A stretch of 64,000 nt of DNA from assembly GCA_051382295.1 (NCBI GenBank), contig JBBCAW010000010.1, positions 1 through 64,000 of the forward strand. The letters are read 5' to 3'. The notes below the pieces were generated by a model. That model was not told where the DNA came from. It saw only the letters and a list, made by a program, of their open reading frames with translations, and searched no databases. This document shows positions 1 through 64,000 of the stretch, in pieces (the first letter of the stretch is position 1; every line of letters begins with the position of its first letter). A program made the position numbers and the translations under genes. The DNA is from Bdellovibrionota bacterium FG-1 (lineage in GTDB: Bacteria > Bdellovibrionota > UBA1018).

Positions 1-310
1 GAAGCACATCGTCCTCAAGGCGAAAAGTCGCTGAATTATCAACCACCCAAGCACCCGATTCAGCCGCCTGCGGCACCCACTCTTTAGAAACGGCGTCACT
101 AGCATCAAAAAAAGCGATATTCACGCCCTCAAAACAGCCTTTCCGAAGCACTTGGCAGCGAAAGTCTCTACCGTTCCAATGAATCTCTTTACCTTCAGAC
201 CGAGACGACGCGAAGGGTACGAGTTCAGTTACCGGGAATTTTCGAGATTCCAAAACAGCCAAGAGATGCTTGCCCACGGCACCCGTAGCACCTACGACAG
301 CCACTTTCAT
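1..310 (-). CDS. asd: Aspartate-semialdehyde dehydrogenase, 5' part (runs off window start)
   Basis: Manual translation from ATG at 310: MKVAVVGATGAVGKHLLAVLESRKFPV...VVDNSATFRL, the Asd N-terminal Rossmann motif; ATGA overlap with pssA stop. Confidence 0.93.
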   Translation of the reverse strand, partial: MKVAVVGATGAVGKHLLAVLESRKFPVTELVPFASSRSEGKEIHWNGRDFRCQVLRKGCFEGVNIAFFDASDAVSKEWVPQAAESGAWVVDNSATFRLEDDVL

Positions 311-1062
311 TTGACAGTTCCTTCGACATTGGGGGGAGGGACTTCCCCTTTTTGAAGAACAATGGGTTTATGAATCGCGAGGCGATACCCATTCCATAAA
401 AGACTTAAACCAACATAAGAACTCAGTAACACGAACAACGTCACCTCGGGTTTAGCCGCGATCAAAATCATCGCGAGTACACCCATCATCAAATAACCGA
501 AACTGGCGCGAGAACGCCAATTCAGCTCCTTAAAAGAAGGGAATTTAATCGTACTGACCATCAAACCCGCCAAACCAAAAGTCAAAATGAGAACTGGAAC
601 CTGAATCTGCTCGACCGTCCAACCCAAAGTTTGGCTGAAAATAATAAAGGTAGCCACCATCCCGGCACCCATCGGAATCGGGAGTCCCTGAAAGTAGGCC
701 TTGGAAAGCACTCCGGCCAGAACATTAAAACGAGCCAACCGCAGGGCCCCGCAGGCTAAAAATAAAAAGGCGGCGGCCCAGCCTACGCGTCCAAAGGGCT
801 GAAGCGCCCACTGATAAAGCAAGACGCCCGGAGCCATTCCGAACGAGATCAAATCGGACAAGCTATCATATTGAACCCCAAACTCGCTGGTGGCTTTCGC
901 CAGCCGCGCGACACGGCCATCGAGCATATCAAAGATAGCGGCCGCCAAGATGGCCCAAGACGCGCTGGTAAAGTCCCCTTGAATCGAGGCAACCACCGAG
1001 TAAAAGCCACAAAACATATTGGCCGTCGTCACAAAATTCGGAACCAGATAAATCTTTCGCAT
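307..1062 (-). CDS. pssA: CDP-diacylglycerol--serine O-phosphatidyltransferase
   Basis: PNFVTTAN; CDP-alcohol phosphotransferase motif DMLDGRVARLAKATSEFGVQYDSLSD; RLARFN; start set at MRKIY. Confidence 0.93.
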   Translation of the reverse strand: MRKIYLVPNFVTTANMFCGFYSVVASIQGDFTSASWAILAAAIFDMLDGRVARLAKATSEFGVQYDSLSDLISFGMAPGVLLYQWALQPFGRVGWAAAFLFLACGALRLARFNVLAGVLSKAYFQGLPIPMGAGMVATFIIFSQTLGWTVEQIQVPVLILTFGLAGLMVSTIKFPSFKELNWRSRASFGYLMMGVLAMILIAAKPEVTLFVLLSSYVGLSLLWNGYRLAIHKPIVLQKGEVPPPNVEGTVK

Positions 1063-1133
1063 CGCCACGAATATACATGACAAGGGCTAAGTTTCAGTAG
1101 CACTTTTTGCGATCATAACGCTGCGAGTCGCGT

Positions 1134-2084
1134 TCAAGCGAAAAACCACCCCCCCCCGACCAAAAGGGCGAGTCCCGCCACGACCGCGATCACAGCTAAA
1201 GTCCGCTGAATCGAAAATCGCTCTAATTTGAGTGCCCAAGCCACCGGAACTGAAAGCACGGGAGCGAGGGAGGCCAGCGTCGAACCAATCGCCAAAGGTG
1301 AATGCGATAAGCCGTAAATAAAAAGAACCGAACCTCCAAAAGCTTCAAGCACAAAAACCCATAACGACTTTTTGATCAGCCGAAACGGAATAGCCACCTC
1401 AGTGCCACGAGCGAGCACCCGCCCCATGCCGATACTCATGACGATGCCAAAAGGCATTCTGACGAGATTAGCCAAAAATGGGTCGACCGTTTTACCGGCA
1501 TACGAAGTAGCCACACTGTTGAGTGCCCACATGAGCATCGTGCCAAATGCGAGCGCCACGCCCAACCCCCGACGAGTCAAATGCTTAGGCGCTGCGTGTA
1601 ACCCTGATGAGGATGCAGGGGTTGGCTCACTTCCACTCAAAATCACGGCTATCACTCCGCCCACGGTAAGAAACAAACCCACGATTTGGTGAAAAGTGAT
1701 GGGCTCACCTTGAATCCACGTCCCTACGCCAGCCGTGAGTAAAGGATAAGTCGACCCGATCGCCAGTGCGGCGGGAACACCGAGTGATCTCGTGCTCCAC
1801 ATAAAGAGAACATCGCCCATTCCATAGCTCGCAAAAATAGAGACCGCGAGCCAAAAAACCTGAGTCGGTGCCATCTGCCAAACTCGGACCCAAAGTTCAA
1901 CCGGCCCACCCGCCATCCACATCGAGCAAACCAAAAACAAAGGCAAAGCCACGGTCGCACGAGCTAGGTTGACGGCAAAAGGAGAATGCCCTCGCGAAAG
2001 GCGAGAATACTGAGCCGATCCCACCGCCCAGGTGATGGAAGCAGCAAAAGCACAAAGGGGACCAAGCCAGGTGGAGGTGTCCAT
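1134..2084 (-). CDS. DMT/EamA family transporter
   Basis: About 10 hydrophobic segments in two repeats, EamA-like P...E motifs; start set at MDTSTW. Confidence 0.85.
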   Translation of the reverse strand: MDTSTWLGPLCAFAASITWAVGSAQYSRLSRGHSPFAVNLARATVALPLFLVCSMWMAGGPVELWVRVWQMAPTQVFWLAVSIFASYGMGDVLFMWSTRSLGVPAALAIGSTYPLLTAGVGTWIQGEPITFHQIVGLFLTVGGVIAVILSGSEPTPASSSGLHAAPKHLTRRGLGVALAFGTMLMWALNSVATSYAGKTVDPFLANLVRMPFGIVMSIGMGRVLARGTEVAIPFRLIKKSLWVFVLEAFGGSVLFIYGLSHSPLAIGSTLASLAPVLSVPVAWALKLERFSIQRTLAVIAVVAGLALLVGGGWFFA

Positions 2085-2200
2085 ATTTCCTATTGATAGC
2101 ATGCAATTGAGCCGGACCAAAACACAGTTGTGGCCGGATAGAGAACAGTTAAAAGTGCTATCACTATTAGGCATGACATGGTATATTGTTTATACTACTT

Positions 2201-3382
2201 ATGCCCCATCAACGCCCCCGTTTTAGCGAAGCAAAAATCAAGAAAATGGCCACTTTTTGGCCGGTTATTGGCGTTCTCGGCATGGGACAGGTGGGTAAAT
2301 CTACCCTTCTCAGAGATCGCCTGGGGATTGAAAACTACCTCACGTTAGACGACGAGGAGATCCGAGCCGAAGCGCAGCTTTCACCACGGGTGTTTTTGGG
2401 GAAAAATCAGTCCACTCCCACGGTTTTGGATGAGGTGCAAAAGGCACCTCACCTTTTTGATGCGCTCAAGGCACTAGTCGATAGAAAAAAAGTTCCGGGC
2501 CGATGGTACTTGTCTGGTTCGGTCGCATTTTCCCAGAAATTAGGCATTCGTGAATCACTCACCGGTCGCATTGGCTTATTGCACTTATATCCCCTTTGTC
2601 TTGCGGAAACGAACCAACAACCCCTGAAAATCCTTAAAAAGGAAAACGATTTTCTACACCCCTCGTCACCCCGATTTAGAGCCGAGGACGTCGCGGAACA
2701 AATGTCCTTAGGGGGACTCCCGGTGCCGGCCTTCGTGCGCGACCCAAAAATGCGGACTGAGTATTGGAATAATTGGTTAGATACCACGATTGCTCGTGAT
2801 GCCTCCCGTGCCTATGGAAAAGGATTTGATCCAGACTATTGCTTTTCGCTCATCCGAATGCTGGCTAAAGCCTTGCCCAAGGGGGAATATCCGTCCTTAA
2901 ATGAAATTACGGGAGATAAACGCAAAGCCAAGCGCTATATCCAAGCATTAGAGAATATCTTTTTCCTAAGACGTTTTACCATCCACGAACCTGGAGTCGG
3001 GAATGACCACTGGATTTTTGGGGATGCAGGTCTGGCTTTTCATCTCAGCCCTCAAAAAGAGGGGCCCGAAGTGAGTCTTTCGATTGCCAGGCATTACCTC
3101 TTGAATGAAATTTTCTGTTTGAACGAGTACCAAGGTTTTGTCGTGCAAAAAACTTTTTATAAAAGCATTCATGGACCGGTGATCGATTTTGTTTGGAATG
3201 GAATTCCGATCAAGATCATCCATGAAAGCATTGCGCCCTCGCAAATGGAATATCATTCACGGAGTTTGGTGGGCGCCATGAAAGCCCTCAAGGTCAAGCG
3301 CGCGGTCCTTTTGGCGCCGGTCAACACGGTGCACCTCCCGAAACAGGGGGTTTGTCTTTTGCCGTGGGGATTTTGGAGTTAG
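2201..3382 (+). CDS. AAA_14/DUF4143-type ATP-binding protein
   Basis: Walker A GMGQVGKST, Walker B VLDEVQKAP, LSGS, ESLTGR, GGLP. Confidence 0.85.
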   Translation: MPHQRPRFSEAKIKKMATFWPVIGVLGMGQVGKSTLLRDRLGIENYLTLDDEEIRAEAQLSPRVFLGKNQSTPTVLDEVQKAPHLFDALKALVDRKKVPGRWYLSGSVAFSQKLGIRESLTGRIGLLHLYPLCLAETNQQPLKILKKENDFLHPSSPRFRAEDVAEQMSLGGLPVPAFVRDPKMRTEYWNNWLDTTIARDASRAYGKGFDPDYCFSLIRMLAKALPKGEYPSLNEITGDKRKAKRYIQALENIFFLRRFTIHEPGVGNDHWIFGDAGLAFHLSPQKEGPEVSLSIARHYLLNEIFCLNEYQGFVVQKTFYKSIHGPVIDFVWNGIPIKIIHESIAPSQMEYHSRSLVGAMKALKVKRAVLLAPVNTVHLPKQGVCLLPWGFWS

Positions 3383-3406
3383 TGGTGGTTAGTCCAATGA
3401 CAAGAA

Positions 3407-3778
3407 TCATACGAGCAAAAGACCAACCTTGGCGCCAAACTTCTTGATACCCTTGTCGCGTGTGAGGAGAGGAAAACCATGTTCCAAGCAGCTTTGTACA
3501 ACAAGACAATCAGCCAGCGTAGCATTCGTGCCCTGTTGTGCGAGGCGCCTTCGTAACTTTCCCGTCTCCTTCCAAAAGTCGGGCGCTGGCATGGCAATTG
3601 GCATTTCTGAAAGAGCCTTTTCAACTTCTCCTGTCATCTCAGTCGAGATGAGTAGTTCAGATAAAACGGCAGGCGCCATCACTACGCGCCCTTCGTTCAA
3701 AGCAGTACGGAAAAGTTCCAGGTCTTCGCCTGACTTTCCTAAAAAATAATCAATCCAAACGTTGGTATCGACAATCAC
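3407..3778 (-). CDS. vapC: PIN-domain (VapC-like) toxin
   Basis: IVDTNVWIDY, SELL, ADCLV, LLTRDK: acidic PIN residues. Confidence 0.9.
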   Translation of the reverse strand: MIVDTNVWIDYFLGKSGEDLELFRTALNEGRVVMAPAVLSELLISTEMTGEVEKALSEMPIAMPAPDFWKETGKLRRRLAQQGTNATLADCLVVQSCLEHGFPLLTRDKGIKKFGAKVGLLLV

Positions 3779-3990
3779 AGCTTTCGATCCTGTCTGAGTT
3801 CGGACAAATTGATTTTCAAATCAAGCTTTCCCCGCAGACCCGCTAAGGTCTTGCTGGCACGCCGCGCGACCAAAATCTCTAAAGCCTGCCGAACAGTCTC
3901 CGTCAGGCTTTGCTTTGTTTCTGCCAAGGCAGCTTTTACTAGATTGGCAGGGAGTTCCATCGTTACTTTCTTAAGACTATGGTTCTTCAT
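3775..3990 (-). CDS. VapB-like antitoxin
   Basis: 71 aa, KVTMELPANLVKAA...LTETVRQAL ribbon-helix-helix-like; overlaps toxin start. Confidence 0.8.
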   Translation of the reverse strand: MKNHSLKKVTMELPANLVKAALAETKQSLTETVRQALEILVARRASKTLAGLRGKLDLKINLSELRQDRKL

Positions 3991-4025
3991 ATGGTAAATA
4001 ATACCATAATACACACCATAGTCAA
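3990..4025 (-). promoter_or_regulatory. Sigma70-type promoter and palindromic operator of the vapBC pair
   Basis: Minus strand TTGACT-N16-TATTAT with TGn extension, 7 nt before ATG; inverted repeat TATGGTA-N5-TACCATA (3990-4008) overlaps the -10. Confidence 0.6.
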
Positions 4026-4124
4026 ATGAGGTACCGCGGCATCTGGGGGGGGCAGCCCCCTAAACAACTTTCTTCAACCCAATCTTAAACGCGGTAGGGC
4101 TTTTTCTTGTGGTCGGCGATGCGA

Positions 4125-4250
4125 TCAGACGACCTCAGACTTGTTGTCACGATAGTCGTAGCCGACGCCGCCATTCATTCCACTGAAGCCATAGATGAAG
4201 TCAGTATCTTTTGGATAGACCGACGACGACCAAAACCAATGACCAATCAT
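4125..4250 (-). pseudogene. C-terminal fragment of an Lcl/DUF1566-like (CLec-fold) protein
   Basis: Translates MIGHWFWSSSVYPKDTDFIYGFSGMNGGVGYDYRDNKSEVV*; FWSSS...F...G...R pattern; no intact 5' part. Confidence 0.5.
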
Positions 4251-4299
4251 CCCTTCGGAAAGTGGTAGCCTTTGTAGTCGGTGGCCCTTGAATCGGACA

Positions 4300-4512
4300 T
4301 TACGACGTCTTTTGTCCCGCCCACATCGGCAAGGGCGGCATATCCGTGATCGACGCGAAGAAGTTGAAGACCTCGTCGTGGTCCTTCTTCACTTCATAGG
4401 TCAGTGAGATCAGGATGTTGGTGTCCAAGATGGTGCCGGGGCAGTAGTCTGCCTCGGCGGACTTCGCTTTCAGATATTTATCGAACTGCGAAAATGGAAT
4501 GACCCTACCCAA
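4300..4512 (-). pseudogene. Truncated PIN-domain protein
   Basis: TILDTNILISL PIN start motif, but only 70 aa. Confidence 0.55.
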
Positions 4513-4513
4513 T

Positions 4514-4711
4514 TCAAGCTCCGACTTCTGGATCGCGAGCGATCTTCTTTCGCTCAGAATCCCTCTTGGCCTTCTCTGCCTTTTCCAGTTCTTCGTCTTT
4601 CCTCATTAGCTCGTTGAACTTGTCCACGGCAGCCGGATTCGGCGGACGCTTGCGAAGCTCTTTCATGGATTCATAAAGTTCGTGGAGCGGCTTTCTCTTT
4701 TTCTTTTCCAT
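4514..4711 (-). CDS. Small charged protein, probable antitoxin partner of the truncated PIN gene
   Basis: 65 aa, GGAGG RBS, directly upstream of the PIN fragment. Confidence 0.5.
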   Translation of the reverse strand: MEKKKRKPLHELYESMKELRKRPPNPAAVDKFNELMRKDEELEKAEKAKRDSERKKIARDPEVGA

Positions 4712-4842
4712 TTTTCAGATCCTCCAAGTTTCAATATAACTCGGAAAAGTGCTGCCGATCTTGGCGATATTATTGCTTTTTATTATCATTCATTGGACCC
4801 CTTGTCTCTATAGAAGTCGCCCGTAGGCCCACCTTAGCAGGG

Positions 4843-4971
4843 TCATTTGGGCTTATTCCCATTCACGATTACCACCAGCTGTTCCATCACGGCCGGGTCA
4901 GTCGGGATGAAACTCAAAGCCTCGGTCGCCCCGGTCTCATCAACTCCGGCAAGACGCACGTACCTCTGCAA
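4843..4971 (-). pseudogene. Probable C-terminal remnant of a tyrosine recombinase/integrase
   Basis: Translates LQRYVRLAGVDETGATEALSFIPTDPAVMEQLVVIVNGNKPK*; resembles the T-x-R-Y catalytic-Tyr tail of integrases (recalled, not searched). Confidence 0.5.
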
Positions 4972-5099
4972 TTTTCATGACCACCGTTGCGGGGACTCCG
5001 GTTGCGATCAGTTGAGTCGCAAAACAGGCTCTGAATGTGTGGAATCGAATCGAAGGCAAGCCATTCGCCTGAGAAAAGCCTCGAAGAATATTTGCCTGA

Positions 5100-5122
5100 T
5101 TTCCGGACTTCCAGTCCGAAAA
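5100..5122 (-). promoter_or_regulatory. Hairpin with GGA triloop 26 nt downstream of the FGE gene (candidate DGR target-recognition hairpin)
   Basis: Minus strand TTTTCGGACT-GGA-AGTCCGGAAA, 10-bp stem with one T-G pair. Confidence 0.5.
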
Positions 5123-5148
5123 CTGGGGCAGGATGTGGTCGTCAGGTT

Positions 5149-6735
5149 TTATCTCGTCCTCACCAGGCGGAAACCGACACCGGGGCTGCGGTAATCAGGC
5201 CCGACGTAGTTGCGAAAAGCGGAGCGCAAGAACTGCGCAACGAAGAACCAACTGCCGCCACGGACCACGCGGGAGGAGCCACTCGAAGCGCCTGTTGGAT
5301 TCATCTGGGCCGTACTATTGTAATCACCGTGCCAATCTTGCACCCAATGCCACACGTTTCCATTCATGTCATAGAGGCCAAACCCGTTGGGCCTCAGCTG
5401 CGCTACTTCGTGCGTCTGACCGCCTGAGTTCCCCTCAAACCAACCATAAAGCGCCAGTTGACTTGAATCGTTGCCAAATGAGTACGCGGTACTTGTGCCA
5501 GCTCTGGCGGCAAATTCCCACTCGGCCTCGGTGGGGAGCCGATAAACATAACCATCTTTAAGAGTCGCGTTCAGTTTTTGAATAAAGCTCTGAGCATCAT
5601 CCCACGAAACTTGCTCGACCGGATTGTTTGGACAAAGCCCCGTCCCATGAATAGTGATAAAACTTTTTGGACAATAGTTGGCTTCCTTAAACCTCGAAGG
5701 CATGGATCCCATCACTTCAAAATATTGTCGTTGAGTCACGGTGGTTTGCTGCATCTCAAATCGATTCGTGAGCTGTACGCGATGCAAATCTTCGCCATCG
5801 TCGCGACCTAATTCACCTTCCGGGGAGCCCATCATAAATGACCCAGGCTGAATTTCCTTAAACTTCATTTCGAAGGGTTCACTTGTCGAATGAGAAGCAT
5901 CCAGAGGGGGCTGTGCTGGTGTAATCGCGCCTTCTAAATTCTTCATCGCCGTCTGATACGCCTTCCGAATCCTCGGCATCAGCGACACCGTCTGTCCATC
6001 ATCATTGCCAGCCTGTTCAGGAACTGAGCGAGTAAACGTGTCGAGCTGTTGAATCACTGACGCGAGCGAAGTCCGAAGCTTCTCATCCCGATTCAAATCC
6101 ACTTTGAGCCACTCGAGTGCCATCATCGCCGCATTGTACTGAGCCTTGGCATTAGTGATCGCTCGATCCTGGACCATCAGCGCGCGAGCATAGTCATAGC
6201 CAAACCTCGCAAAAGCAATCTGCATGGGCGTTCCGCCATTTTGTAGGCTCTTGAGATAAGCCACGTCGCTTTCGTAATACCCAATAGCCATCTCCACCGA
6301 CGACTTAAGAATCCGCACTTGCGCATCCGTCACGCCACTTTCGCCGGGAGCGGAGTTTTGGTAGATTTCTCGGGCGATCTTAATCCCACGATTGAGCACA
6401 AAGCGCATCAGAATTTCAGTTCTGCGACTTTGACCTCCTTGCGGAAACACCTCATAAATCCCGCGATAAAGCGCATCCCGTTTTTCGAGGAGCGACATCG
6501 ACTTGATCACTTCGAGCAAGTCCTTGAGCTTCTTCTGACTATCCGTCGCCCAGGGGAGCAAATCTGCGATTTGGCCCAGAGTAAGCTGAGTTTCCGTGCC
6601 TTCGTCGAGGCTCGAAAGCGTGGCGGGTTGAGCTGCGTGAGCTTGTGGAGTTAGAGCACTTCCTAACATCAGGCTCGTGAGGCCAAGACTGAGCACCAGG
6701 CCAACTTTTTTACCGTTATACTGTTTCATAATCAT
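5149..6735 (-). CDS. Secreted protein with N-terminal helical domain and C-terminal FGE-sulfatase (CLec-fold) domain
   Basis: Signal peptide (AHA); FMMGS, NPVEQVSWDDA, RLPTEAEWEFAARAG, NGFGLYDMNGNVWHW, RVVRGGSW...GFR. Confidence 0.9.
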   Translation of the reverse strand: MIMKQYNGKKVGLVLSLGLTSLMLGSALTPQAHAAQPATLSSLDEGTETQLTLGQIADLLPWATDSQKKLKDLLEVIKSMSLLEKRDALYRGIYEVFPQGGQSRRTEILMRFVLNRGIKIAREIYQNSAPGESGVTDAQVRILKSSVEMAIGYYESDVAYLKSLQNGGTPMQIAFARFGYDYARALMVQDRAITNAKAQYNAAMMALEWLKVDLNRDEKLRTSLASVIQQLDTFTRSVPEQAGNDDGQTVSLMPRIRKAYQTAMKNLEGAITPAQPPLDASHSTSEPFEMKFKEIQPGSFMMGSPEGELGRDDGEDLHRVQLTNRFEMQQTTVTQRQYFEVMGSMPSRFKEANYCPKSFITIHGTGLCPNNPVEQVSWDDAQSFIQKLNATLKDGYVYRLPTEAEWEFAARAGTSTAYSFGNDSSQLALYGWFEGNSGGQTHEVAQLRPNGFGLYDMNGNVWHWVQDWHGDYNSTAQMNPTGASSGSSRVVRGGSWFFVAQFLRSAFRNYVGPDYRSPGVGFRLVRTR

Positions 6736-6766
6736 TTTCCTTTTTTTTTAAATTTTCAAAACCGGG

Positions 6767-7545
6767 TTAATAAAATTTGTATCGGGCAAGTACCTTGCCG
6801 TTATTAGGATCAACCACCACCAGGCGCCCGAGAATAAACATCCCTACCGCCGCGGCCTTGACGTCAGTCTCCGTGCCCGTGCCACTGACCACCGTTTTGT
6901 GAAAAACAAAGAACCCAGAAAAACGTTGCCGCATCACATAGGAGCCATTCAAAGCACCCCCAAAGACCGCCGTGGCTTGCCCCGTCCGAGGATCCACCGG
7001 CGAGATCGTCGCTTTATCGTCGCTGTTGTCTACATTCTTGTAGCGGCCCCACTGAAAGTGAGTCCACTTGACGTGCGAGGTATCACCCGCCTTAAACCGA
7101 ATCGAGCCCTGAAAACCCACCAGGTTATTCACCCCCGAACTGGCGATCGTAAAACCCGGCCGGCCATCGTCCATATTGCCATCCAACGTCAGAGTCAGTG
7201 AAGGGTCTTCGTTCATCCCTGTCGATCCGTCATCGTTTGCCTGAAGGGGCGTCATCATATACGAAATACCGGGTTGGATCGGATCAATCACATAAATGCG
7301 ACCGATCTTAAGATCATCCCACACCAACAGGCCCAGCATACTCGCGTTTCGACCTGACAGCGGTCTCACCATCAAAATTTCTTTGTTGCCATCGGCGTCT
7401 TTTCCTTCATACGAATCCGTAGGAATCGCTTGTGGATTCTGCCCTTGTACTCGCGCATCCGCGAAACCAGGCGAAGCCAACAGCCCTTGAACACTTGCTA
7501 GAACCGAAATCACCAAACCCGTCATCGTTAATTTTTTCATTTTCA
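6767..7545 (-). CDS. Secreted hypothetical protein (beta-rich)
   Basis: Signal peptide MKMKKLTMTGLVISVLA, GGAG RBS, within operon; start approximate. Confidence 0.75.
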
Positions 7546-7566
7546 TTCTCCTTTTATTTTTACGAT

Positions 7567-8466
7567 TTATTTTCCACAACCATTTGAAATCAGCGCCAAA
7601 ACCTCATTGACTTTGTCACTCGCTAAATTCAGTGCGTACCGGACATCGCCACCGTAAACCGCATGATTGCCACCATTGAAGGCCGCAAGCTTTCCATTAA
7701 TCTGCATGAGATCCGTAATCGCACAGGCATACCGAGCACTTCGAAGGGACTGCGAAAGATCCTCCGCTGCCCACTGGGTGATAAACTCCAAAACCTTGAG
7801 CGCCTGCGCGCCATTGTGGACCGGGAAGGTTTCAACTCCCCCGCTTGCCGGGGCGTTCAGCACGAAATTATCACTATAAAGCTGAATCTGGCGGCGCGCG
7901 TACTCCACAAATCGACGTTCGTAGGCGCCCTCATCGAATTGATTACATCCCGCTTCGGTTCTAGCCCTGCAGCCATGAAACGGAATAAAAATCGGCAAAT
8001 CAATCTCGTTTGAGACATATTTAACGAAACTATAGTAACTCAACAGAAAGCTCTTCACGCCCTCCAGATTATCGCCCTGGGCATCTGCCTGCGCTCTCAG
8101 GGCCCGCCCTAACCGCAGTCCGCGCTCAATCGCCTGACGGGTGAGGCTATCTTTGGGTTCGACGGGATTGATGAGCTGCGCGCGAAGAGCCTGTTCCAGC
8201 CCTTGCATCAAGAGTGAAACCGCGCCTGCAGAATCTTGTAATAAGTCTTGCATAGCCGCTTCATCCCGGGCTTGATCTAGGATGACCTGACTCCCTCGAC
8301 ACCACTGCGACACCACCTCCGGTAACGTCGAGGCACGATCCGTGCCGCCGTTATTTGAGCCACCTTCCTTCATCGTCAGGGCCATGGCTTTAGATCCTGC
8401 GCCCAGAAGGCTTGCCAACATTGATAGATAAACTAAATAAGAAATAGATCCATTACGGGGTTTCAT
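7567..8466 (-). CDS. Secreted hypothetical helical protein, paralog of 12472..13386
   Basis: Signal peptide; shared blocks WC, FLLxYY, DEGAxExRFVEYA, DLxQSLxSARYAC. Confidence 0.85.
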   Translation of the reverse strand: MKPRNGSISYLVYLSMLASLLGAGSKAMALTMKEGGSNNGGTDRASTLPEVVSQWCRGSQVILDQARDEAAMQDLLQDSAGAVSLLMQGLEQALRAQLINPVEPKDSLTRQAIERGLRLGRALRAQADAQGDNLEGVKSFLLSYYSFVKYVSNEIDLPIFIPFHGCRARTEAGCNQFDEGAYERRFVEYARRQIQLYSDNFVLNAPASGGVETFPVHNGAQALKVLEFITQWAAEDLSQSLRSARYACAITDLMQINGKLAAFNGGNHAVYGGDVRYALNLASDKVNEVLALISNGCGK

Positions 8467-9401
8467 TTTACTCTCTCCTGTTTTTGGGACGGTTTTAAGG
8501 GTTGAATGGGCGTCAGCTGAAAAACCTGAAACCCAAGCTGGAAGACGGTGTCAGGCATTTTAGACCCGACACCAAATTTCAAATTGACCGCGTCGCGGAA
8601 CTCATCAATCATCTGAATGAACTCTGGGAGACGGTCGTGATCGCACGAAATAGTTATGGAACTGGCGCGGCGTTCGGAATACGGATCTTCCGTCAGAGAC
8701 TCCTGAGCGCGCGCAAGCATTTCGGCTTGGAACTTTTGAACAGCGTAACTAAAAACATTACCGGTGTACTTAACAAGAGGCTCGCTTTGCTCCCATTGGC
8801 CGGTTTCCGCATTACGGCGAATCATGCCCAAGCGCTCGAGATGTACCATCGCCTCTGCGGCCTGAACTTTGGTGATTTTGCCCCGCAACATCGACGTGAT
8901 CCAGGTAGCATCCTCTTGAAAACGTGCCAAACCCACTAATTCTCGTACGGCCGGCACATACCAGTTCGAATAATAATTATATTGAGAGCACAACAACTCA
9001 AACTGCTTTGAAACGCGACCTTCGGCCGAAGCTTCCAGGCGTTGAAAATAATAACTTTTGTCCCGGGGCTTAGAGGCCTGGTTAAATTGGACCAGACTTT
9101 CAAAATATAAACTCTCTTTGGAAGATAGTTCCAAGGCTTCAGAAAAACCCCGAATCGTCGTCGCACTCAGATTGCGCTTTCCTTGCACCACTAATTTGAA
9201 ATAACCGCGCGAGTTGCTTGAGAGGCCGGTTTTGCGAACAAACGCACTTTCTGTAAAGGAAGGGTTGCGCTTACGTTTCTGCTCGTAAGCATCACGCAGG
9301 TAAGTGCGGTAGTCGGTGTATTCAAAAACACTTAACAGGGAAGAATCCCCTTTTGAGCCCGTCTTCAGAACCGCTGAATGAATACCAACTTGCTGCGTCA
9401 T
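8463..9401 (-). CDS. TIGR02147/DUF4423-like protein (putative HTH regulator)
   Basis: VFEYTDYRTYLRD, GKRNLS, YYSNWYVPAVRELV, C-terminal FQLGFQVFQLT; start set at MTQQV. Confidence 0.88.
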   Translation of the reverse strand: MTQQVGIHSAVLKTGSKGDSSLLSVFEYTDYRTYLRDAYEQKRKRNPSFTESAFVRKTGLSSNSRGYFKLVVQGKRNLSATTIRGFSEALELSSKESLYFESLVQFNQASKPRDKSYYFQRLEASAEGRVSKQFELLCSQYNYYSNWYVPAVRELVGLARFQEDATWITSMLRGKITKVQAAEAMVHLERLGMIRRNAETGQWEQSEPLVKYTGNVFSYAVQKFQAEMLARAQESLTEDPYSERRASSITISCDHDRLPEFIQMIDEFRDAVNLKFGVGSKMPDTVFQLGFQVFQLTPIQPLKPSQKQERVK

Positions 9402-9531
9402 AACGAGGCCACTTATCGCACAGCAACAGACTGTAGACAACTCTTTTATGGCGCATTGCGTCGTTTTGTGTTATCTATTGTCAACACTTCGGGTCTAAAA
9501 CCGAAGGGATTTTTAAGAAACAGCGAATAAT

Positions 9532-10623
9532 ATGTTGAAATTAAAGGTCTTTTTAAAAATACAGCTAAATCAATCAGGAGCGGTCCTGACATTGGGGAGC
9601 GTTTTTTTGTGCCTGTTTAGTCTACAGAGCCTGGCCGACACCCGACTCGCCCAGACTACACGCTTTGATATTCTTGCTGAGGAGGTTCAGAAGGGGACCG
9701 AACTCGCATCCACCCTCCAAGGCGAGGCTGTGGGCCGATTTCTTGAAAATCGGGTGATCCCCTCGCTTCCTACTGAAATCGCGTCCGCGCTCCCCGATCA
9801 AAAAATCCAAATTCGATTTCGTCGTGGACTGGAGGCGGATGGTCTTTTTCTCGCGCCCCCCAACGGCACCAATGGCACCCAGGACAGTGCCACGCTTAGA
9901 ATTGAAATTCGTGCGGAGCTTCTCGCCAACCGTGACCTGTCACCCCTCATTGCACATGAATTTTTTCATGCCCTTCATTTCCGTCTCCATCCCGATGAGG
10001 AGCCCTGGGTGCGAGAAGGACTCGCCCAAACCTTTGAATACCTGATCCTGCATGAGTTTAATGGTGCGAATGTGGCCGCGGCTTTCGCGTATCCGACTAC
10101 TCCTTTACAAGGGAACTATTCGACCTCGAAGATCGTGCCCGCACAATACGGACATGATCTTTTTTATTTCTATTACCTCTGGTCACAGTGCGGAGGTGAG
10201 CCACTTTTTTGGAACATCGTACATGGACAACCGGAACGTTTTGGCGCGGAAGGCATTACAGCCGCATTAAACTCCATGAATTCGCCAAAACCTCAATGCC
10301 AGGATTTTTCTGCCAGCGCGGAGAGTTTTGAAATCGCACGAATTCAAAATGAGTCAGGATCGAACAACGAAGACCCTGAACGCTATCACCTGTGGTCCAC
10401 CACCTTACCCCAGGGTCAGCCCCTGGATTCGATCAATAAAACCACTTTAAAAGAACTCCAACCCCTTAGTCCCCTGGTTTTGAGGGTTTCCGTCTCTGTT
10501 AAGCTCGGGGCGTTCAAATCCATCAAAACGTACTGGCTTCATCGCCGGTTTCCGTATGAAGTTCAGGCTTTTTCGCCCAATAAGAGTGACGATTCTTGGT
10601 GGCAAGTTCTTCTCAAACTGTAG
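9532..10623 (+). CDS. Secreted zinc metallopeptidase-like protein (HEXXH)
   Basis: Signal-like N-terminus; IAHEFFHALH...PWVREGLAQ. Confidence 0.75.
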   Translation: MLKLKVFLKIQLNQSGAVLTLGSVFLCLFSLQSLADTRLAQTTRFDILAEEVQKGTELASTLQGEAVGRFLENRVIPSLPTEIASALPDQKIQIRFRRGLEADGLFLAPPNGTNGTQDSATLRIEIRAELLANRDLSPLIAHEFFHALHFRLHPDEEPWVREGLAQTFEYLILHEFNGANVAAAFAYPTTPLQGNYSTSKIVPAQYGHDLFYFYYLWSQCGGEPLFWNIVHGQPERFGAEGITAALNSMNSPKPQCQDFSASAESFEIARIQNESGSNNEDPERYHLWSTTLPQGQPLDSINKTTLKELQPLSPLVLRVSVSVKLGAFKSIKTYWLHRRFPYEVQAFSPNKSDDSWWQVLLKL

Positions 10624-10634
10624 ACAAGAAGCAG
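10577..10634 (+). repeat. 58-bp direct repeat, copy 1 (overlaps peptidase 3' end)
   Basis: CCAATAAGAGTGACGATTCTTGGTGGCAAGTTCTTCTCAAACTGTAGACAAGAAGCAG; 55/58 identical to 12329..12386. Confidence 0.92.
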
Positions 10635-10639
10635 TCATC

Positions 10640-11590
10640 TTAAAGTTTGGGTAAGAACCCTTCGATTCGTTTCAGTAACACCAAGAATTCTACCTGTCCC
10701 TTATAATAGAGCGAGTACGTTTTCTTGTACTCCGCCTGGTACAGTGCCCGTATCCTCGGATCACTCAGAATAAACGCCTCATTTTCAGAAATCTTCAGAT
10801 TGTCGCCCGTGCGGAAACGCTGCCGTTTTCGCGCCTCGTAGATCTCCGTGCCGATAAACTTTTGAACCACGGTCTGGCCGAGCAGCTGATAAACATCATA
10901 ATAATGGCGCATGAAATTCGTCGGAACGGATCCGGTTTCCTGCTGTTTTCTAAACTTGGTCGAGATCGTCTGAAGTTTCTCGACAAACGTGTATTCCGGA
11001 GCATAACATTTCACGTCCACCGCACGATTATCTCGAACCGCTACTTTTTGCCCTAACGCTCGATCAAAGCCCCAAGAAGAGATCGTCACGGGTCGGTTTG
11101 GAGCGGTGTCGTCGAAACCGACTTCAAGAAGAACACCATCCTTCACCCCGCTCAGAATCGGGAAATGACTTTTGTAAATCAATCGAAGCCCCGCATTGCG
11201 TAGGATTTCATCGTCATACCCAGTGTCCCGATCAACTGAGGCGATGCCAGGAATCTTGATCGTCTTTTGAAGCCACTTGAAATAATTCTCTCGAGTCTTA
11301 ATATGAGCAGGCTTGTCATGACTTTTGCCGGTCTTCACTTCCATTCCCGCTGGCGGACTAATGCGAATGTCGATGTCCTCAGAAAATCGGTTAATAATCT
11401 GGAAGCCTTTTGAAAGAGAGGTTCCGCCCTTCATTTCAAACTCAAGGCCCTGAGCCTGCATTCCCCAGAGGCAATGCATAATCCAGTAGTCCTTCTCCAC
11501 GAGTTGAGGAACTATGGTCAATTCGTCGGAAACAATCCGGATCAACTCCTCAAATTCTTCATGTTCATGCAAAAACTTTTTACGCACCAT
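10640..11590 (-). CDS. AbiEii/AbiGii-family nucleotidyltransferase toxin (type IV TA)
   Basis: LVEKDYW, MKGGTSLSKGFQIINRFSEDIDI, TFVEKL, RHYYDVY. Confidence 0.92.
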   Translation of the reverse strand: MVRKKFLHEHEEFEELIRIVSDELTIVPQLVEKDYWIMHCLWGMQAQGLEFEMKGGTSLSKGFQIINRFSEDIDIRISPPAGMEVKTGKSHDKPAHIKTRENYFKWLQKTIKIPGIASVDRDTGYDDEILRNAGLRLIYKSHFPILSGVKDGVLLEVGFDDTAPNRPVTISSWGFDRALGQKVAVRDNRAVDVKCYAPEYTFVEKLQTISTKFRKQQETGSVPTNFMRHYYDVYQLLGQTVVQKFIGTEIYEARKRQRFRTGDNLKISENEAFILSDPRIRALYQAEYKKTYSLYYKGQVEFLVLLKRIEGFLPKL

Positions 11591-12170
11591 GGGCAAAAAC
11601 CTCATCAAAAAACTTTTTAGCCGCAATATTCGCGAACTCTAAAACCGCCCGTTTCAGCCGCACGGCATCCATCAATCTCACCCTTTCGCGAACCCTTGCC
11701 AACACCTGTTCTCGGTCTTCCGCGAGTTCAAGGATGTTATTTACAAGGTCTACAAGGAGAAACTCTTGGGTCACGGATCGCCGAGGAAAATGGTGCTTCA
11801 CTCGAAAGGAATAGGTCCGACCACCCAACACGAATTCTCCGTGCCGTTTGTGATTATAGACCACTACCTTGTTGTAGAGCTGGCTCGTCCCCACTCCAAG
11901 TGCATTATAGACATTGGGCGAGGTCAGTAAAAAACGGTCATCTTTGAGAAAGGTTCTAACTGCCTCATAATCATCGGCTGGAACCTCACCAAACACAGAT
12001 TGTTTAGGACAGTAATAGATCCCGGCCCGAAGCTTCTTTAACGTTCCACCACGAACAAGCTCCTGCAGATGCCTGTCCACGCTTTTAGAAAAAGGAGCCA
12101 AGTCCGCTCTGCGATACGACCGACCCGGCCTCAAATTCGCCTTGAGTTTTTCGAGTTTCTTTATACGCAT
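11580..12170 (-). CDS. AbiEi-like antitoxin/regulator (DUF6088-like)
   Basis: wHTH VDRHLQELVRGGTLKKLRAGIYYCPKQSVFG, NALGVGTSQ; overlaps toxin start. Confidence 0.85.
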   Translation of the reverse strand: MRIKKLEKLKANLRPGRSYRRADLAPFSKSVDRHLQELVRGGTLKKLRAGIYYCPKQSVFGEVPADDYEAVRTFLKDDRFLLTSPNVYNALGVGTSQLYNKVVVYNHKRHGEFVLGGRTYSFRVKHHFPRRSVTQEFLLVDLVNNILELAEDREQVLARVRERVRLMDAVRLKRAVLEFANIAAKKFFDEVFAHGA

Positions 12171-12328
12171 CCTATTCACGATGATACTTGGATCAGCTAC
12201 TTTTGTCAAAATCTGAAAGCAAAAATCATGCAAATAACGTCATAAGTAAATGTTTTTACATACTTAAAAAATAATTACAACCCTTTATCCCCCTAATTTT
12301 GGGGGCCTCCGTCCCCGTCAAAATCGAA

Positions 12329-12386
12329 CCAATAAGGGCGACGATTCTTGGTGGCAAGTTTTTCTCAAACTGTAGACAAGAAGCAG
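12329..12386 (+). repeat. 58-bp direct repeat, copy 2
   Basis: CCAATAAGGGCGACGATTCTTGGTGGCAAGTTTTTCTCAAACTGTAGACAAGAAGCAG. Confidence 0.92.
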
Positions 12387-12471
12387 CACAATTCGAGGCC
12401 TGGTACGGGTTTTAATTGATGCACTGAGTTGTTTCCGTTAGGTTCGCGTCGCACGTGAAACCTAAAAGGAG

Positions 12472-13386
12472 ATGACCATGAATTCAAAATTAGTTTCTGT
12501 CCTGTTTGCACTATTGTTCTCAATGAGCGCGGCCGCACAGCCGAACGGAAATAGATTTCCGCAGCCCATTCCGCAGCCCGCCCCGCCCCCTTACGGCGAA
12601 TCGGATCCAGGCTCGGATCCCGGCTCAATGATGCCAATGCCAATTTTCCAAAACGATCCATCTTATCTATGGTGCGGAAATGTATTGGCCGTTTTACAAG
12701 AAGCCCGTGATCAAGCGGATATGGCCCTTTCAATGGGAAATGCCCAAAGCGCGCAACAAATCTTGATGAGTGGTTTGCGCCAAGCCGCAGCGCCAGGATT
12801 CCAAATTCAGCCCCTCACCGCCCGCGCGATTGCACGCGGCCCGCAGCTTGCGAGCGCCGTGACCGCGGTCGTAGCGGGAGCACCCAACGGGCTGCAAACG
12901 GCCACCCATTTTCTGCTCGGCTATTATGACTTCATCATCCACGTCGCCAACGACCTGGACCTTTCGTATTACATTCCTTATCAATACTGCCATCGCCGTC
13001 ATTGCGGGGATTACGCCGTTGACGAAGGTGCCTTCGAAGAACGCTTTGTTGAGTATGCCAAAGCCCAGGTTCAACTGGTTTTAGATAACTTGGCCGAATC
13101 CTATGGCTACCAGGTGTTTCCAATAGGCAATCCTCGCGCCTACCTCAAGGCTTTGGAACTCACCACTGGCTATGCAGTCAATGACCTTCAGCAATCGCTT
13201 TGGTCCGCTCGCTACGCCTGCGGGATCCAATCTCTGGCGCGTCTCAGGCAACGGCTCGCCAGCTTTAACGCCGGAAGCCCGATCCCTTACCAGGGAAATC
13301 CCGTGATCGCAGTCAGCAGCTCATATCAAGAAACTCAGGATATCCTGGGCTCGATTAACGTCGGTTACGGTTGCAGCGGACGTTAG
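12472..13386 (+). CDS. Secreted hypothetical helical protein, paralog of 7567..8466
   Basis: AGGAG RBS, signal peptide, Pro-rich linker, shared blocks with paralog. Confidence 0.88.
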   Translation: MTMNSKLVSVLFALLFSMSAAAQPNGNRFPQPIPQPAPPPYGESDPGSDPGSMMPMPIFQNDPSYLWCGNVLAVLQEARDQADMALSMGNAQSAQQILMSGLRQAAAPGFQIQPLTARAIARGPQLASAVTAVVAGAPNGLQTATHFLLGYYDFIIHVANDLDLSYYIPYQYCHRRHCGDYAVDEGAFEERFVEYAKAQVQLVLDNLAESYGYQVFPIGNPRAYLKALELTTGYAVNDLQQSLWSARYACGIQSLARLRQRLASFNAGSPIPYQGNPVIAVSSSYQETQDILGSINVGYGCSGR

Positions 13387-13407
13387 TTCTTTTGTGTTGT
13401 TCAATTA

Positions 13408-13454
13408 AAACACCCCCATCTTCTCAGGATAACGACGGGAAGACGGGGGTGTTT
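13408..13454 (+). terminator. Stem-loop terminator
   Basis: AAACACCCCCATCTTC...GAAGACGGGGGTGTTT after stop codon. Confidence 0.65.
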
Positions 13455-13522
13455 ATGATATTGCGTGACGTAGCCCCACATGATAAACGCAGTGCGTCTC
13501 CTTAACTCTACAAGAGGTATTT

Positions 13523-14080
13523 ATGAAATTTTACAGATTGGCCCTTGTTTTATTGTTTTGTCAAGCCGCCGTGGCGGCCCCTTTGGATTTGAGAAGTTTT
13601 GCCGGAAATTTCGATTCACTCACGCTTACTCAGTCGATGAAGCAGGATTCGTCCCGCTCGGAGGGGCTGCGCGGAACCGCCGTGGCGACCTACGAAAGCC
13701 AGGTGCAATTATCGAGTTTGGCCGGAAGTTTCGAACATTTGACCGTCAATGTGCCTTCTGGGTATTCGTCACCCCAACAGGAGATTTTCGAATTTGTCCG
13801 TAATGAACAAGGTCAGTTGATCTTTTTGGATACGAGAGTGACCGAGAGTGGAACCAAACAACCCGCACCTATGCCCCTGCAACAGAATGGAACCACTTTT
13901 AGCGGCAGCCAAGATTACAGTTTTTTTGGGAAAATGGAAAAATCGGCCATGATGCTCGATCTTTTAGATTCTCGACACATGAAGATCACCAAGAGCTTCA
14001 CTTGCTGCAAAATGAGTTTAGGGCATCTGGGTTGTGCGATGACTGGAATGTGCAGCGACGTTTATACGCTTTCTAGATAA
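13523..14080 (+). CDS. Secreted hypothetical protein
   Basis: GAGG RBS, signal peptide ending AVA, Cys-rich C-terminus. Confidence 0.75.
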   Translation: MKFYRLALVLLFCQAAVAAPLDLRSFAGNFDSLTLTQSMKQDSSRSEGLRGTAVATYESQVQLSSLAGSFEHLTVNVPSGYSSPQQEIFEFVRNEQGQLIFLDTRVTESGTKQPAPMPLQQNGTTFSGSQDYSFFGKMEKSAMMLDLLDSRHMKITKSFTCCKMSLGHLGCAMTGMCSDVYTLSR

Positions 14081-14108
14081 ATCGGGTAAACTCACAAAAG
14101 GAATTATT

Positions 14109-14873
14109 ATGAAATTAAACACTCCTCTGTTGGTGACAGGCGCCCTTTTAGCTGCATTTTCTCAATATACGTGTGCCGATGCGCAGCCATCCAATCCTTG
14201 CCAAGATTCCATCATTACAGTGCAACTCAGGGGGATTCGGACCCGCCAGGATGCGGCATTACTCGATGTCCGTCAGGTTTTGATGCGGTATTTTGACACT
14301 TATCAGACCTTCTACGATCAAGGGAATCATGAATATCCGATTTACAAAAAAACCTTTTTGGGTGGCGAAAAAATGGATGGAAATCTATTTTCCGGTACCC
14401 TTAAGTCGGCGGTCTGCCCAAGATCGGGTTATGTGGATACAGTGGTCGGCAGCATCCAGACAGAGTTAGAAGTCGTCTCCAACAAATATTCGGGTTTTTT
14501 TGGCGGAATTGAGCTTTCAATTCAAGTATTGAGCGCTAGCCGAGTCTATCGTGCTTGGGCATGTAGTCCTGAATTGCACAGCTACTTCGTTCGTTATAAT
14601 CCAAAATACACGGGCCTAATCGATTGGAGCAAATGTCTTCGTCCTGGGACGGCTTTTGGCGCATCACAAGAGAGCTGGACCGAAGTAAATCCTTTTTTAA
14701 GTAAGACCCAATGGTGTTCCACGCCCGAAGACATGGAAAAAGAACGTACTCGTCTCGAACACGACTGTACTGGGGTTTCATCCGTTGAACTTTACACCAG
14801 CCCCCTCACCGCCGCCATCATTGCCGAGCACCTCGGATTGGTCATCGTGCATAATGAACCTTCCACCGGTTAA
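14109..14873 (+). CDS. Secreted hypothetical protein
   Basis: AAGGA RBS, signal peptide, several Cys. Confidence 0.75.
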   Translation: MKLNTPLLVTGALLAAFSQYTCADAQPSNPCQDSIITVQLRGIRTRQDAALLDVRQVLMRYFDTYQTFYDQGNHEYPIYKKTFLGGEKMDGNLFSGTLKSAVCPRSGYVDTVVGSIQTELEVVSNKYSGFFGGIELSIQVLSASRVYRAWACSPELHSYFVRYNPKYTGLIDWSKCLRPGTAFGASQESWTEVNPFLSKTQWCSTPEDMEKERTRLEHDCTGVSSVELYTSPLTAAIIAEHLGLVIVHNEPSTG

Positions 14874-14910
14874 CGGCTTTCATTTCTTCCGGCGGACTTT
14901 TCGAATCGCT

Positions 14911-15036
14911 GGCTTGGTCCAAGAGGTGGCTAAACTCGCCCATCGAAGGTGGCTTGATGGCTTTCAAAATAACCGCATCCCCCTGGCCGATTACGATGAA
15001 CTGATCCCCCTCTTTGAGGTGTAGGGACGCCCTGAT
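14911..15036 (-). pseudogene. AbrB/MazE/SpoVT-family fragment
   Basis: IRASLHLKEGDQFIVIGQGDAVILKAIKPPSMGEF; N-terminal GQ(V/I)xIP strand missing. Confidence 0.65.
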
Positions 15037-15096
15037 TATCAAGCAGGGCGAGAAGCGTTTTTTGAAAAGAGAAAGCCCGTTTTTTTGGGGGATTAA
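15031..15096 (+). pseudogene. Isolated 3' end of an enoyl-CoA hydratase/crotonase-family gene
   Basis: PDYQAGREAFFEKRKPVFLGD* matches the crotonase tail DxxEGxxAFxEKRxPxFxG. Confidence 0.6.
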
Positions 15097-15267
15097 AAGA
15101 GGTCCGCCTTCCAACCAATCCGTCCCAAACCCGAACGGCCCTCGGCTAAACATCCATCATTTTGCCCGTTTTTTGCGGCACTGATTTTGCGTTAAGATGC
15201 CCAGCCCCACCGGAGCGCGTGTGTAAGGAAACACCTCCCTTTCCCCAAAAGAAAAGGAAGGTGCTCT

Positions 15268-15402
15268 ATGAGCTACAAGACACATTGTACTCATCGGCGT
15301 CGATGTAAAAAACTGAAGATCAGATCCGCAATAATTTTTTTGATCTGCAAGCTTCTTAACCTTTTAATCGACATTGTTTCCGGCTACTTAGACCCAAACT
15401 AG
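15268..15402 (+). CDS. 44-aa basic-hydrophobic peptide, candidate type I toxin
   Basis: MSYKTHCTHRRRCKKLKIRSAIIFLICKLLNLLIDIVSGYLDPN*; AAGGAAGGT SD; structured flanks. Confidence 0.55.
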   Translation: MSYKTHCTHRRRCKKLKIRSAIIFLICKLLNLLIDIVSGYLDPN

Positions 15403-15552
15403 AGGAGGTTCGCGGGCACAGCAGTCCAATAACCCGGAGTCCTCAAGCTGAGGGCGCGCTTCGGTAGGGTGACTTTTATCTCCGCAGTTATGAAATCCTG
15501 TTTTCACAGAGGGGCCGTGTGTTACACCCGTCGACTTTCTTGTGATAATCGT

Positions 15553-15681
15553 CCATACTGACGAGCCGAACTCAGTAAAATGAGTGCCTTACACTCCGCC
15601 GTTTTTGCGGCCGAAACTGCGGGCAACAACATCTTGGTCAACTCCGTTTGCCCGGGTCGGGTCAAAACCGATATGGGCGGG
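15553..15681 (+). pseudogene. SDR oxidoreductase internal fragment
   Basis: SK...AAETAGNNILVNSVCPGRVKTDMGG, compare SDR motif VNSVCPGWVKTDMGG. Confidence 0.7.
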
Positions 15682-15916
15682 AGTATAGAACAAAGGTTCT
15701 CAGCATCGCGGAAATCTGGGAGCCGGGCCTCCCAAGGGGCGCGGAGAAATATTTCGCCGAAGGTCATTAATGATTGATGTAGCCAGGGAGTGGCGAACTC
15801 AGGGAAGCACGCCCTTACGCTAAGTCGAATACGGAAAACAACGCGGTTCTTACGAGATCCTTTTCAGGCGGGCGAAGAAAACACCGCTGTCGGTGTTCAT
15901 TTTTCGAGCCAGTGGG

Positions 15917-16120
15917 ATTTCCTGCCGCGGAACGGCAGCTCAGGCCTTTGAGCGACTACTCAACTCCGTTTACTGCCTCAGGCCGGCAGTAGAAGTCTTT
16001 GTCCCCCCACTCAACCCTACCTACTGCCGCTAGACGGCAGAAAAACCTGTGCACTACCCTCTCAATCCCGTTTACTGCCGCGGAACGGCAGTAGAGACAA
16101 CTCATCGCCATGAATTAGAA
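15917..16120. repeat. Four degenerate 51-bp tandem units, each with a CTGCC-N7-GGCAG palindrome
   Basis: Cores start at 15922, 15973, 16024, 16075 (period exactly 51). Confidence 0.88.
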
Positions 16121-16145
16121 AACTCGCATTCAGTGGGACCACCCA

Positions 16146-17840
16146 CTACACCCGAACATCAATAATCTTAAACTGATCCACATCGACCAACCCGCGATCC
16201 GTCAGCTTGAGCGAAGGAATCACGGGTAAACTCAAAAAAGCCAATTGCAAAAAAGGTTCTGGAAGTTCGCAACCAATGGACTGACCGGCTTTTCTTAATT
16301 CCATCAGAGATTGCGTCACTTTTTTGGGATCTTGATCGGTCATGAGCCCTCCAAAAGGAAGCGCTAAATGCGCAAGAATGGCCCCATCCTTCACGACACA
16401 AAACCCACCGCCACTTTGAATCAAAGCCGCCAGCGCAGCTCGCATGTCCGAGGTCGCGCTCCCCACCACAATTAAATTATGGCTATCGTGCCCCACACTC
16501 GAAGCGATCGCACCTTTGAAGCTTGCGCCAAATCCCGTGACATAACCATTTGCCGGCTTTGAACCATGTCCGTATCTTTCTAAAACCGAAAGTCGCGCCA
16601 CACCCACCGCATCATGAGCTAAAATGTGATGCCGAGTTAAAATTTTACCAGCCTCCACGCCAATCACATGCACTCGTCCCACGGGGCCCTCGAGATCCGA
16701 AATTTCCGGGGCAACCGCTTTAACGGTATTCGCAAAGGAGCCCTTTTTAGTGACCGAGAAATTAAGTTCCTGAACTGGTTTTCCGGCACTGAAAACCGAC
16801 TCAATCGCAACCTGCTCAGGATCTCGGAGCACCACTAAATCAGCCACATATCCGGGTGCAATCGCGCCTTTTCCTTTTAGTCCGTAATGCCGCGCCACAC
16901 TCCAAGAGGCCGCGCGAAACGCCACCGCTGCAGAAACCCCCAATGCAATCGCACTCCGAACCAAATGGTCCAGATGACCTTCGCTCGCAATATCCAAGGG
17001 GTTGCGATCATCTGTACAAAAACCGATGCTCGTCGAAGTCGCCAGAGTCAACAGCGGCGCCAACGCATGAAGGTCTTTGGCGACACTTCCTTCACGAATC
17101 CAAATGGAGATTCCTTTTTTCAATTTTTCGGCGGCCTCCTCAAAACGAGAAGACTCGTGACAACTCGAAATTCCTGCCGCAGCATAGGCCGAAAGCGCGG
17201 CCCCACTTAAAAGTGGACAGTGACCATCCATCGGAACATTCGAAAACTTTTCGAGTTTCTCTAAAATGGCGGGATCCGCCCCGAGAACACCAGGCACATT
17301 CATCATCTCCGCGAGTCCCAAGGCTTTGGGGTGCGAAAGAAAAGGGAGCAAGTCGGATGCACTCAGAACCCCGCCCCCATTGGTTTCCATCTGCGTGGCG
17401 GGCACGCACGAACTCAGCATGACCCGAAGATCGAGCGACATTCCGCTTGCTTGATCCAAAAAATATTGAAGCGCCGGCACTCCCACCACATTACTTAATT
17501 CGTGAGGATCGCAAATCGCCGTAGTCGTCCCTTGCGGCAGCACCACTTCTTCAAAATGATGAGGGACCAAAAGCGAGCTTTCGACATGCACGTGAGCGTC
17601 GATAAAACCGGGCACGAGCCAACGTCGCTGCCCACCCGCGCGGCCTTCCAAAATACGTTGCCCTTGAAGGCCCGGTTCCAACCCCACGATAACGCCATCG
17701 ATAATCGAAATATCGCCTTCACGCCATTCACAGGAAAAAATGTCTAAATAATGAAAGCCCTTCAAAACCCAATCACAAGGAATCCGACCTTGAGCCGCGT
17801 CGATCCGCCGCCGAAGTTGGAGCGAATGAGCAGGCCTCAT
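16146..17840 (-). CDS. ade: Adenine deaminase
   Basis: PGFIDAHVHVESS, DPHE, LAEMMN, DGHCP, HE, FCTDDR, SSVGHDSHN. Confidence 0.93.
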   Translation of the reverse strand: MRPAHSLQLRRRIDAAQGRIPCDWVLKGFHYLDIFSCEWREGDISIIDGVIVGLEPGLQGQRILEGRAGGQRRWLVPGFIDAHVHVESSLLVPHHFEEVVLPQGTTTAICDPHELSNVVGVPALQYFLDQASGMSLDLRVMLSSCVPATQMETNGGGVLSASDLLPFLSHPKALGLAEMMNVPGVLGADPAILEKLEKFSNVPMDGHCPLLSGAALSAYAAAGISSCHESSRFEEAAEKLKKGISIWIREGSVAKDLHALAPLLTLATSTSIGFCTDDRNPLDIASEGHLDHLVRSAIALGVSAAVAFRAASWSVARHYGLKGKGAIAPGYVADLVVLRDPEQVAIESVFSAGKPVQELNFSVTKKGSFANTVKAVAPEISDLEGPVGRVHVIGVEAGKILTRHHILAHDAVGVARLSVLERYGHGSKPANGYVTGFGASFKGAIASSVGHDSHNLIVVGSATSDMRAALAALIQSGGGFCVVKDGAILAHLALPFGGLMTDQDPKKVTQSLMELRKAGQSIGCELPEPFLQLAFLSLPVIPSLKLTDRGLVDVDQFKIIDVRV

Positions 17841-18700
17841 GTTTCAGATCCTTCACCTCGAGCGCCTCGAGTCGGGCCAGCTGGCAACAACCCTGCCTTG
17901 AGCTTCAGTTCGGCATCTGAGGCACGAAGATAACGAGGATAAATATCCAGCGCTGGTCGGGCATGGCCGGCCTGAAACGCCTCCCAAACCAACTGACCCA
18001 AATACCGTCCTTGAATCTGATCTGGAAAAGACAGTGACAAATCCAGGCGCTTTGCCTGCGGAAGGTTTTTCCATGCCTCGAGATAACGATGGCGCCCCTC
18101 GCCTACGACTACCCAACCCGAGGCGCCGGCGCCTTCCGTGAGCTTTCGCTTAATACCTTTGATCAAATCATCCGGAGAAAGCACCTGTTCTTCAACTCCT
18201 CGCTTCCAAAGTCCCGGAACATCTCCATCCGAAAGACTGACACAATCCAAAATCGAGCGCGCGCTTCCCCAAAGACAAAAAAGCTCGCCCTTACAAGCGT
18301 CGGTCGCCGCCACCACGACAGCCCGAGAACGTGCCCCTTTTCCAACCGAAAAAGCCAAAGCCGCAGGCCGGACTAACGCCGCAAGACTCGAGACACCAAT
18401 CAGGGGTTTTTTCAGAGTATGAGCCAACGTTCGCGCCGTCGTCACCCCGATGCGAAGGCCCGTAAAACTTCCCGGTCCAACACCCACGCCAAGAACGTCC
18501 ACCTGTTCGAGCGTCCATCGCGCGGCTTCCAAAACCTGGTCAATCCCCCATAGTAGGCGCTCTGAATGGGCCGAATCGACATTGAAGGCTAATTCTGTCA
18601 CCAGGCGCACGGCCTGCCAACCCTCTTTAGAGGCGGCATCCCACTCTAAGGCGACAATCGTGCCAGCTTTAGATGATGTGTCCCAAGCCAGGAGCTTCAT
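17837..18700 (-). CDS. tsaB: tRNA threonylcarbamoyladenosine biosynthesis protein TsaB
   Basis: LAWDTSS, HSERLL, GVGPGSFTGLRIG, PRYLRAS. Confidence 0.93.
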   Translation of the reverse strand: MKLLAWDTSSKAGTIVALEWDAASKEGWQAVRLVTELAFNVDSAHSERLLWGIDQVLEAARWTLEQVDVLGVGVGPGSFTGLRIGVTTARTLAHTLKKPLIGVSSLAALVRPAALAFSVGKGARSRAVVVAATDACKGELFCLWGSARSILDCVSLSDGDVPGLWKRGVEEQVLSPDDLIKGIKRKLTEGAGASGWVVVGEGRHRYLEAWKNLPQAKRLDLSLSFPDQIQGRYLGQLVWEAFQAGHARPALDIYPRYLRASDAELKLKAGLLPAGPTRGARGEGSET

Positions 18701-20329
18701 TCAAGAGGTCATCCGAGAAATGTCATTTTTGAACACCAAAACCATCAGCAATAAAATCAGGCACAAACCCACACTTTGAATAATTTCCATTTGCTTCAGC
18801 GTGAGGGGACGACCCCGAACGGACTCCAGCAAAAGCAACACCAAATGGCCGCCGTCCAAAACCGGGACCGGCAAAACATTCAGGACGCCCAGCCCAATCG
18901 ACAGAATCGCCATCGTTGTTAAAACGGCGATCAATCCATGGGCCAATGACTCACCGGCGATTTTTCCGATCATAATCGGGCCACCCAGCGTCTTGGACGA
19001 AACACTGCCACCTAACATCTTGCCAATCGATACAAAGTTACGTGCCGTAAGCGTGTAAACCCGTTCGATTCCACGATACAAAAGAACAAAGGGATTCCAC
19101 ACTCGTTCAACCACCGTCGCTGGTTCGACCGTCGTCAACATCGGCATGATCCCAACAGTATAAGTGGTGGTCTTATTCAATAGGGCATCTTTGCCAGCCG
19201 TGGCCGTAGGATCCACGGTCACTCCCGTGGTTTTTCCTCCCCGCTCCCAACTCAACGTCACTTTTCCTATCCGCTCGCCACTGCTTTGCACCGCTTCTTT
19301 CAGTTCAAAAAAACTCCGCATCGGTATGCCACCGATCGAAATCAAACGATCACCGGATTTAAGCCCCGCCTTTTCAGCGGGTGAATCCGCAATCGTCTTA
19401 TCAATAAAAAGCTCTGACGAATTTAAACCCCAGTCCGCGCCCGGTTCCCCTGCCCCGTTGAAAGGTTTAGTGAACGTGACCAACCGCGGATTTACGCCAT
19501 GCGAATCGACCGCTTTGAGGCGTACCGCCTGGCCAGATCCTAGCTGCCCGTAACGAAATTCCAATTCTTCCCAATTCGTCAGAGCGGTTCCATCCCATTC
19601 GACGATTTGATCACCGGTTTTGAGACCTGCCAACCCAGCCACCGATTGTGGCTTGGAGACCCCCACATGGGTCGAGCGCGAAAAGGGCAATAAACCCTGG
19701 ATTTCACCCACACGGGTCTGTTCGCCATACACATTCAAGCCATTTTCGGTCCCGGCAGTCACGGATAGAACGGCAGTCCCTTTTCCATGAGGATGCTGCA
19801 CTTCAAATTGCATTTGGCGACCGGGATTTTCATTCAGGGCGAGCAACACTTCTTCGAATCGCCGAACCGGCTTGTCGCCAATCTTCAGGATCTGATCACC
19901 ACTCTGAAAACCCGCCTTTTCAGCGACCGAATGGTGCACTACTCGGCCCACCACACTGGCCATTTGCTTTTCACCCAAAGCCAAAATCGCCATGAAGATC
20001 ACAATGGCAAAAAGAAAATTAAAAAGAGGCCCACCAAAAAATATGAAAAATCTTTTCCAGGGCGGCTGCCGATGCAAAGCACGTGCAGTATCCGTTGGAT
20101 TCAGCTCTGCCTCTCGGTCTTCACCCAAAAGTTTGACGTAACCCCCTAAAGGTATAGCTGAAACCCGCCATTCGGTTTCACCGATTTGCTTACCCCAAAC
20201 TCGGGGTCCAAAACCGATTGAAAAAATTTCGGCACGAACACCAAAGAGGCGCGCAAAAAAGTAATGCCCAAATTCATGCACAACTACCAAAGGGCCCAAG
20301 ATAATCAAAAACCCAAGCACTGAAATCAT
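18701..20329 (-). CDS. rseP: RIP metalloprotease RseP
   Basis: HEFGH, FSIGFG, PLGGYVK, three PDZ-like segments, NVLPVPVLDGG. Confidence 0.95.
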   Translation of the reverse strand: MISVLGFLIILGPLVVVHEFGHYFFARLFGVRAEIFSIGFGPRVWGKQIGETEWRVSAIPLGGYVKLLGEDREAELNPTDTARALHRQPPWKRFFIFFGGPLFNFLFAIVIFMAILALGEKQMASVVGRVVHHSVAEKAGFQSGDQILKIGDKPVRRFEEVLLALNENPGRQMQFEVQHPHGKGTAVLSVTAGTENGLNVYGEQTRVGEIQGLLPFSRSTHVGVSKPQSVAGLAGLKTGDQIVEWDGTALTNWEELEFRYGQLGSGQAVRLKAVDSHGVNPRLVTFTKPFNGAGEPGADWGLNSSELFIDKTIADSPAEKAGLKSGDRLISIGGIPMRSFFELKEAVQSSGERIGKVTLSWERGGKTTGVTVDPTATAGKDALLNKTTTYTVGIMPMLTTVEPATVVERVWNPFVLLYRGIERVYTLTARNFVSIGKMLGGSVSSKTLGGPIMIGKIAGESLAHGLIAVLTTMAILSIGLGVLNVLPVPVLDGGHLVLLLLESVRGRPLTLKQMEIIQSVGLCLILLLMVLVFKNDISRMTS

Positions 20330-20371
20330 GTCTGGACGACTCCGTTTTTAGGATGAAGAGGGAATACAGAT

Positions 20372-21193
20372 CTAATTCAAGAAGCGAATACAAGCATACA
20401 TCACAGGCAAACTAAACACTACTCCATCAAAACGATCCAAGAATCCCCCATGACCGGGCAAAATCGATCCGGAATCCTTGGTATGATATGCCCGCTTAAT
20501 CAGGCTTTCACAAAGATCGCCCAGTTGTGCCATGACGCCGACCAGCCCAGGCGTCACAAAAACGGCGGCCCATGGCATCTCTCGAAAAAAGGTCAACTTT
20601 GCAATCAGAGCCAAGACATAGCCTGCGGCAAGACCACCCATGGCCCCTTCGCGAGTCTTTTTAGGGCTAATGACCGGATAAAGTTTGGTGTGCCCATACT
20701 TCTTACCCGTAAAATAAGCTCCAGTATCCCCCGCAAATACAATAAGAAGGAAAACGATCGTCCATTCAATTCCATTCACTGCTTGATGAATCCTGGGCAG
20801 AAAAAAGGGAAGAAAGGACAGGTAGATCAACCCCAAGACCGAAAGAGCCAACTCATTGAAGTGGGTCGTGAAGGCCGCCCCGGTATGACGCCATGCAGTA
20901 AGCAAGAAATAAAGAAATAACCCCAGAATACAAAAGATCAGGGTTTCAAATTCGGAGCGAGGAACCAAAAACAGTACCCAAGAGGAAAACCAAGAGACAC
21001 AAAGTAATGCGTACCTTTTTTCAACCTGATCGCTCAAAGTGAGCGTCATCTTGGCATATTCAAAAAGCATCCCCAAAGAAAGGATGACTGTCAAAACAAA
21101 GATTCCGATCCAGCCACCCCAAATGATCAAAGCAAGAAGAAAGGCCCCCCCGACCACACCGGTTGAGACTCGCTTGCTGAGTTCAGAATTCAT
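20372..21193 (-). CDS. cdsA: Phosphatidate cytidylyltransferase
   Basis: DTGAYFTG, ISPKKTREG, GDLCESLIKR...KDSGSILPGHGGFLDRFD. Confidence 0.96.
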   Translation of the reverse strand: MNSELSKRVSTGVVGGAFLLALIIWGGWIGIFVLTVILSLGMLFEYAKMTLTLSDQVEKRYALLCVSWFSSWVLFLVPRSEFETLIFCILGLFLYFLLTAWRHTGAAFTTHFNELALSVLGLIYLSFLPFFLPRIHQAVNGIEWTIVFLLIVFAGDTGAYFTGKKYGHTKLYPVISPKKTREGAMGGLAAGYVLALIAKLTFFREMPWAAVFVTPGLVGVMAQLGDLCESLIKRAYHTKDSGSILPGHGGFLDRFDGVVFSLPVMYACIRFLN

Positions 21194-21903
21194 TTTACAC
21201 CACCAAATCGACGTTCACGTGACGAGTAACTCTCGACCGCTTCCTGTAAACTCTCAGGCCCAAAATCCGGCCAACAAAGATCGGTAAAGAAAAACTCAGC
21301 ATAAGCTGCCTGCCAGAGTAAAAAATTGCTGATCCGTTTTTCGCCACTGGTGCGAATCAATAAATCAATATCTGCTAAATCACCCAGCTTCTCAGTCCAA
21401 AGATAACGAGGCAAAAGTGCTTCATCGAGATCGGAGGGCACCTTCTTGCCACTGAGACAGTCCTCGGCAAAAAGTCTCGCGGCGCGCACCAGTTCACGTC
21501 GAGAGCCATAGGAAAGCGCAAAAGTGAGCTGCAACCCCGTATTCCCGCTCAAGCGAGCGATCGACCGATCCAATACCTCACGAACGTCAGGGGCCAGGCG
21601 TTCAGTTTCGCCAATGACATGCATCCTAACATTCTGCCGGTTCAATTCGTCGAGTTCGCGAGTCAGAAACTTTTTAAGAAGTTTCCAGAGCACCCGCAAT
21701 TCAGTAGCCGGCCGCATCCAATTTTCAGTCGAAAATGCGTAAAGGGTAAGAGCCTTCACTCCCAGCTGGTCGGCTTCGCGAACGACTGTTTTAACACGCG
21801 CAGTGCCCCTGACGTGGCCGTAAACCCGAGGGTGCCGCCGTCGCTGCGCCCAACGTCCGTTCCCGTCCATAATAATCGCAATGTGACGTGGGACGTGCAT
21901 CAT
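21190..21903 (-). CDS. uppS: Undecaprenyl diphosphate synthase
   Basis: HIAIIMDGNGRWA, FSTENW, RTSGEKRISNFLLWQ. Confidence 0.97.
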   Translation of the reverse strand: MMHVPRHIAIIMDGNGRWAQRRRHPRVYGHVRGTARVKTVVREADQLGVKALTLYAFSTENWMRPATELRVLWKLLKKFLTRELDELNRQNVRMHVIGETERLAPDVREVLDRSIARLSGNTGLQLTFALSYGSRRELVRAARLFAEDCLSGKKVPSDLDEALLPRYLWTEKLGDLADIDLLIRTSGEKRISNFLLWQAAYAEFFFTDLCWPDFGPESLQEAVESYSSRERRFGGVK

Positions 21904-21911
21904 TGCCGCCG

Positions 21912-22469
21912 TTACATCGTCAGGATTTCTTTTTCCTTGGCAGCGACGATCTTATCGACCTCACCCGTCTTTTCGTCCGTTTTCTTTTGAACTAAGTCGA
22001 GGGCCTTTTTAGCATCATCCTCTGAAAGAACTTTTGCTTTTTCCTGTTTTTTCACTTCTTCATTGGCATCACGACGGTGATTACGAATAGCAACCTTGCC
22101 CTCTTCGCCCATTTTCTTCACCTGTTTAGCAAGCTCCTTGCGGCGATCTTCAGTCATGGCAGGCACGCTGATTCGAATCACTTTGCCATCATTTTGAGGG
22201 GTCAAACCGATGTTGGCCGCAAGAATCGCCTTTTCGATTGCGCCCACCTGACCGGCTTCCCACGGTGCGATTTGAATGGTGCGGGCATCGGGGGTAGTCA
22301 CGTTGGCGACTTGATTGACCGGAACATTCGACCCATAATAATCGACTTGTACGTTGTCCACCAAAGCCGTTGATGCACGACCCGTTCTCACCTTCACCAA
22401 TTCTCCCTTCAGAGATTGGATGGTCTTATCCATATGCTGAGCTATCGAATCAATAATCACTTTAGACAT
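21912..22469 (-). CDS. frr: Ribosome recycling factor
   Basis: VRTGRAS, YYG, IRNHRRDAN; start MSKVII after AGGAG. Confidence 0.97.
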   Translation of the reverse strand: MSKVIIDSIAQHMDKTIQSLKGELVKVRTGRASTALVDNVQVDYYGSNVPVNQVANVTTPDARTIQIAPWEAGQVGAIEKAILAANIGLTPQNDGKVIRISVPAMTEDRRKELAKQVKKMGEEGKVAIRNHRRDANEEVKKQEKAKVLSEDDAKKALDLVQKKTDEKTGEVDKIVAAKEKEILTM

Positions 22470-22479
22470 ATTATTTCTC

Positions 22480-23241
<762 letters not shown>

Positions 23242-23859
23242 TTAGTCAGTCGCAACTTCCTTCATGCCTTCACCCAATACAAACCGGGAAAATCGGCGAA
23301 TACTCATATTCTCACCCAAGGCGGCGATCGTCTCCTTGAGGAGTTGTTCGATCGTCTTGTTGGGGTCCTTCACGAATAGTTGGTTCATCAAGCAGTTGTC
23401 TTCATAAAACTTCTTGATCTTGCCTTCGGCGATCTTTTCCAAAACAGCTGCTGGTTTTCCAGATGCCTGCATCTGAGCAACCGCGATTTCTTTTTCCTTC
23501 GCAATCACATCCGCTGGAACTTCGTCAGACCGAACCCATTGAGGAGCCGCAGCCGCGACATGCATGGCCACATCCCGAACAAAGGACTTGAACTGTTCCG
23601 TACGAGCGACAAAGTCTGTTTCACAATTCACTTCAAGAAGAACACCGACCCGACCTTCGCCGTGAATATAGGATGAAACCGACCCTTCCTTCGTTGCACG
23701 CCCCGCCTTTTTTGACGCCGCGGCGATGCCTTTTTTGCGCAAATAGTCGATGGCTTTTTCGAAATCACCGGAGGCTTCGGAGAGGGCCTTTTTGCAATCC
23801 ATCATGCCCGCGCCGGTTTTCTCGCGAAGTTCCTTTACCATGCTTGCTGAAATTTCCAT
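23242..23859 (-). CDS. tsf: Elongation factor Ts (short form)
   Basis: VKELREKTGAGMMDCKKAL, NCETDFVAR. Confidence 0.98.
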   Translation of the reverse strand: MEISASMVKELREKTGAGMMDCKKALSEASGDFEKAIDYLRKKGIAAASKKAGRATKEGSVSSYIHGEGRVGVLLEVNCETDFVARTEQFKSFVRDVAMHVAAAAPQWVRSDEVPADVIAKEKEIAVAQMQASGKPAAVLEKIAEGKIKKFYEDNCLMNQLFVKDPNKTIEQLLKETIAALGENMSIRRFSRFVLGEGMKEVATD

Positions 23860-23885
23860 TTTTTGCGGTCCTTTCTCGCAAGTTT

Positions 23886-24827
23886 TTACGCTTTTTTAGT
23901 GCGCGGCTTAGCAGCAGCCTTAGCAGGAGCAACTTCAGACTGTTTTTCAACGGCAGCTACCGGAGCAGCGGCGGCTTCAACGCCTGCAGCAGTTTCTTCC
24001 ACGGCGGCTTCTTGAGCATCCAAATCGGCTTCATCAACCCCTTGAAGATCGATGTCACCTTCAAAGCGGGAAACCTTCTTTTCCGTATCGGCCTCTTCGC
24101 GAGCGGCGGCTTCCGAAACTTCTTGTGCGCGGAGTTTTTCCTGAAAGGTCTTGATGCCTTCAAGGCAACTATCTGCGATCAAACGCGCAAAAAGGCGAAT
24201 CGAACGAATCGCATCGTCATTGCCCGGAATCACGTAACTAATATTGGATGGATCACAGTTGGTGTCCACAACCGCAATAGTGGGAATGCCCAATTTCTTG
24301 GCTTCCTTAATGGCGATATGCTCCTTTTCGGTGTCGATCACAAAGATCGCGCCCGGGAGTTTTTTCATGTCTTGAATACCACCCAACGACTTCTGAAGCT
24401 TGTCGAGTTCACGATCGTAACGGGACTGTTCTTTTTTCGGTACTTCATCCCATTCGGCTGAAACCTTGAGGGCTTCAATTTTCTTCAAGCGGTCAATGGA
24501 GGCTTTAACGGTTTGATAATTGGTCAACATGCCGCCAAGCCAGCGATTGGTGACATGGTACATACCAGCGCGCTTTGCTTCTTCTTCGACCACTTCTTTA
24601 GCTTGCTTCTTCGTGCCGACAAAAAGAACCTTCTTGCCTTCGGCAGTCACCGAGGCTGCGAAAGTACAAGCAGCGCGTGCTGAGTCGACCGTCTTTTGGA
24701 GATCGATGATATAAATGCCATTTCTGGCGCCAAAAACATAAGGCTTCATCCGAGGATTCCAACGACGGGTCTGATGACCAAAGTGGACACCAGCTTCGAG
24801 CAGTTCGCGCATAGTAACAGCGGGCAT
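23886..24827 (-). CDS. rpsB: 30S ribosomal protein S2
   Basis: [35 protein letters not shown]; start MPAVTM after AGGAG. Confidence 0.98.
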
Positions 24828-25091
24828 TGAAAGAAACTCCTGATCGTTTTTGAGAACGAAATAAAAAAGCGGAATGCGAAACACTGTGGAATGCGCACTT
24901 GCCGCGGTTATTGAGGAATCGGGGCATCAGAAACAACTCCGATGTCGAAACCTCCCTCCACCTCGTCTTACCAAGGAAATCAATGACTTACCAGTCTTGA
25001 CACCCTTAGCACCACGTTTTGCCCAGATTAAAGGCATGACTGAGGTGTGTGTGTTGATGTGGGTATTATCGAAAGAGGAAGGAAGAAGCAA

Positions 25092-25823
25092 TTAAAAAGT
25101 CACGCCAAACGAACCCCCAAAATAGGGGATAAATCGCCCGCTAACGGCAAACGGATCCGAAACCCTCAAAAAAGCGATCTCGACATCCCCCTCAAACCTG
25201 CCTTCCGAAAACTTCATGCCCAAGTTGGTCCCATAGTCATGCGAATAGTCCGAAACAAGAGTGCTACCCAGATTCCCTGAAACGTAAGAACGCATAAAAA
25301 TGAGACCGCTATAAGCCGTCATCAAAGGGCTAATCTTAAAACTCACCGGAAAGGCGAGATCCACGCAATTCGCCGAAATCGTTTGAGTCATCTCGACGGG
25401 CTGCCCTGCGGTTAAATACGTCAAAGTTCCGCTCCCCGACGCCGCGCCGTACCCCAAACTCACGGCCGAGGCAAACCGGCCCCCTAGCCTGACGATTTCG
25501 TACTTTGCACCGAGGCGCCAACCTCCACCGCTCGATGAGAAAAGCGCACCCAACTGAACATCGAACTTAGGGGAAACCCCCGCCTCGCCTCTCACCCCTA
25601 AAACAGTGCCCTGAAAAAGCGAAGCGCCCTGGTCAATTCCCAATGTTTGGTCAGTCGCGAGCGGCTCGAAAACCCGCGCGGTTTCGATATGCCCCATCAC
25701 TCGAAAACGTTGCGTGCCCAACGCCTCTGCGGTCTGATGGCGCAACACGGGGATAGCCACCGTCGAACAACCGCTTAATAAGATGATGGCAACCGCCGCA
25801 ATAAAGGCGACATGAACACGCAT
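25092..25823 (-). CDS. Hypothetical lipoprotein/outer-membrane beta-barrel-like protein
   Basis: Lipobox LSGC, alternating beta pattern, C-terminal Phe. Confidence 0.7.
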   Translation of the reverse strand: MRVHVAFIAAVAIILLSGCSTVAIPVLRHQTAEALGTQRFRVMGHIETARVFEPLATDQTLGIDQGASLFQGTVLGVRGEAGVSPKFDVQLGALFSSSGGGWRLGAKYEIVRLGGRFASAVSLGYGAASGSGTLTYLTAGQPVEMTQTISANCVDLAFPVSFKISPLMTAYSGLIFMRSYVSGNLGSTLVSDYSHDYGTNLGMKFSEGRFEGDVEIAFLRVSDPFAVSGRFIPYFGGSFGVTF

Positions 25824-25826
25824 CTT

Positions 25827-28800
25827 CTAAAGAGCCGAGGCCCGCTCCTCGGACGGCAAATCTTCGCGCGCGGGCCCTTCCGCTTGATCGACTTCATCCG
25901 CGTCTTCACCCAGATCTGCATTAGGGTTGAGCAAATCCAACAACTGTTTTCGAGAAAAGCCCTTGAGTCCTTGAGGAGACTCTTCGATGAGTGCGTCCGA
26001 AAGCGCCAATTTGTTTTCAATAATACCCGCAATACGGTCTTCGACTGTCCCCGGAATCTGAAGCTTAAAGACCTGCACGCCCCGAGTCTGACCAATGCGA
26101 TGAAGCCGATCGGTGGCCTGATTTTCTTTAGCGGGGTTCCACCAACGATCCATATGAATGCACACACTTCCCGCCGTCAGATCGATCCCCAGCCCACCCG
26201 CAAGCAGACTACAAACAAAGACCTTGCACTCTGGCTCATTGGCAAATTTAGCTAACCGCGCAGCCCGATCCAAAGTATCACCGCGCAACTCCGTGTAACC
26301 CACGCTTTTAGACTGAAGAAAGTCTCCCACCAAATCGATCATTCCTAAATATTGAGTAAAGACCACGATCTTAAGATCAGAACCCAGAGCCTCATTGAGG
26401 ATTTCCTCGAAAACCTCCCATTTACCGCTTTCAAACGGATTAATGGATTTATGCAAGGGTTGAGGCTTAACGATCACGCCCCTCCCCGCAGACTTCTGCA
26501 AGGCTTCGGCGGCAACCAATAATCGAGATGAGGCAACCGCCTGACCCTTCTTTTTTCCGCCCTTGGGCACATCAACCGCTCGACGCCGAATCACTTGAAT
26601 CGGCGCTCCCACCGGCGCCGGCCCTTGAACGGCTATCGCCTTAGACTCCGACCTTTGATTGGCCGCCGCCGACAAGACGGGCAACTGCGGATGATCACAG
26701 ACCTGCTTCAGACGGGTCAATAGCGCGAGAATGCCGGCGTAATCGACCTTACCCGCCCCTTCCAAACTCTGACGTACGTTGCTGGCCTCCGCGCTGGTGA
26801 GATAGGCACGGTAGATCTTTTTCTGAATGGCGGTCATCTGACAGAACCGAAGCTCTTCCGTTTTTTCAGGCAATTCGGTTAACACCTGCGCCTTAGTTCG
26901 ACGGAGCAAAAAGGGAGACGTCAGCCGCTTGAGGGCCTGCGCCTGGCTGTCGTTCAAAATATCTCGACCTGAACCATACAAGCGCTTAAACCGAGCCAAG
27001 GAGCCGAAGTAACCAGGAATCAAAAATTCCATTAAAGACCAAAGATCCGAGGCCTGATTTTCAACCGGAGTCCCGGTCATCGCAATCCTGAACTTACTCT
27101 TCAGCGCACGAGCCGACCGAGCCGAAAGCGTACTTGAGTTTTTGATCGCTTGCGCCTCATCCAAAATAACGGCGTGCCAATCACGCTCACGAAGGAGCGG
27201 CTCACGTTGTAAAATTCCATAAGTGGTCAAAATCATATCGGTCCCAGACTTAGGGAGCGTCCGACCTTTTCCGTGAAAAACATGCCATTTAAGGCCTGTT
27301 TCGTACTTTTCCATCTTTTGAATCCAAGCGGCCACGACGGAGGTGGGCGCCACCACAAGGGTAGGAAGCTTGGGCTTGCCCGTTCTGCGACGGTACATAC
27401 TCGTCAACAAGGCTAAGACTTGATGAGTTTTTCCAAGACCCATATCATCCGCTAACAAAGAGCTCAGGCCGCGGTGATACAGTGTCCACATCCAGGACAA
27501 TCCATTGATCTGATAATCGCGCAAACTAAAGCCATAATCGACCTTAGGAAGGCTCGGGATTTTCGCCTTAGAAAACTCTTTCCACCACTGGTGATACTCT
27601 TCCCAATCGGGGTCCACATTGACGGTTTCCACACCCAACTCAAGGCTGAGACGATAGACAGCGAGCGGATGAAGGGGGTACTCACCATCATCGTAGAGCG
27701 CCCCAAATGCCCCCGCCACTCCTTTACTACCCGGGAGCGATGCGGGATGAGGCGAATCAGCGCCGCCTTCTCCTTGAGCCGTTCCACTGCGATTACTATG
27801 CTGAGCCAATGTACTCAGTGAAGTCGCGAGCCGATAAATCTTGCCATCTTTCCAAACAAATTCGTTACTCAGATGGCCACGAGCCTGAAGCTCCTGCATC
27901 TCATCCGAAGAAAGCTTAAAATTATCGCCCTTAAATTCGTAGCTCAGGCTGCGACTGGAGGCTCCCTTTTTACCCACTGAAAAAGACGCGAGCCGCAAGG
28001 GTGTTGGATCAATCTCAGTTTGAATCGACGCATCCAAAACAATCTGATTGCGCTTTCGATCAGTCAACAAACGCCCTAAATTATCGAGGGCTTCACTGCC
28101 CTGAAAAATCACCTTTCCGGATTGAAGGGTCCCGACAATGGGAAGATCATTGCCCGCATGCGGGAGAATCTGCAATTCAACGCCTAGGCTGGTCTTAAAA
28201 ACCCCAGGATCGCGCATCCGCTGCAGATAATTCATCGTAATGACTTGAACGATTTTAGAAGCCGGATCGATATAACGGAGAGCAGGTTCGCAGGTCAGCG
28301 CCGAAATCGAACGCCCTTGAAACATCCCACGAACAAAGGTCACCGCTTCTGCCGGAACAGGAACCCGACGAGTCCGACCAGGAAGATCTTGAGGACCCAT
28401 ATATTGATGAAGCGCCGCTGCTTCAATCAAAGTGATGGGAACATTGTAAGTTCGCCCGTCCATGTCTCGTCCTTCGACCAAGGCTCCCACCTGAGACCGA
28501 GTGACCGTAAAGCTCGACTCCAATAAAATGGGATTGAGCTGTAAAAGTTTACGTAACCGACCATCCCGTTTGGCGCGCTCCTGATTGATAATCACCAGTG
28601 GCCGTGCGCTTGGCATGACCTCAGCCATCCCATAATCATGGCCACCAGCGCCGGAACGCAGCAGACTTCCACGTTCCACCACCCAAATCGCTAGGGCTGC
28701 CACGTGCTTACAATGGTCTTCATAGGCTCGATGAGCAGGACAAGAACACCTTGAATTAAGGATAGTACCACGAGCCATCACGAGACCCGTTTCGTAAGCC

Positions 28801-28943
28801 TCTTCATCGCTTCCCTTGACTTTGCCCATAACCAGATCGCCATCGAGACGCACATCACTGACGCGTTCTTCGCGAAAATAGGTCTGTCCACGTTTCCAAG
28901 TGAGCTTCTTGAACTCTCTTTTAATCTGACTGTAATAAAGCAT
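25827..28943 (-). CDS. SWIM zinc finger + SNF2 family helicase
   Basis: CSCP...CKH; LADDMGLGKT, DEAQ, TGTPVEN, QATDRLHRIGQ. Confidence 0.95.
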   Translation of the reverse strand: MLYYSQIKREFKKLTWKRGQTYFREERVSDVRLDGDLVMGKVKGSDEEAYETGLVMARGTILNSRCSCPAHRAYEDHCKHVAALAIWVVERGSLLRSGAGGHDYGMAEVMPSARPLVIINQERAKRDGRLRKLLQLNPILLESSFTVTRSQVGALVEGRDMDGRTYNVPITLIEAAALHQYMGPQDLPGRTRRVPVPAEAVTFVRGMFQGRSISALTCEPALRYIDPASKIVQVITMNYLQRMRDPGVFKTSLGVELQILPHAGNDLPIVGTLQSGKVIFQGSEALDNLGRLLTDRKRNQIVLDASIQTEIDPTPLRLASFSVGKKGASSRSLSYEFKGDNFKLSSDEMQELQARGHLSNEFVWKDGKIYRLATSLSTLAQHSNRSGTAQGEGGADSPHPASLPGSKGVAGAFGALYDDGEYPLHPLAVYRLSLELGVETVNVDPDWEEYHQWWKEFSKAKIPSLPKVDYGFSLRDYQINGLSWMWTLYHRGLSSLLADDMGLGKTHQVLALLTSMYRRRTGKPKLPTLVVAPTSVVAAWIQKMEKYETGLKWHVFHGKGRTLPKSGTDMILTTYGILQREPLLRERDWHAVILDEAQAIKNSSTLSARSARALKSKFRIAMTGTPVENQASDLWSLMEFLIPGYFGSLARFKRLYGSGRDILNDSQAQALKRLTSPFLLRRTKAQVLTELPEKTEELRFCQMTAIQKKIYRAYLTSAEASNVRQSLEGAGKVDYAGILALLTRLKQVCDHPQLPVLSAAANQRSESKAIAVQGPAPVGAPIQVIRRRAVDVPKGGKKKGQAVASSRLLVAAEALQKSAGRGVIVKPQPLHKSINPFESGKWEVFEEILNEALGSDLKIVVFTQYLGMIDLVGDFLQSKSVGYTELRGDTLDRAARLAKFANEPECKVFVCSLLAGGLGIDLTAGSVCIHMDRWWNPAKENQATDRLHRIGQTRGVQVFKLQIPGTVEDRIAGIIENKLALSDALIEESPQGLKGFSRKQLLDLLNPNADLGEDADEVDQAEGPAREDLPSEERASAL

Positions 28944-29095
28944 TCATATTCCAACGCTAATGCCACTGTTCAGATTCCGGGGCCACAACGGCCCACCAGC
29001 GAATCCGACGAAGGATGACACCTTAATTTATAATAAATAAAATGTCGAACTAGAAATGTAAGTTTTGATTCCAAAAAGCATTATTTCTAAAAAGC

Positions 29096-29794
29096 TCAAT
29101 GCCCCAACGCTTTATGCAAAGCGGCAAGCTGACCGTTCAAGAGAGCTGGATTACTCGTCCGCTCAGCCTCGGCATGCTTCCCCAACGACGAAACCGTATC
29201 AGACACTCTCTGAAAGGCCATTTTGACAATCAATTTAGCCAAAGAAGGCCGAGGAGGACTGATAAAATTGGTATAACTAATCAAAGTTCCTAAGCCAAGT
29301 CTTTCAAATTTAGCGCTACCCGTACTGTCTTTAATAGTCATGGCCTTCACGAGAGTCCAGCTGATCTCATATCCATCCGGATAGGCCGAAAGTGTATCTA
29401 AAACTGTGTAGTCTTCATCTGGAAGAGCAATGCCCAAAACCCTCGGAAATGTCATGGTGTAATCGACCTCAGTGACCACAGCCCCAGGGTTCTTGGGTTG
29501 AGACTTGGTAATTCCCTCAAACATTGCGGTATGAAGGGGGTAATCAAACAAAATGGCCGCAACTTGGTCAGGCATGGCCTCAGCCCGCTGAAGGACCGTA
29601 ATCTTGGGCCAAACAGAACCATCCATATCCTCAGACTGAACCACTTGTTCACCCTGATTGATCTTAGCCTGGTCTTCAGGGCTCAAACGCGAATAAATAT
29701 CCGCCTGTGCCGCAAAGCTCAATGTGAATGCCAAAATCATCCATCCCGAAACCTTGCCAATAGCCTGTGACATAAGAATCCCCCTGGCCCTCAC
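29096..29794 (-). CDS. Secreted START/SRPBCC-like protein
   Basis: Signal peptide (AQA); helix-grip-like pattern; start uncertain. Confidence 0.6.
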   Translation of the reverse strand: MRARGILMSQAIGKVSGWMILAFTLSFAAQADIYSRLSPEDQAKINQGEQVVQSEDMDGSVWPKITVLQRAEAMPDQVAAILFDYPLHTAMFEGITKSQPKNPGAVVTEVDYTMTFPRVLGIALPDEDYTVLDTLSAYPDGYEISWTLVKAMTIKDSTGSAKFERLGLGTLISYTNFISPPRPSLAKLIVKMAFQRVSDTVSSLGKHAEAERTSNPALLNGQLAALHKALGH

Positions 29795-29868
29795 TTAACC
29801 TGGTTCAAGCCGACGGTCAAATTCTTGTTTAAACGATGCCAATAAGAGGCGCTGTGTTGCGATTTTGA

Positions 29869-32800
29869 TTGTCACGGGTTATGCATGGCCCCATTGTGCG
29901 CAAAATTCCTGGGTATGCCCTGATTCTGACCCTTAGTACACTGAGTCTTACGCTCAGCGCATGCTCCCCGTCCTCATGGTTCAGCAAGGGCAGCGACACT
30001 GGGGTTCAAAATAATGGGGTTTATCGACGAGTCAACAGTCAATGCGCTCAAATGGACCTTTCGCGCTCCCAACTGGATCTTGTGTCAACCCGCAAACTCG
30101 TGGAATGCCTTGACCACGGAAGTGCATTAGGTGCCGTAGGGACGTGGATTCGAAGCCTCAAGGACGAAGAACTCCTCCCCCTCATCACCAGCGTGAACCG
30201 AACCTTCCTCAATCAACCTGACCTCCTTTTTGCCTTAGAGCGCAGCTTCTCCGACATGGACGAACAGGGTGTCTTACGTCCTACTCTCGCGAGCGTCGGG
30301 CAACTTCTGAATCAGGATGAATGGATAGATCGATCGATTCGGATTTTAAAAAAAATCTACGCCCCAACTGGAAAGCTGGATCCACAATTATTGCAGGCGT
30401 TAGCCAAGCTCTCCACCCTACTCACCGAGGAAAAAGTCTCTGACGCGATCGACCTGGCTATTCTACTGACCTCAGCCCCTAGTTTTTCGTCCCTTTGGCA
30501 TCAACTCACCCTCACCGAAGCATCGCAGTCTCGCCCCCTAGATCCCGCCATCTCGCAGGGCTTAGTCAACGCTCTTCGTGCCCCCACTCAATGGGGAAAA
30601 GAACTGATGACTCTCACGATCCAGGGCCATGGCTTGAAGTGGGTCGATCGGATCATTCCTTCAGACCCCAATGAAATCAAAACCGCGATTCCGCGCTTGG
30701 CTTCAATCATGGATGTCACACTCGCCCATCAAGCACGGATTGCCCATCCAATGAGCCTTCTGTTCGAGGCACTCCAAAAACCGGTATCGTGCCTGCAGGG
30801 TGCGCGCGCCATGAAACATGTCTCGATGGATATGTTGCGAGACCTGAGCGCAATCCCTTCTTCGCAAGCCGCTTCTTTTATTCAACGAGATCGCTTGCTC
30901 GAAATTTATCTCACAAGCCCCTGGTGTACTTTCCCCACCGAACTGAGTCAACACTACCCTGCCCTCATGGAACTCGCTTCCTCTGCGGCCATCGAACCCT
31001 TGGCTGACGTCCTGCGCGTCACCTACCAGATCGGACCAGAGGGCGCCCACCCGATCGCCGACTTTTTTATTCGCGCACTGAGTGATCCGGCCTTCCGCTC
31101 GCTCCTTCCGGCATTGTCTGAACTCACCCAACGTGCGGGTTGGACCGATTTGCTTTTTCTCGCCACGACGCCTCAAATCCGAGATCACGCAAAATGGGTG
31201 GATTTGCTGAAGTTTTTTATCGAGCCGATGCCCACGCCTTTGGGGGCGGCGCCAGCCAGTATTCCAAGTATCTATGATGCGTTTGTGGGCGGATTTTCAA
31301 ACATCAACACTCCCGGGCTCGCCCAAGATCTTTCGCGAGAGCTAGACGGCTGGCTCAAAAGCTTTGCCGGCACCGAAATGGGCCTCGACACCACTTTCAA
31401 GGACCTGCGTTCGGCCTACCTGATTAACAATATCCATCCTGTGATTGGTCTCTTGCAAAGCACCTTAGCGAATGCCCCCAGCGATCCAGCTCTGATCGAG
31501 ACTTTACTCAAGATCGCCGCACACCCCGAATTTAGGAGCATGGTTCGCGAATTGGGCCAGATGGCGGCCGCTCACGATGGTCGCCTTCAAGATTTAATCC
31601 AAACCTCACTGAACCTCTTTCATCGTTACGCCGCAAAAGGCTTTGTTGCTGTTGAAACTCGGCCCGCCCATGCGATCGAACCAAAAATGCGAATTCTGTC
31701 CCACCACCACTGGACCTCTGACGACGTCGCGCCGTTGCGCGGGGCCAATGGAGTCTCTTCATTTAACGCCTGTAAAAGCATTGATCTTGCCACGCCCTGG
31801 AACTCACCCTCGTCTACCGATGCAAGCCGCATCGGCCAACTTCATGCGGCCGCCGGGTGTATCAATGGCGACGGAAATTACGCGGATTTTTCCGAAGCGC
31901 TCGATTTTTTGGCGCAAACCCAAACGGATGATCCCACCGTCGTTCGTTCTTTTTATTCTTTGATGATTGAATCCTATAACAACATTTCACTCAGTACTCC
32001 GGATCTTCATGCACTGACGGATTGGGGCATGGCCGCCATCAACGACGGCAGAGTCTTGCGAGGCCTCAAGGCCCTCCCATTTTGGGCTAGCCAGAACCTG
32101 AACCAAGACATCATTACCCCGCTTATCGCTCTGGCCGGACCTGTGATTACGGATTTCAATGTGCGAAACGGAATAAAGAGGCTTGGCCTTTATGGGGCAC
32201 AAGTGCTTCAAAAACCCGTTTTTCAACCTCTCCTGGTTTACCTCGATGATCTTTGGCGGTTACCACCTCGAGAGCTTCCTTCAGAAATCCGAACTTTGAA
32301 TCGCATTCCCTATGATAAAGATCGAATTTTGAGATGGATCTCCAACAAAGAATGCTCAACACTGCCCCCCGATGGAATGCCGTCGGAAATAATTGAAGCT
32401 GCAAAAACTCGTCGTCTTCGGGAGACTCTTGACGAATATGAGCATGCGGCCATTAATCACGGCCCACTCATACATGGAAAATTGCGCCGTGAATGGACGA
32501 CGAGAGAGCTCAAGACTGAGCTCGAACCTATTTTCGGCAAGCTAGGAAACTCGAAAGACAATGGACCATTGATTCAGGCGCTCTTACGATTCGCCGCGCG
32601 CTTTAATGATCGCACGCAATACCCGAAGGATTTTTTGGAAAACTGGCTCAAACGTTTGGCCTCCGATCGAAGACTACTGTCCTACATCTATCCAGGCCAA
32701 ACGCGCCCGCAAGTCCGATTGGTCAATGGACTGGATCGCCTAGGCTTGGTTTTACTCAATTCAGATATTTACGCGCCAGACCCTATCAATATGAATTTTG

Positions 32801-34185
32801 GGATGCAATTTTTGGCTAATATCGCGGAGGCCTGGGGCGATGTGCCTTTCGAAAACCGCCCCCCCGCTATTCAGGCCCTTTATCCAAAAACGGGACATAA
32901 AAAATGTCCGACGTTGGCCGAGGCGGTTCAGGACATCTTGGAGACAGCGCAGACCTTTTATGAGCTAGTTGGATTTCCGGCGCTTCCGAAGTGCACCGAA
33001 GTCCCCAACCCCAACGACCCACCCGATGTCCAAAAAGACGAAACGAGCAATCCCACGTCAGACGTCGCCGGCACGGATGACCCAGACGTCGCGAAGCTTC
33101 AGATCAGCATGTACAATATTTCGGAGACCGTGGGCATCCTCCGAGAAATAACGGCCGACGGAAGCATCCGAGTGCTTCGCGATCTGTTTTTTGATCTGTA
33201 CTACACGGGCCCGGCTGACCATCGCGACTCCAATGCCGGATTAAACAACAACCTGAGTGTTGCGGTGCGGTTGGTGCGGACTGGATTACTCAGACAGATC
33301 GGGATCGCACTCGAAAACAGCAACTCTCGAGATCCGGCCGTTCATTCCATTTTTCAAGTCATGATGGAAGGCTCTGCATCCCCTTTCACGGAATCGGTCC
33401 TCAGGCAGTTGTTGGCCAATGACTCCGAGCACGAACTGATCTGGAACGTCTTGGGCGAGGTTCTTGCCCTACACACAACAGATGATATTGCGCATGCCAA
33501 AAACACTGGACTTTACCTGATCGGAGCAATCGATTCGCTGGGCAAGGCCAAAACCGGGGCCGATGGCCCCAATGAGTTATTGAATCCCGGCCTTCGCGCG
33601 CTGGAACCCATTTTGACTCAGTATCGCGATTTTATCGCGCACCACACAGATCTCGTTGGAGATGTGCTTAAATCGGAAAATTTAGGTCATTTTCTGCAAA
33701 ACCTATCTTTTGACCGCGATGAAATTCGACCTGATTTATTGGACCTAGCGATAGAAATGGTTTCAGATTCTAATCGCGGGCTGGACCTGATGGCTATTCT
33801 TTCGTCGATCCAATCCTCGCCCCAACCCCGGCAAGACTGGGATCAGCTCAAGACACGTTGGGATGCGTTGGACGCGGTCCCCGGATACGTAGACTTAGAC
33901 ATCACGGGACTGGCTAGATCCGGGCTCTTTTTTCTTGAAGGACGAAAGCCCAATGGGGATTCCGCTCCCTTTGAAGAAGCCGAAATCTCTCGTCGCGTAC
34001 TTTTGCAGGTCGCATCGGCCTTGGAACGCAATGATATGGAATTAGTGGATCAGCTTCTAGTGTTGGCTGGCCGTCATCCCGAGTCCGTGACGGCGTTGAT
34101 ACGTTCGCTAGCGCGCATGGTGGAGCATGGTGAAGTCCCCCATTTGCTCGATCTTTTACAAAAGACGCTCGAAAAGCCACAGTAA
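29869..34185 (+). CDS. Large helical lipoprotein of unknown function (1438 aa)
   Basis: Uninterrupted ORF; lipobox LSAC; Leu-rich helical composition. Confidence 0.85.
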   Translation: MSRVMHGPIVRKIPGYALILTLSTLSLTLSACSPSSWFSKGSDTGVQNNGVYRRVNSQCAQMDLSRSQLDLVSTRKLVECLDHGSALGAVGTWIRSLKDEELLPLITSVNRTFLNQPDLLFALERSFSDMDEQGVLRPTLASVGQLLNQDEWIDRSIRILKKIYAPTGKLDPQLLQALAKLSTLLTEEKVSDAIDLAILLTSAPSFSSLWHQLTLTEASQSRPLDPAISQGLVNALRAPTQWGKELMTLTIQGHGLKWVDRIIPSDPNEIKTAIPRLASIMDVTLAHQARIAHPMSLLFEALQKPVSCLQGARAMKHVSMDMLRDLSAIPSSQAASFIQRDRLLEIYLTSPWCTFPTELSQHYPALMELASSAAIEPLADVLRVTYQIGPEGAHPIADFFIRALSDPAFRSLLPALSELTQRAGWTDLLFLATTPQIRDHAKWVDLLKFFIEPMPTPLGAAPASIPSIYDAFVGGFSNINTPGLAQDLSRELDGWLKSFAGTEMGLDTTFKDLRSAYLINNIHPVIGLLQSTLANAPSDPALIETLLKIAAHPEFRSMVRELGQMAAAHDGRLQDLIQTSLNLFHRYAAKGFVAVETRPAHAIEPKMRILSHHHWTSDDVAPLRGANGVSSFNACKSIDLATPWNSPSSTDASRIGQLHAAAGCINGDGNYADFSEALDFLAQTQTDDPTVVRSFYSLMIESYNNISLSTPDLHALTDWGMAAINDGRVLRGLKALPFWASQNLNQDIITPLIALAGPVITDFNVRNGIKRLGLYGAQVLQKPVFQPLLVYLDDLWRLPPRELPSEIRTLNRIPYDKDRILRWISNKECSTLPPDGMPSEIIEAAKTRRLRETLDEYEHAAINHGPLIHGKLRREWTTRELKTELEPIFGKLGNSKDNGPLIQALLRFAARFNDRTQYPKDFLENWLKRLASDRRLLSYIYPGQTRPQVRLVNGLDRLGLVLLNSDIYAPDPINMNFGMQFLANIAEAWGDVPFENRPPAIQALYPKTGHKKCPTLAEAVQDILETAQTFYELVGFPALPKCTEVPNPNDPPDVQKDETSNPTSDVAGTDDPDVAKLQISMYNISETVGILREITADGSIRVLRDLFFDLYYTGPADHRDSNAGLNNNLSVAVRLVRTGLLRQIGIALENSNSRDPAVHSIFQVMMEGSASPFTESVLRQLLANDSEHELIWNVLGEVLALHTTDDIAHAKNTGLYLIGAIDSLGKAKTGADGPNELLNPGLRALEPILTQYRDFIAHHTDLVGDVLKSENLGHFLQNLSFDRDEIRPDLLDLAIEMVSDSNRGLDLMAILSSIQSSPQPRQDWDQLKTRWDALDAVPGYVDLDITGLARSGLFFLEGRKPNGDSAPFEEAEISRRVLLQVASALERNDMELVDQLLVLAGRHPESVTALIRSLARMVEHGEVPHLLDLLQKTLEKPQ

Positions 34186-34196
34186 CTCTTCCGTGA

Positions 34197-35381
34197 CTAC
34201 GCCGCCTTTTTATCTTTTGATGAAAATGATAAATAGGTCGCCTCAACATGGGCCGGCTGGACAATGGGCAGACTCATTCTGAAACAAGTATGGGGATGAG
34301 TCCTATCGAGTTCTAACTTGCCATGGTGTTCCTTCAAGATAGAATGAGAAATACTCAAACCAATGCCGGTACCCTCGCCTTGCGGTTTGGTCGTAAAAAA
34401 TGGTTCCATGATCTTATTGGCAACACTCGGTGGAATCCCACCGCCACTATCAATCAAGGCGATCTCAATCATTCCTTCGTCCTCTCTCACTTCAAGACGA
34501 ACCCATTTTTCCGGAAGAGCCTTCACAGCATAGAACGAATTATTAAGTAAATTCAAGATAACTTAGGATATCTGAAGAGGACGGCATTCGAAATTCAGCT
34601 GCGGAAACTCATTGACCTCGAGGGTAACCCCGGCCCCTTTGAATTTTTCCTGACTCAGGGACAACACATCGTCTATGATCACTCGAAGAGAACTACTCTG
34701 AATGGAAGAAGCCTTATCGCTGCGAGCCATACGAAGCATAGCTTGAATCACCTTCGCTATTCGATTCGAAGTGGCTTCAAGGGTATCCAAACCACTGATC
34801 AACGCGGGCTGCTCCATTTTTCCAGACAAGATTCGCCGCTTCATCTGGGCCACCCGGCCCACGATAATCGCCAAGGGATTATTGATCTCATGAGCTACCC
34901 CGGCTGCCATTTCTCCCAAAGACGAGAGCCGCGCGGAGGTTTCCACCTTAGCCCTGTTTTCACGAGCGGTTCGTTCGACCGCTTTGAGGTCCGAAATGTC
35001 GGCCACCAAAAACAGGGTCCCGCTAAAAACACCGCCCTTTCCAAAAATAGGAGTCGCGCTAATCAAGGTCCACCGGGCAGAGCCGTTTTTGTGCCGCAGC
35101 TTAGCCTCAAACCGATCCACCGCCTGGGCCGGCTGACGCTCCATGAATAGCTCTACGGGAGTCACGTCATCAAACCAAATGAGATCAAAAATGGGCTTTT
35201 TAAGGATCTCGACTTCGGTCAGACCAACCATCGCTGAAAAAGCAGGATTACCGAACAAAGTATTCCCGTCAGGATCAACAATCCAAATCCCCTCCGCCAC
35301 GCTTTCGACGATCATCCGATAGATTTCGTCGCCCAGTAGATTGGAGCTATTTTGAAGATTTTTGAGGTGATCAGACGTCAT
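34197..35381 (-). pseudogene. PAS-domain sensor histidine kinase interrupted by an in-frame TAA
   Basis: PAS, AHEINNPL, then IS*VILNLLNN (TAA at 34563-34565, expected CAA), DSGGGI, PFFTTK, GTGIGL all in one frame. Confidence 0.88.
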
Positions 35382-35717
35382 AATTGTGGCGAAATTCCAA
35401 TGTTCCCAAAAAACACACGCAAAATCTTCTGCGTAAATGCTTTGTCGGCGACTTCAATAGAAAAGTTGCGGATTATCACCACGGCACACTGCCGGGACTG
35501 CTCGGTGGGGCGCACCTGCCATTCCCCATTCACCTGACTCACGTGGGAATGAAGATCGCCTTGCCGACAACGGATGACTCCATTAACCTTCAATGGCTGA
35601 ACACCCCATTTCCAAAGGAGGCTGAACGCCTCATCCAAACGGGACTTCGTCAGCGCCTATTCGATACACTCAAGGATCACAAAACCAGAAGACCTTTCGA
35701 AACCCTCAATCAGGTAA

Positions 35718-35758
35718 TTTGACGCAGATCTCAACCAAAAGGTAGGGACTACTTTTTA
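35718..35758 (+). repeat. 41-bp perfect direct repeat, copy 1
   Basis: TTTGACGCAGATCTCAACCAAAAGGTAGGGACTACTTTTTA, identical to 39983..40023. Confidence 0.95.
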
Positions 35759-37084
35759 GAGCCGGTGTCCAAGCGCTAGTTCCAGTTTCGCGAGCGCCTC
35801 AGAAGCGTCGAGCTGCGCTCGGATCACGCCGGCCCGAGCGCGGAAAAGCTCAAGCTCCGCATCGAGCGTTTCGGAATGCGTTTTCGTTCCAGCCCTTGTC
35901 GCTAATGTCGCGAGCCTGACGCTTTCAGTGGATTTCGCAACGGAGCGTTTTCTGGCTTCATATAACACCGCATTGTAGCTGAATCTGCGCTTCCAGGCAG
36001 CAAACTCGTTGGGCGAAGAAATCAGTGTTTTCCGATAATCCTCAGACGCGATCTTAGCGGCGTCCTCTGACCGATGCTGTTTTGCCATCGCGGCTCCGCC
36101 GTCAAAGAGATTCCAGCTTAACCTTAAGCCAAAGGAGTAGGCATTCTCAAACGAACTATTGGGCAAGATGGCGGGATCAAATTCGCCATACTTGTAGAAT
36201 TGTTCGACGCCAAAGAGCGATACTCTCGGAAACCAGAATCCGCCTGCGGCGGAACTTAATCTATCCTGGGCCCGCTCTCTGAGCGATTGCGCCTGCACGT
36301 CCTCCCCTTGGGACATATCCAACGACAAAGTTTCTGGAACTATCTTGGGGTTCGGCTGGGGCAGCGTACCTGCGAGCGGACGATCATCCACTTCGACCCC
36401 CATGGTTTCGAACAACGCCTGCCGGGCCGTGGCGATATTGTCGGCCGCCAGAAGCTTTTCGGCCCGTGCCTCCTCAAGCTGAGACTCGATTCGAAGAACA
36501 TCGATGTTCGTACTGAATCCTGCACGCTGATTCGCCCGGGCCAATGTCAGATGTTGCTCCAGGGTCTCGATATTCTGGTCGGCAACCTTGGCGAGTTCCA
36601 AAGCCGCCAACGCTTGATAGAATTTGATCCGAATCCCTTCTTCCAAACCAAACTTTGCGTGACTCCATTCAAACTGAGCAGCCTCATTTTCCAAGGAGGA
36701 GGCCCTGTAACGATTGATCGCGGCTAACCCATCAAAAAGCAGGACTGAAGCCTCCAGCTCGAAATCGGTCTGGGGAAAGGCAGATGGAAAATGGACTGCG
36801 TTGCCGCCAAAGAGTACGCCTAGATTCGAATACTTCGCCCCGAGAAAGTGCGTACCATGAGCACTGAGATGCGGCAGATGCTCGGAAAGGGCCTCGAGTT
36901 TACCCCAGCTGCTCGAGTCGGCCTGGATCTCCCTTTTCTTTAAATCGGGGCTATGGTCTCGGGCCGCTTCGAGGGCCGAGGACAAGGTCAAGGATGGGAC
37001 GGCCTCGGCGCCGTAGCTTGAAGCTACGAGCAGGAAGATCAATCCCAGTATGAATGACATGAGGACCTTTCCAGATGCAGGCAT
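35756..37084 (-). CDS. TolC-family outer membrane efflux protein
   Basis: Signal peptide, two OEP repeats (LPHLS, LFDG, WNLFDGG); start MPASGK. Confidence 0.9.
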   Translation of the reverse strand: MPASGKVLMSFILGLIFLLVASSYGAEAVPSLTLSSALEAARDHSPDLKKREIQADSSSWGKLEALSEHLPHLSAHGTHFLGAKYSNLGVLFGGNAVHFPSAFPQTDFELEASVLLFDGLAAINRYRASSLENEAAQFEWSHAKFGLEEGIRIKFYQALAALELAKVADQNIETLEQHLTLARANQRAGFSTNIDVLRIESQLEEARAEKLLAADNIATARQALFETMGVEVDDRPLAGTLPQPNPKIVPETLSLDMSQGEDVQAQSLRERAQDRLSSAAGGFWFPRVSLFGVEQFYKYGEFDPAILPNSSFENAYSFGLRLSWNLFDGGAAMAKQHRSEDAAKIASEDYRKTLISSPNEFAAWKRRFSYNAVLYEARKRSVAKSTESVRLATLATRAGTKTHSETLDAELELFRARAGVIRAQLDASEALAKLELALGHRL

Positions 37085-37088
37085 TTTT

Positions 37089-38654
37089 TCACTCCATCGC
37101 CGCCAGTTGTTTTTCTTGGCTGATTTTCGCGACCTTGTTCGGAAGGAGGAACGCGGCCGAGATTCCACACAGGACAATAACAGTTCCAAACAGAAAAGAG
37201 TCGCCGAATCCCGCGGACTGCGCGGACGTAGCCACTGACTTTCCGATACTCATGAGGGCGATCCGTGCCGAATCCGCATGAGTGTATCCCAGGAGGTGCG
37301 CATGCTCCGAAACGCGCCGAAACGCCGCACGGAACGCGGGGGACGAGGTACTCACCGCGCTGCCAAAAACCCCCAGGTGAAATTTGATGCGATGACTGAG
37401 AACCGTGGCGAGAATAGCGATCCCGACGGATCCGCCCACTTGCTGGATGAGATTGAGCATGGACGACGCCATGCCCGTGCTGCACTTAGGAACGCTGTTG
37501 AGCGCGACCGCCGTGACCGGCGTGAACATCAGTCCGATTCCGACGCCACGGACGAGAGTAGCGATGATGATATCCGAGGTCGAGGTGTTGACGTCGATAT
37601 TCCGTAATTGGTACATGAAGAGAGCCACACCTAGCAGTCCGATGATAGTCACGATCTTGGCCCCGACCCAATCCATGAGCTTGGGAGAAATCGGCATCAT
37701 GATGCCGACCAGCAAGGAACCCCAAAGGAGAAGGACGCCGCTATCGGTCTCGCTGAGCCCACGAAGCTGTTGCAGATACAGTGGAAGCATAAAAACCCCG
37801 CCATACAATGCCACCGAGCGAACGACGGTAACAGCCAAGCATGCCGAGAAAACCGGATACTTGAACAGGCCGATGTCGACGATTCGATAGGGTATGATGC
37901 TTTCGACAAGCAGAAATCCAGAAAATCCGATCACCGAAAGTATGCCACATGTAATGATGTAGGCAGAACTCCATCCTTCATGCTCGCCCTTGGAGAGTCC
38001 AAGGAGGAAAGAGACCAGGAAAAGAGAAAGAAATCCAAAGCCCCAGAAATCAAATGGCTTGTGCGTCTCGGCGTGGGGTCGATCGTGCTTCAATATGGCC
38101 GCTGCGAGCGCGATGCCTACGATCCCAATAGGAAGATTAATCAGGAAGATAGACCTCCAGCCAAACACCTCGGTCAGCCACCCGCCTAAGGTAGGGCCAA
38201 AGGCGGGACCCACGATCACACCCATGCCCCAGTATCCCAGCGCCTTGGCGCGCTCATGCGGCGGAAATTCCTCGGAGATCATCGCCATGCCCGTTGGAGT
38301 GATGGCACCCCCTCCAAAGGCCTGAATGACCCGCGCCACGACCAGGGAGGGAAGGTTCCAGGCCATTCCACAGAGGAGCGACCCCAGAGTGAATACGACC
38401 ATGCTCGCAATGAAGAGCGCCTTGTGGCCCACGCGATCCCTGAACCAGGCGGTGAGGGGCATCAACGTCGCGAAAGCGAGCATATAGCCCGTCACAATCC
38501 ATTCGATGTCGTTCAGGGAAGAACCGAAATCCGCCATGATCGCCGGGAGCGAGACGTTGACGATGCTCTGATCCAGAGCGCCCATCAGAGTCCCGATCAT
38601 GACGATACCCAGAACTTTCCAGGGATACTTCAGATCCCGACCCCCGCTAGTCAT
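37089..38654 (-). CDS. DHA2 (EmrB/QacA) MFS efflux permease
   Basis: ALDQSIVNVSLP, WIVTGYMLA, RVIQAFGGG, GPTLGG, FLINLPIG. Confidence 0.93.
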   Translation of the reverse strand: MTSGGRDLKYPWKVLGIVMIGTLMGALDQSIVNVSLPAIMADFGSSLNDIEWIVTGYMLAFATLMPLTAWFRDRVGHKALFIASMVVFTLGSLLCGMAWNLPSLVVARVIQAFGGGAITPTGMAMISEEFPPHERAKALGYWGMGVIVGPAFGPTLGGWLTEVFGWRSIFLINLPIGIVGIALAAAILKHDRPHAETHKPFDFWGFGFLSLFLVSFLLGLSKGEHEGWSSAYIITCGILSVIGFSGFLLVESIIPYRIVDIGLFKYPVFSACLAVTVVRSVALYGGVFMLPLYLQQLRGLSETDSGVLLLWGSLLVGIMMPISPKLMDWVGAKIVTIIGLLGVALFMYQLRNIDVNTSTSDIIIATLVRGVGIGLMFTPVTAVALNSVPKCSTGMASSMLNLIQQVGGSVGIAILATVLSHRIKFHLGVFGSAVSTSSPAFRAAFRRVSEHAHLLGYTHADSARIALMSIGKSVATSAQSAGFGDSFLFGTVIVLCGISAAFLLPNKVAKISQEKQLAAME

Positions 38655-39499
38655 CAGCGCACCCGAATCTTGACTTCCACGGACTGACCGGCCCTGAGCA
38701 ATTGTCCCTCATGCGGATCGAGAGCCACTTTAATCGGAATCCGCTGCACCAGCTTGGTGAAATTCCCCGAAGGGTTTTCGGACTGAATGAGCGCGAACTG
38801 CGAGGCGGTTGCCGCGCGGATTTCGGAGACCTTTCCGCTGAGCACGCCGCCTTCGTCCACGTGGATGATCACGGGCTGCCCCACAGTCACCAAGGCCACC
38901 GCTGTTTCCTCGATGTTGGCCGAAATCCAGGCGTGATCGATGTCAGCGACGGTAAGCGCCGACTGGTTGGGCTCAAGAATGTTGCCAATTTCCGTCACCT
39001 TCTGGACGATGATTCCGTCAACCGGACTTTTAAGGAAAGTTCTGTCGTACGCAATTTGGGCGAGCTGCAAATCGGCCAGCGCCATCTGGCCAGCGACGCG
39101 GGTGTTGTCCACCTCGCGCGGAGGGATTCCATTCTGCTCGGCCAGTTGCTCTGCCCGCTTGAGTTCCCGCTCGGCCTGCGAAGCTTTGGCTTTGGCCTTC
39201 ATCAGATTCGCTTCAGCCACGGAGTGATCCAGCTCAAGCAAGACCTGGCCCGCTTTGATTCGATCGCCCTCGGTGACACTGAGCTTAACGACCTTTCCGC
39301 TGACGCCTTCGGGGGCCAGCCTGACCAGGGTCGCCGCCACTCTGGCATCGTCAGTCGACACGAATGAACGAAAGAAGAAGAACCAAGTGAGGACGCCGAA
39401 AACTCCGATGACAGCGCCAACCCCAAGCACCTTCTTGGCCCTCGGATGGACCCACCACCGTACTTTCGCAACAGACTGATGATGTATTTGTTGGGTCAT
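38654..39499 (-). CDS. HlyD/EmrA-family membrane fusion protein
   Basis: VSTDDA, SPVDG, ANIEET, NPSGNFTKLVQRIPIKV. Confidence 0.93.
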   Translation of the reverse strand: MTQQIHHQSVAKVRWWVHPRAKKVLGVGAVIGVFGVLTWFFFFRSFVSTDDARVAATLVRLAPEGVSGKVVKLSVTEGDRIKAGQVLLELDHSVAEANLMKAKAKASQAERELKRAEQLAEQNGIPPREVDNTRVAGQMALADLQLAQIAYDRTFLKSPVDGIIVQKVTEIGNILEPNQSALTVADIDHAWISANIEETAVALVTVGQPVIIHVDEGGVLSGKVSEIRAATASQFALIQSENPSGNFTKLVQRIPIKVALDPHEGQLLRAGQSVEVKIRVR

Positions 39500-39959
39500 A
39501 TCTGATCCTTTGTAGCTTCAAATATTTTGTCAAAGTGGGATGAGATCCCAGCCAAGAGTTGAAATAAAGTTTCTTTCTTTCGAGCGCTGAGGGACTCGCA
39601 GAGTTCTGCGGAAAGCCCCTGAAAAACTTCCAGGAGGCTCTGAGCAGCTCTCATTCCCTCGGGCGTAAGCGCCACCAGCCACTTTCGGCGGTCTTCGGGG
39701 TGATCAGTACGCTTGATCCAGTTTTTTTTGATGAGGGTCTGGATCACTTTTCCGGTCGACGCCGGATCTGTTTGAGTCAGCTGCGAAAGTTCGGTGGGGC
39801 TAGCCGTCTTCAAGCCGCGAAGTTCGCGCAAGAGGAGGCTTGCTTGGGCCCGATGCCCATGGGCCGGAGGAGCTGCGTGGCTCGCAAGTTCAGCTGTCGG
39901 CGGACTTTACCGAAAACCATGAGCACCGCGAGGTCCCTCGAGTTAGTTGACATGTCCAT
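39496..39959 (-). pseudogene. MarR-family regulator with a 1-nt frameshift near 39836
   Basis: 5' frame MDMSTN...MGIGPKQA shifts to LLRELRG...SPTELSQ...DRRKWLVALTPEG; ATG at 39959 is 128 nt from the downstream ORF start at 39831. Confidence 0.85.
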
Positions 39960-39982
39960 ATTAGATATATCAAGTAACTGAG

Positions 39983-40023
39983 TTTGACGCAGATCTCAAC
40001 CAAAAGGTAGGGACTACTTTTTA
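39983..40023 (+). repeat. 41-bp perfect direct repeat, copy 2
   Basis: Identical to 35718..35758; includes the kinase stop codon. Confidence 0.95.
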
Positions 40024-42165
40024 AAACGGCGGATCTTTGCCTAATATTCCCGCTAGAAACTTATACTGCCGATACTGATCCGGCTCGTAACCAGTTGCAA
40101 GGTACACGCGAGCAAACCCCATTTTGTGGATTCTTGCAGCCACTTCCTCACCCTTAATCCCCTGGCCAAGATTAGCATCAACATAAACGGGTGTAGACTG
40201 GTGAAAGGTCTCTGCAGCAGCAAAGAACTGATCGGCGGTTGAGAAGCTCTTGAGCCTTTTCTGGGCGCTTTTAGCGCAGCTCCTCCAGGTCATGTGAACA
40301 AGCTCATCGTCATCAATCAGGATGGCATCAAGTAGCTCTAATGGTGCCGCAAACTTCACCGGCACAAACCCCGCGATGCCCTTGGGGATCAGTCTGACTT
40401 TCAACCTCTGACACCCTTCAGTAATCTGCTTTTCCTCAAACCTACTAGTCACCAGAATACTTTGCGGCCCCAGCTTAAGCTCCTCTATCAGGCTCAGGCC
40501 CGTCTCACGAAAGCCCAGGAGTTCGTAGTCAGCCAGATAGAGCGCATAGAGGGCGTCGGCTGCGTTCTCATTGATCCAAGTGCGAAGCTGATCCGGGGTT
40601 GACACATGCACCACTGTGATCTGCTTTTCTGAAACTCTGAGCGAATCAAACCGGCCCTGCCAGATCCCATGAATGGATGAGTCGTCATCAAGCACGACAA
40701 CCGATGCCCCGGGGCTGAGCTTCAGCTCCGACACAAACCAATCTGGTGCCGGTGTCCGAGGTAATGTCACCACGACAGTAGTGCCCTTGCCAACTTGAGA
40801 TTCAATCTTGAGCTTGCCACCCCAAGACTCAACGGAGGTGCGGGCGTGGAAAAGGCCAAGGCCCGAGCCACCTTCTTTGCCGTGAGTCTCACCACGTTGC
40901 CCGAGCTTGGCCAGAACCTCTGGTGGGATACCCTTGCCATTGTCGCGCACCGTGATCTCAATGTCATTGCCCCGGCTTTGCAAAGTGAGCGCAACAGATC
41001 CACGCTCGCCCAAGACTTCTACGGCGTTATTAACCAGATTAGACAGTACGCGCTTAAACTCCGTGGGCTGGATCTTGGCAAAAAGTCCGTAGGACGCTTC
41101 ATCAATCCGGCCATCGATCTCAACGCCTATTTTTGAGCGGAACTGCATGCGCTTTTCTGAGATCAATGGGTCAATGAGGCTAGAGAGAAGTTGGGTGGTG
41201 GTTGGCTCGGTGGCCGAAGGTGCTGCAGTTGCGCCTTGAGTCGGCTTCGTAGTTCTCAACTCACGGTTCTTGTCGATCAAGTTGTTGGCAATGTCCTTGA
41301 TACGATTCACGGCGGTGCGAACAAGGATTCGGTCGTCCTCTGGAAGTGCGTTGGCGCTGCTGATCACGTTGTCCAGGGCCGCGAGAGGGGAGCGGATGTC
41401 GTGGGCGACTTGATGCGCCACTGCACTTATAGCTGCAACTTGTCTGGACTCCGTGAGGTATTTCTTGGTGGTATCATAGTCGTTGAGAATCTTGTTTACG
41501 TCCTGTATCAACTCCCTCCATGCAGGCGGGTCAGATGGCTTCGCAGTAAACTCGGGGATTTCTTCCCCCGAAGCAAAGACTGAAATTTGCATTTTGAATG
41601 CTCTAAATGCCCGCTCCAACTTTTGGCTCATCACGGTAATTAATGCTGTAAGGCATCCCAAGATTAATAAAGAAACAGCCACAAATATGGCAATATTCTG
41701 TCTAATCGGTTTCTCACTCTCACCTTTATTGATCCCGAGCACAACCGTCCCAAAGGCCCCTTTCGGTGAAGCTTGGTCAGCCAAAACGGGGAAACGCGTC
41801 TCAATAACGACGCTTCTTCCAATTTGTCGGTCAAATTGAGCCGATTCCATCGGAGCCTGCCACTCTACTGGGAGATCAACGCCCATAAGCTCAACACGCG
41901 GGTATGAAAAAATCACACGAGACTTGGGATTGATGATCAAGACATAGTCTGGTCTGACCTTCTCCGAAAGCCTGCCCATGGCCTTATGAAGATCGAGCGT
42001 ATTACCTTGGGCCATAAATGGGTACACAAATTCGGAAATCAGCTGTGTTTTAAGTTGCAGATCTTTTCGTTCGTAATTTCTGAGTATCTGATACTGATAA
42101 AGGGCAATGACGCCGATTAGCGATAAAAGAAGAGCGAAAATGATACGATGAATTTTAGCAAACAT
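40021..42165 (-). CDS. Membrane sensor histidine kinase with two C-terminal receiver-like domains
   Basis: TM-periplasmic-TM; AHDIRSPL; NLVNNAVE, DNGKGI, GSGLGL; VLDDD and LIDDD receiver starts. Confidence 0.92.
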   Translation of the reverse strand: MFAKIHRIIFALLLSLIGVIALYQYQILRNYERKDLQLKTQLISEFVYPFMAQGNTLDLHKAMGRLSEKVRPDYVLIINPKSRVIFSYPRVELMGVDLPVEWQAPMESAQFDRQIGRSVVIETRFPVLADQASPKGAFGTVVLGINKGESEKPIRQNIAIFVAVSLLILGCLTALITVMSQKLERAFRAFKMQISVFASGEEIPEFTAKPSDPPAWRELIQDVNKILNDYDTTKKYLTESRQVAAISAVAHQVAHDIRSPLAALDNVISSANALPEDDRILVRTAVNRIKDIANNLIDKNRELRTTKPTQGATAAPSATEPTTTQLLSSLIDPLISEKRMQFRSKIGVEIDGRIDEASYGLFAKIQPTEFKRVLSNLVNNAVEVLGERGSVALTLQSRGNDIEITVRDNGKGIPPEVLAKLGQRGETHGKEGGSGLGLFHARTSVESWGGKLKIESQVGKGTTVVVTLPRTPAPDWFVSELKLSPGASVVVLDDDSSIHGIWQGRFDSLRVSEKQITVVHVSTPDQLRTWINENAADALYALYLADYELLGFRETGLSLIEELKLGPQSILVTSRFEEKQITEGCQRLKVRLIPKGIAGFVPVKFAAPLELLDAILIDDDELVHMTWRSCAKSAQKRLKSFSTADQFFAAAETFHQSTPVYVDANLGQGIKGEEVAARIHKMGFARVYLATGYEPDQYRQYKFLAGILGKDPPF

Positions 42166-42168
42166 CGA

Positions 42169-43755
42169 TTACCGTCCTCCACTTTCAGTGCAATTTTTTT
42201 GGTTATCATCTGTTCTCATCGTGAAAAAATAACGATCAGACCAGCCATCGCGATTAAGTTTTAACGAACTTCTTAACCATTCAATATTGTCATGCTGCTT
42301 GATGAATATGGCGGGCGGATCTTTTTTGACCAACTCCTCAATTTTTACCATGGTGGCGGCACGCGCATCGTAAGAGGCAGCACTAGCAAGTTGCCCCGCG
42401 AGGCCATCGTAAGCTGGGTTTGCGTAGCCACTAGCCACGACGCTTCCTTTGCTACCAAAAAGCGCGGAATAGAACGTCGGATCTGAAAAAGTACCCGTAA
42501 ACTCAACAAAAAGCAGGTCGTAATCGCCGGACTCCCTGACAGCATGATAAGCGGTATCATCCACTTTTATCAAATCGACGGAAAGATTCTTGATCCTCGT
42601 GAAAAGACTAAGCAGCTTTTCTGTATAATGGTGCCGATTACTGACCAATAGCTTAAGCCGGGCAGGACTTTGCAATTGGCATGTCTTTTCTGGCGGAGGT
42701 AAACTTTTTTGAACTCTGGTTTCCTTTCCTTGTTGGGCAGGGAAGATCCCATCTAGGGCGGTGGCTGTTGTGTGGTGATCTCGCTGGTCTTTAAGATATT
42801 CGTCTCGGTAAATACAGGAACTGATTGCCCTGCGCAGACCTGAACTTATTTTGGTGCCAAAACTGATAAACCATATGTTAGCTCCCGCGTAGCGGGTCAA
42901 ATTATAGCCTGGCGAATCACAAATTGCGGAATCAAGGGGTCCGGCATCAATAAAATCAAACGCTCCCGACTTTAAAGCAGAGCAACAGTCCTCCCCACCG
43001 TACTTGTACTGGATGGTTGTCAGATTCAAGAAATCAGGAAAGTGGGGATTTCTCTCTAGAGTGACGGAAGTCTCTGCAAAAGACGACACAACAAAAGGAC
43101 CGGAGGAAATTATTTCACTCTCCTTTAGAGGTCGTACTGGGGTCTCCGAAGGAAGAATTGATGCGGGCCCCATTGTCAGCATACTCAGAAAGTTTGCCCT
43201 GGGCTGTTTTAACGTAAAGCGAACTTTTCCTGGCTCTGGAGAGGTTAGCCCCACGAGCGATGATATTTTACCCCTTCGATAGTCTGAGGTCCCAATGATG
43301 CTATCCCCGAATAAGTAGTTGGCAACCTTGGAACCCAGCTTGGGCGAGAAAAGGCGATTGAAGGTGGCGATAACGTCGAAAGCGGTAATGGGGTTTCCAT
43401 TACTGAAACGATAATGGCCGTCTATTTCAAAAGTATACTCCAAGCCATCCTTCGAAATCTCCCATCGTTTTGCAAGGTAGGGGCGTATATTTTCATACTC
43501 GTCCAGCGCAACAAGCTGCCCGAAGGCAGTCAGAGCCAACTGGTTGTCCATATAGGCAATAATCTTGGCCGGGTCAAGCGAACTGGCCTTGGTCCGCATT
43601 AAGGCGGTAATTTGAGGCGGAAGGCAGCGATGCCCCTCGGGATTTCTTGGGTCAAAAACAGTCTGTGTGTCTTTGGATACTCGCCCCTGATCGCAGCCTT
43701 GTGCAAGAAGGATACAAAGTAAAAACGCTAGAGAACTGCTGAATCCTAGCTTCAT
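42169..43755 (-). CDS. Family 5 (OppA/DppA-like) solute-binding lipoprotein
   Basis: Lipobox LAQGC; LDPA, PYLAKRWEISKDGLEYTF, FSNGNPITAFDV, SGPFV, LERNPHF. Confidence 0.9.
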   Translation of the reverse strand: MKLGFSSSLAFLLCILLAQGCDQGRVSKDTQTVFDPRNPEGHRCLPPQITALMRTKASSLDPAKIIAYMDNQLALTAFGQLVALDEYENIRPYLAKRWEISKDGLEYTFEIDGHYRFSNGNPITAFDVIATFNRLFSPKLGSKVANYLFGDSIIGTSDYRRGKISSLVGLTSPEPGKVRFTLKQPRANFLSMLTMGPASILPSETPVRPLKESEIISSGPFVVSSFAETSVTLERNPHFPDFLNLTTIQYKYGGEDCCSALKSGAFDFIDAGPLDSAICDSPGYNLTRYAGANIWFISFGTKISSGLRRAISSCIYRDEYLKDQRDHHTTATALDGIFPAQQGKETRVQKSLPPPEKTCQLQSPARLKLLVSNRHHYTEKLLSLFTRIKNLSVDLIKVDDTAYHAVRESGDYDLLFVEFTGTFSDPTFYSALFGSKGSVVASGYANPAYDGLAGQLASAASYDARAATMVKIEELVKKDPPAIFIKQHDNIEWLRSSLKLNRDGWSDRYFFTMRTDDNQKNCTESGGR

Positions 43756-44771
43756 TTTTTTACATCCTGTAAAAGACGACTGACATTTCCGAATAGAATT
43801 TTATCAATCCTGGTCTTGCTATAACCGCGATTCTCCATATGAGTACTTAATGCGCCCATGCGGTCAATACTTTCCAAGCCTAAGCATGAATAGGGCATGC
43901 CATCGAAATCGGAACCGATCCCAGCAAAATCCTCGCCAAACTGATTAACGATATAATCAATGTGAGAGAAAACCGCCTCCACCCCGGGGAGCTTGAGAGG
44001 CCGTGGGTATTCAAATAGGAGAGCCTGAGTTTTGATTCGCAGTTCGGCGTCTGGATCGTCTCCAGTGCCTTTCGTTTTCGCAGCCAGGCCTTCCCAGAAG
44101 CGCTCCGGCTCGCCAGCTTCATACTTAAGATCCGGACAGAGGTGGGCAGGAAAAAAGGAAATACCAATAACTCCGCCAATGTTACATATCTTTGCAATCG
44201 CTTCAGCTGAGATACACCGACTGGACCCCGGGTTTTTTGCCCGTACCCCGCCGTGACTATACAGAAATGGCTTTTTGGCAACTCGGGCGACGTCCAGCAT
44301 CGTCTTTAACGACGCGTGAGCAACATCAACGAGAATGTCGTGATTTTCCAATAATCCAATTACCTGCTCGCCGAATTTATTCAGCCCCTTGCCTTCTTCT
44401 TGCTCGCTCCCAGCCCATGAAGGTCCAGAGAAGTGAGCTAACGTGAGCATTCGTACGCCCACTTGGCTAAGGCGGGCAACTTGCGTGAGATCATCATTCA
44501 GACAAAATCCACCCTCAACGGAAATGTAGGCATCACAATTGATGGTGGCCAGAGGACGTGTCATCACCTTGATCTCAGCGATTGATTTGTGGACATGGGA
44601 GATCGCAGCGCTTCCCCGAAAGGCCGGATTTGACCAAATGGAAAAGAACAGAGCCTTGATGGTGGATCGTGATAATTTTTTAACGTCAATCTGGAGACCG
44701 TCCGAGCCACCCGCGAAAGAGAGACCGCACTGGGAGGCCTTCAAAAAGGTGTCATTATGAAGATCGATCAT
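43752..44771 (-). CDS. Membrane dipeptidase (peptidase M19) family
   Basis: IDLHND, SVEG, GVRMLTLAH, LVDVAH, SHGG, GIGSDFDG; start MIDLH after GGAGG. Confidence 0.9.
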   Translation of the reverse strand: MIDLHNDTFLKASQCGLSFAGGSDGLQIDVKKLSRSTIKALFFSIWSNPAFRGSAAISHVHKSIAEIKVMTRPLATINCDAYISVEGGFCLNDDLTQVARLSQVGVRMLTLAHFSGPSWAGSEQEEGKGLNKFGEQVIGLLENHDILVDVAHASLKTMLDVARVAKKPFLYSHGGVRAKNPGSSRCISAEAIAKICNIGGVIGISFFPAHLCPDLKYEAGEPERFWEGLAAKTKGTGDDPDAELRIKTQALLFEYPRPLKLPGVEAVFSHIDYIVNQFGEDFAGIGSDFDGMPYSCLGLESIDRMGALSTHMENRGYSKTRIDKILFGNVSRLLQDVKK

Positions 44772-46458
44772 CGTGCGCCTCCCACATGGGCTTAATCTCC
44801 GCTTTAAGCGCCTTTTCAAGCTTTGAAAAACTGGACGGACTTGGGCTATCAATTGTTGTTAACTGTTTTTCTCCCGATGCCCGGTGGATGATAAGCCAAT
44901 CCGTCATTTTATCGCTGAATTCGACTTCCTCTGAATTGAGAATCCTCAAAAAATTCAGCGGCAACTTCAGATGGCGAAAATTGCCGATCGGACACTCTCG
45001 GCGAGCTCGCTCATACGCCAGGATCGAGTTGTGCAAATCTGTTTTTCCTTCGTGGTAGGGGTCAAAGGCAAGGCATTGGTCGATTATATTATCCGTTTTG
45101 TCCTTACGCCAAACCTCAAAGCTCTTTGGAAAATGATAAAGGACGTTATTGATCCTTTCGGCAAGTGATCCGAGAGAACCCCCATACGCATGAGGAACGT
45201 TGTAAAATCCCCGACAGAGCATGGGCTGGTTCTTTATGATCTCTTGAATTTCCAGGTTGAAGTCCTCATCCCCCGGTTTACTATAGGCCATGTCGGATAC
45301 ATCTTGTGGAAGATATGTTAGGGACAATTCAGCACACGATGAGAATGGCAGCGGCGAGAACTTGTGAATATGGGACGTCACACCACGAATCTGAGCACAT
45401 TCGAGGGCGAATTCAAGTGTGTCCGAGATTTCTGAGAATTCTTCCTCGGGCAGGCCGACGATAAAGGACAACGTGGGGATAATGCCTGCATCGGTAATCG
45501 CATGCACGCGGGTCTTGATCTCTTCTAGGGGCAGCCTTTGATTCTTCAGACCAATCCTCTGGGGCGATACAGTTTCAATTCCAACTAAGACCGATTGACA
45601 GCCTGCAGCTTTCATTCGTGATAGCATTTCCGGTTTTATAGTTTCTAACCGCGTCCGGCAATTCCATGTAATTTTTTTCCCCAGAGGCTTAAGACGGTCG
45701 AGAAGGTCCAAGACATAGGTTTTTGGTTGTAAAAAATTGTCGTGAGTAAATTCGAATCGGATGATTCCGTAATTTCGATGCAGGTGCATTATGTGTTCGA
45801 TTGTTGCTTCAGCGCTCTTGGTAATTACAGTGCGACCCCAAAACTGGGTTTCAGAGCAGAAGCTGCACTTTCCACTGCAACCTCTCGCATTGTCAATGTA
45901 GCCTACGGGTGGGTAGTGCCGCAGATCCGAAGTCGGAATCAACGTGTAATCAGGAAACGGCTGCTGTGGGAACTCGGATACGGTCGGTACTCGAGATATG
46001 CCAAGCGTTTGAACACAATACTCCAAGAAATGCCTCTCATTGGCGGCTGGGAAAATTTCATCAAAAAGCGATCCAAAGTGGGAAGCATTTTTCCCAAACT
46101 CCGCTACCGATAATGCCTGAGGCCCGCCCATAACTATTTTGGATTTAGTTTTTGACCGGAGACGGCTGATAATGGCCAGCGCCATTGGAGTCGATGCGCA
46201 CTGACAGCTAAATCCGATAATCTTTGGCTTCAATGATATGATTTTATCAGCGCAACGATCAAAAACGCCTCGACTCAGCGATTCGCGGCCCTGATACACC
46301 TCCAAGGAAAGGTCCAAAACTCTGCAGGATATCCCCACGGATTTAAGGAGCGTTCCCAGAGTAAGGGCACCCAAGGGGATACCAGTTCCAAAATTTGACT
46401 GAAATGGAGGGATTACGCAAACTACATCGGCAGTGGAACAAAAACCGGCTTTGAACAT
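44755..46458 (-). CDS. B12-binding radical SAM enzyme
   Basis: N-terminal cobalamin-binding domain (IIGFS, IVMGGP); RGCSGKCSFC; GIET; FIVGLPEE. Confidence 0.92.
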   Translation of the reverse strand: MFKAGFCSTADVVCVIPPFQSNFGTGIPLGALTLGTLLKSVGISCRVLDLSLEVYQGRESLSRGVFDRCADKIISLKPKIIGFSCQCASTPMALAIISRLRSKTKSKIVMGGPQALSVAEFGKNASHFGSLFDEIFPAANERHFLEYCVQTLGISRVPTVSEFPQQPFPDYTLIPTSDLRHYPPVGYIDNARGCSGKCSFCSETQFWGRTVITKSAEATIEHIMHLHRNYGIIRFEFTHDNFLQPKTYVLDLLDRLKPLGKKITWNCRTRLETIKPEMLSRMKAAGCQSVLVGIETVSPQRIGLKNQRLPLEEIKTRVHAITDAGIIPTLSFIVGLPEEEFSEISDTLEFALECAQIRGVTSHIHKFSPLPFSSCAELSLTYLPQDVSDMAYSKPGDEDFNLEIQEIIKNQPMLCRGFYNVPHAYGGSLGSLAERINNVLYHFPKSFEVWRKDKTDNIIDQCLAFDPYHEGKTDLHNSILAYERARRECPIGNFRHLKLPLNFLRILNSEEVEFSDKMTDWLIIHRASGEKQLTTIDSPSPSSFSKLEKALKAEIKPMWEAHDDRSS

Positions 46459-46505
46459 GGCAACCCTTAGCTATTACTATCTGCGTTTGCAGACGTCACA
46501 GAACC

Positions 46506-46529
46506 GATGGTCAAAACCGATTTGACATC
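46506..46529 (-). terminator. Stem-loop immediately 3' of the precursor peptide
   Basis: GATG(G)TCAAA-ACCGA-TTTGACATC overlapping the peptide stop codon. Confidence 0.5.
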
Positions 46530-46650
46530 AGAATGGGGCTATCGGCGTCTTTTGGATAGTTTCAAGCTCTCCAGCTCCAAGGTCTAGGAGAATCTCAACG
46601 ACCGAGACGATTTTTATTTCTTCTTTTTCCGCAAGTTGGACTTCTTTCAT
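46528..46650 (-). CDS. 40-aa putative RiPP precursor peptide
   Basis: MKEVQLAEKEEIKIVSVVEILLDLGAGELETIQKTPIAPF*; AGGAG RBS 10 nt upstream; 69 nt before the rSAM start; below the ORF-track size cutoff. Confidence 0.75.
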   Translation of the reverse strand: MKEVQLAEKEEIKIVSVVEILLDLGAGELETIQKTPIAPF

Positions 46651-46702
46651 AAGAACTAATCTCCTAATATGGTTTTGAGTCTATAGCATTAATTGATGCG
46701 GT

Positions 46703-48020
46703 GTGGCAATTAATTTCGCCGGAAAATATGCCGCCCGGAGCCTAGCGGTTTTGATGCTATATTCCAGTAAATTAAGGATAATGTTTTATGAAACACGAAG
46801 TTTATGTGGAGTTTTCTTGAGGCATGTGCTGACTACCCGTATAGATGAATGGTCGGCCCAAAAGGCGATTCTCATTGCCACGCTAATCAACTACTCCTTT
46901 AACTTCGTCTACTCCCTCCTGGGCGCGGTACTCCTTCAAGTTACGGTGCTCCCGCCAGACAAGGCAATGCTGGTGCTGGCCGCTGCCTTCGGATTGTCTG
47001 CATTGGCCCAGCCGGCAATCGGCGCCCTGATTGATCGGGAATATATCTTTTTGCCCGTCTTCCTCTCGGTCTTTGGGAATGCCTTTGGTGTGATCTCACT
47101 ATTTGGTCACTCCATCTGGGTTGTAATCTGTGGCGTATCTCTTTTTTTGATCAGCGCGGGGGCGATTCAGACAGTCACTTCGCATCTGGTGGAGGGTTTG
47201 GCCCCGGACGGACAGATTCGTGCGATGGCTTCAAAAAACTACATCATGGGCAATATTGGTTTTGCGATTAGTGCGACGTTGACCTTTTTTTTTGAAGAGC
47301 CATCGTTATCTATTGCTTGGTTTGGACATCGTTTCGACCTTATTTTATTGTACCGTCCTTTGGTGGGCATCCCGGCAGCTCGTACGCAAGGTTCGCAAGC
47401 CCATCAAAAAGTCTAGAGTTATTAGCTCGAACATATTCAATATTGTTCAGTGGCTCAAAATGGTGCCAGCTATTTTTGCGGGGATTGCCCTTTTTCTCGG
47501 GATGGCCGCTCCAATTTCAGCGCTGCCAGTATTGTTTAAAGCCTTGGGCTTAGACCCCATACCTTACACAGCTTTGGTTGTTGCATCGAATGCTGTGGTG
47601 GTGATTTTTTTTGGATTATTTTTGGGCAAATTCAAGCTCCCTTTAGCTGTACGAACGGTAGGAGCAGGGACATTGATCGCACTGGGCCTGGGTGTTCAGC
47701 CTCTTATTACAGGACCAGTTGGGGCCATTCTTGCGACAGCCCTTTGGTCAATTGGGGAGGTTCTGGTCATTGCCGAGATCGCTGCAGCCTTTTTTGAACG
47801 GTCTAATCCCGAATATCTTGGCCTCGCAGCCGGGCTGAAAATCTTTTCCATGCGTTTTGGATATTTTCTTTGCCCCCTCTTTGTTTGGTTTTTCAGGCCG
47901 ACGACTGTCACTCAGTTCATTCTCATTTGGGGGTTGCCTACGTTTTCTGCAGGCTGGGTTTTATATCTAGCACTTAAGCGGCCCCGATCAACCCCGAGCC
48001 CCGAGTTCTCCCGGTCATAA
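46703..48020 (+). pseudogene. MFS transporter frameshifted at a T9 tract (47285-47293)
   Basis: GALIDR motif A in the first half; removing one T joins ...TFF to LKSHRYLLL...; start uncertain. Confidence 0.8.
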
Positions 48021-48169
48021 GCATTTCAGAGCGCGAATTCCCATTCACACGTCTTCAACGAAACTGTCACTTTCCAAGCGAAAGTCCCACTTGCGTCCCC
48101 AAAAACGAAAAAACCCGCCTATTATCGCAGGTTTCTCGTATTAAAAACTTTAACTTTGATCATTAATAA

Positions 48170-48246
48170 TGGCGTACCCGGCTGGAGTCGAACCAGCGAC
48201 CTACGGCTTCGGAGACCGTCACTCTATCCAGCTGAGCTACGGGTAC
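48170..48246 (-). tRNA. tRNA-Arg(CCG)
   Basis: GTACCCG/CGGGTAC acceptor stem, ACGGT-CTCCGAA-GCCGT anticodon arm, GGTTCGACTCC T arm, encoded CCA. Confidence 0.96.
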
Positions 48247-48300
48247 GCAGATGAAGTGAAGTTCTCGACTTAGCACAGTCCTGGCCAATTCGCCAACGTC

Positions 48301-49011
48301 CTAGTCACGTACTCCAAAAATCGCGGTTCCTACGCGCACATACGTTGCCCCTTGGGCAATGGCCTGCTCATAGTCATCCGACATTCCCATCGAAAGCTGC
48401 CCATGGGTCAACGGCCGACACGCCAATTCTAAAGCGCAAAGCCGCGCAAAAGCACTCGAGCCGCCACCCCCACCCACCTCCGGATCTGGAATTGCCATCA
48501 GCCCCTGCACCGAAAGCGTGCGCTCACTCGCAAGCGCCGGCACCAAGACCGGTACCTGCTCCGGAAAAACTCCACTTTTGCTCGACTCAGCGTCGATATT
48601 CACTTCAATAAAAATCGGAAGCGGCGCCGCTTCCACACCCTTAAACTGGCCCCATCGTTTGGCCAACTCGCGCCCCAGCTTTTCAGAATCCACCGAATGC
48701 ACCGCATGCACGTAAGGAACCAGCGTCTTCACCTTGTTCGTCTGCAGATGCCCAATAAAGTGCCAACGAATTCCGGCACACCCCAGCTGCTCGAGCCTTT
48801 GGGCTTTGCCGACCAGTTCTTGCACATAGTTTTCGCCAAAATCACGATGCCCGAGCGCATAAAGAGCCGCAATCGCCTCGACGGGTTGAGTTTTACTGAC
48901 CGCAATCAGCGTAATCTTTTGCGTTCGCTCGGCTCGCCCAACCTGCGCCTGCTCGATTTTTTCGAGCACCTGCCGATAGGCGTCCGCCAGGGATGGATCA
49001 GCGTCTGCCAC
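48301..49011 (-). CDS. yggS: YggS family PLP homeostasis protein
   Basis: LIAVSKT, FGENYVQE, WHFIGHLQTNK, LSMGMSDD, VRVGTAIFG. Confidence 0.96.
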   Translation of the reverse strand: MADADPSLADAYRQVLEKIEQAQVGRAERTQKITLIAVSKTQPVEAIAALYALGHRDFGENYVQELVGKAQRLEQLGCAGIRWHFIGHLQTNKVKTLVPYVHAVHSVDSEKLGRELAKRWGQFKGVEAAPLPIFIEVNIDAESSKSGVFPEQVPVLVPALASERTLSVQGLMAIPDPEVGGGGGSSAFARLCALELACRPLTHGQLSMGMSDDYEQAIAQGATYVRVGTAIFGVRD

Positions 49012-49645
49012 GTTTCGAACCTGCTTGAGTCAGCCAAGGTACCCGAAATTTAAGCTCAAGGTCAGCCATCACTTGGCAAATTGGAAGCCCCACAACATTG
49101 CTATAACTTCCTTCAATCTCTTCAATCAGAGCCATGCCAATCCCTTGAGCCGCATAAGCGCCAGCCTTGTCCATGGGCTCACCCGTGCGAACATAAGCCG
49201 CAATATCCCTTCTCGACAGCGCTCGCATCCGCACCCTCGATCGCACCGTACGGACCAAAATATGAGAAGGCCGGATTTGGAGAATACAGTAGCCCGTAAA
49301 CACCGTGTGTGTGTTTCCGGCCAACCTCGCCAACATCCGTCGCGCTTCGGCCTCGTTATCAGGTTTGCCTAAAACTCTTTTGCCATCGGGTGCCACGACC
49401 GTCGTATCTGCGGCGATCACAATGACGTTGCGACCTTTTTCGCCCGTCGAAGCTCCTTTGGCCAAAATATGAGCGGCTACCGTCTCGGCCTTTTCGCGAG
49501 CCAGACGCGCCACCATCGCTCGGGGTTTTTCGCCAGCCAACATCGTTTCGTCGGCATCGGGTGCCATGACCGTTAGCTCAAGGCCTGCTTGCGTGAGAAG
49601 TTCAATACGGCGAGGAGAACTGGAAGCGAGCACTATTTTATGCAT
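48998..49645 (-). CDS. maf: Maf family nucleoside triphosphate pyrophosphatase
   Basis: LASSSPRR, AADT, GKP, DKAGAY, NVVGLP. Confidence 0.95.
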   Translation of the reverse strand: MHKIVLASSSPRRIELLTQAGLELTVMAPDADETMLAGEKPRAMVARLAREKAETVAAHILAKGASTGEKGRNVIVIAADTTVVAPDGKRVLGKPDNEAEARRMLARLAGNTHTVFTGYCILQIRPSHILVRTVRSRVRMRALSRRDIAAYVRTGEPMDKAGAYAAQGIGMALIEEIEGSYSNVVGLPICQVMADLELKFRVPWLTQAGSKRGRR

Positions 49646-49664
49646 ACGGCACCGACTCTCCGGA

Positions 49665-50645
49665 TCAAAAATGAAACTGCGTCGAAAGGAAGCGGAATTG
49701 ATCCTTGAACTCCCTAAAACTTTCCGTTCGCTTAAAAAAGACCGTCACTTCCGTCCGCACCCGAGCTTCGCTCATAAAAAGAAAACTACCACCCGATCTA
49801 AAAACTCGGGCCAAGCCGATACCGGCGCCCGCAACCGTCGATTTCACTTTATATTCTTCTTCGGTGTAAATTTTCGAAATGTGTCCGAGTAACCTATTCT
49901 TATCTAAACTTCCAAAATGATCGACAGCCATAATACCGACATACTGGCCGTCATAGCCCACCTGCATTTCAACCCCATGCTTGCCCTCAAGCTTGATCGA
50001 AGCCGCCCGCGAGGTGCCGCTAAAAATCGGCCGTCCCAGCTCATCGGTGGGGGCATCAAACATGGCATTCATCAAAAGCTCGTCCACCGCATTTGCGATG
50101 ACCGTAGCCATCCGAACTTGAAACTTAGCGGCCATCAAATAGTTTTTGACCGCCTCGACCGCTTCTTGCTTCTGATTCGTCATTTCAAGCTTAATCACTT
50201 GAATTTTAGAAGAATCCTTCAGGAGCGCCTTGAGCCCAAAACTCCGCTCCCCGATCGCTGCTTTAACAATACGGCCACAATGAGCCCCGGCATCCTTCAA
50301 GTCGCCATAGTTGCGCATGATATAGTTGCCAAAAAGCGGACTTTGCACCAAATATTGAACCTTTTCAATATTTTCGGAACTGAGAAAAAAAATCAAATTT
50401 GCGTTGATCTGCTCTGAAAATAACCCAACCGTATCTTGAATTGCACTTTCAAGCGCGAGGTACTGAGCCTCACTGGAGGTGTCGCAAAGAATCACCGTAG
50501 GCGACTCATCTCGAATCGCCGCCGCCCCCGCGCGCGGATCCGACACCGAATTCAAAGACAAACCAGCGGTCATCGCGAGCTCAGCCGCGAAGGCCTGATC
50601 CTCCGGTCTTGATGAAATAAGAAGAAGCGATTTATTAGCCATCAA
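49665..50645 (-). CDS. Receiver-like + GHKL/HATPase (RsbW-like) protein
   Basis: VDELLMNAMFD, DHFGSL, GAGIGL; no HisKA His box. Confidence 0.65.
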   Translation of the reverse strand: MMANKSLLLISSRPEDQAFAAELAMTAGLSLNSVSDPRAGAAAIRDESPTVILCDTSSEAQYLALESAIQDTVGLFSEQINANLIFFLSSENIEKVQYLVQSPLFGNYIMRNYGDLKDAGAHCGRIVKAAIGERSFGLKALLKDSSKIQVIKLEMTNQKQEAVEAVKNYLMAAKFQVRMATVIANAVDELLMNAMFDAPTDELGRPIFSGTSRAASIKLEGKHGVEMQVGYDGQYVGIMAVDHFGSLDKNRLLGHISKIYTEEEYKVKSTVAGAGIGLARVFRSGGSFLFMSEARVRTEVTVFFKRTESFREFKDQFRFLSTQFHF

Positions 50646-51106
50646 CGCATGAGGAAACCGAAATATTCCTCGGGAATGTCATCAAATACGGTTTTTCCGC
50701 CACATTTGGAACACTTCAGCTCTGGCAAATTAAGCTGAAGCTTTTTGAGGTCATCACACTTAAACAGACCCACCAGCTCGCCCTTGCAACCCGTGCATGA
50801 AAACGGCACATAAATCGACTCCACTTCGCCGCCACAAGTGAAGTTGGAAATCAGATTGATTTGTTCAACAATAGCCGTCGAACATTCAAAAAACTTAAGC
50901 TTCGTACCCTTGGCTTGAGCGGCCTGAAAGTATTTTATCCAGGCCTTAACGCCGACGGAGTTGATTCGCGGAACTTCCTTGCAGTTGATCCAAAGCTCCC
51001 CGGGGGGCGGCCCGATCACCTGATCGAAATTAACGCTTTCCTCGATCGACCCAGACAAGCGAACAACGAGGGCATTTCCTTTTTGTTCTTTCACGACATT
51101 GAGCAC
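50642..51106 (-). CDS. STAS-like protein with C-terminal zinc ribbon
   Basis: VRLSGSIEE, RINSVGVKAW; CTGC...CSKC. Confidence 0.75.
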   Translation of the reverse strand: MLNVVKEQKGNALVVRLSGSIEESVNFDQVIGPPPGELWINCKEVPRINSVGVKAWIKYFQAAQAKGTKLKFFECSTAIVEQINLISNFTCGGEVESIYVPFSCTGCKGELVGLFKCDDLKKLQLNLPELKCSKCGGKTVFDDIPEEYFGFLMR

Positions 51107-51241
51107 AGTTCACCTACCTTAACCACTTTTTGAGAAGCGATTGTGTGAGCTAAAATACCAACTAAGACGTTCAGAATGACTACTTAAAATGGTAATGACA
51201 ATGAGAGGCTGGAGCAACAGCCAATTTATGGCAAACCCGCT

Positions 51242-51424
51242 TTAGCTACGATCATCACGATCAATGTGCTTGGCATTTTCTTCAGAATCTTTGCCTTCAA
51301 GGCCGCGCTTAAAGGCTGAAATCCCTTTACCCAAGGCGCTCCCCAGCTCTGGAAGACGACGACTCCCAAAGAGTAAAACTACAACAGTCAGGATCAAAAG
51401 GTGGCCTAAACTTAAACCAAACAT
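51242..51424 (-). CDS. tatA: Sec-independent translocase TatA/E
   Basis: LLFGSRRLPELGSALGKGISAFKRG. Confidence 0.93.
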   Translation of the reverse strand: MFGLSLGHLLILTVVVLLFGSRRLPELGSALGKGISAFKRGLEGKDSEENAKHIDRDDRS

Positions 51425-51505
51425 AAAACCCCCCAGGTACGTATTGCGAACCTAGCTTAAAAGGGGGGTAGCGTCAAATTTCAATCTAAGGTACCCTACT
51501 CGCCT

Positions 51506-52234
51506 ATGGCAGCTACTGAGTACCGTTGTCGGGTTAAGTCATTCAAAATGTTAACCCCAACCGTTTTTGAAATCACTTTTGACGCTGAAAAAAATCAGCC
51601 CGAACATCCGGATTTTCAATTCGAAGGGGGTCAGTTTGTCAGCGTCATCATTCCCGGAGCGGGCCCCAATGGTCGTGACCTCCGCCGGGCTTACTCGATC
51701 GCTTCAGGGCCAAAGGTTCGCCCCACTGAGCTATGCGTCAAGCTCATCGATGAGGGACCGGGCACCCGATATCTCTATCATCTTCGAGAGGGAGATTTTT
51801 TTCGAGGTGTTGCCCCCTATGGTGACTTTACCTACGAGCCAAAAAATGGGCGCAACGTCTGCATGATCGCGACGGGGACGGGCATAGCGCCCTTTCGCTC
51901 GTTTGTCTTTTCGGAAGCCTATCAAAACAATCCTCCTCCCCAAGCCTGGTGCCTGCTAGGCGTCCGCGGCGAAGAGGAGCTCATGTATCAGGAGGATATG
52001 TCCAAAATTGCGGGACTCCAATGGATTTCTGCGGTCACTCACGGCAAAGACCCCTCCTATTTAGGGTTTCGCGGCCGGGTGACCGATTGGTTGCGCACGC
52101 AGGGCTCCGATTTTCCGTGGCAACAGACCGAATTTTACCTCTGCGGAAATGGCGCTATGATCGCCGAAGTCAAATCCATCTTGGCTGAAAAAGGGGTTCA
52201 AAAAGAATCCATTCTCCAAGAAAAGTACTATTAA
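51506..52234 (+). CDS. FAD/NAD(P)-binding ferredoxin reductase-type oxidoreductase
   Basis: [21 protein letters not shown]. Confidence 0.9.
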
Positions 52235-52254
52235 CCGTCAAAATCGAGCCAAAC

Positions 52255-53343
52255 ATGCAAACACGCGAGTGGGTCAGTCAAGCCATCCGAAAAATAGAAG
52301 CCGACTTTAATCGCTCGGCCGATACTCATCTTTTTAAATTGGATCTGCCCGTCTTACGCGGCGTAGATATTTATCTCAAAGACGAGTCCACTCACCCCAC
52401 CGGAAGCCTCAAACACCGCCTCGCCCGTTCACTTTTCTTATACAGCCTGTGCAACGGCTGGATTCACGAAGACACCACGGTGATCGAAGCCTCTTCGGGC
52501 TCGACCGCGGTCTCAGAGGCTTACTTTGCACGAATCCTTGGCCTTCCCTTTATCGCGGTTATGCCTCGAACCACTTCCCCTGAAAAGATCGCGCAAATCA
52601 GCTTTTACGGCGGGCGATCCCATCTAGTCGATGATCCCTCTCAAGTCTATTCAGAGTCGCTCCGCCTGACCACTGAGACGCGCGGCCATTTCATGGACCA
52701 ATTTACCTATGCGGAAAGAGCGACCGACTGGCGAGGAAACAACAACATCGCCGAAGCCGTTTTTGAGCAAATGAGCAAAGAAGCCCACCCCATCCCTACT
52801 TGGATGGTTTGTGGGGCAGGAACCGGCGGAACTTCCGCAACTTTAGGCCGTTTTTCGCGCTACCAATGCTTTGACACCCAGGTTTGCGTGGTCGACCCTG
52901 AAAACTCCGTGTTTTACGATTACTACCACACCCGCAACTGTAACTTGACGCTCAAATGTGGTTCTCGAATTGAAGGCATTGGCCGCCCGCGGGTTGAAGC
53001 CTCATTTATCCCTCAAGTGATCGATCGCATGATTCGGGTGCCCGATGCGGCTTCCTTTGCCTCCATGCGCTTTTTAGAGCAGTTGATCGGAAAAAAAGCC
53101 GGCGGTTCAACCGGCACGAACTTATGGGGCAGCTTTTTACTCGCCTCGGAAATGATCACCCAAAACCAAATTGGTTCGATTGTCACACTGCTCTGTGACT
53201 CGGGGGAGCGTTACAGCCAAACTTATTACAGTAACGAGTGGCTGGCCGAGAATCATTTCGACATAGCGCCTTATTTGACGGCCTTGGACGAATTCAGAAA
53301 ATCTGGAAAACTCGGACTCCCTGGACGGAGTATCCCGTCTTAG
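52255..53343 (+). CDS. PLP-dependent cysteine synthase family protein (Cds1-like desulfhydrase)
   Basis: [33 protein letters not shown]. Confidence 0.9.
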
Positions 53344-53357
53344 ACTATCATGACTCC

Positions 53358-54458
53358 ATGATCGTCCGTCTGAGCTTGGCCTTTGCTCTTCTTACCACCC
53401 TAGTCACCCTCACTGCGGCGAACGCGCAGAACGCGACGCCCTTCGACCAACCGCCGTACTACATCCTGGACGAAAACAAGATACTGACTGAGCGGCAGAC
53501 CCATGCTCTTTCGTCTCTTTTGATTGAACACGACAAAGCCTCTGGCGAGCAAATCATTGTGGGACTTTTTCAATCCCTCCCTGAAGAGGGCGCAGAAACC
53601 GCAGCGCTCCGAACTTCTCGAATTTTCAACCAATGGCCGGTCAGTCAACGCCCAGGCGGTGAAGGCGCGCTTCTTGCCATCTATATTAGGGAGCATCAAG
53701 CAGCGTTCGAGGCGGGTTACGGTTTGAGCACGCGCATCAGAGAGGGTGAAGTTCGCCGGATTTTGGGCGAATTTCTTTTTCCAGAACTCAAAGCCCAGCA
53801 GACCTACCGCGCCATCGGACTCAGCCTCGTTGAAATCCTGCGAATCCTCGAAAGCCCTCTTATGGAAAGCGGCCGTGCACAAGAAATTCTTCGAGCGGGC
53901 GGCCTTCAAAATGAGTTTACGGCTACTCGTCGTGCGGCCAATCATTGGTGGCTCTGGGTTTTAGGTGGGCTCACCTTATTATTAGGAATGCTCAGCCAAC
54001 TGGCCTCATCCGAGACGCACTTCACCAGCAGCGGCTGGTTTAAGCCAAAATTATGGAAACGGCTCCCCACGAACCAAAGCCAGAACAACCCTCTCATTCA
54101 AGCAATCGCGGAGGCCGAGGCCGGTACGACGGGAGAAATCCGGGTCCATCTCTCTAAGCGGTTTTATGAGAAAAACCCACTTAAGCGCGCGCTGCAGCTT
54201 TTTACACGCTTTGGCCTGACTCATACAGCACAACGAAATACGGTCTTGATTTATGTCAACTTGCGGAAGAACAAATTTGCGATCGTCGGGGATATCAAAA
54301 TTCACGAAACGGTGAGCCGGCGTGATTGGAATCGCCTCACCGATGAACTGGCCGTACTCCTTCGCGAAACGCATTCCGAAAGAGCGATCACCCTCACAGC
54401 CCTTGCACTCGGAACAACCCTGCGGGAACATTTCCCAACTATAAAGGATTTATCATGA
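53358..54458 (+). CDS. Double TPM (DUF477)-domain membrane protein
   Basis: N-terminal TPM (ILDENKIL...EAGYGL), TM helix, second TPM (AIAEAEAGTTGEIRVH...RNTVLIYV...GD). Confidence 0.8.
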   Translation: MIVRLSLAFALLTTLVTLTAANAQNATPFDQPPYYILDENKILTERQTHALSSLLIEHDKASGEQIIVGLFQSLPEEGAETAALRTSRIFNQWPVSQRPGGEGALLAIYIREHQAAFEAGYGLSTRIREGEVRRILGEFLFPELKAQQTYRAIGLSLVEILRILESPLMESGRAQEILRAGGLQNEFTATRRAANHWWLWVLGGLTLLLGMLSQLASSETHFTSSGWFKPKLWKRLPTNQSQNNPLIQAIAEAEAGTTGEIRVHLSKRFYEKNPLKRALQLFTRFGLTHTAQRNTVLIYVNLRKNKFAIVGDIKIHETVSRRDWNRLTDELAVLLRETHSERAITLTALALGTTLREHFPTIKDLS

Positions 54459-55453
54459 CAGATCTTCGCGTCGGTAAGCTGTTTATTTTAGGATTTCGTG
54501 GCACCCAAATCCCCTCGTGGTTGCTCGAATTTGAAAAAAAATTCGGCTTGGGCGGCGTGATTCTTTTTGATTACAATTGCCAAACTCGGACGTATCAAAA
54601 CAACATCGAGTCGCCCGCCCAAGTGCGAAAACTTTGCGCTGAAATTTCACAGCTCCCTTCGCGCCCCCTTCTGTTCATCGATCAAGAAGGAGGAAATGTC
54701 CGGCGCCTCAAGGAGAAACTCGGTTTTGCGCCATTTCCGAGCGCCAAGGTGTTTAATGGGCTTTCGGCCGATGAACGCAAAAAACTGGCAGAAAACAGTT
54801 TCGCCGAGCTACGGGCTTTAGGCTTTGACTACAATCTAGCGCCGGTCATTGACATCGACTACAACCCCGAAAGCCCGGACATCGGCAAGGTGGAGCGTTC
54901 GTTTAGTGACAGCGCTTCCGAAGTTCAATTTTGTGCCGAGACCTTTGATCTTGCGGCCCGCAAGGCGGGCCTGAAACTTTGCCTCAAACACTTTCCGGGA
55001 ATCGGCGGCGCGCGCACCAACAGCCATGAAGAACTTACGGATCTCTCAGGCACCATCATGAATGAGCAACTCGAATTATTTTACAGACTAGGGACCGCAG
55101 TAGTCGGGCGCGCGATCTTAGTGAGTCATGGCATTGTGCGGGATTGGGATGCCAAATTTCCGGTGTCGATGAGTCCCTCAGGAATCGGTCGACTCAGAGA
55201 ACGGCTTCCGGATGCGCTGTTGCTCTCGGACGACTTACAGATGCAAGGACTTCAAAAAATCCTGCCTTCACCACAAGCCTGCATTCAAGGAATCCGCGCC
55301 GGCCTCGATCGCCTCATCCTGGGCAATAACCTCATGTCCGAAGACGCCCTTTGCCTGGATTTTGGCGATCAAGTCCGCCAATTAGCCACTCAGGATCAAG
55401 AATTTGCACAACGGTGTGAGGAATCCATAAAGAGACATCCGGTTACTTCGTGA
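54455..55453 (+). CDS. nagZ: GH3 beta-N-acetylhexosaminidase
   Basis: GGVILF, IDQEGG, LAPVID, KHFPGIG..NSH, SDDLQM. Confidence 0.88.
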   Translation: MTDLRVGKLFILGFRGTQIPSWLLEFEKKFGLGGVILFDYNCQTRTYQNNIESPAQVRKLCAEISQLPSRPLLFIDQEGGNVRRLKEKLGFAPFPSAKVFNGLSADERKKLAENSFAELRALGFDYNLAPVIDIDYNPESPDIGKVERSFSDSASEVQFCAETFDLAARKAGLKLCLKHFPGIGGARTNSHEELTDLSGTIMNEQLELFYRLGTAVVGRAILVSHGIVRDWDAKFPVSMSPSGIGRLRERLPDALLLSDDLQMQGLQKILPSPQACIQGIRAGLDRLILGNNLMSEDALCLDFGDQVRQLATQDQEFAQRCEESIKRHPVTS

Positions 55454-55522
55454 TAAACAGAGCAATTTCGGATTGTTATCTAATATTTGGCGAAATGAGG
55501 CCTTTCCCTTATTATAGAGAGG

Positions 55523-56731
55523 ATGCGGGGTTTCGCGACCTTTTCGATATTTCTGGCCCTTTGTTCACCCCCTTCTTCTTGGGCCGACTCCCCACGTCCT
55601 GCGATTGATCCGGCGATTTATCAAGAAGCCACGTCACCCCCCTTTTCCGTCAAAATCGACGCTAAGTGCCAATTTGAATTAGAAAAACACGATCTCCCAA
55701 TCCCCGATAAATCGGCCCTCGAACCTTCACTCCTGCCAAAAACTATTCGGGGAATCTCAGACGTCACCTTTTATGACGACAAAGATTCGGACGCGGGCGC
55801 AAATAATGGGGTCGTTGCCTATATGAGCGACTCGGTTGAGTCCGACCGGATTCTCTTTGAGGCTGCTTACCGATTTTATGCAAAACTCAAAATTGCCGAC
55901 GATCACCGAAAAAAACATGAATACCAAATGACCCCCATTCAAGAAGTCGCCGAATTTGACGTCATGAAGATGGCCCTTCAAGAAGCGCACGGTGATCCCT
56001 ACTTGGCCACAAAAGTGCTCGCCGTTTTTGGCCATGACAATGAAGCCAATGATTTCTTACATGGCCGCTGCCGGTCCGATCTTTTGACCGCCTTAAAACC
56101 GGCCGACAACTCGACTCTTTATCTCAATGGGGCCATTCAAGAACTCCGGTACAGCGCCCAGGATGTTGCCTTTGGGGCGAAGATCGCACGAGCTTGCGAA
56201 AAAATGCCTTTTTCCCCCGACAGCTATAAAAGCCAAATCAAGATCGCGTGTAACGATAACTTTGGCGATTACCAAGGGGACTACTATCACGTCATCATGG
56301 CCGCGTTTTTGGGGTGTCGCCGAACCATCATCGACCACGCGACTAGCCCGATCCTTTCAAGCCTAGGCCCCATGACGGCGGTCACGGATCGCCTCTATCT
56401 GCGGGGAGTTCGAGAATATAAGACTGACCGCTTCGACGAAAGGGTCTTTTTACTCGAAAAACTAGGAGGCGAAAACGCCATCTTACCTAAGATCCTCAAG
56501 ATCGGACTTGATCGCATCAGGAATCGAATTTCGCCTGCTCTGCCCACCCGCTCTCAAATCGTGCAGAAAGTCCACCACCCGTGCCCTACCGAAGTTTACA
56601 CCCAAGCCGCCGCAATTCTGCAACGCTGGGAGTTCGAGGTCGATTTTCGGGAAAAACAGCATAAAATGGGCATGGAATACGGCCGAAGTCTTTGCGAGAA
56701 ACAGACTTCGCTATTGAGTCATTGCCCCTAA
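55523..56731 (+). CDS. Secreted hypothetical protein
   Basis: 402-aa ORF with signal peptide (SWA); no recognised motif. Confidence 0.75.
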   Translation: MRGFATFSIFLALCSPPSSWADSPRPAIDPAIYQEATSPPFSVKIDAKCQFELEKHDLPIPDKSALEPSLLPKTIRGISDVTFYDDKDSDAGANNGVVAYMSDSVESDRILFEAAYRFYAKLKIADDHRKKHEYQMTPIQEVAEFDVMKMALQEAHGDPYLATKVLAVFGHDNEANDFLHGRCRSDLLTALKPADNSTLYLNGAIQELRYSAQDVAFGAKIARACEKMPFSPDSYKSQIKIACNDNFGDYQGDYYHVIMAAFLGCRRTIIDHATSPILSSLGPMTAVTDRLYLRGVREYKTDRFDERVFLLEKLGGENAILPKILKIGLDRIRNRISPALPTRSQIVQKVHHPCPTEVYTQAAAILQRWEFEVDFREKQHKMGMEYGRSLCEKQTSLLSHCP

Positions 56732-57562
56732 AATCCGCTGCACGGCTAACGCCGCCATATTGAGACCCACGGCACCCGTCACGAAACTCGCATTTCCCCA
56801 AATTAAACTGCGATTATCGCAATTAAAGAACTCATTGTCATTTTGCGGACAAACACACCGAAAACCCTTGCCGCCGTCATATTGGAGGCCAAACGGTTTG
56901 CGCGGCGTTTCGGTGCTGTAAACCGCCTGAATGCCGTAATCACCACTCTCTGGAAAGCCATATTGCGCCCTCAAAATCTGCCTCACTGCTCTGGCCAGCG
57001 AATCATTGGAGGTTCGCCCGAGATCCGAAACCTTGATCTGAGTGGGATCCATTCTACCGCCGGTTCCCATGGCAGAAATCACCGGAATATCGCGCTTGCG
57101 ACATTGATCCAGCAAATGGCACTTCGAAGTAATGCTGTCGATACAATCCAAAATGAGATCAGGCTTTCTGCCAAAAATCTCGTCCGAAAGTCTCTCATTA
57201 TAAAACTGAACGACCGCATGAGCCTTCGCCTGCGGATGAATCTTGCGCACCCTTTCGGCCAAAACTTCGGCCTTCTTTTCGCCAACCAAACCATTAAGCG
57301 CATGAAGCTGCCGATTGAAATTAGTGATACAGATCTCGTCGAAATCCACCAAACTCAACTCACCCACGCCCGAACGCGCGAGCGATTCTACCGCAAACGA
57401 ACCCACGCCCCCCAAGCCAATCACCATCACATGCGATTGCAGCAAGCGTTTCATGGCCTCATCGCCCACCAGGCGTCCAAAGCGGTCAAACCGCCGATGC
57501 ATCCGGTAGGTTTCCAGCTCAGTTTCGCTCATGGGCTGGATGGGGGTGGGAGCATCAGTCAT
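56711..57562 (-). CDS. tcdA: tRNA threonylcarbamoyladenosine dehydratase (ThiF family)
   Basis: IGLGGVGS, LARSGVG, TNFNRQ, DCID, MGTGGRMDP. Confidence 0.88.
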   Translation of the reverse strand: MTDAPTPIQPMSETELETYRMHRRFDRFGRLVGDEAMKRLLQSHVMVIGLGGVGSFAVESLARSGVGELSLVDFDEICITNFNRQLHALNGLVGEKKAEVLAERVRKIHPQAKAHAVVQFYNERLSDEIFGRKPDLILDCIDSITSKCHLLDQCRKRDIPVISAMGTGGRMDPTQIKVSDLGRTSNDSLARAVRQILRAQYGFPESGDYGIQAVYSTETPRKPFGLQYDGGKGFRCVCPQNDNEFFNCDNRSLIWGNASFVTGAVGLNMAALAVQRILGAMTQ

Positions 57563-57630
57563 CTCAAGAGCCTTTCTACGTTATCGCGGCTTAAAGCCAA
57601 CCAACATCGAGTTGGCCCGCCATTCGCGGA

Positions 57631-59571
57631 TCACTGAGATGGCAATGCGAGTCGATCCACATAGGCTGGAAAGAATACCTGCTTTTCGCCGATCTCATGC
57701 CCGGCTGCAATGGGCGTCCCTAGTTCGTCCACTCGAAAAACCTCGGGTGGCAGCCTCAAAGATTGGCGAAGCTTTTCCATCGTTTCAGGGACAAAAGGAT
57801 ACAGCATGATCATGAGATTTTTAAGCACATAAAAACAGCCAAACAAGGCATTGCGACGTTCTTCTTCCGGAAACCGATCGTCATGAGGTTTAAACTGCGT
57901 AAAAAGGCTATTAATCGTGCGCGCATAATTTTCAATCGCATAGAGCAAGGTCGAATACTCGGCGCGCTCCATACACTTGAGATAACGTTGAATCATGCGC
58001 GTGGTTTCAGTCAGGACCTTTTCAGAAAGTACCCCTTCAGGAACTTTTCCGCCAAATTTAGAATGACAGGCCGATAAAGGCTTTTCTAAAGCGGCATTCA
58101 TCGGGCCAGCCAAAAACTTATTTCGCTCATCCAGCGTGGCAAAATCAAAATTTGAGGATTTCTCTGGAAGACTGAGAAGTGCGAGAAAATAACGAATCTG
58201 ATCGGGCGAATAGCCCTTTTCATTCAAGAGTTGATCCGCCGTAACAAAGTTACCGCGAGACTTGCTCATTTTTTCGCCATCGACCATGAGATGGAAACAA
58301 CCAAACACGTCCGTGAGCTGATACTCCCCCGCCACCGGAAGGCGCATGGGGTTTTCTTGCGAACCCACCCACAAGGCCCCTTGCATCAAAACGTAGAAAA
58401 AGACGTTATCCTGGCCCAAAAACTGATAAATTCGCGAGTCGGGGCTTTTCCAAAATTCGGCGAAACGCTCGGGATTTTGGCCCTTTTCGGCCAACGCCAC
58501 CTGCGAAAAAGAAATCGGCGCGATCAATGAATCCGGCCAGACATACATCGTCTTACCTTCCATATCGGGATCGAGTTCCGTGGGCATCGGGATGCCCCAC
58601 GAAACATCGCGCGTAATCGATCGATGAGCCCAACCATCCATGAGTTTGCTCGGAATTTCGTTTTTTTCCAGCTCCGATTGCCCTAGTTTTAAATCGTCTT
58701 TGTTTTCAAATTGCACCTGAATTTTTTTACCGGCGGCATATTTGCTCTTATGCTTCGGGAGCGAGGCTTTGATTTCTTTGTATTTAGCCTCGTGCACATT
58801 ATCAAAACTGAGCGAGGGCAAGACGGTATGAATCACCTCGTTGAACACCGGGGTGCGCCACTTGCCTTCTTTGCCTTGAATCCAAACTCGGAGGACCTCC
58901 GAGACCTTCCACATATCCAACCACCAATGAACGGTGTCGCGGAGTTCGGGAGTCGCGTCGCTGAGAGCACTCTTGGGCTGCGCTAATTCGGTAGGCTCAT
59001 ATTGCTGACCGCAGTGATCGCACTCGTCGCTATAAGCCATCTCATTAGTGCACTTGGGATTAGGGCATTTGCCCCGCACAAAACGATCCTGAAGGAAACG
59101 CTGAAGTTTGGGGTCGTACCACTGGCGACTCACTCGCTTTTCGAGAAGGCCGTTCGCGTACAACTTACGAACAAAATCCTGCGCGACTTTTTGATGCGTC
59201 GGAAAACACTCGGGCCGCGAAGTCCCGGTGTAAATATCCAGCCCAATGGAATACTGCGCCAACGTCTCTTTTTGTTTGTCGTGAATCGCCCCGATAAACT
59301 CTTGAACCGGTTTTCCTGCCTGGAACGCGGCCAACTCACTCGTCGAACCGTGATCGTCCGTGCCGCAAACAAAAAGGACATTTTCTCGCCCGATCAACAT
59401 CCCCAACCAACGAGCACAAATATCCGCCGGAACCTGAGCACCGGCCAAGTGACCGATATGCAAAGGACCATTGGCATAAGGCATCCCGGCCGTAACCACG
59501 GCTCGCTTAGGCCTTTCGATACGTTTTTTGATGGACTCTAAATCTAAAGGATTTTTTGGTTGCTCGTGCAC
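57631..59571 (-). CDS. metG: Methionine--tRNA ligase
   Basis: PYANGPLHIGH, GTDDHG, ITRDVSWGIP, KMSKS. Confidence 0.96.
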   Translation of the reverse strand: MHEQPKNPLDLESIKKRIERPKRAVVTAGMPYANGPLHIGHLAGAQVPADICARWLGMLIGRENVLFVCGTDDHGSTSELAAFQAGKPVQEFIGAIHDKQKETLAQYSIGLDIYTGTSRPECFPTHQKVAQDFVRKLYANGLLEKRVSRQWYDPKLQRFLQDRFVRGKCPNPKCTNEMAYSDECDHCGQQYEPTELAQPKSALSDATPELRDTVHWWLDMWKVSEVLRVWIQGKEGKWRTPVFNEVIHTVLPSLSFDNVHEAKYKEIKASLPKHKSKYAAGKKIQVQFENKDDLKLGQSELEKNEIPSKLMDGWAHRSITRDVSWGIPMPTELDPDMEGKTMYVWPDSLIAPISFSQVALAEKGQNPERFAEFWKSPDSRIYQFLGQDNVFFYVLMQGALWVGSQENPMRLPVAGEYQLTDVFGCFHLMVDGEKMSKSRGNFVTADQLLNEKGYSPDQIRYFLALLSLPEKSSNFDFATLDERNKFLAGPMNAALEKPLSACHSKFGGKVPEGVLSEKVLTETTRMIQRYLKCMERAEYSTLLYAIENYARTINSLFTQFKPHDDRFPEEERRNALFGCFYVLKNLMIMLYPFVPETMEKLRQSLRLPPEVFRVDELGTPIAAGHEIGEKQVFFPAYVDRLALPSQ

Positions 59572-59621
59572 CCATTCTTTATAGGTTCAATAGCCTGCAA
59601 AAACAAGCGGGGGACATCCTT

Positions 59622-60932
59622 TTAAAGGGTAAAATGCCGGATTTCTGCGAGTGAACGACTCAACTCCCCGCGAAAATCCGGATGAGCAATAGAGATCAGG
59701 GCCCGCCCACGCTCCCTGAGCGTCAGACCATGAAGATTGACCGCGCCATATTCAGTGACCACCCAGTGAATATGACCACGGGTCGTCACCACGCCGGCCC
59801 CCGGCTTAAGTGCTGGAACAAGTCGAGAAAGTTGACCTTTCGAAGCGGTCGAAGGAAGTGCGATGATCGGCTTGCCTCCTTTTGAGAGGGCCGCGCCATG
59901 AATAAAATCCATTTGTCCGCCAATTCCGGAAAAAATCCGATGTCCCATGGAATCAGCGCAAACCTGGCCCGTCAGATCAATCTCAATGGCTGAGTTGACC
60001 GCCACCACTCGATCATTCGCGCGGATAATGGCAGTGTCATTGGTTCGATCACAAGGATGAAATTCAACCGTTGGATTGTCATCGACATAATCAAACAGCC
60101 GCTTGGACCCCATCACAAAACTTGTCGTCGTGCGTCCGCAATGAATTTTTTTGAAACGGTTGGTGATCACGCCATTTTCCATCAAATCAATCATATTGTC
60201 CGAAAACATTTCGGTATGAACGCCTAAATCCCGTTTATTGAGAAGTCGCTTTAAAACTGCATTCGGAATCGCGCCAATCCCCACTTGAAGCGTGGCACGA
60301 TCCTCGACAAGATTGGCGATAATCTCCCCGATTCGTGCGTCAGTTTCGGTTTCCTTAGGCTGTTCAGTCTCGATGAGGGGTCGATTAGTGTGCACAAAGG
60401 CATCGACATCTTCGAATCGGACCATGGTATTACCGTGAGTTCGAGGCATTTGCTCATTGATTTCCGCGATCACGATTTTAGCCGAATCGAAGGCCGCCTT
60501 AGCGACGTCCACGGAGGTCCCCAAGGTGCAATAGCCGTGTTTATCCGGCGGCGAAAGTTGCACGAACGCCACATCCAAAGAAACCTGCCCAGAAGTAAAT
60601 AAGCCGGGAATATCCGACAAAAAAATCGGCATAAAATCCGCGCGTCCCTCGGCAATGGGCTCCCGTAGCGCCGGACCGGTGAAAAAAGAAATCGAACGAA
60701 AACGATGCTCATTCTCTTTGCCGGCAAAATCAGAAGACCCTGAGATGTGCAAATGATAAAGACTGACGTCCTCCAGATCCTTGCGCGCGCAAAGCGCGTT
60801 CAAAAGAGGCGTCGGAGTGGCTGCGGCCCCATGAATAAAAATCTTCATCCCACTTTGAATGGAACGAATAGCATCAGAAGCACTGACTGCACGAGATTGC
60901 CAATTTTCTGAGGATTTCATGGGCCAAAACAT
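59622..60932 (-). CDS. Acetyl-CoA hydrolase/4-hydroxybutyrate CoA-transferase family
   Basis: LQVGIGAIPNAV, HTEMFSD, SGIGGQMDF, VVTEYG. Confidence 0.92.
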   Translation of the reverse strand: MFWPMKSSENWQSRAVSASDAIRSIQSGMKIFIHGAAATPTPLLNALCARKDLEDVSLYHLHISGSSDFAGKENEHRFRSISFFTGPALREPIAEGRADFMPIFLSDIPGLFTSGQVSLDVAFVQLSPPDKHGYCTLGTSVDVAKAAFDSAKIVIAEINEQMPRTHGNTMVRFEDVDAFVHTNRPLIETEQPKETETDARIGEIIANLVEDRATLQVGIGAIPNAVLKRLLNKRDLGVHTEMFSDNMIDLMENGVITNRFKKIHCGRTTTSFVMGSKRLFDYVDDNPTVEFHPCDRTNDTAIIRANDRVVAVNSAIEIDLTGQVCADSMGHRIFSGIGGQMDFIHGAALSKGGKPIIALPSTASKGQLSRLVPALKPGAGVVTTRGHIHWVVTEYGAVNLHGLTLRERGRALISIAHPDFRGELSRSLAEIRHFTL

Positions 60933-60953
60933 ATCGCTTTGGCTCCTGAAAAT

Positions 60954-61913
60954 CTACCAAATCACGCGGTACACAACCTCAAGGCCGTCATGATCCGAAA
61001 GCGGTTTTCCGTTCACGAGTTCAGTAAAAGTTTTTTCGTACGAGAGGGGTTCCATTTTGACAGACGCACTGGGTCGGTAAAACTGGTGATCTAAAGAATG
61101 AGACAGGTCGTCAAAGGGATCTACGGCTCCAGCACAGCGGCCCCGAGGTAAGCAACCCTCAGCGGCGTCAGTCAGATAGGTTTGCGAAATGATGTCGAAG
61201 TAATCCCCAATCGTTGGATTTGTATTGAAATCTCCGCCGAATACCAATGGGCCATTTTGGGACGTGACGCTGTTAAAGAAAATGCCAAGCTCTTTAATTT
61301 GTCGACGCCTAGCGGCAATTGATTCATAAAGAGGAGTGAACGCATCATCATAATCGGCTTGAAGATGAGTGTCTAAAACCTCCAGTGGCGTCGCCAAACC
61401 AGGAAGTTGAATTTGGGTATACTCGATGCCTTTGCGCGCGTTGATATCGACTCCCGCAAAATTGTCGATATTGAATGTCATTTTTTTAACAGCGATAATC
61501 GGAAACTCACTCAAGATGATCAAGCCCGATCCCGTGCGCTCGAAACTCGGTCCCGGTCCCGCTTTCGAATACGGATAGCCAGCCTCATTGATCAGATCGA
61601 CGATGCGTTTATGAAACCCCTCTTGAATCGCAACGATTTGCGGAGCGGTGCCTTGCTGGCGCCGCTGTTTCAGGACTCTTCCAATTTGTCCAAAATGCGC
61701 GGTATCAAAGCCTGGAAGGGGAAGCCCGTGCACATTGTAATTGAGAATCCGAAGATTCATTTGTCCGTGTTCGAGAATAGGCTGGGCGGGGGCGGCAGGC
61801 TCATGAGGGGGCGTACTCTGCTTGGCGGCAAAGGCCGAGGCGCTCTGAATTGAAACCATTTGAACTAAACCACTGACCAGTAAACCGAAAATAATAGCTC
61901 TCAACGAAACCAT
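60954..61913 (-). CDS. Secreted endonuclease/exonuclease/phosphatase (sphingomyelinase-like)
   Basis: YNV, IQE, THLQA, GDFN, LDH, LSDH. Confidence 0.88.
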   Translation of the reverse strand: MVSLRAIIFGLLVSGLVQMVSIQSASAFAAKQSTPPHEPAAPAQPILEHGQMNLRILNYNVHGLPLPGFDTAHFGQIGRVLKQRRQQGTAPQIVAIQEGFHKRIVDLINEAGYPYSKAGPGPSFERTGSGLIILSEFPIIAVKKMTFNIDNFAGVDINARKGIEYTQIQLPGLATPLEVLDTHLQADYDDAFTPLYESIAARRRQIKELGIFFNSVTSQNGPLVFGGDFNTNPTIGDYFDIISQTYLTDAAEGCLPRGRCAGAVDPFDDLSHSLDHQFYRPSASVKMEPLSYEKTFTELVNGKPLSDHDGLEVVYRVIW

Positions 61914-62094
61914 CCTTGGCTGCTGCCCTTCCTTTCGATCCCTTCCATAGGGTCGTTTGCGGGGCTGCTTAGAAACATTTTAAAGCAGAACAGTGCAATA
62001 ATTCAAGCGGGCGCCCCATTTGTTTGTTAGCTCAATGCGTTATGCTGTTTTGTCTGGACTCGTCCGGCTGCCAATGCAAGCCTGAGCCAAAATA

Positions 62095-63111
62095 ATGTCA
62101 GGGGGTTTTGTGTTTATCTTGAATAGTTACGCCATGGCGGTCCTGTTTTGTGTGATCACGATGTTGTGCTGGGGGTCGTGGGCCAATACCCAGAAACTGG
62201 CGGCAAAAAATTGGCGCTTCGAGCTCTTTTATTGGGATTATTCATTCGGTGTTCTTTTACTCGCGTTAGGTCTTGCAGCCACACTGGGCAGTAATGGAAT
62301 CGAAGGCCGCCCCTTTTTAGCGGATATGGAACAAGCCGGTCGCTCAAACATAGGTTCAGCGTTCATCGGTGGCGTGATTTTTAACATCGCCAACATCCTC
62401 CTCGTCGCGGCGATTTCAATCGCGGGGATGGCCGTGGCCTTTCCAGTAGGAATCGGAATCGCGCTAGCGCTCGGCGTAATCATCAACTATGTCGCTACTC
62501 CGGTCGGAAACCCCCTGCTGCTTTTAGGCGGTGTGGCTCTGGTCGGCCTCGCCATTTTGATCGACGCCAAAGCCTACAGCCGCCTCGTGAAACAACGCGC
62601 GCAAGTCCCCACCAAAGGGATTGTCCTCTCGATTGTGAGTGGCATTTTAATGGGCCTGTTTTACCGCTTTGTCGCGAGTTCCATGGCTTCGAATTTTGCG
62701 GCACCCGAGATTGGAAAACTCGGTCCTTATTCGGCGGTGGTGTTTTTTTGCGTTGGAATTTTCTTGAGCGGGTTCATTCTCAATCCGATCATGATGCGAA
62801 AGCCTTTTCAAGGTCCACCCGTCAAGCTCAGCGATTACATGAATGGAAGCCTTTTCAACCATTTTACGGGAATCTTGGGCGGCATGATTTGGTGTATCGG
62901 CATGTCCTTCAGCATTCTCGCCTCCGAACGTGCGGGGTTTGCGATTTCGTATGGCCTGGGACAGGGCGCAACGATGGTTGCGGCGGTTTGGGGAATTTTT
63001 TTTTGGCGGGAATTTAAAGATGCGCCGGCAGGGACAAACCGACTACTTGCTCTGATGATGTTGGCCTATTTTGCAGGGTTAACGCTCATTATTTTAGCAA
63101 GAACGTTATGA
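62095..63111 (+). CDS. GRP/DMT-family sugar (ribose) uptake permease
   Basis: [26 protein letters not shown]; overlaps the ribokinase start. Confidence 0.85.
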
Positions 63112-63998
63112 TGAGCGAGAACGTTATGAACAGAGTACTGGTGATTGGAAGCTCGAATACGGATATGATTGTGCGCGCGCCAAGAATCCCGCAGCCAGGC
63201 GAAACCATCTTGGGTGGCACGTTTGGAGTGGCGGCTGGCGGCAAAGGTGCTAACCAGGCGGTAGCTGCGGCCAGGGCGGGTGCCGAGGTCACTTTTGTAG
63301 CCTGCATCGGAAACGACTCTTTTGGCACTCAAGCACTCGCCCGATTTTCGAAGGCGGGGATAAATACGGACTTCGTACGCAGAGATTCGGTCCTTCCTTC
63401 GGGGGTCGCCCTGATTACCGTAGATCAAAATGGCCAAAACAGCATTGTCGTCGCGCCTGGAGCCAACTCTGCACTCAATTGCGCGGATATTGATGCCGCG
63501 CACGCCACGCTGTTAAGCACATCGGTAGTACTCCTTCAGCTCGAATCCCCTCTCGAAACAGTGTTCTATGCCATTGAACTTGCCGCTAAGGCTGGAAAGA
63601 CCGTGATTCTCAATCCCGCCCCTGCGGTTGAAGCTAAACTCCTGTCTGCTATTTTGAAGCACGTCACCCTCCTCACGCCCAATGAATCCGAAGCCTCGCT
63701 TTTGACGGGAATCACAGTCCATGATCGCGAAACGGCAGCCGCTGCAGCGGCGGCCTTGCATCGCCAAGGAGTGCCTCAAGTCATTATCACGCTAGGAGAA
63801 AAGGGCGCCTTTGTGTCCACTCCGCAAATCCAAGAACTGATCCCAGCTCCACATGTCGAGGTCGTCGACACAACCGCTGCAGGTGATGAGTTCAGTGGTG
63901 CGCTTGCGGCTTCACTGAGCCGCGGGACCGACCTGAGCGAAAGCGTGCGCTACGCCTGTGGGGCTGCGTCATTTTTGGTTGCACAGGCAAAAGGCTAA
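63108..63998 (+). CDS. rbsK: Ribokinase
   Basis: [35 protein letters not shown]. Confidence 0.93.
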
Positions 63999-64000
63999 AA

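Follow-up and report, generated by a model that had tools for sequence, protein, structure and literature searches.

Does this minus-strand gene run encode a ribosomal peptide that is modified, trimmed and exported, and then sensed by a receptor from the same operon, as the earlier note on this DNA proposed? The window (the whole 64,000-nt stretch of DNA analysed here) comes from an uncultured bacterium of Gram-negative type, whose draft genome has 158 contigs and 4.44 Mb and is 97.7% complete. The run consists of five intact genes, in the order 40-aa ORF, class-B radical SAM enzyme (rSAM), M19 dipeptidase, family-5 solute-binding protein (SBP), and hybrid histidine kinase, and all genes were found where that note had placed them. 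The joints between the minus-strand genes are overlaps or a 3-nt gap: the 5' end of the M19 gene overlaps the 3' end of the rSAM gene by 17 nt (ATG start) or 98 nt (TTG start), the ATG start of the SBP gene overlaps the TGA stop of the M19 gene (ATGA), and 3 nt lie between the SBP stop and the kinase start; the 40-aa ORF lies 69 nt from the rSAM gene. From this gene order and translational coupling, the run appears to be one unit.

The GC content of the operon genes (47-51%, against 51.3% for the genome) rules out their reading as a low-GC island. The 3' end of the operon is marked by a 41-nt dispersed repeat (39983..40023) that abuts the kinase stop codon; the idea that a 41-nt direct repeat around an efflux cassette is a target-site duplication was ruled out, since it belongs to a dispersed family with at least eight copies. 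A tRNA-Arg(CCG) (48170..48246, minus strand) is the sole match in an Rfam scan of the 64-kb window, and synteny with relatives stops here, with no integrase found beyond the tRNA in four relatives (seven ORFs scanned). In a promoter and terminator scan, the real sequence scored no better than shuffles. Another kinase gene, 5 kb off, is split by an in-frame TAA. The five-gene combination is seen nowhere else so far: by the earlier note's own test, whether rSAM homologs share the peptide and partner genes, the proposal fares badly, in that none of the 84 related rSAM loci carries homologs of the M19, SBP, MFS or peptide genes, the rSAMs at these loci being only 27-30% identical to the one discussed here.

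The rSAM gene (44755..46458, minus strand) encodes 567 aa, of which the C-terminal ~150 aa are unique. It was correctly read as a B12-type enzyme with a CxxxCxxC motif: C194-x3-C198-x2-C201 is invariant across the rSAM alignment (A1), the Pfam Radical_SAM model scores 60.4 bits (cut-off 29.5), and the B12-binding domain (PF02310) is borderline, at 30.0 bits here (cut-off 32.1) and 33.1 bits in the genome scan. The genome has five B12-binding-domain matches, and neither CobD, BtuB nor a cobalamin riboswitch was found in its 97.7%-complete assembly. The predicted structure (core pLDDT 70-93) resembles the cobalamin rSAMs MgmA, TsrM, OxsB, CysS, and TokK; its best structural match is AprD4, annotated as a diol dehydratase, which is not known to use cobalamin. 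In NCBIfam the best match is ApyD (E 1.4e-39), at 136.1 bits against the 750 set for the ApyD equivalog NF050148, and the further class-B matches (HpnJ, PhpK, BzaD, AprD4, and ArsL) include many small-molecule enzymes. In a protein atlas, only generic B12-rSAM clusters were retrieved. The closest relatives are the ApyD-like P0002 family, which itself matches ApyD at 390 bits; in 14 of the 80 loci fetched for it, the rSAM gene is immediately preceded on its strand by a conserved ORF of ~100 aa. The nearest relative of all shares only 27% identity with the enzyme of this operon. Judged from its sequence, the enzyme is an orphan, very divergent ApyD-like rSAM.

ApyD, from the aminopyruvatide pathway of Burkholderia thailandensis, beta-methylates the penultimate Tyr of its precursor ApyA, according to the accessible part of the report (PMC10635010). 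This is C-beta methylation of an aromatic residue near the precursor C-terminus, and the peptide tail in the present operon ends in Pro-Phe. Besides its far lower score and identity, the enzyme here differs from ApyD in its unique C-terminal domain and in an operon with no detectable RRE, MNIO, P450 or methyltransferase partner. Neither an RRE nor any other known domain was found in its C-terminal 168 aa: even with E values allowed up to 5, no Pfam model matches there, and hhalign against relatives gives a probability of 0.2, in a region where model pLDDT is below 50 and where a divergent RRE could escape detection. The earlier claim of a RiPP-methylating B12-rSAM stands in part: its best curated family is ApyD and its relatives often lie behind a small ORF, but an RRE was not detected.

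The putative precursor is the 40-aa ORF (46528..46650, minus strand), which has an acidic helical N-terminal half, a junction between LDLGA and G, and the tail GELETIQKTPIAPF; its C-terminus (...KTPIAPF) is hydrophobic and closes in Pro-Phe. A Shine-Dalgarno site (AGGAG) lies 10 nt 5' of its ATG. When the 325-nt spacer was shuffled with dinucleotides preserved, an ORF of at least 40 aa appeared on the operon strand in 734 of 2000 shuffles, and an ORF together with a Shine-Dalgarno-like motif in 53 of 2000; by length alone the ORF is within chance, and together with its Shine-Dalgarno site it appears to exceed chance. It has no match in Pfam or NCBIfam, no homolog among 115 other genomes of the order, and only unnamed short proteins as neighbours in the protein atlas. 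The predicted complex of rSAM and peptide scored 0.01 against a mark of 0.32, which speaks neither for nor against binding. Directly 3' of the ORF stop, the spacer (46459..46527, minus strand) contains two hairpins without a U-tract (MFE -21.6 kcal/mol, z -2.05; 4 of 200 shuffles equal it), which is weak evidence. On the other side, between the ORF and the MFS gene, a perfect 8-nt inverted repeat, ATTAATTG-N11-CAATTAAT (46688..46714), is the sole exact copy in the 4.44-Mb genome and may be a candidate operator.

That MFS gene, which the earlier note took as an exporter, is indeed present and divergent, but in the assembly it is not one gene, a frameshift having been overlooked. Its N-terminal half in frame A (46784..47416, plus strand) meets a stop after a T9 run, its C-terminal half in frame B (47283..48020, plus strand) is open only from 47283, and the frames overlap, with the changeover falling exactly at the T9 run (47285-47293). 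The leader peptidase and exporter that mark RiPP clusters are thus not found as a set, since M19 is the sole hydrolase and the MFS gene is frameshifted. Neither a leader protease, a response regulator nor an Hpt protein is encoded inside the cluster; elsewhere in the genome there are six Hpt matches and, on a different contig, one C39-like peptidase.

The hydrolase (43752..44771, minus strand, from ATG; alternative TTG at 44852) is a cytoplasmic M19 (renal-type) dipeptidase of 339 aa, with 195.2 bits to PF01244 (cut-off 26), DLHNDT at its N-terminus, and neither a TM segment nor a signal peptide. Its closest solved structures are Sco3058 (3id7), the nearest, and human renal dipeptidase (1itq), and on alignment to both it keeps the E, H, H, R, and D motif positions, which we take to be the metal and carboxylate-binding residues. 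Sco3058 prefers L-Xaa-D-Xaa dipeptides, and M19 substrates in general are dipeptides, not a 40-mer. M19 relatives (34-55% identity) in 4 of 40 related genomes occupy unrelated housekeeping contexts, which makes this enzyme look recruited from the native gene pool. MFS-like genes beside the closest of these relatives (G022) were considered as a counterpart of the operon's MFS and rejected as not homologous to it.

Class-B rSAMs C-methylate RiPPs in the bottromycin and polytheonamide clusters. As in the present operon, whose precursor is putative, genes for a metallo-hydrolase and an MFS protein sit there beside those for a B12-type rSAM and a short precursor; the present operon differs from these clusters in having no YcaO or other tailoring gene, in using M19 as its hydrolase, and in carrying a sensor pair. 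Mycofactocin and PQQ are small molecules cut from the C-terminal region of a peptide, with SPASM-type rSAMs and a PqqD-like RRE. The likeness would lie in a C-terminal residue pair that is modified and then excised by a non-classical metallo-hydrolase, although neither SPASM nor a PqqD-like RRE was found in this operon. In excerpts of a 2023 review of RiPP proteases (PMC10885120), it is the dinuclear-zinc amidohydrolase PurAH/BotAH that cuts off the follower peptide of bottromycin, and the creatininase homologue MftE cleaves after modification in the mycofactocin pathway. A term search of this review finds "dipeptidase" and "M19" 0 times. No M19 enzyme acting as a RiPP maturase was found in the RiPP literature searched.

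Downstream of the M19 gene, the SBP (42169..43755, minus strand) is a periplasmic family-5 protein of 528 aa (OppA/MppA/DppE-like; 124.8 bits to PF00496, cut-off 32.4). Its description as a lipoprotein is probable and needs some qualification: it is a family-5 SBP with an N-terminal hydrophobic segment, but the sequence of its lipobox (LAQGC) departs from the canonical form, and neither of the two SBP orthologs retains it. Its model (pLDDT 80.8) is close to MppA (Foldseek E 9.5e-36), the nearest folds being MppA, OppA, and DppE, with the signal-binding AapF and PrgZ also listed. The orthologs share 40-42% identity with it, the next match being at 26%; a search of the SBP alignment against genome contigs matched 41 pattern stretches and no true relative.

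The kinase gene (40021..42165, minus strand) encodes TM 1-28, a periplasmic domain of about 125 aa (~29-152), TM 153-183, an H-box (H255), HATPase (367-471), REC1 (D546), and REC2. It is a membrane histidine kinase, as had been claimed, but a hybrid with two receiver-like domains instead of a simple one; no DNA-binding tail was detected. The layout is that of a binding-protein-dependent sensor, in which the SBP adjoins a kinase with a periplasmic domain, and no ABC permease, cognate or other, is present in the gene run. The sensor domain has 3 matches in 1.84 billion representatives. The SBP ortholog P0042 and the kinase relative P0127 carry the same contig fingerprint (ENA, 4 contigs, longest 55269), their adjacency being read from this fingerprint only. 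Other family members are the kinase relative P0125, in JGI, and P0043 and P0124, in Logan. Because both families are tiny, with 2 and 3 relatives among billions of proteins, and one member of each shares a contig fingerprint, the SBP and the kinase look like a conserved sensor pair, as far as sequence comparison can tell, and the binding-protein/kinase pairing of the earlier note is supported. This pair also looks able to exist without the present rSAM: its relatives occur where our search found no rSAM ortholog, so that sensor and enzyme do not seem to have evolved together.

Peptide-sensing kinases of Gram-positives, such as those of nisin/subtilin (NisK/NisR), agr, and ComD, bind the peptide directly and have a partner response regulator encoded in the same cluster. 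If the operon senses its own product, it would resemble them in that a ribosomal product is sensed by a kinase encoded beside the biosynthetic genes, and would differ in placing a binding protein between peptide and kinase and in having no regulator close by. In layout, the SBP and kinase resemble ChiS-CBP of Vibrio cholerae and LuxP-LuxQ, in which a periplasmic binding protein contacts the periplasmic domain of a membrane hybrid kinase and governs its activity; CBP, too, is a family-5 SBP. In the former, CBP attaches to the hybrid kinase ChiS and controls it, according to the available part of the report (10.1101/2020.01.10.902320). Unlike these systems, the present pair presumably recognizes a peptide; its sensor domain is unrelated to theirs in sequence, and its kinase carries two REC domains but no detectable DNA-binding tail.

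The reading that we tentatively prefer is that a RiPP-type maturation module has been joined to a periplasmic peptide-sensor module in a one-off composite operon. The 40-aa peptide may be made in excess, because its Shine-Dalgarno site is strong and hairpins follow its stop codon. The rSAM would then modify one or more unactivated carbons in the hydrophobic tail, most likely by C-methylation as in ApyD, proteases encoded elsewhere would cleave the peptide, and M19 would trim or release a C-terminal piece bearing a free carboxylate, to be exported by the divergent MFS if that gene is intact in the cell. In the periplasm, the OppA/MppA-like SBP would bind a peptide and, by way of the kinase's periplasmic domain, set kinase activity in the manner of ChiS-CBP or LuxPQ; within this scheme the pairing of SBP and kinase is supported. 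The REC domains would hand the signal on to an Hpt protein and to a regulator, both encoded elsewhere, and the unique palindrome that precedes the peptide gene may be where this regulator acts. Weighing against the scheme are the lack of the whole gene set at related rSAM loci, the peptide without homologs, the undetected RRE, the frameshifted MFS gene, the AprD4 match, and the missing CobD, BtuB and cobalamin riboswitch. Among its steps, self-sensing, in which a product of this operon would be the ligand of its sensor, has the least support: contrary to what the earlier note envisaged, nothing links sensor to product. We accordingly regard as improbable the complete diderm autoinducer circuit, in which the 40-mer is C-methylated, trimmed by a route that includes M19 to a very short fragment from its C-terminus, exported by the MFS, and read by a dedicated OppA-like lipoprotein that gates the hybrid kinase.

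The occurrence of the sensor family without this rSAM also fits a different account, which we hold to be unlikely yet worth serious weight, in which the SBP-kinase pair, perhaps with M19, detects and processes an exogenous peptide (e.g., one that is cell-wall-derived or contains D-amino acids) with no self-signal, and the peptide and rSAM are cue-induced cargo such as an antimicrobial RiPP, or are simply co-transcribed. The solved structures closest to the SBP are those of binders of murein tripeptide (MppA, DppE) or of oligopeptides, and the affinity of M19 to Sco3058 and to housekeeping relatives in related genomes points the same way. Set against this are the tight rSAM-M19-SBP coupling with its overlapping codons, which argues for one function, and, for a nutrient role, the lack of an uptake permease in the run.

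Doubts about the ORF itself lead to another possibility, to which we give little credence, namely that it is no gene, that the substrate of the rSAM is a small molecule or a peptide taken up from outside, and that the SBP sensor, the MFS as importer, and M19 serve the sensing and salvage of an unusual peptide-like compound. Its chance-compatible length, its lack of homologs, the undetected RRE, and the many small-molecule enzymes among the class-B matches would all fit, but the Shine-Dalgarno site and the position directly before the rSAM gene coincide in few shuffles, and both the top family and the nearest rSAM relatives are of the peptide-modifying ApyD type. We consider it very unlikely that the locus, at a variable site by the tRNA-Arg, was pieced together recently and has lost its function. 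The five intact minus-strand genes with their conserved catalytic motifs and their near-genomic GC content speak against such decay, and the MFS frameshift, which would favour it, falls in a homopolymer, where assembly errors are common, the draft being one of many contigs. Also in its favour would be the singleton gene set, the loss of synteny at the tRNA, the split kinase nearby, and a mixed ancestry in which M19 has relatives in the family and the SBP, kinase, and rSAM have none.

As a single occurrence in a draft genome, the composite operon has the value of a lead, and as a compact five-gene unit it can easily be tested by expression. If it works as proposed, an M19 dipeptidase would join the enzymes of RiPP maturation, a very divergent ApyD-like rSAM would bring a new substrate-recognition domain, and a small, previously unnoticed family of binding-protein-dependent hybrid kinases would be recognized for periplasmic peptides. 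Gram-positives have well-established peptide self-signalling, whereas examples from diderms are rare; should the full circuit hold true, its signal chemistry would be new, and so would its receptor family, which counts four kinase and three SBP members so far.

Five genes run in tight succession on the minus strand, and the coordinates and junctions given for this run in the earlier note hold, with Pfam supporting each family: a putative precursor identified by ORF reading (40 aa, MKEVQ...KTPIAPF; 46528-46650, -), a radical SAM protein (rSAM, 567 aa; 44755-46458, -), an M19 dipeptidase (43752-44771 from an ATG, or to 44852 from a TTG, -), a family-5 binding protein (SBP, 528 aa; 42169-43755, -) and a kinase (714 aa; 40021-42165, -). 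The rSAM and M19 genes overlap by 17 nt (98 nt if M19 starts at the TTG), M19 and SBP share an ATGA overlap, and SBP is separated from the kinase by 3 nt. A unique palindrome, ATTAATTG-N11-CAATTAAT, lies 38-64 nt 5' of the ATG of the 40-aa ORF, and two hairpins (z -2.05) lie 3' of its stop codon.

The rSAM does carry the CxxxCxxC motif noticed earlier (C194, C198 and C201) and matches its Pfam family. Its closest non-self match among 5.8 billion proteins has 27% identity over 70% of its length, and in 40 related genomes the generic core alone matches, at no more than 31% identity. The top curated family is ApyD (E 1.4e-39), yet at 136 bits versus a cut-off of 750; ApyD, a cobalamin rSAM, is described as methylating its precursor at the beta carbon of the penultimate Tyr (PMC10635010). 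In the AF2 model the Rossmann-plus-barrel core is confident, but residues 420-567 fall below pLDDT 50; the top Foldseek matches are AprD4, MgmA, TsrM, OxsB, CysS and TokK. Cobalamin use by this enzyme is presumed; AprD4, the best structural match, is a dehydratase. The C-terminal 168 aa matched no Pfam family and did not align to relatives, and neither approach found a RiPP recognition element there. The source genome has five B12-binding-domain matches, one of them in a 1202-aa ORF, and at 97.7% completeness yielded no CobD/CbiB, BtuB (TIGR01779) or cobalamin riboswitch.

The nearest rSAM relatives form a large soil-metagenome family (P0002): at least 412 stretches were confirmed, and 80 loci, many of them short, were kept. 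This family is ApyD-like at 390 bits, with a weak ApyI-like tail. Directly upstream of the rSAM, on the same strand, 14 of the 80 loci have a conserved ORF of ~100 aa ending in ...NMGCDVP (ORF calling was restricted to ≥80 aa), so the clade plausibly works on small gene-encoded substrates. These ORFs, of ~85-100 aa with the ending ...TNMGC(D/E)VP in loci L049, L073, L100, L115 and others, are a possible new substrate family. Two of four scanned upstream ORFs gave a weak twin-arginine signal match. The earlier note took a lack of the peptide and partner genes beside rSAM homologs as a refutation of its reading; tblastn matched M19, SBP, MFS or the 40-aa peptide in none of 84 loci (80 metagenomic and 4 genomic), and the kinase alone, by its core only, in two.

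The M19 dipeptidase is single-copy, with neither a signal peptide nor a transmembrane segment predicted. Aligned to the solved M19 structures, Sco3058 and renal dipeptidase, it keeps the motif positions: one Glu, two His, one Arg and one Asp. Relatives at 34-55% identity occur in 4 of 40 related genomes; their neighbours there are a phosphorylase, an esterase or GTP cyclohydrolase I gene, or MFS-like genes unrelated to the one here. The closest (L021, G022:C312, 8803-9839) is split across two frames, its two pieces showing 45% and 54% identity, on a contig of 36.6% GC that also carries MFS-like genes and, without a Pfam family, three large ORFs next to it. The genome's sole C39 match is a stand-alone C39-like peptidase of 159 aa (L043, G000:C148, 104-583, -) on a 2-kb contig, with no ABC transporter domain beside it in the fetched piece.

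The operon lies at a variable site beside tRNA-Arg(CCG) (48170-48246). Synteny of g50642, g49665, Maf and YggS is kept in all six relative loci examined (L037-L042), the tRNA being found in five and YggS directly adjoining it in three. Past the tRNA no genes match between the window and these relatives, whose own genes there differ from one to the next (xanthine-dehydrogenase-like, multihaem cytochrome, multicopper oxidase or unknowns). The operon genes have 47-51% GC, close to the genome's 51.3%. On the kinase side, two identical copies of a 41-nt repeat (35718-35758 and 39983-40023) flank a MarR-HlyD-MFS-TolC efflux cassette, each adjoining a stop codon (that of the OEP gene and that of the kinase); six more copies with 2-6 mismatches on contigs C5, C122, C22 and C131 point to a dispersed REP-like element family. 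Nearby, another histidine kinase (34197-35381, -) is broken by an in-frame stop into two ORFs that share a frame, PAS-HisKA (272 aa) and HATPase_c (119 aa), with one TAA and 6 nt between them.

Two proteins are clear orthologs of the SBP, P0042 (40% identity) and P0043 (42%), and the next match falls to 26%. Six cysteines are conserved. The SBP model (pLDDT 80.8) is nearest in fold to MppA, OppA and DppE; AapF and PrgZ, both signal receptors, are also among the structural matches. The membrane kinase of the earlier note is a kinase, but a hybrid one with two receiver-like domains rather than a plain one. Its residues 1-250 comprise two transmembrane segments and a periplasmic domain of ~125 aa; a search of 1.84 billion representatives gave three matches to this region and no more, and 400 further genomes from the phylum gave none. 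A full-length cluster mate of one of the three, P0127 (784 aa, kinase-REC-REC), has a record identical to that of P0042 ('ENA, 4 contigs, longest 55269'), which indicates common contigs, short of proving adjacency. All four kinases have the same H-box, N-box and G-box residues, and the Asp and Lys of REC1 do not vary either. The operon run contains no permease, response regulator or Hpt; six Hpt matches lie elsewhere in the genome.

We tentatively favour reading the operon as a RiPP-type module joined to a peptide-sensor module. A somewhat unlikely alternative is a sensor for an outside cue that controls or accompanies the rSAM genes. The search of 5.8 billion proteins for the rSAM gave no match from contigs such as those of P0042 and P0127, and the SBP-kinase pair therefore appears to exist independently of this rSAM. 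There is also a small chance that the 40-aa ORF is spurious and that the substrate is a small molecule or imported. By length alone such an ORF is within chance, appearing in 734 of 2000 shuffles; together with its AGGAG site it is fairly unusual, at 53 of 2000.

The MFS gene is present and divergent from the operon (46784-48020, +), as claimed earlier, but not as a single intact frame. Frame B is open from 47283 only, coinciding with a T9 run (47285-47293), so that a one-base homopolymer difference splits the two halves, whether the assembly is at fault or the gene is truly broken. The chance that the operon is a decaying mosaic, a reading that this frame change favours, is slim. A complete self-signalling circuit is unlikely.

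The earlier note did not recognise this gene combination as described, and five papers listed for cobalamin rSAM, RiPP, precursor, kinase and binding protein describe no such cluster in their titles and opening abstract lines. Published work joining RiPP, M19 dipeptidase and radical SAM was not found in a literature search with most subscription journals outside its range, and a term search of a 2023 RiPP protease review (PMC10885120) returned neither 'dipeptidase' nor 'M19'. All parts of the operon fall in known families, and their combination rests on a single occurrence. Nisin is a RiPP sensed by a kinase encoded alongside it, and it is in RiPP sensing by a co-encoded kinase, already known there, that the likeness lies. 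In Bdellovibrionota bacterium FG-1, the ligand of the sensor could be the operon's own product.
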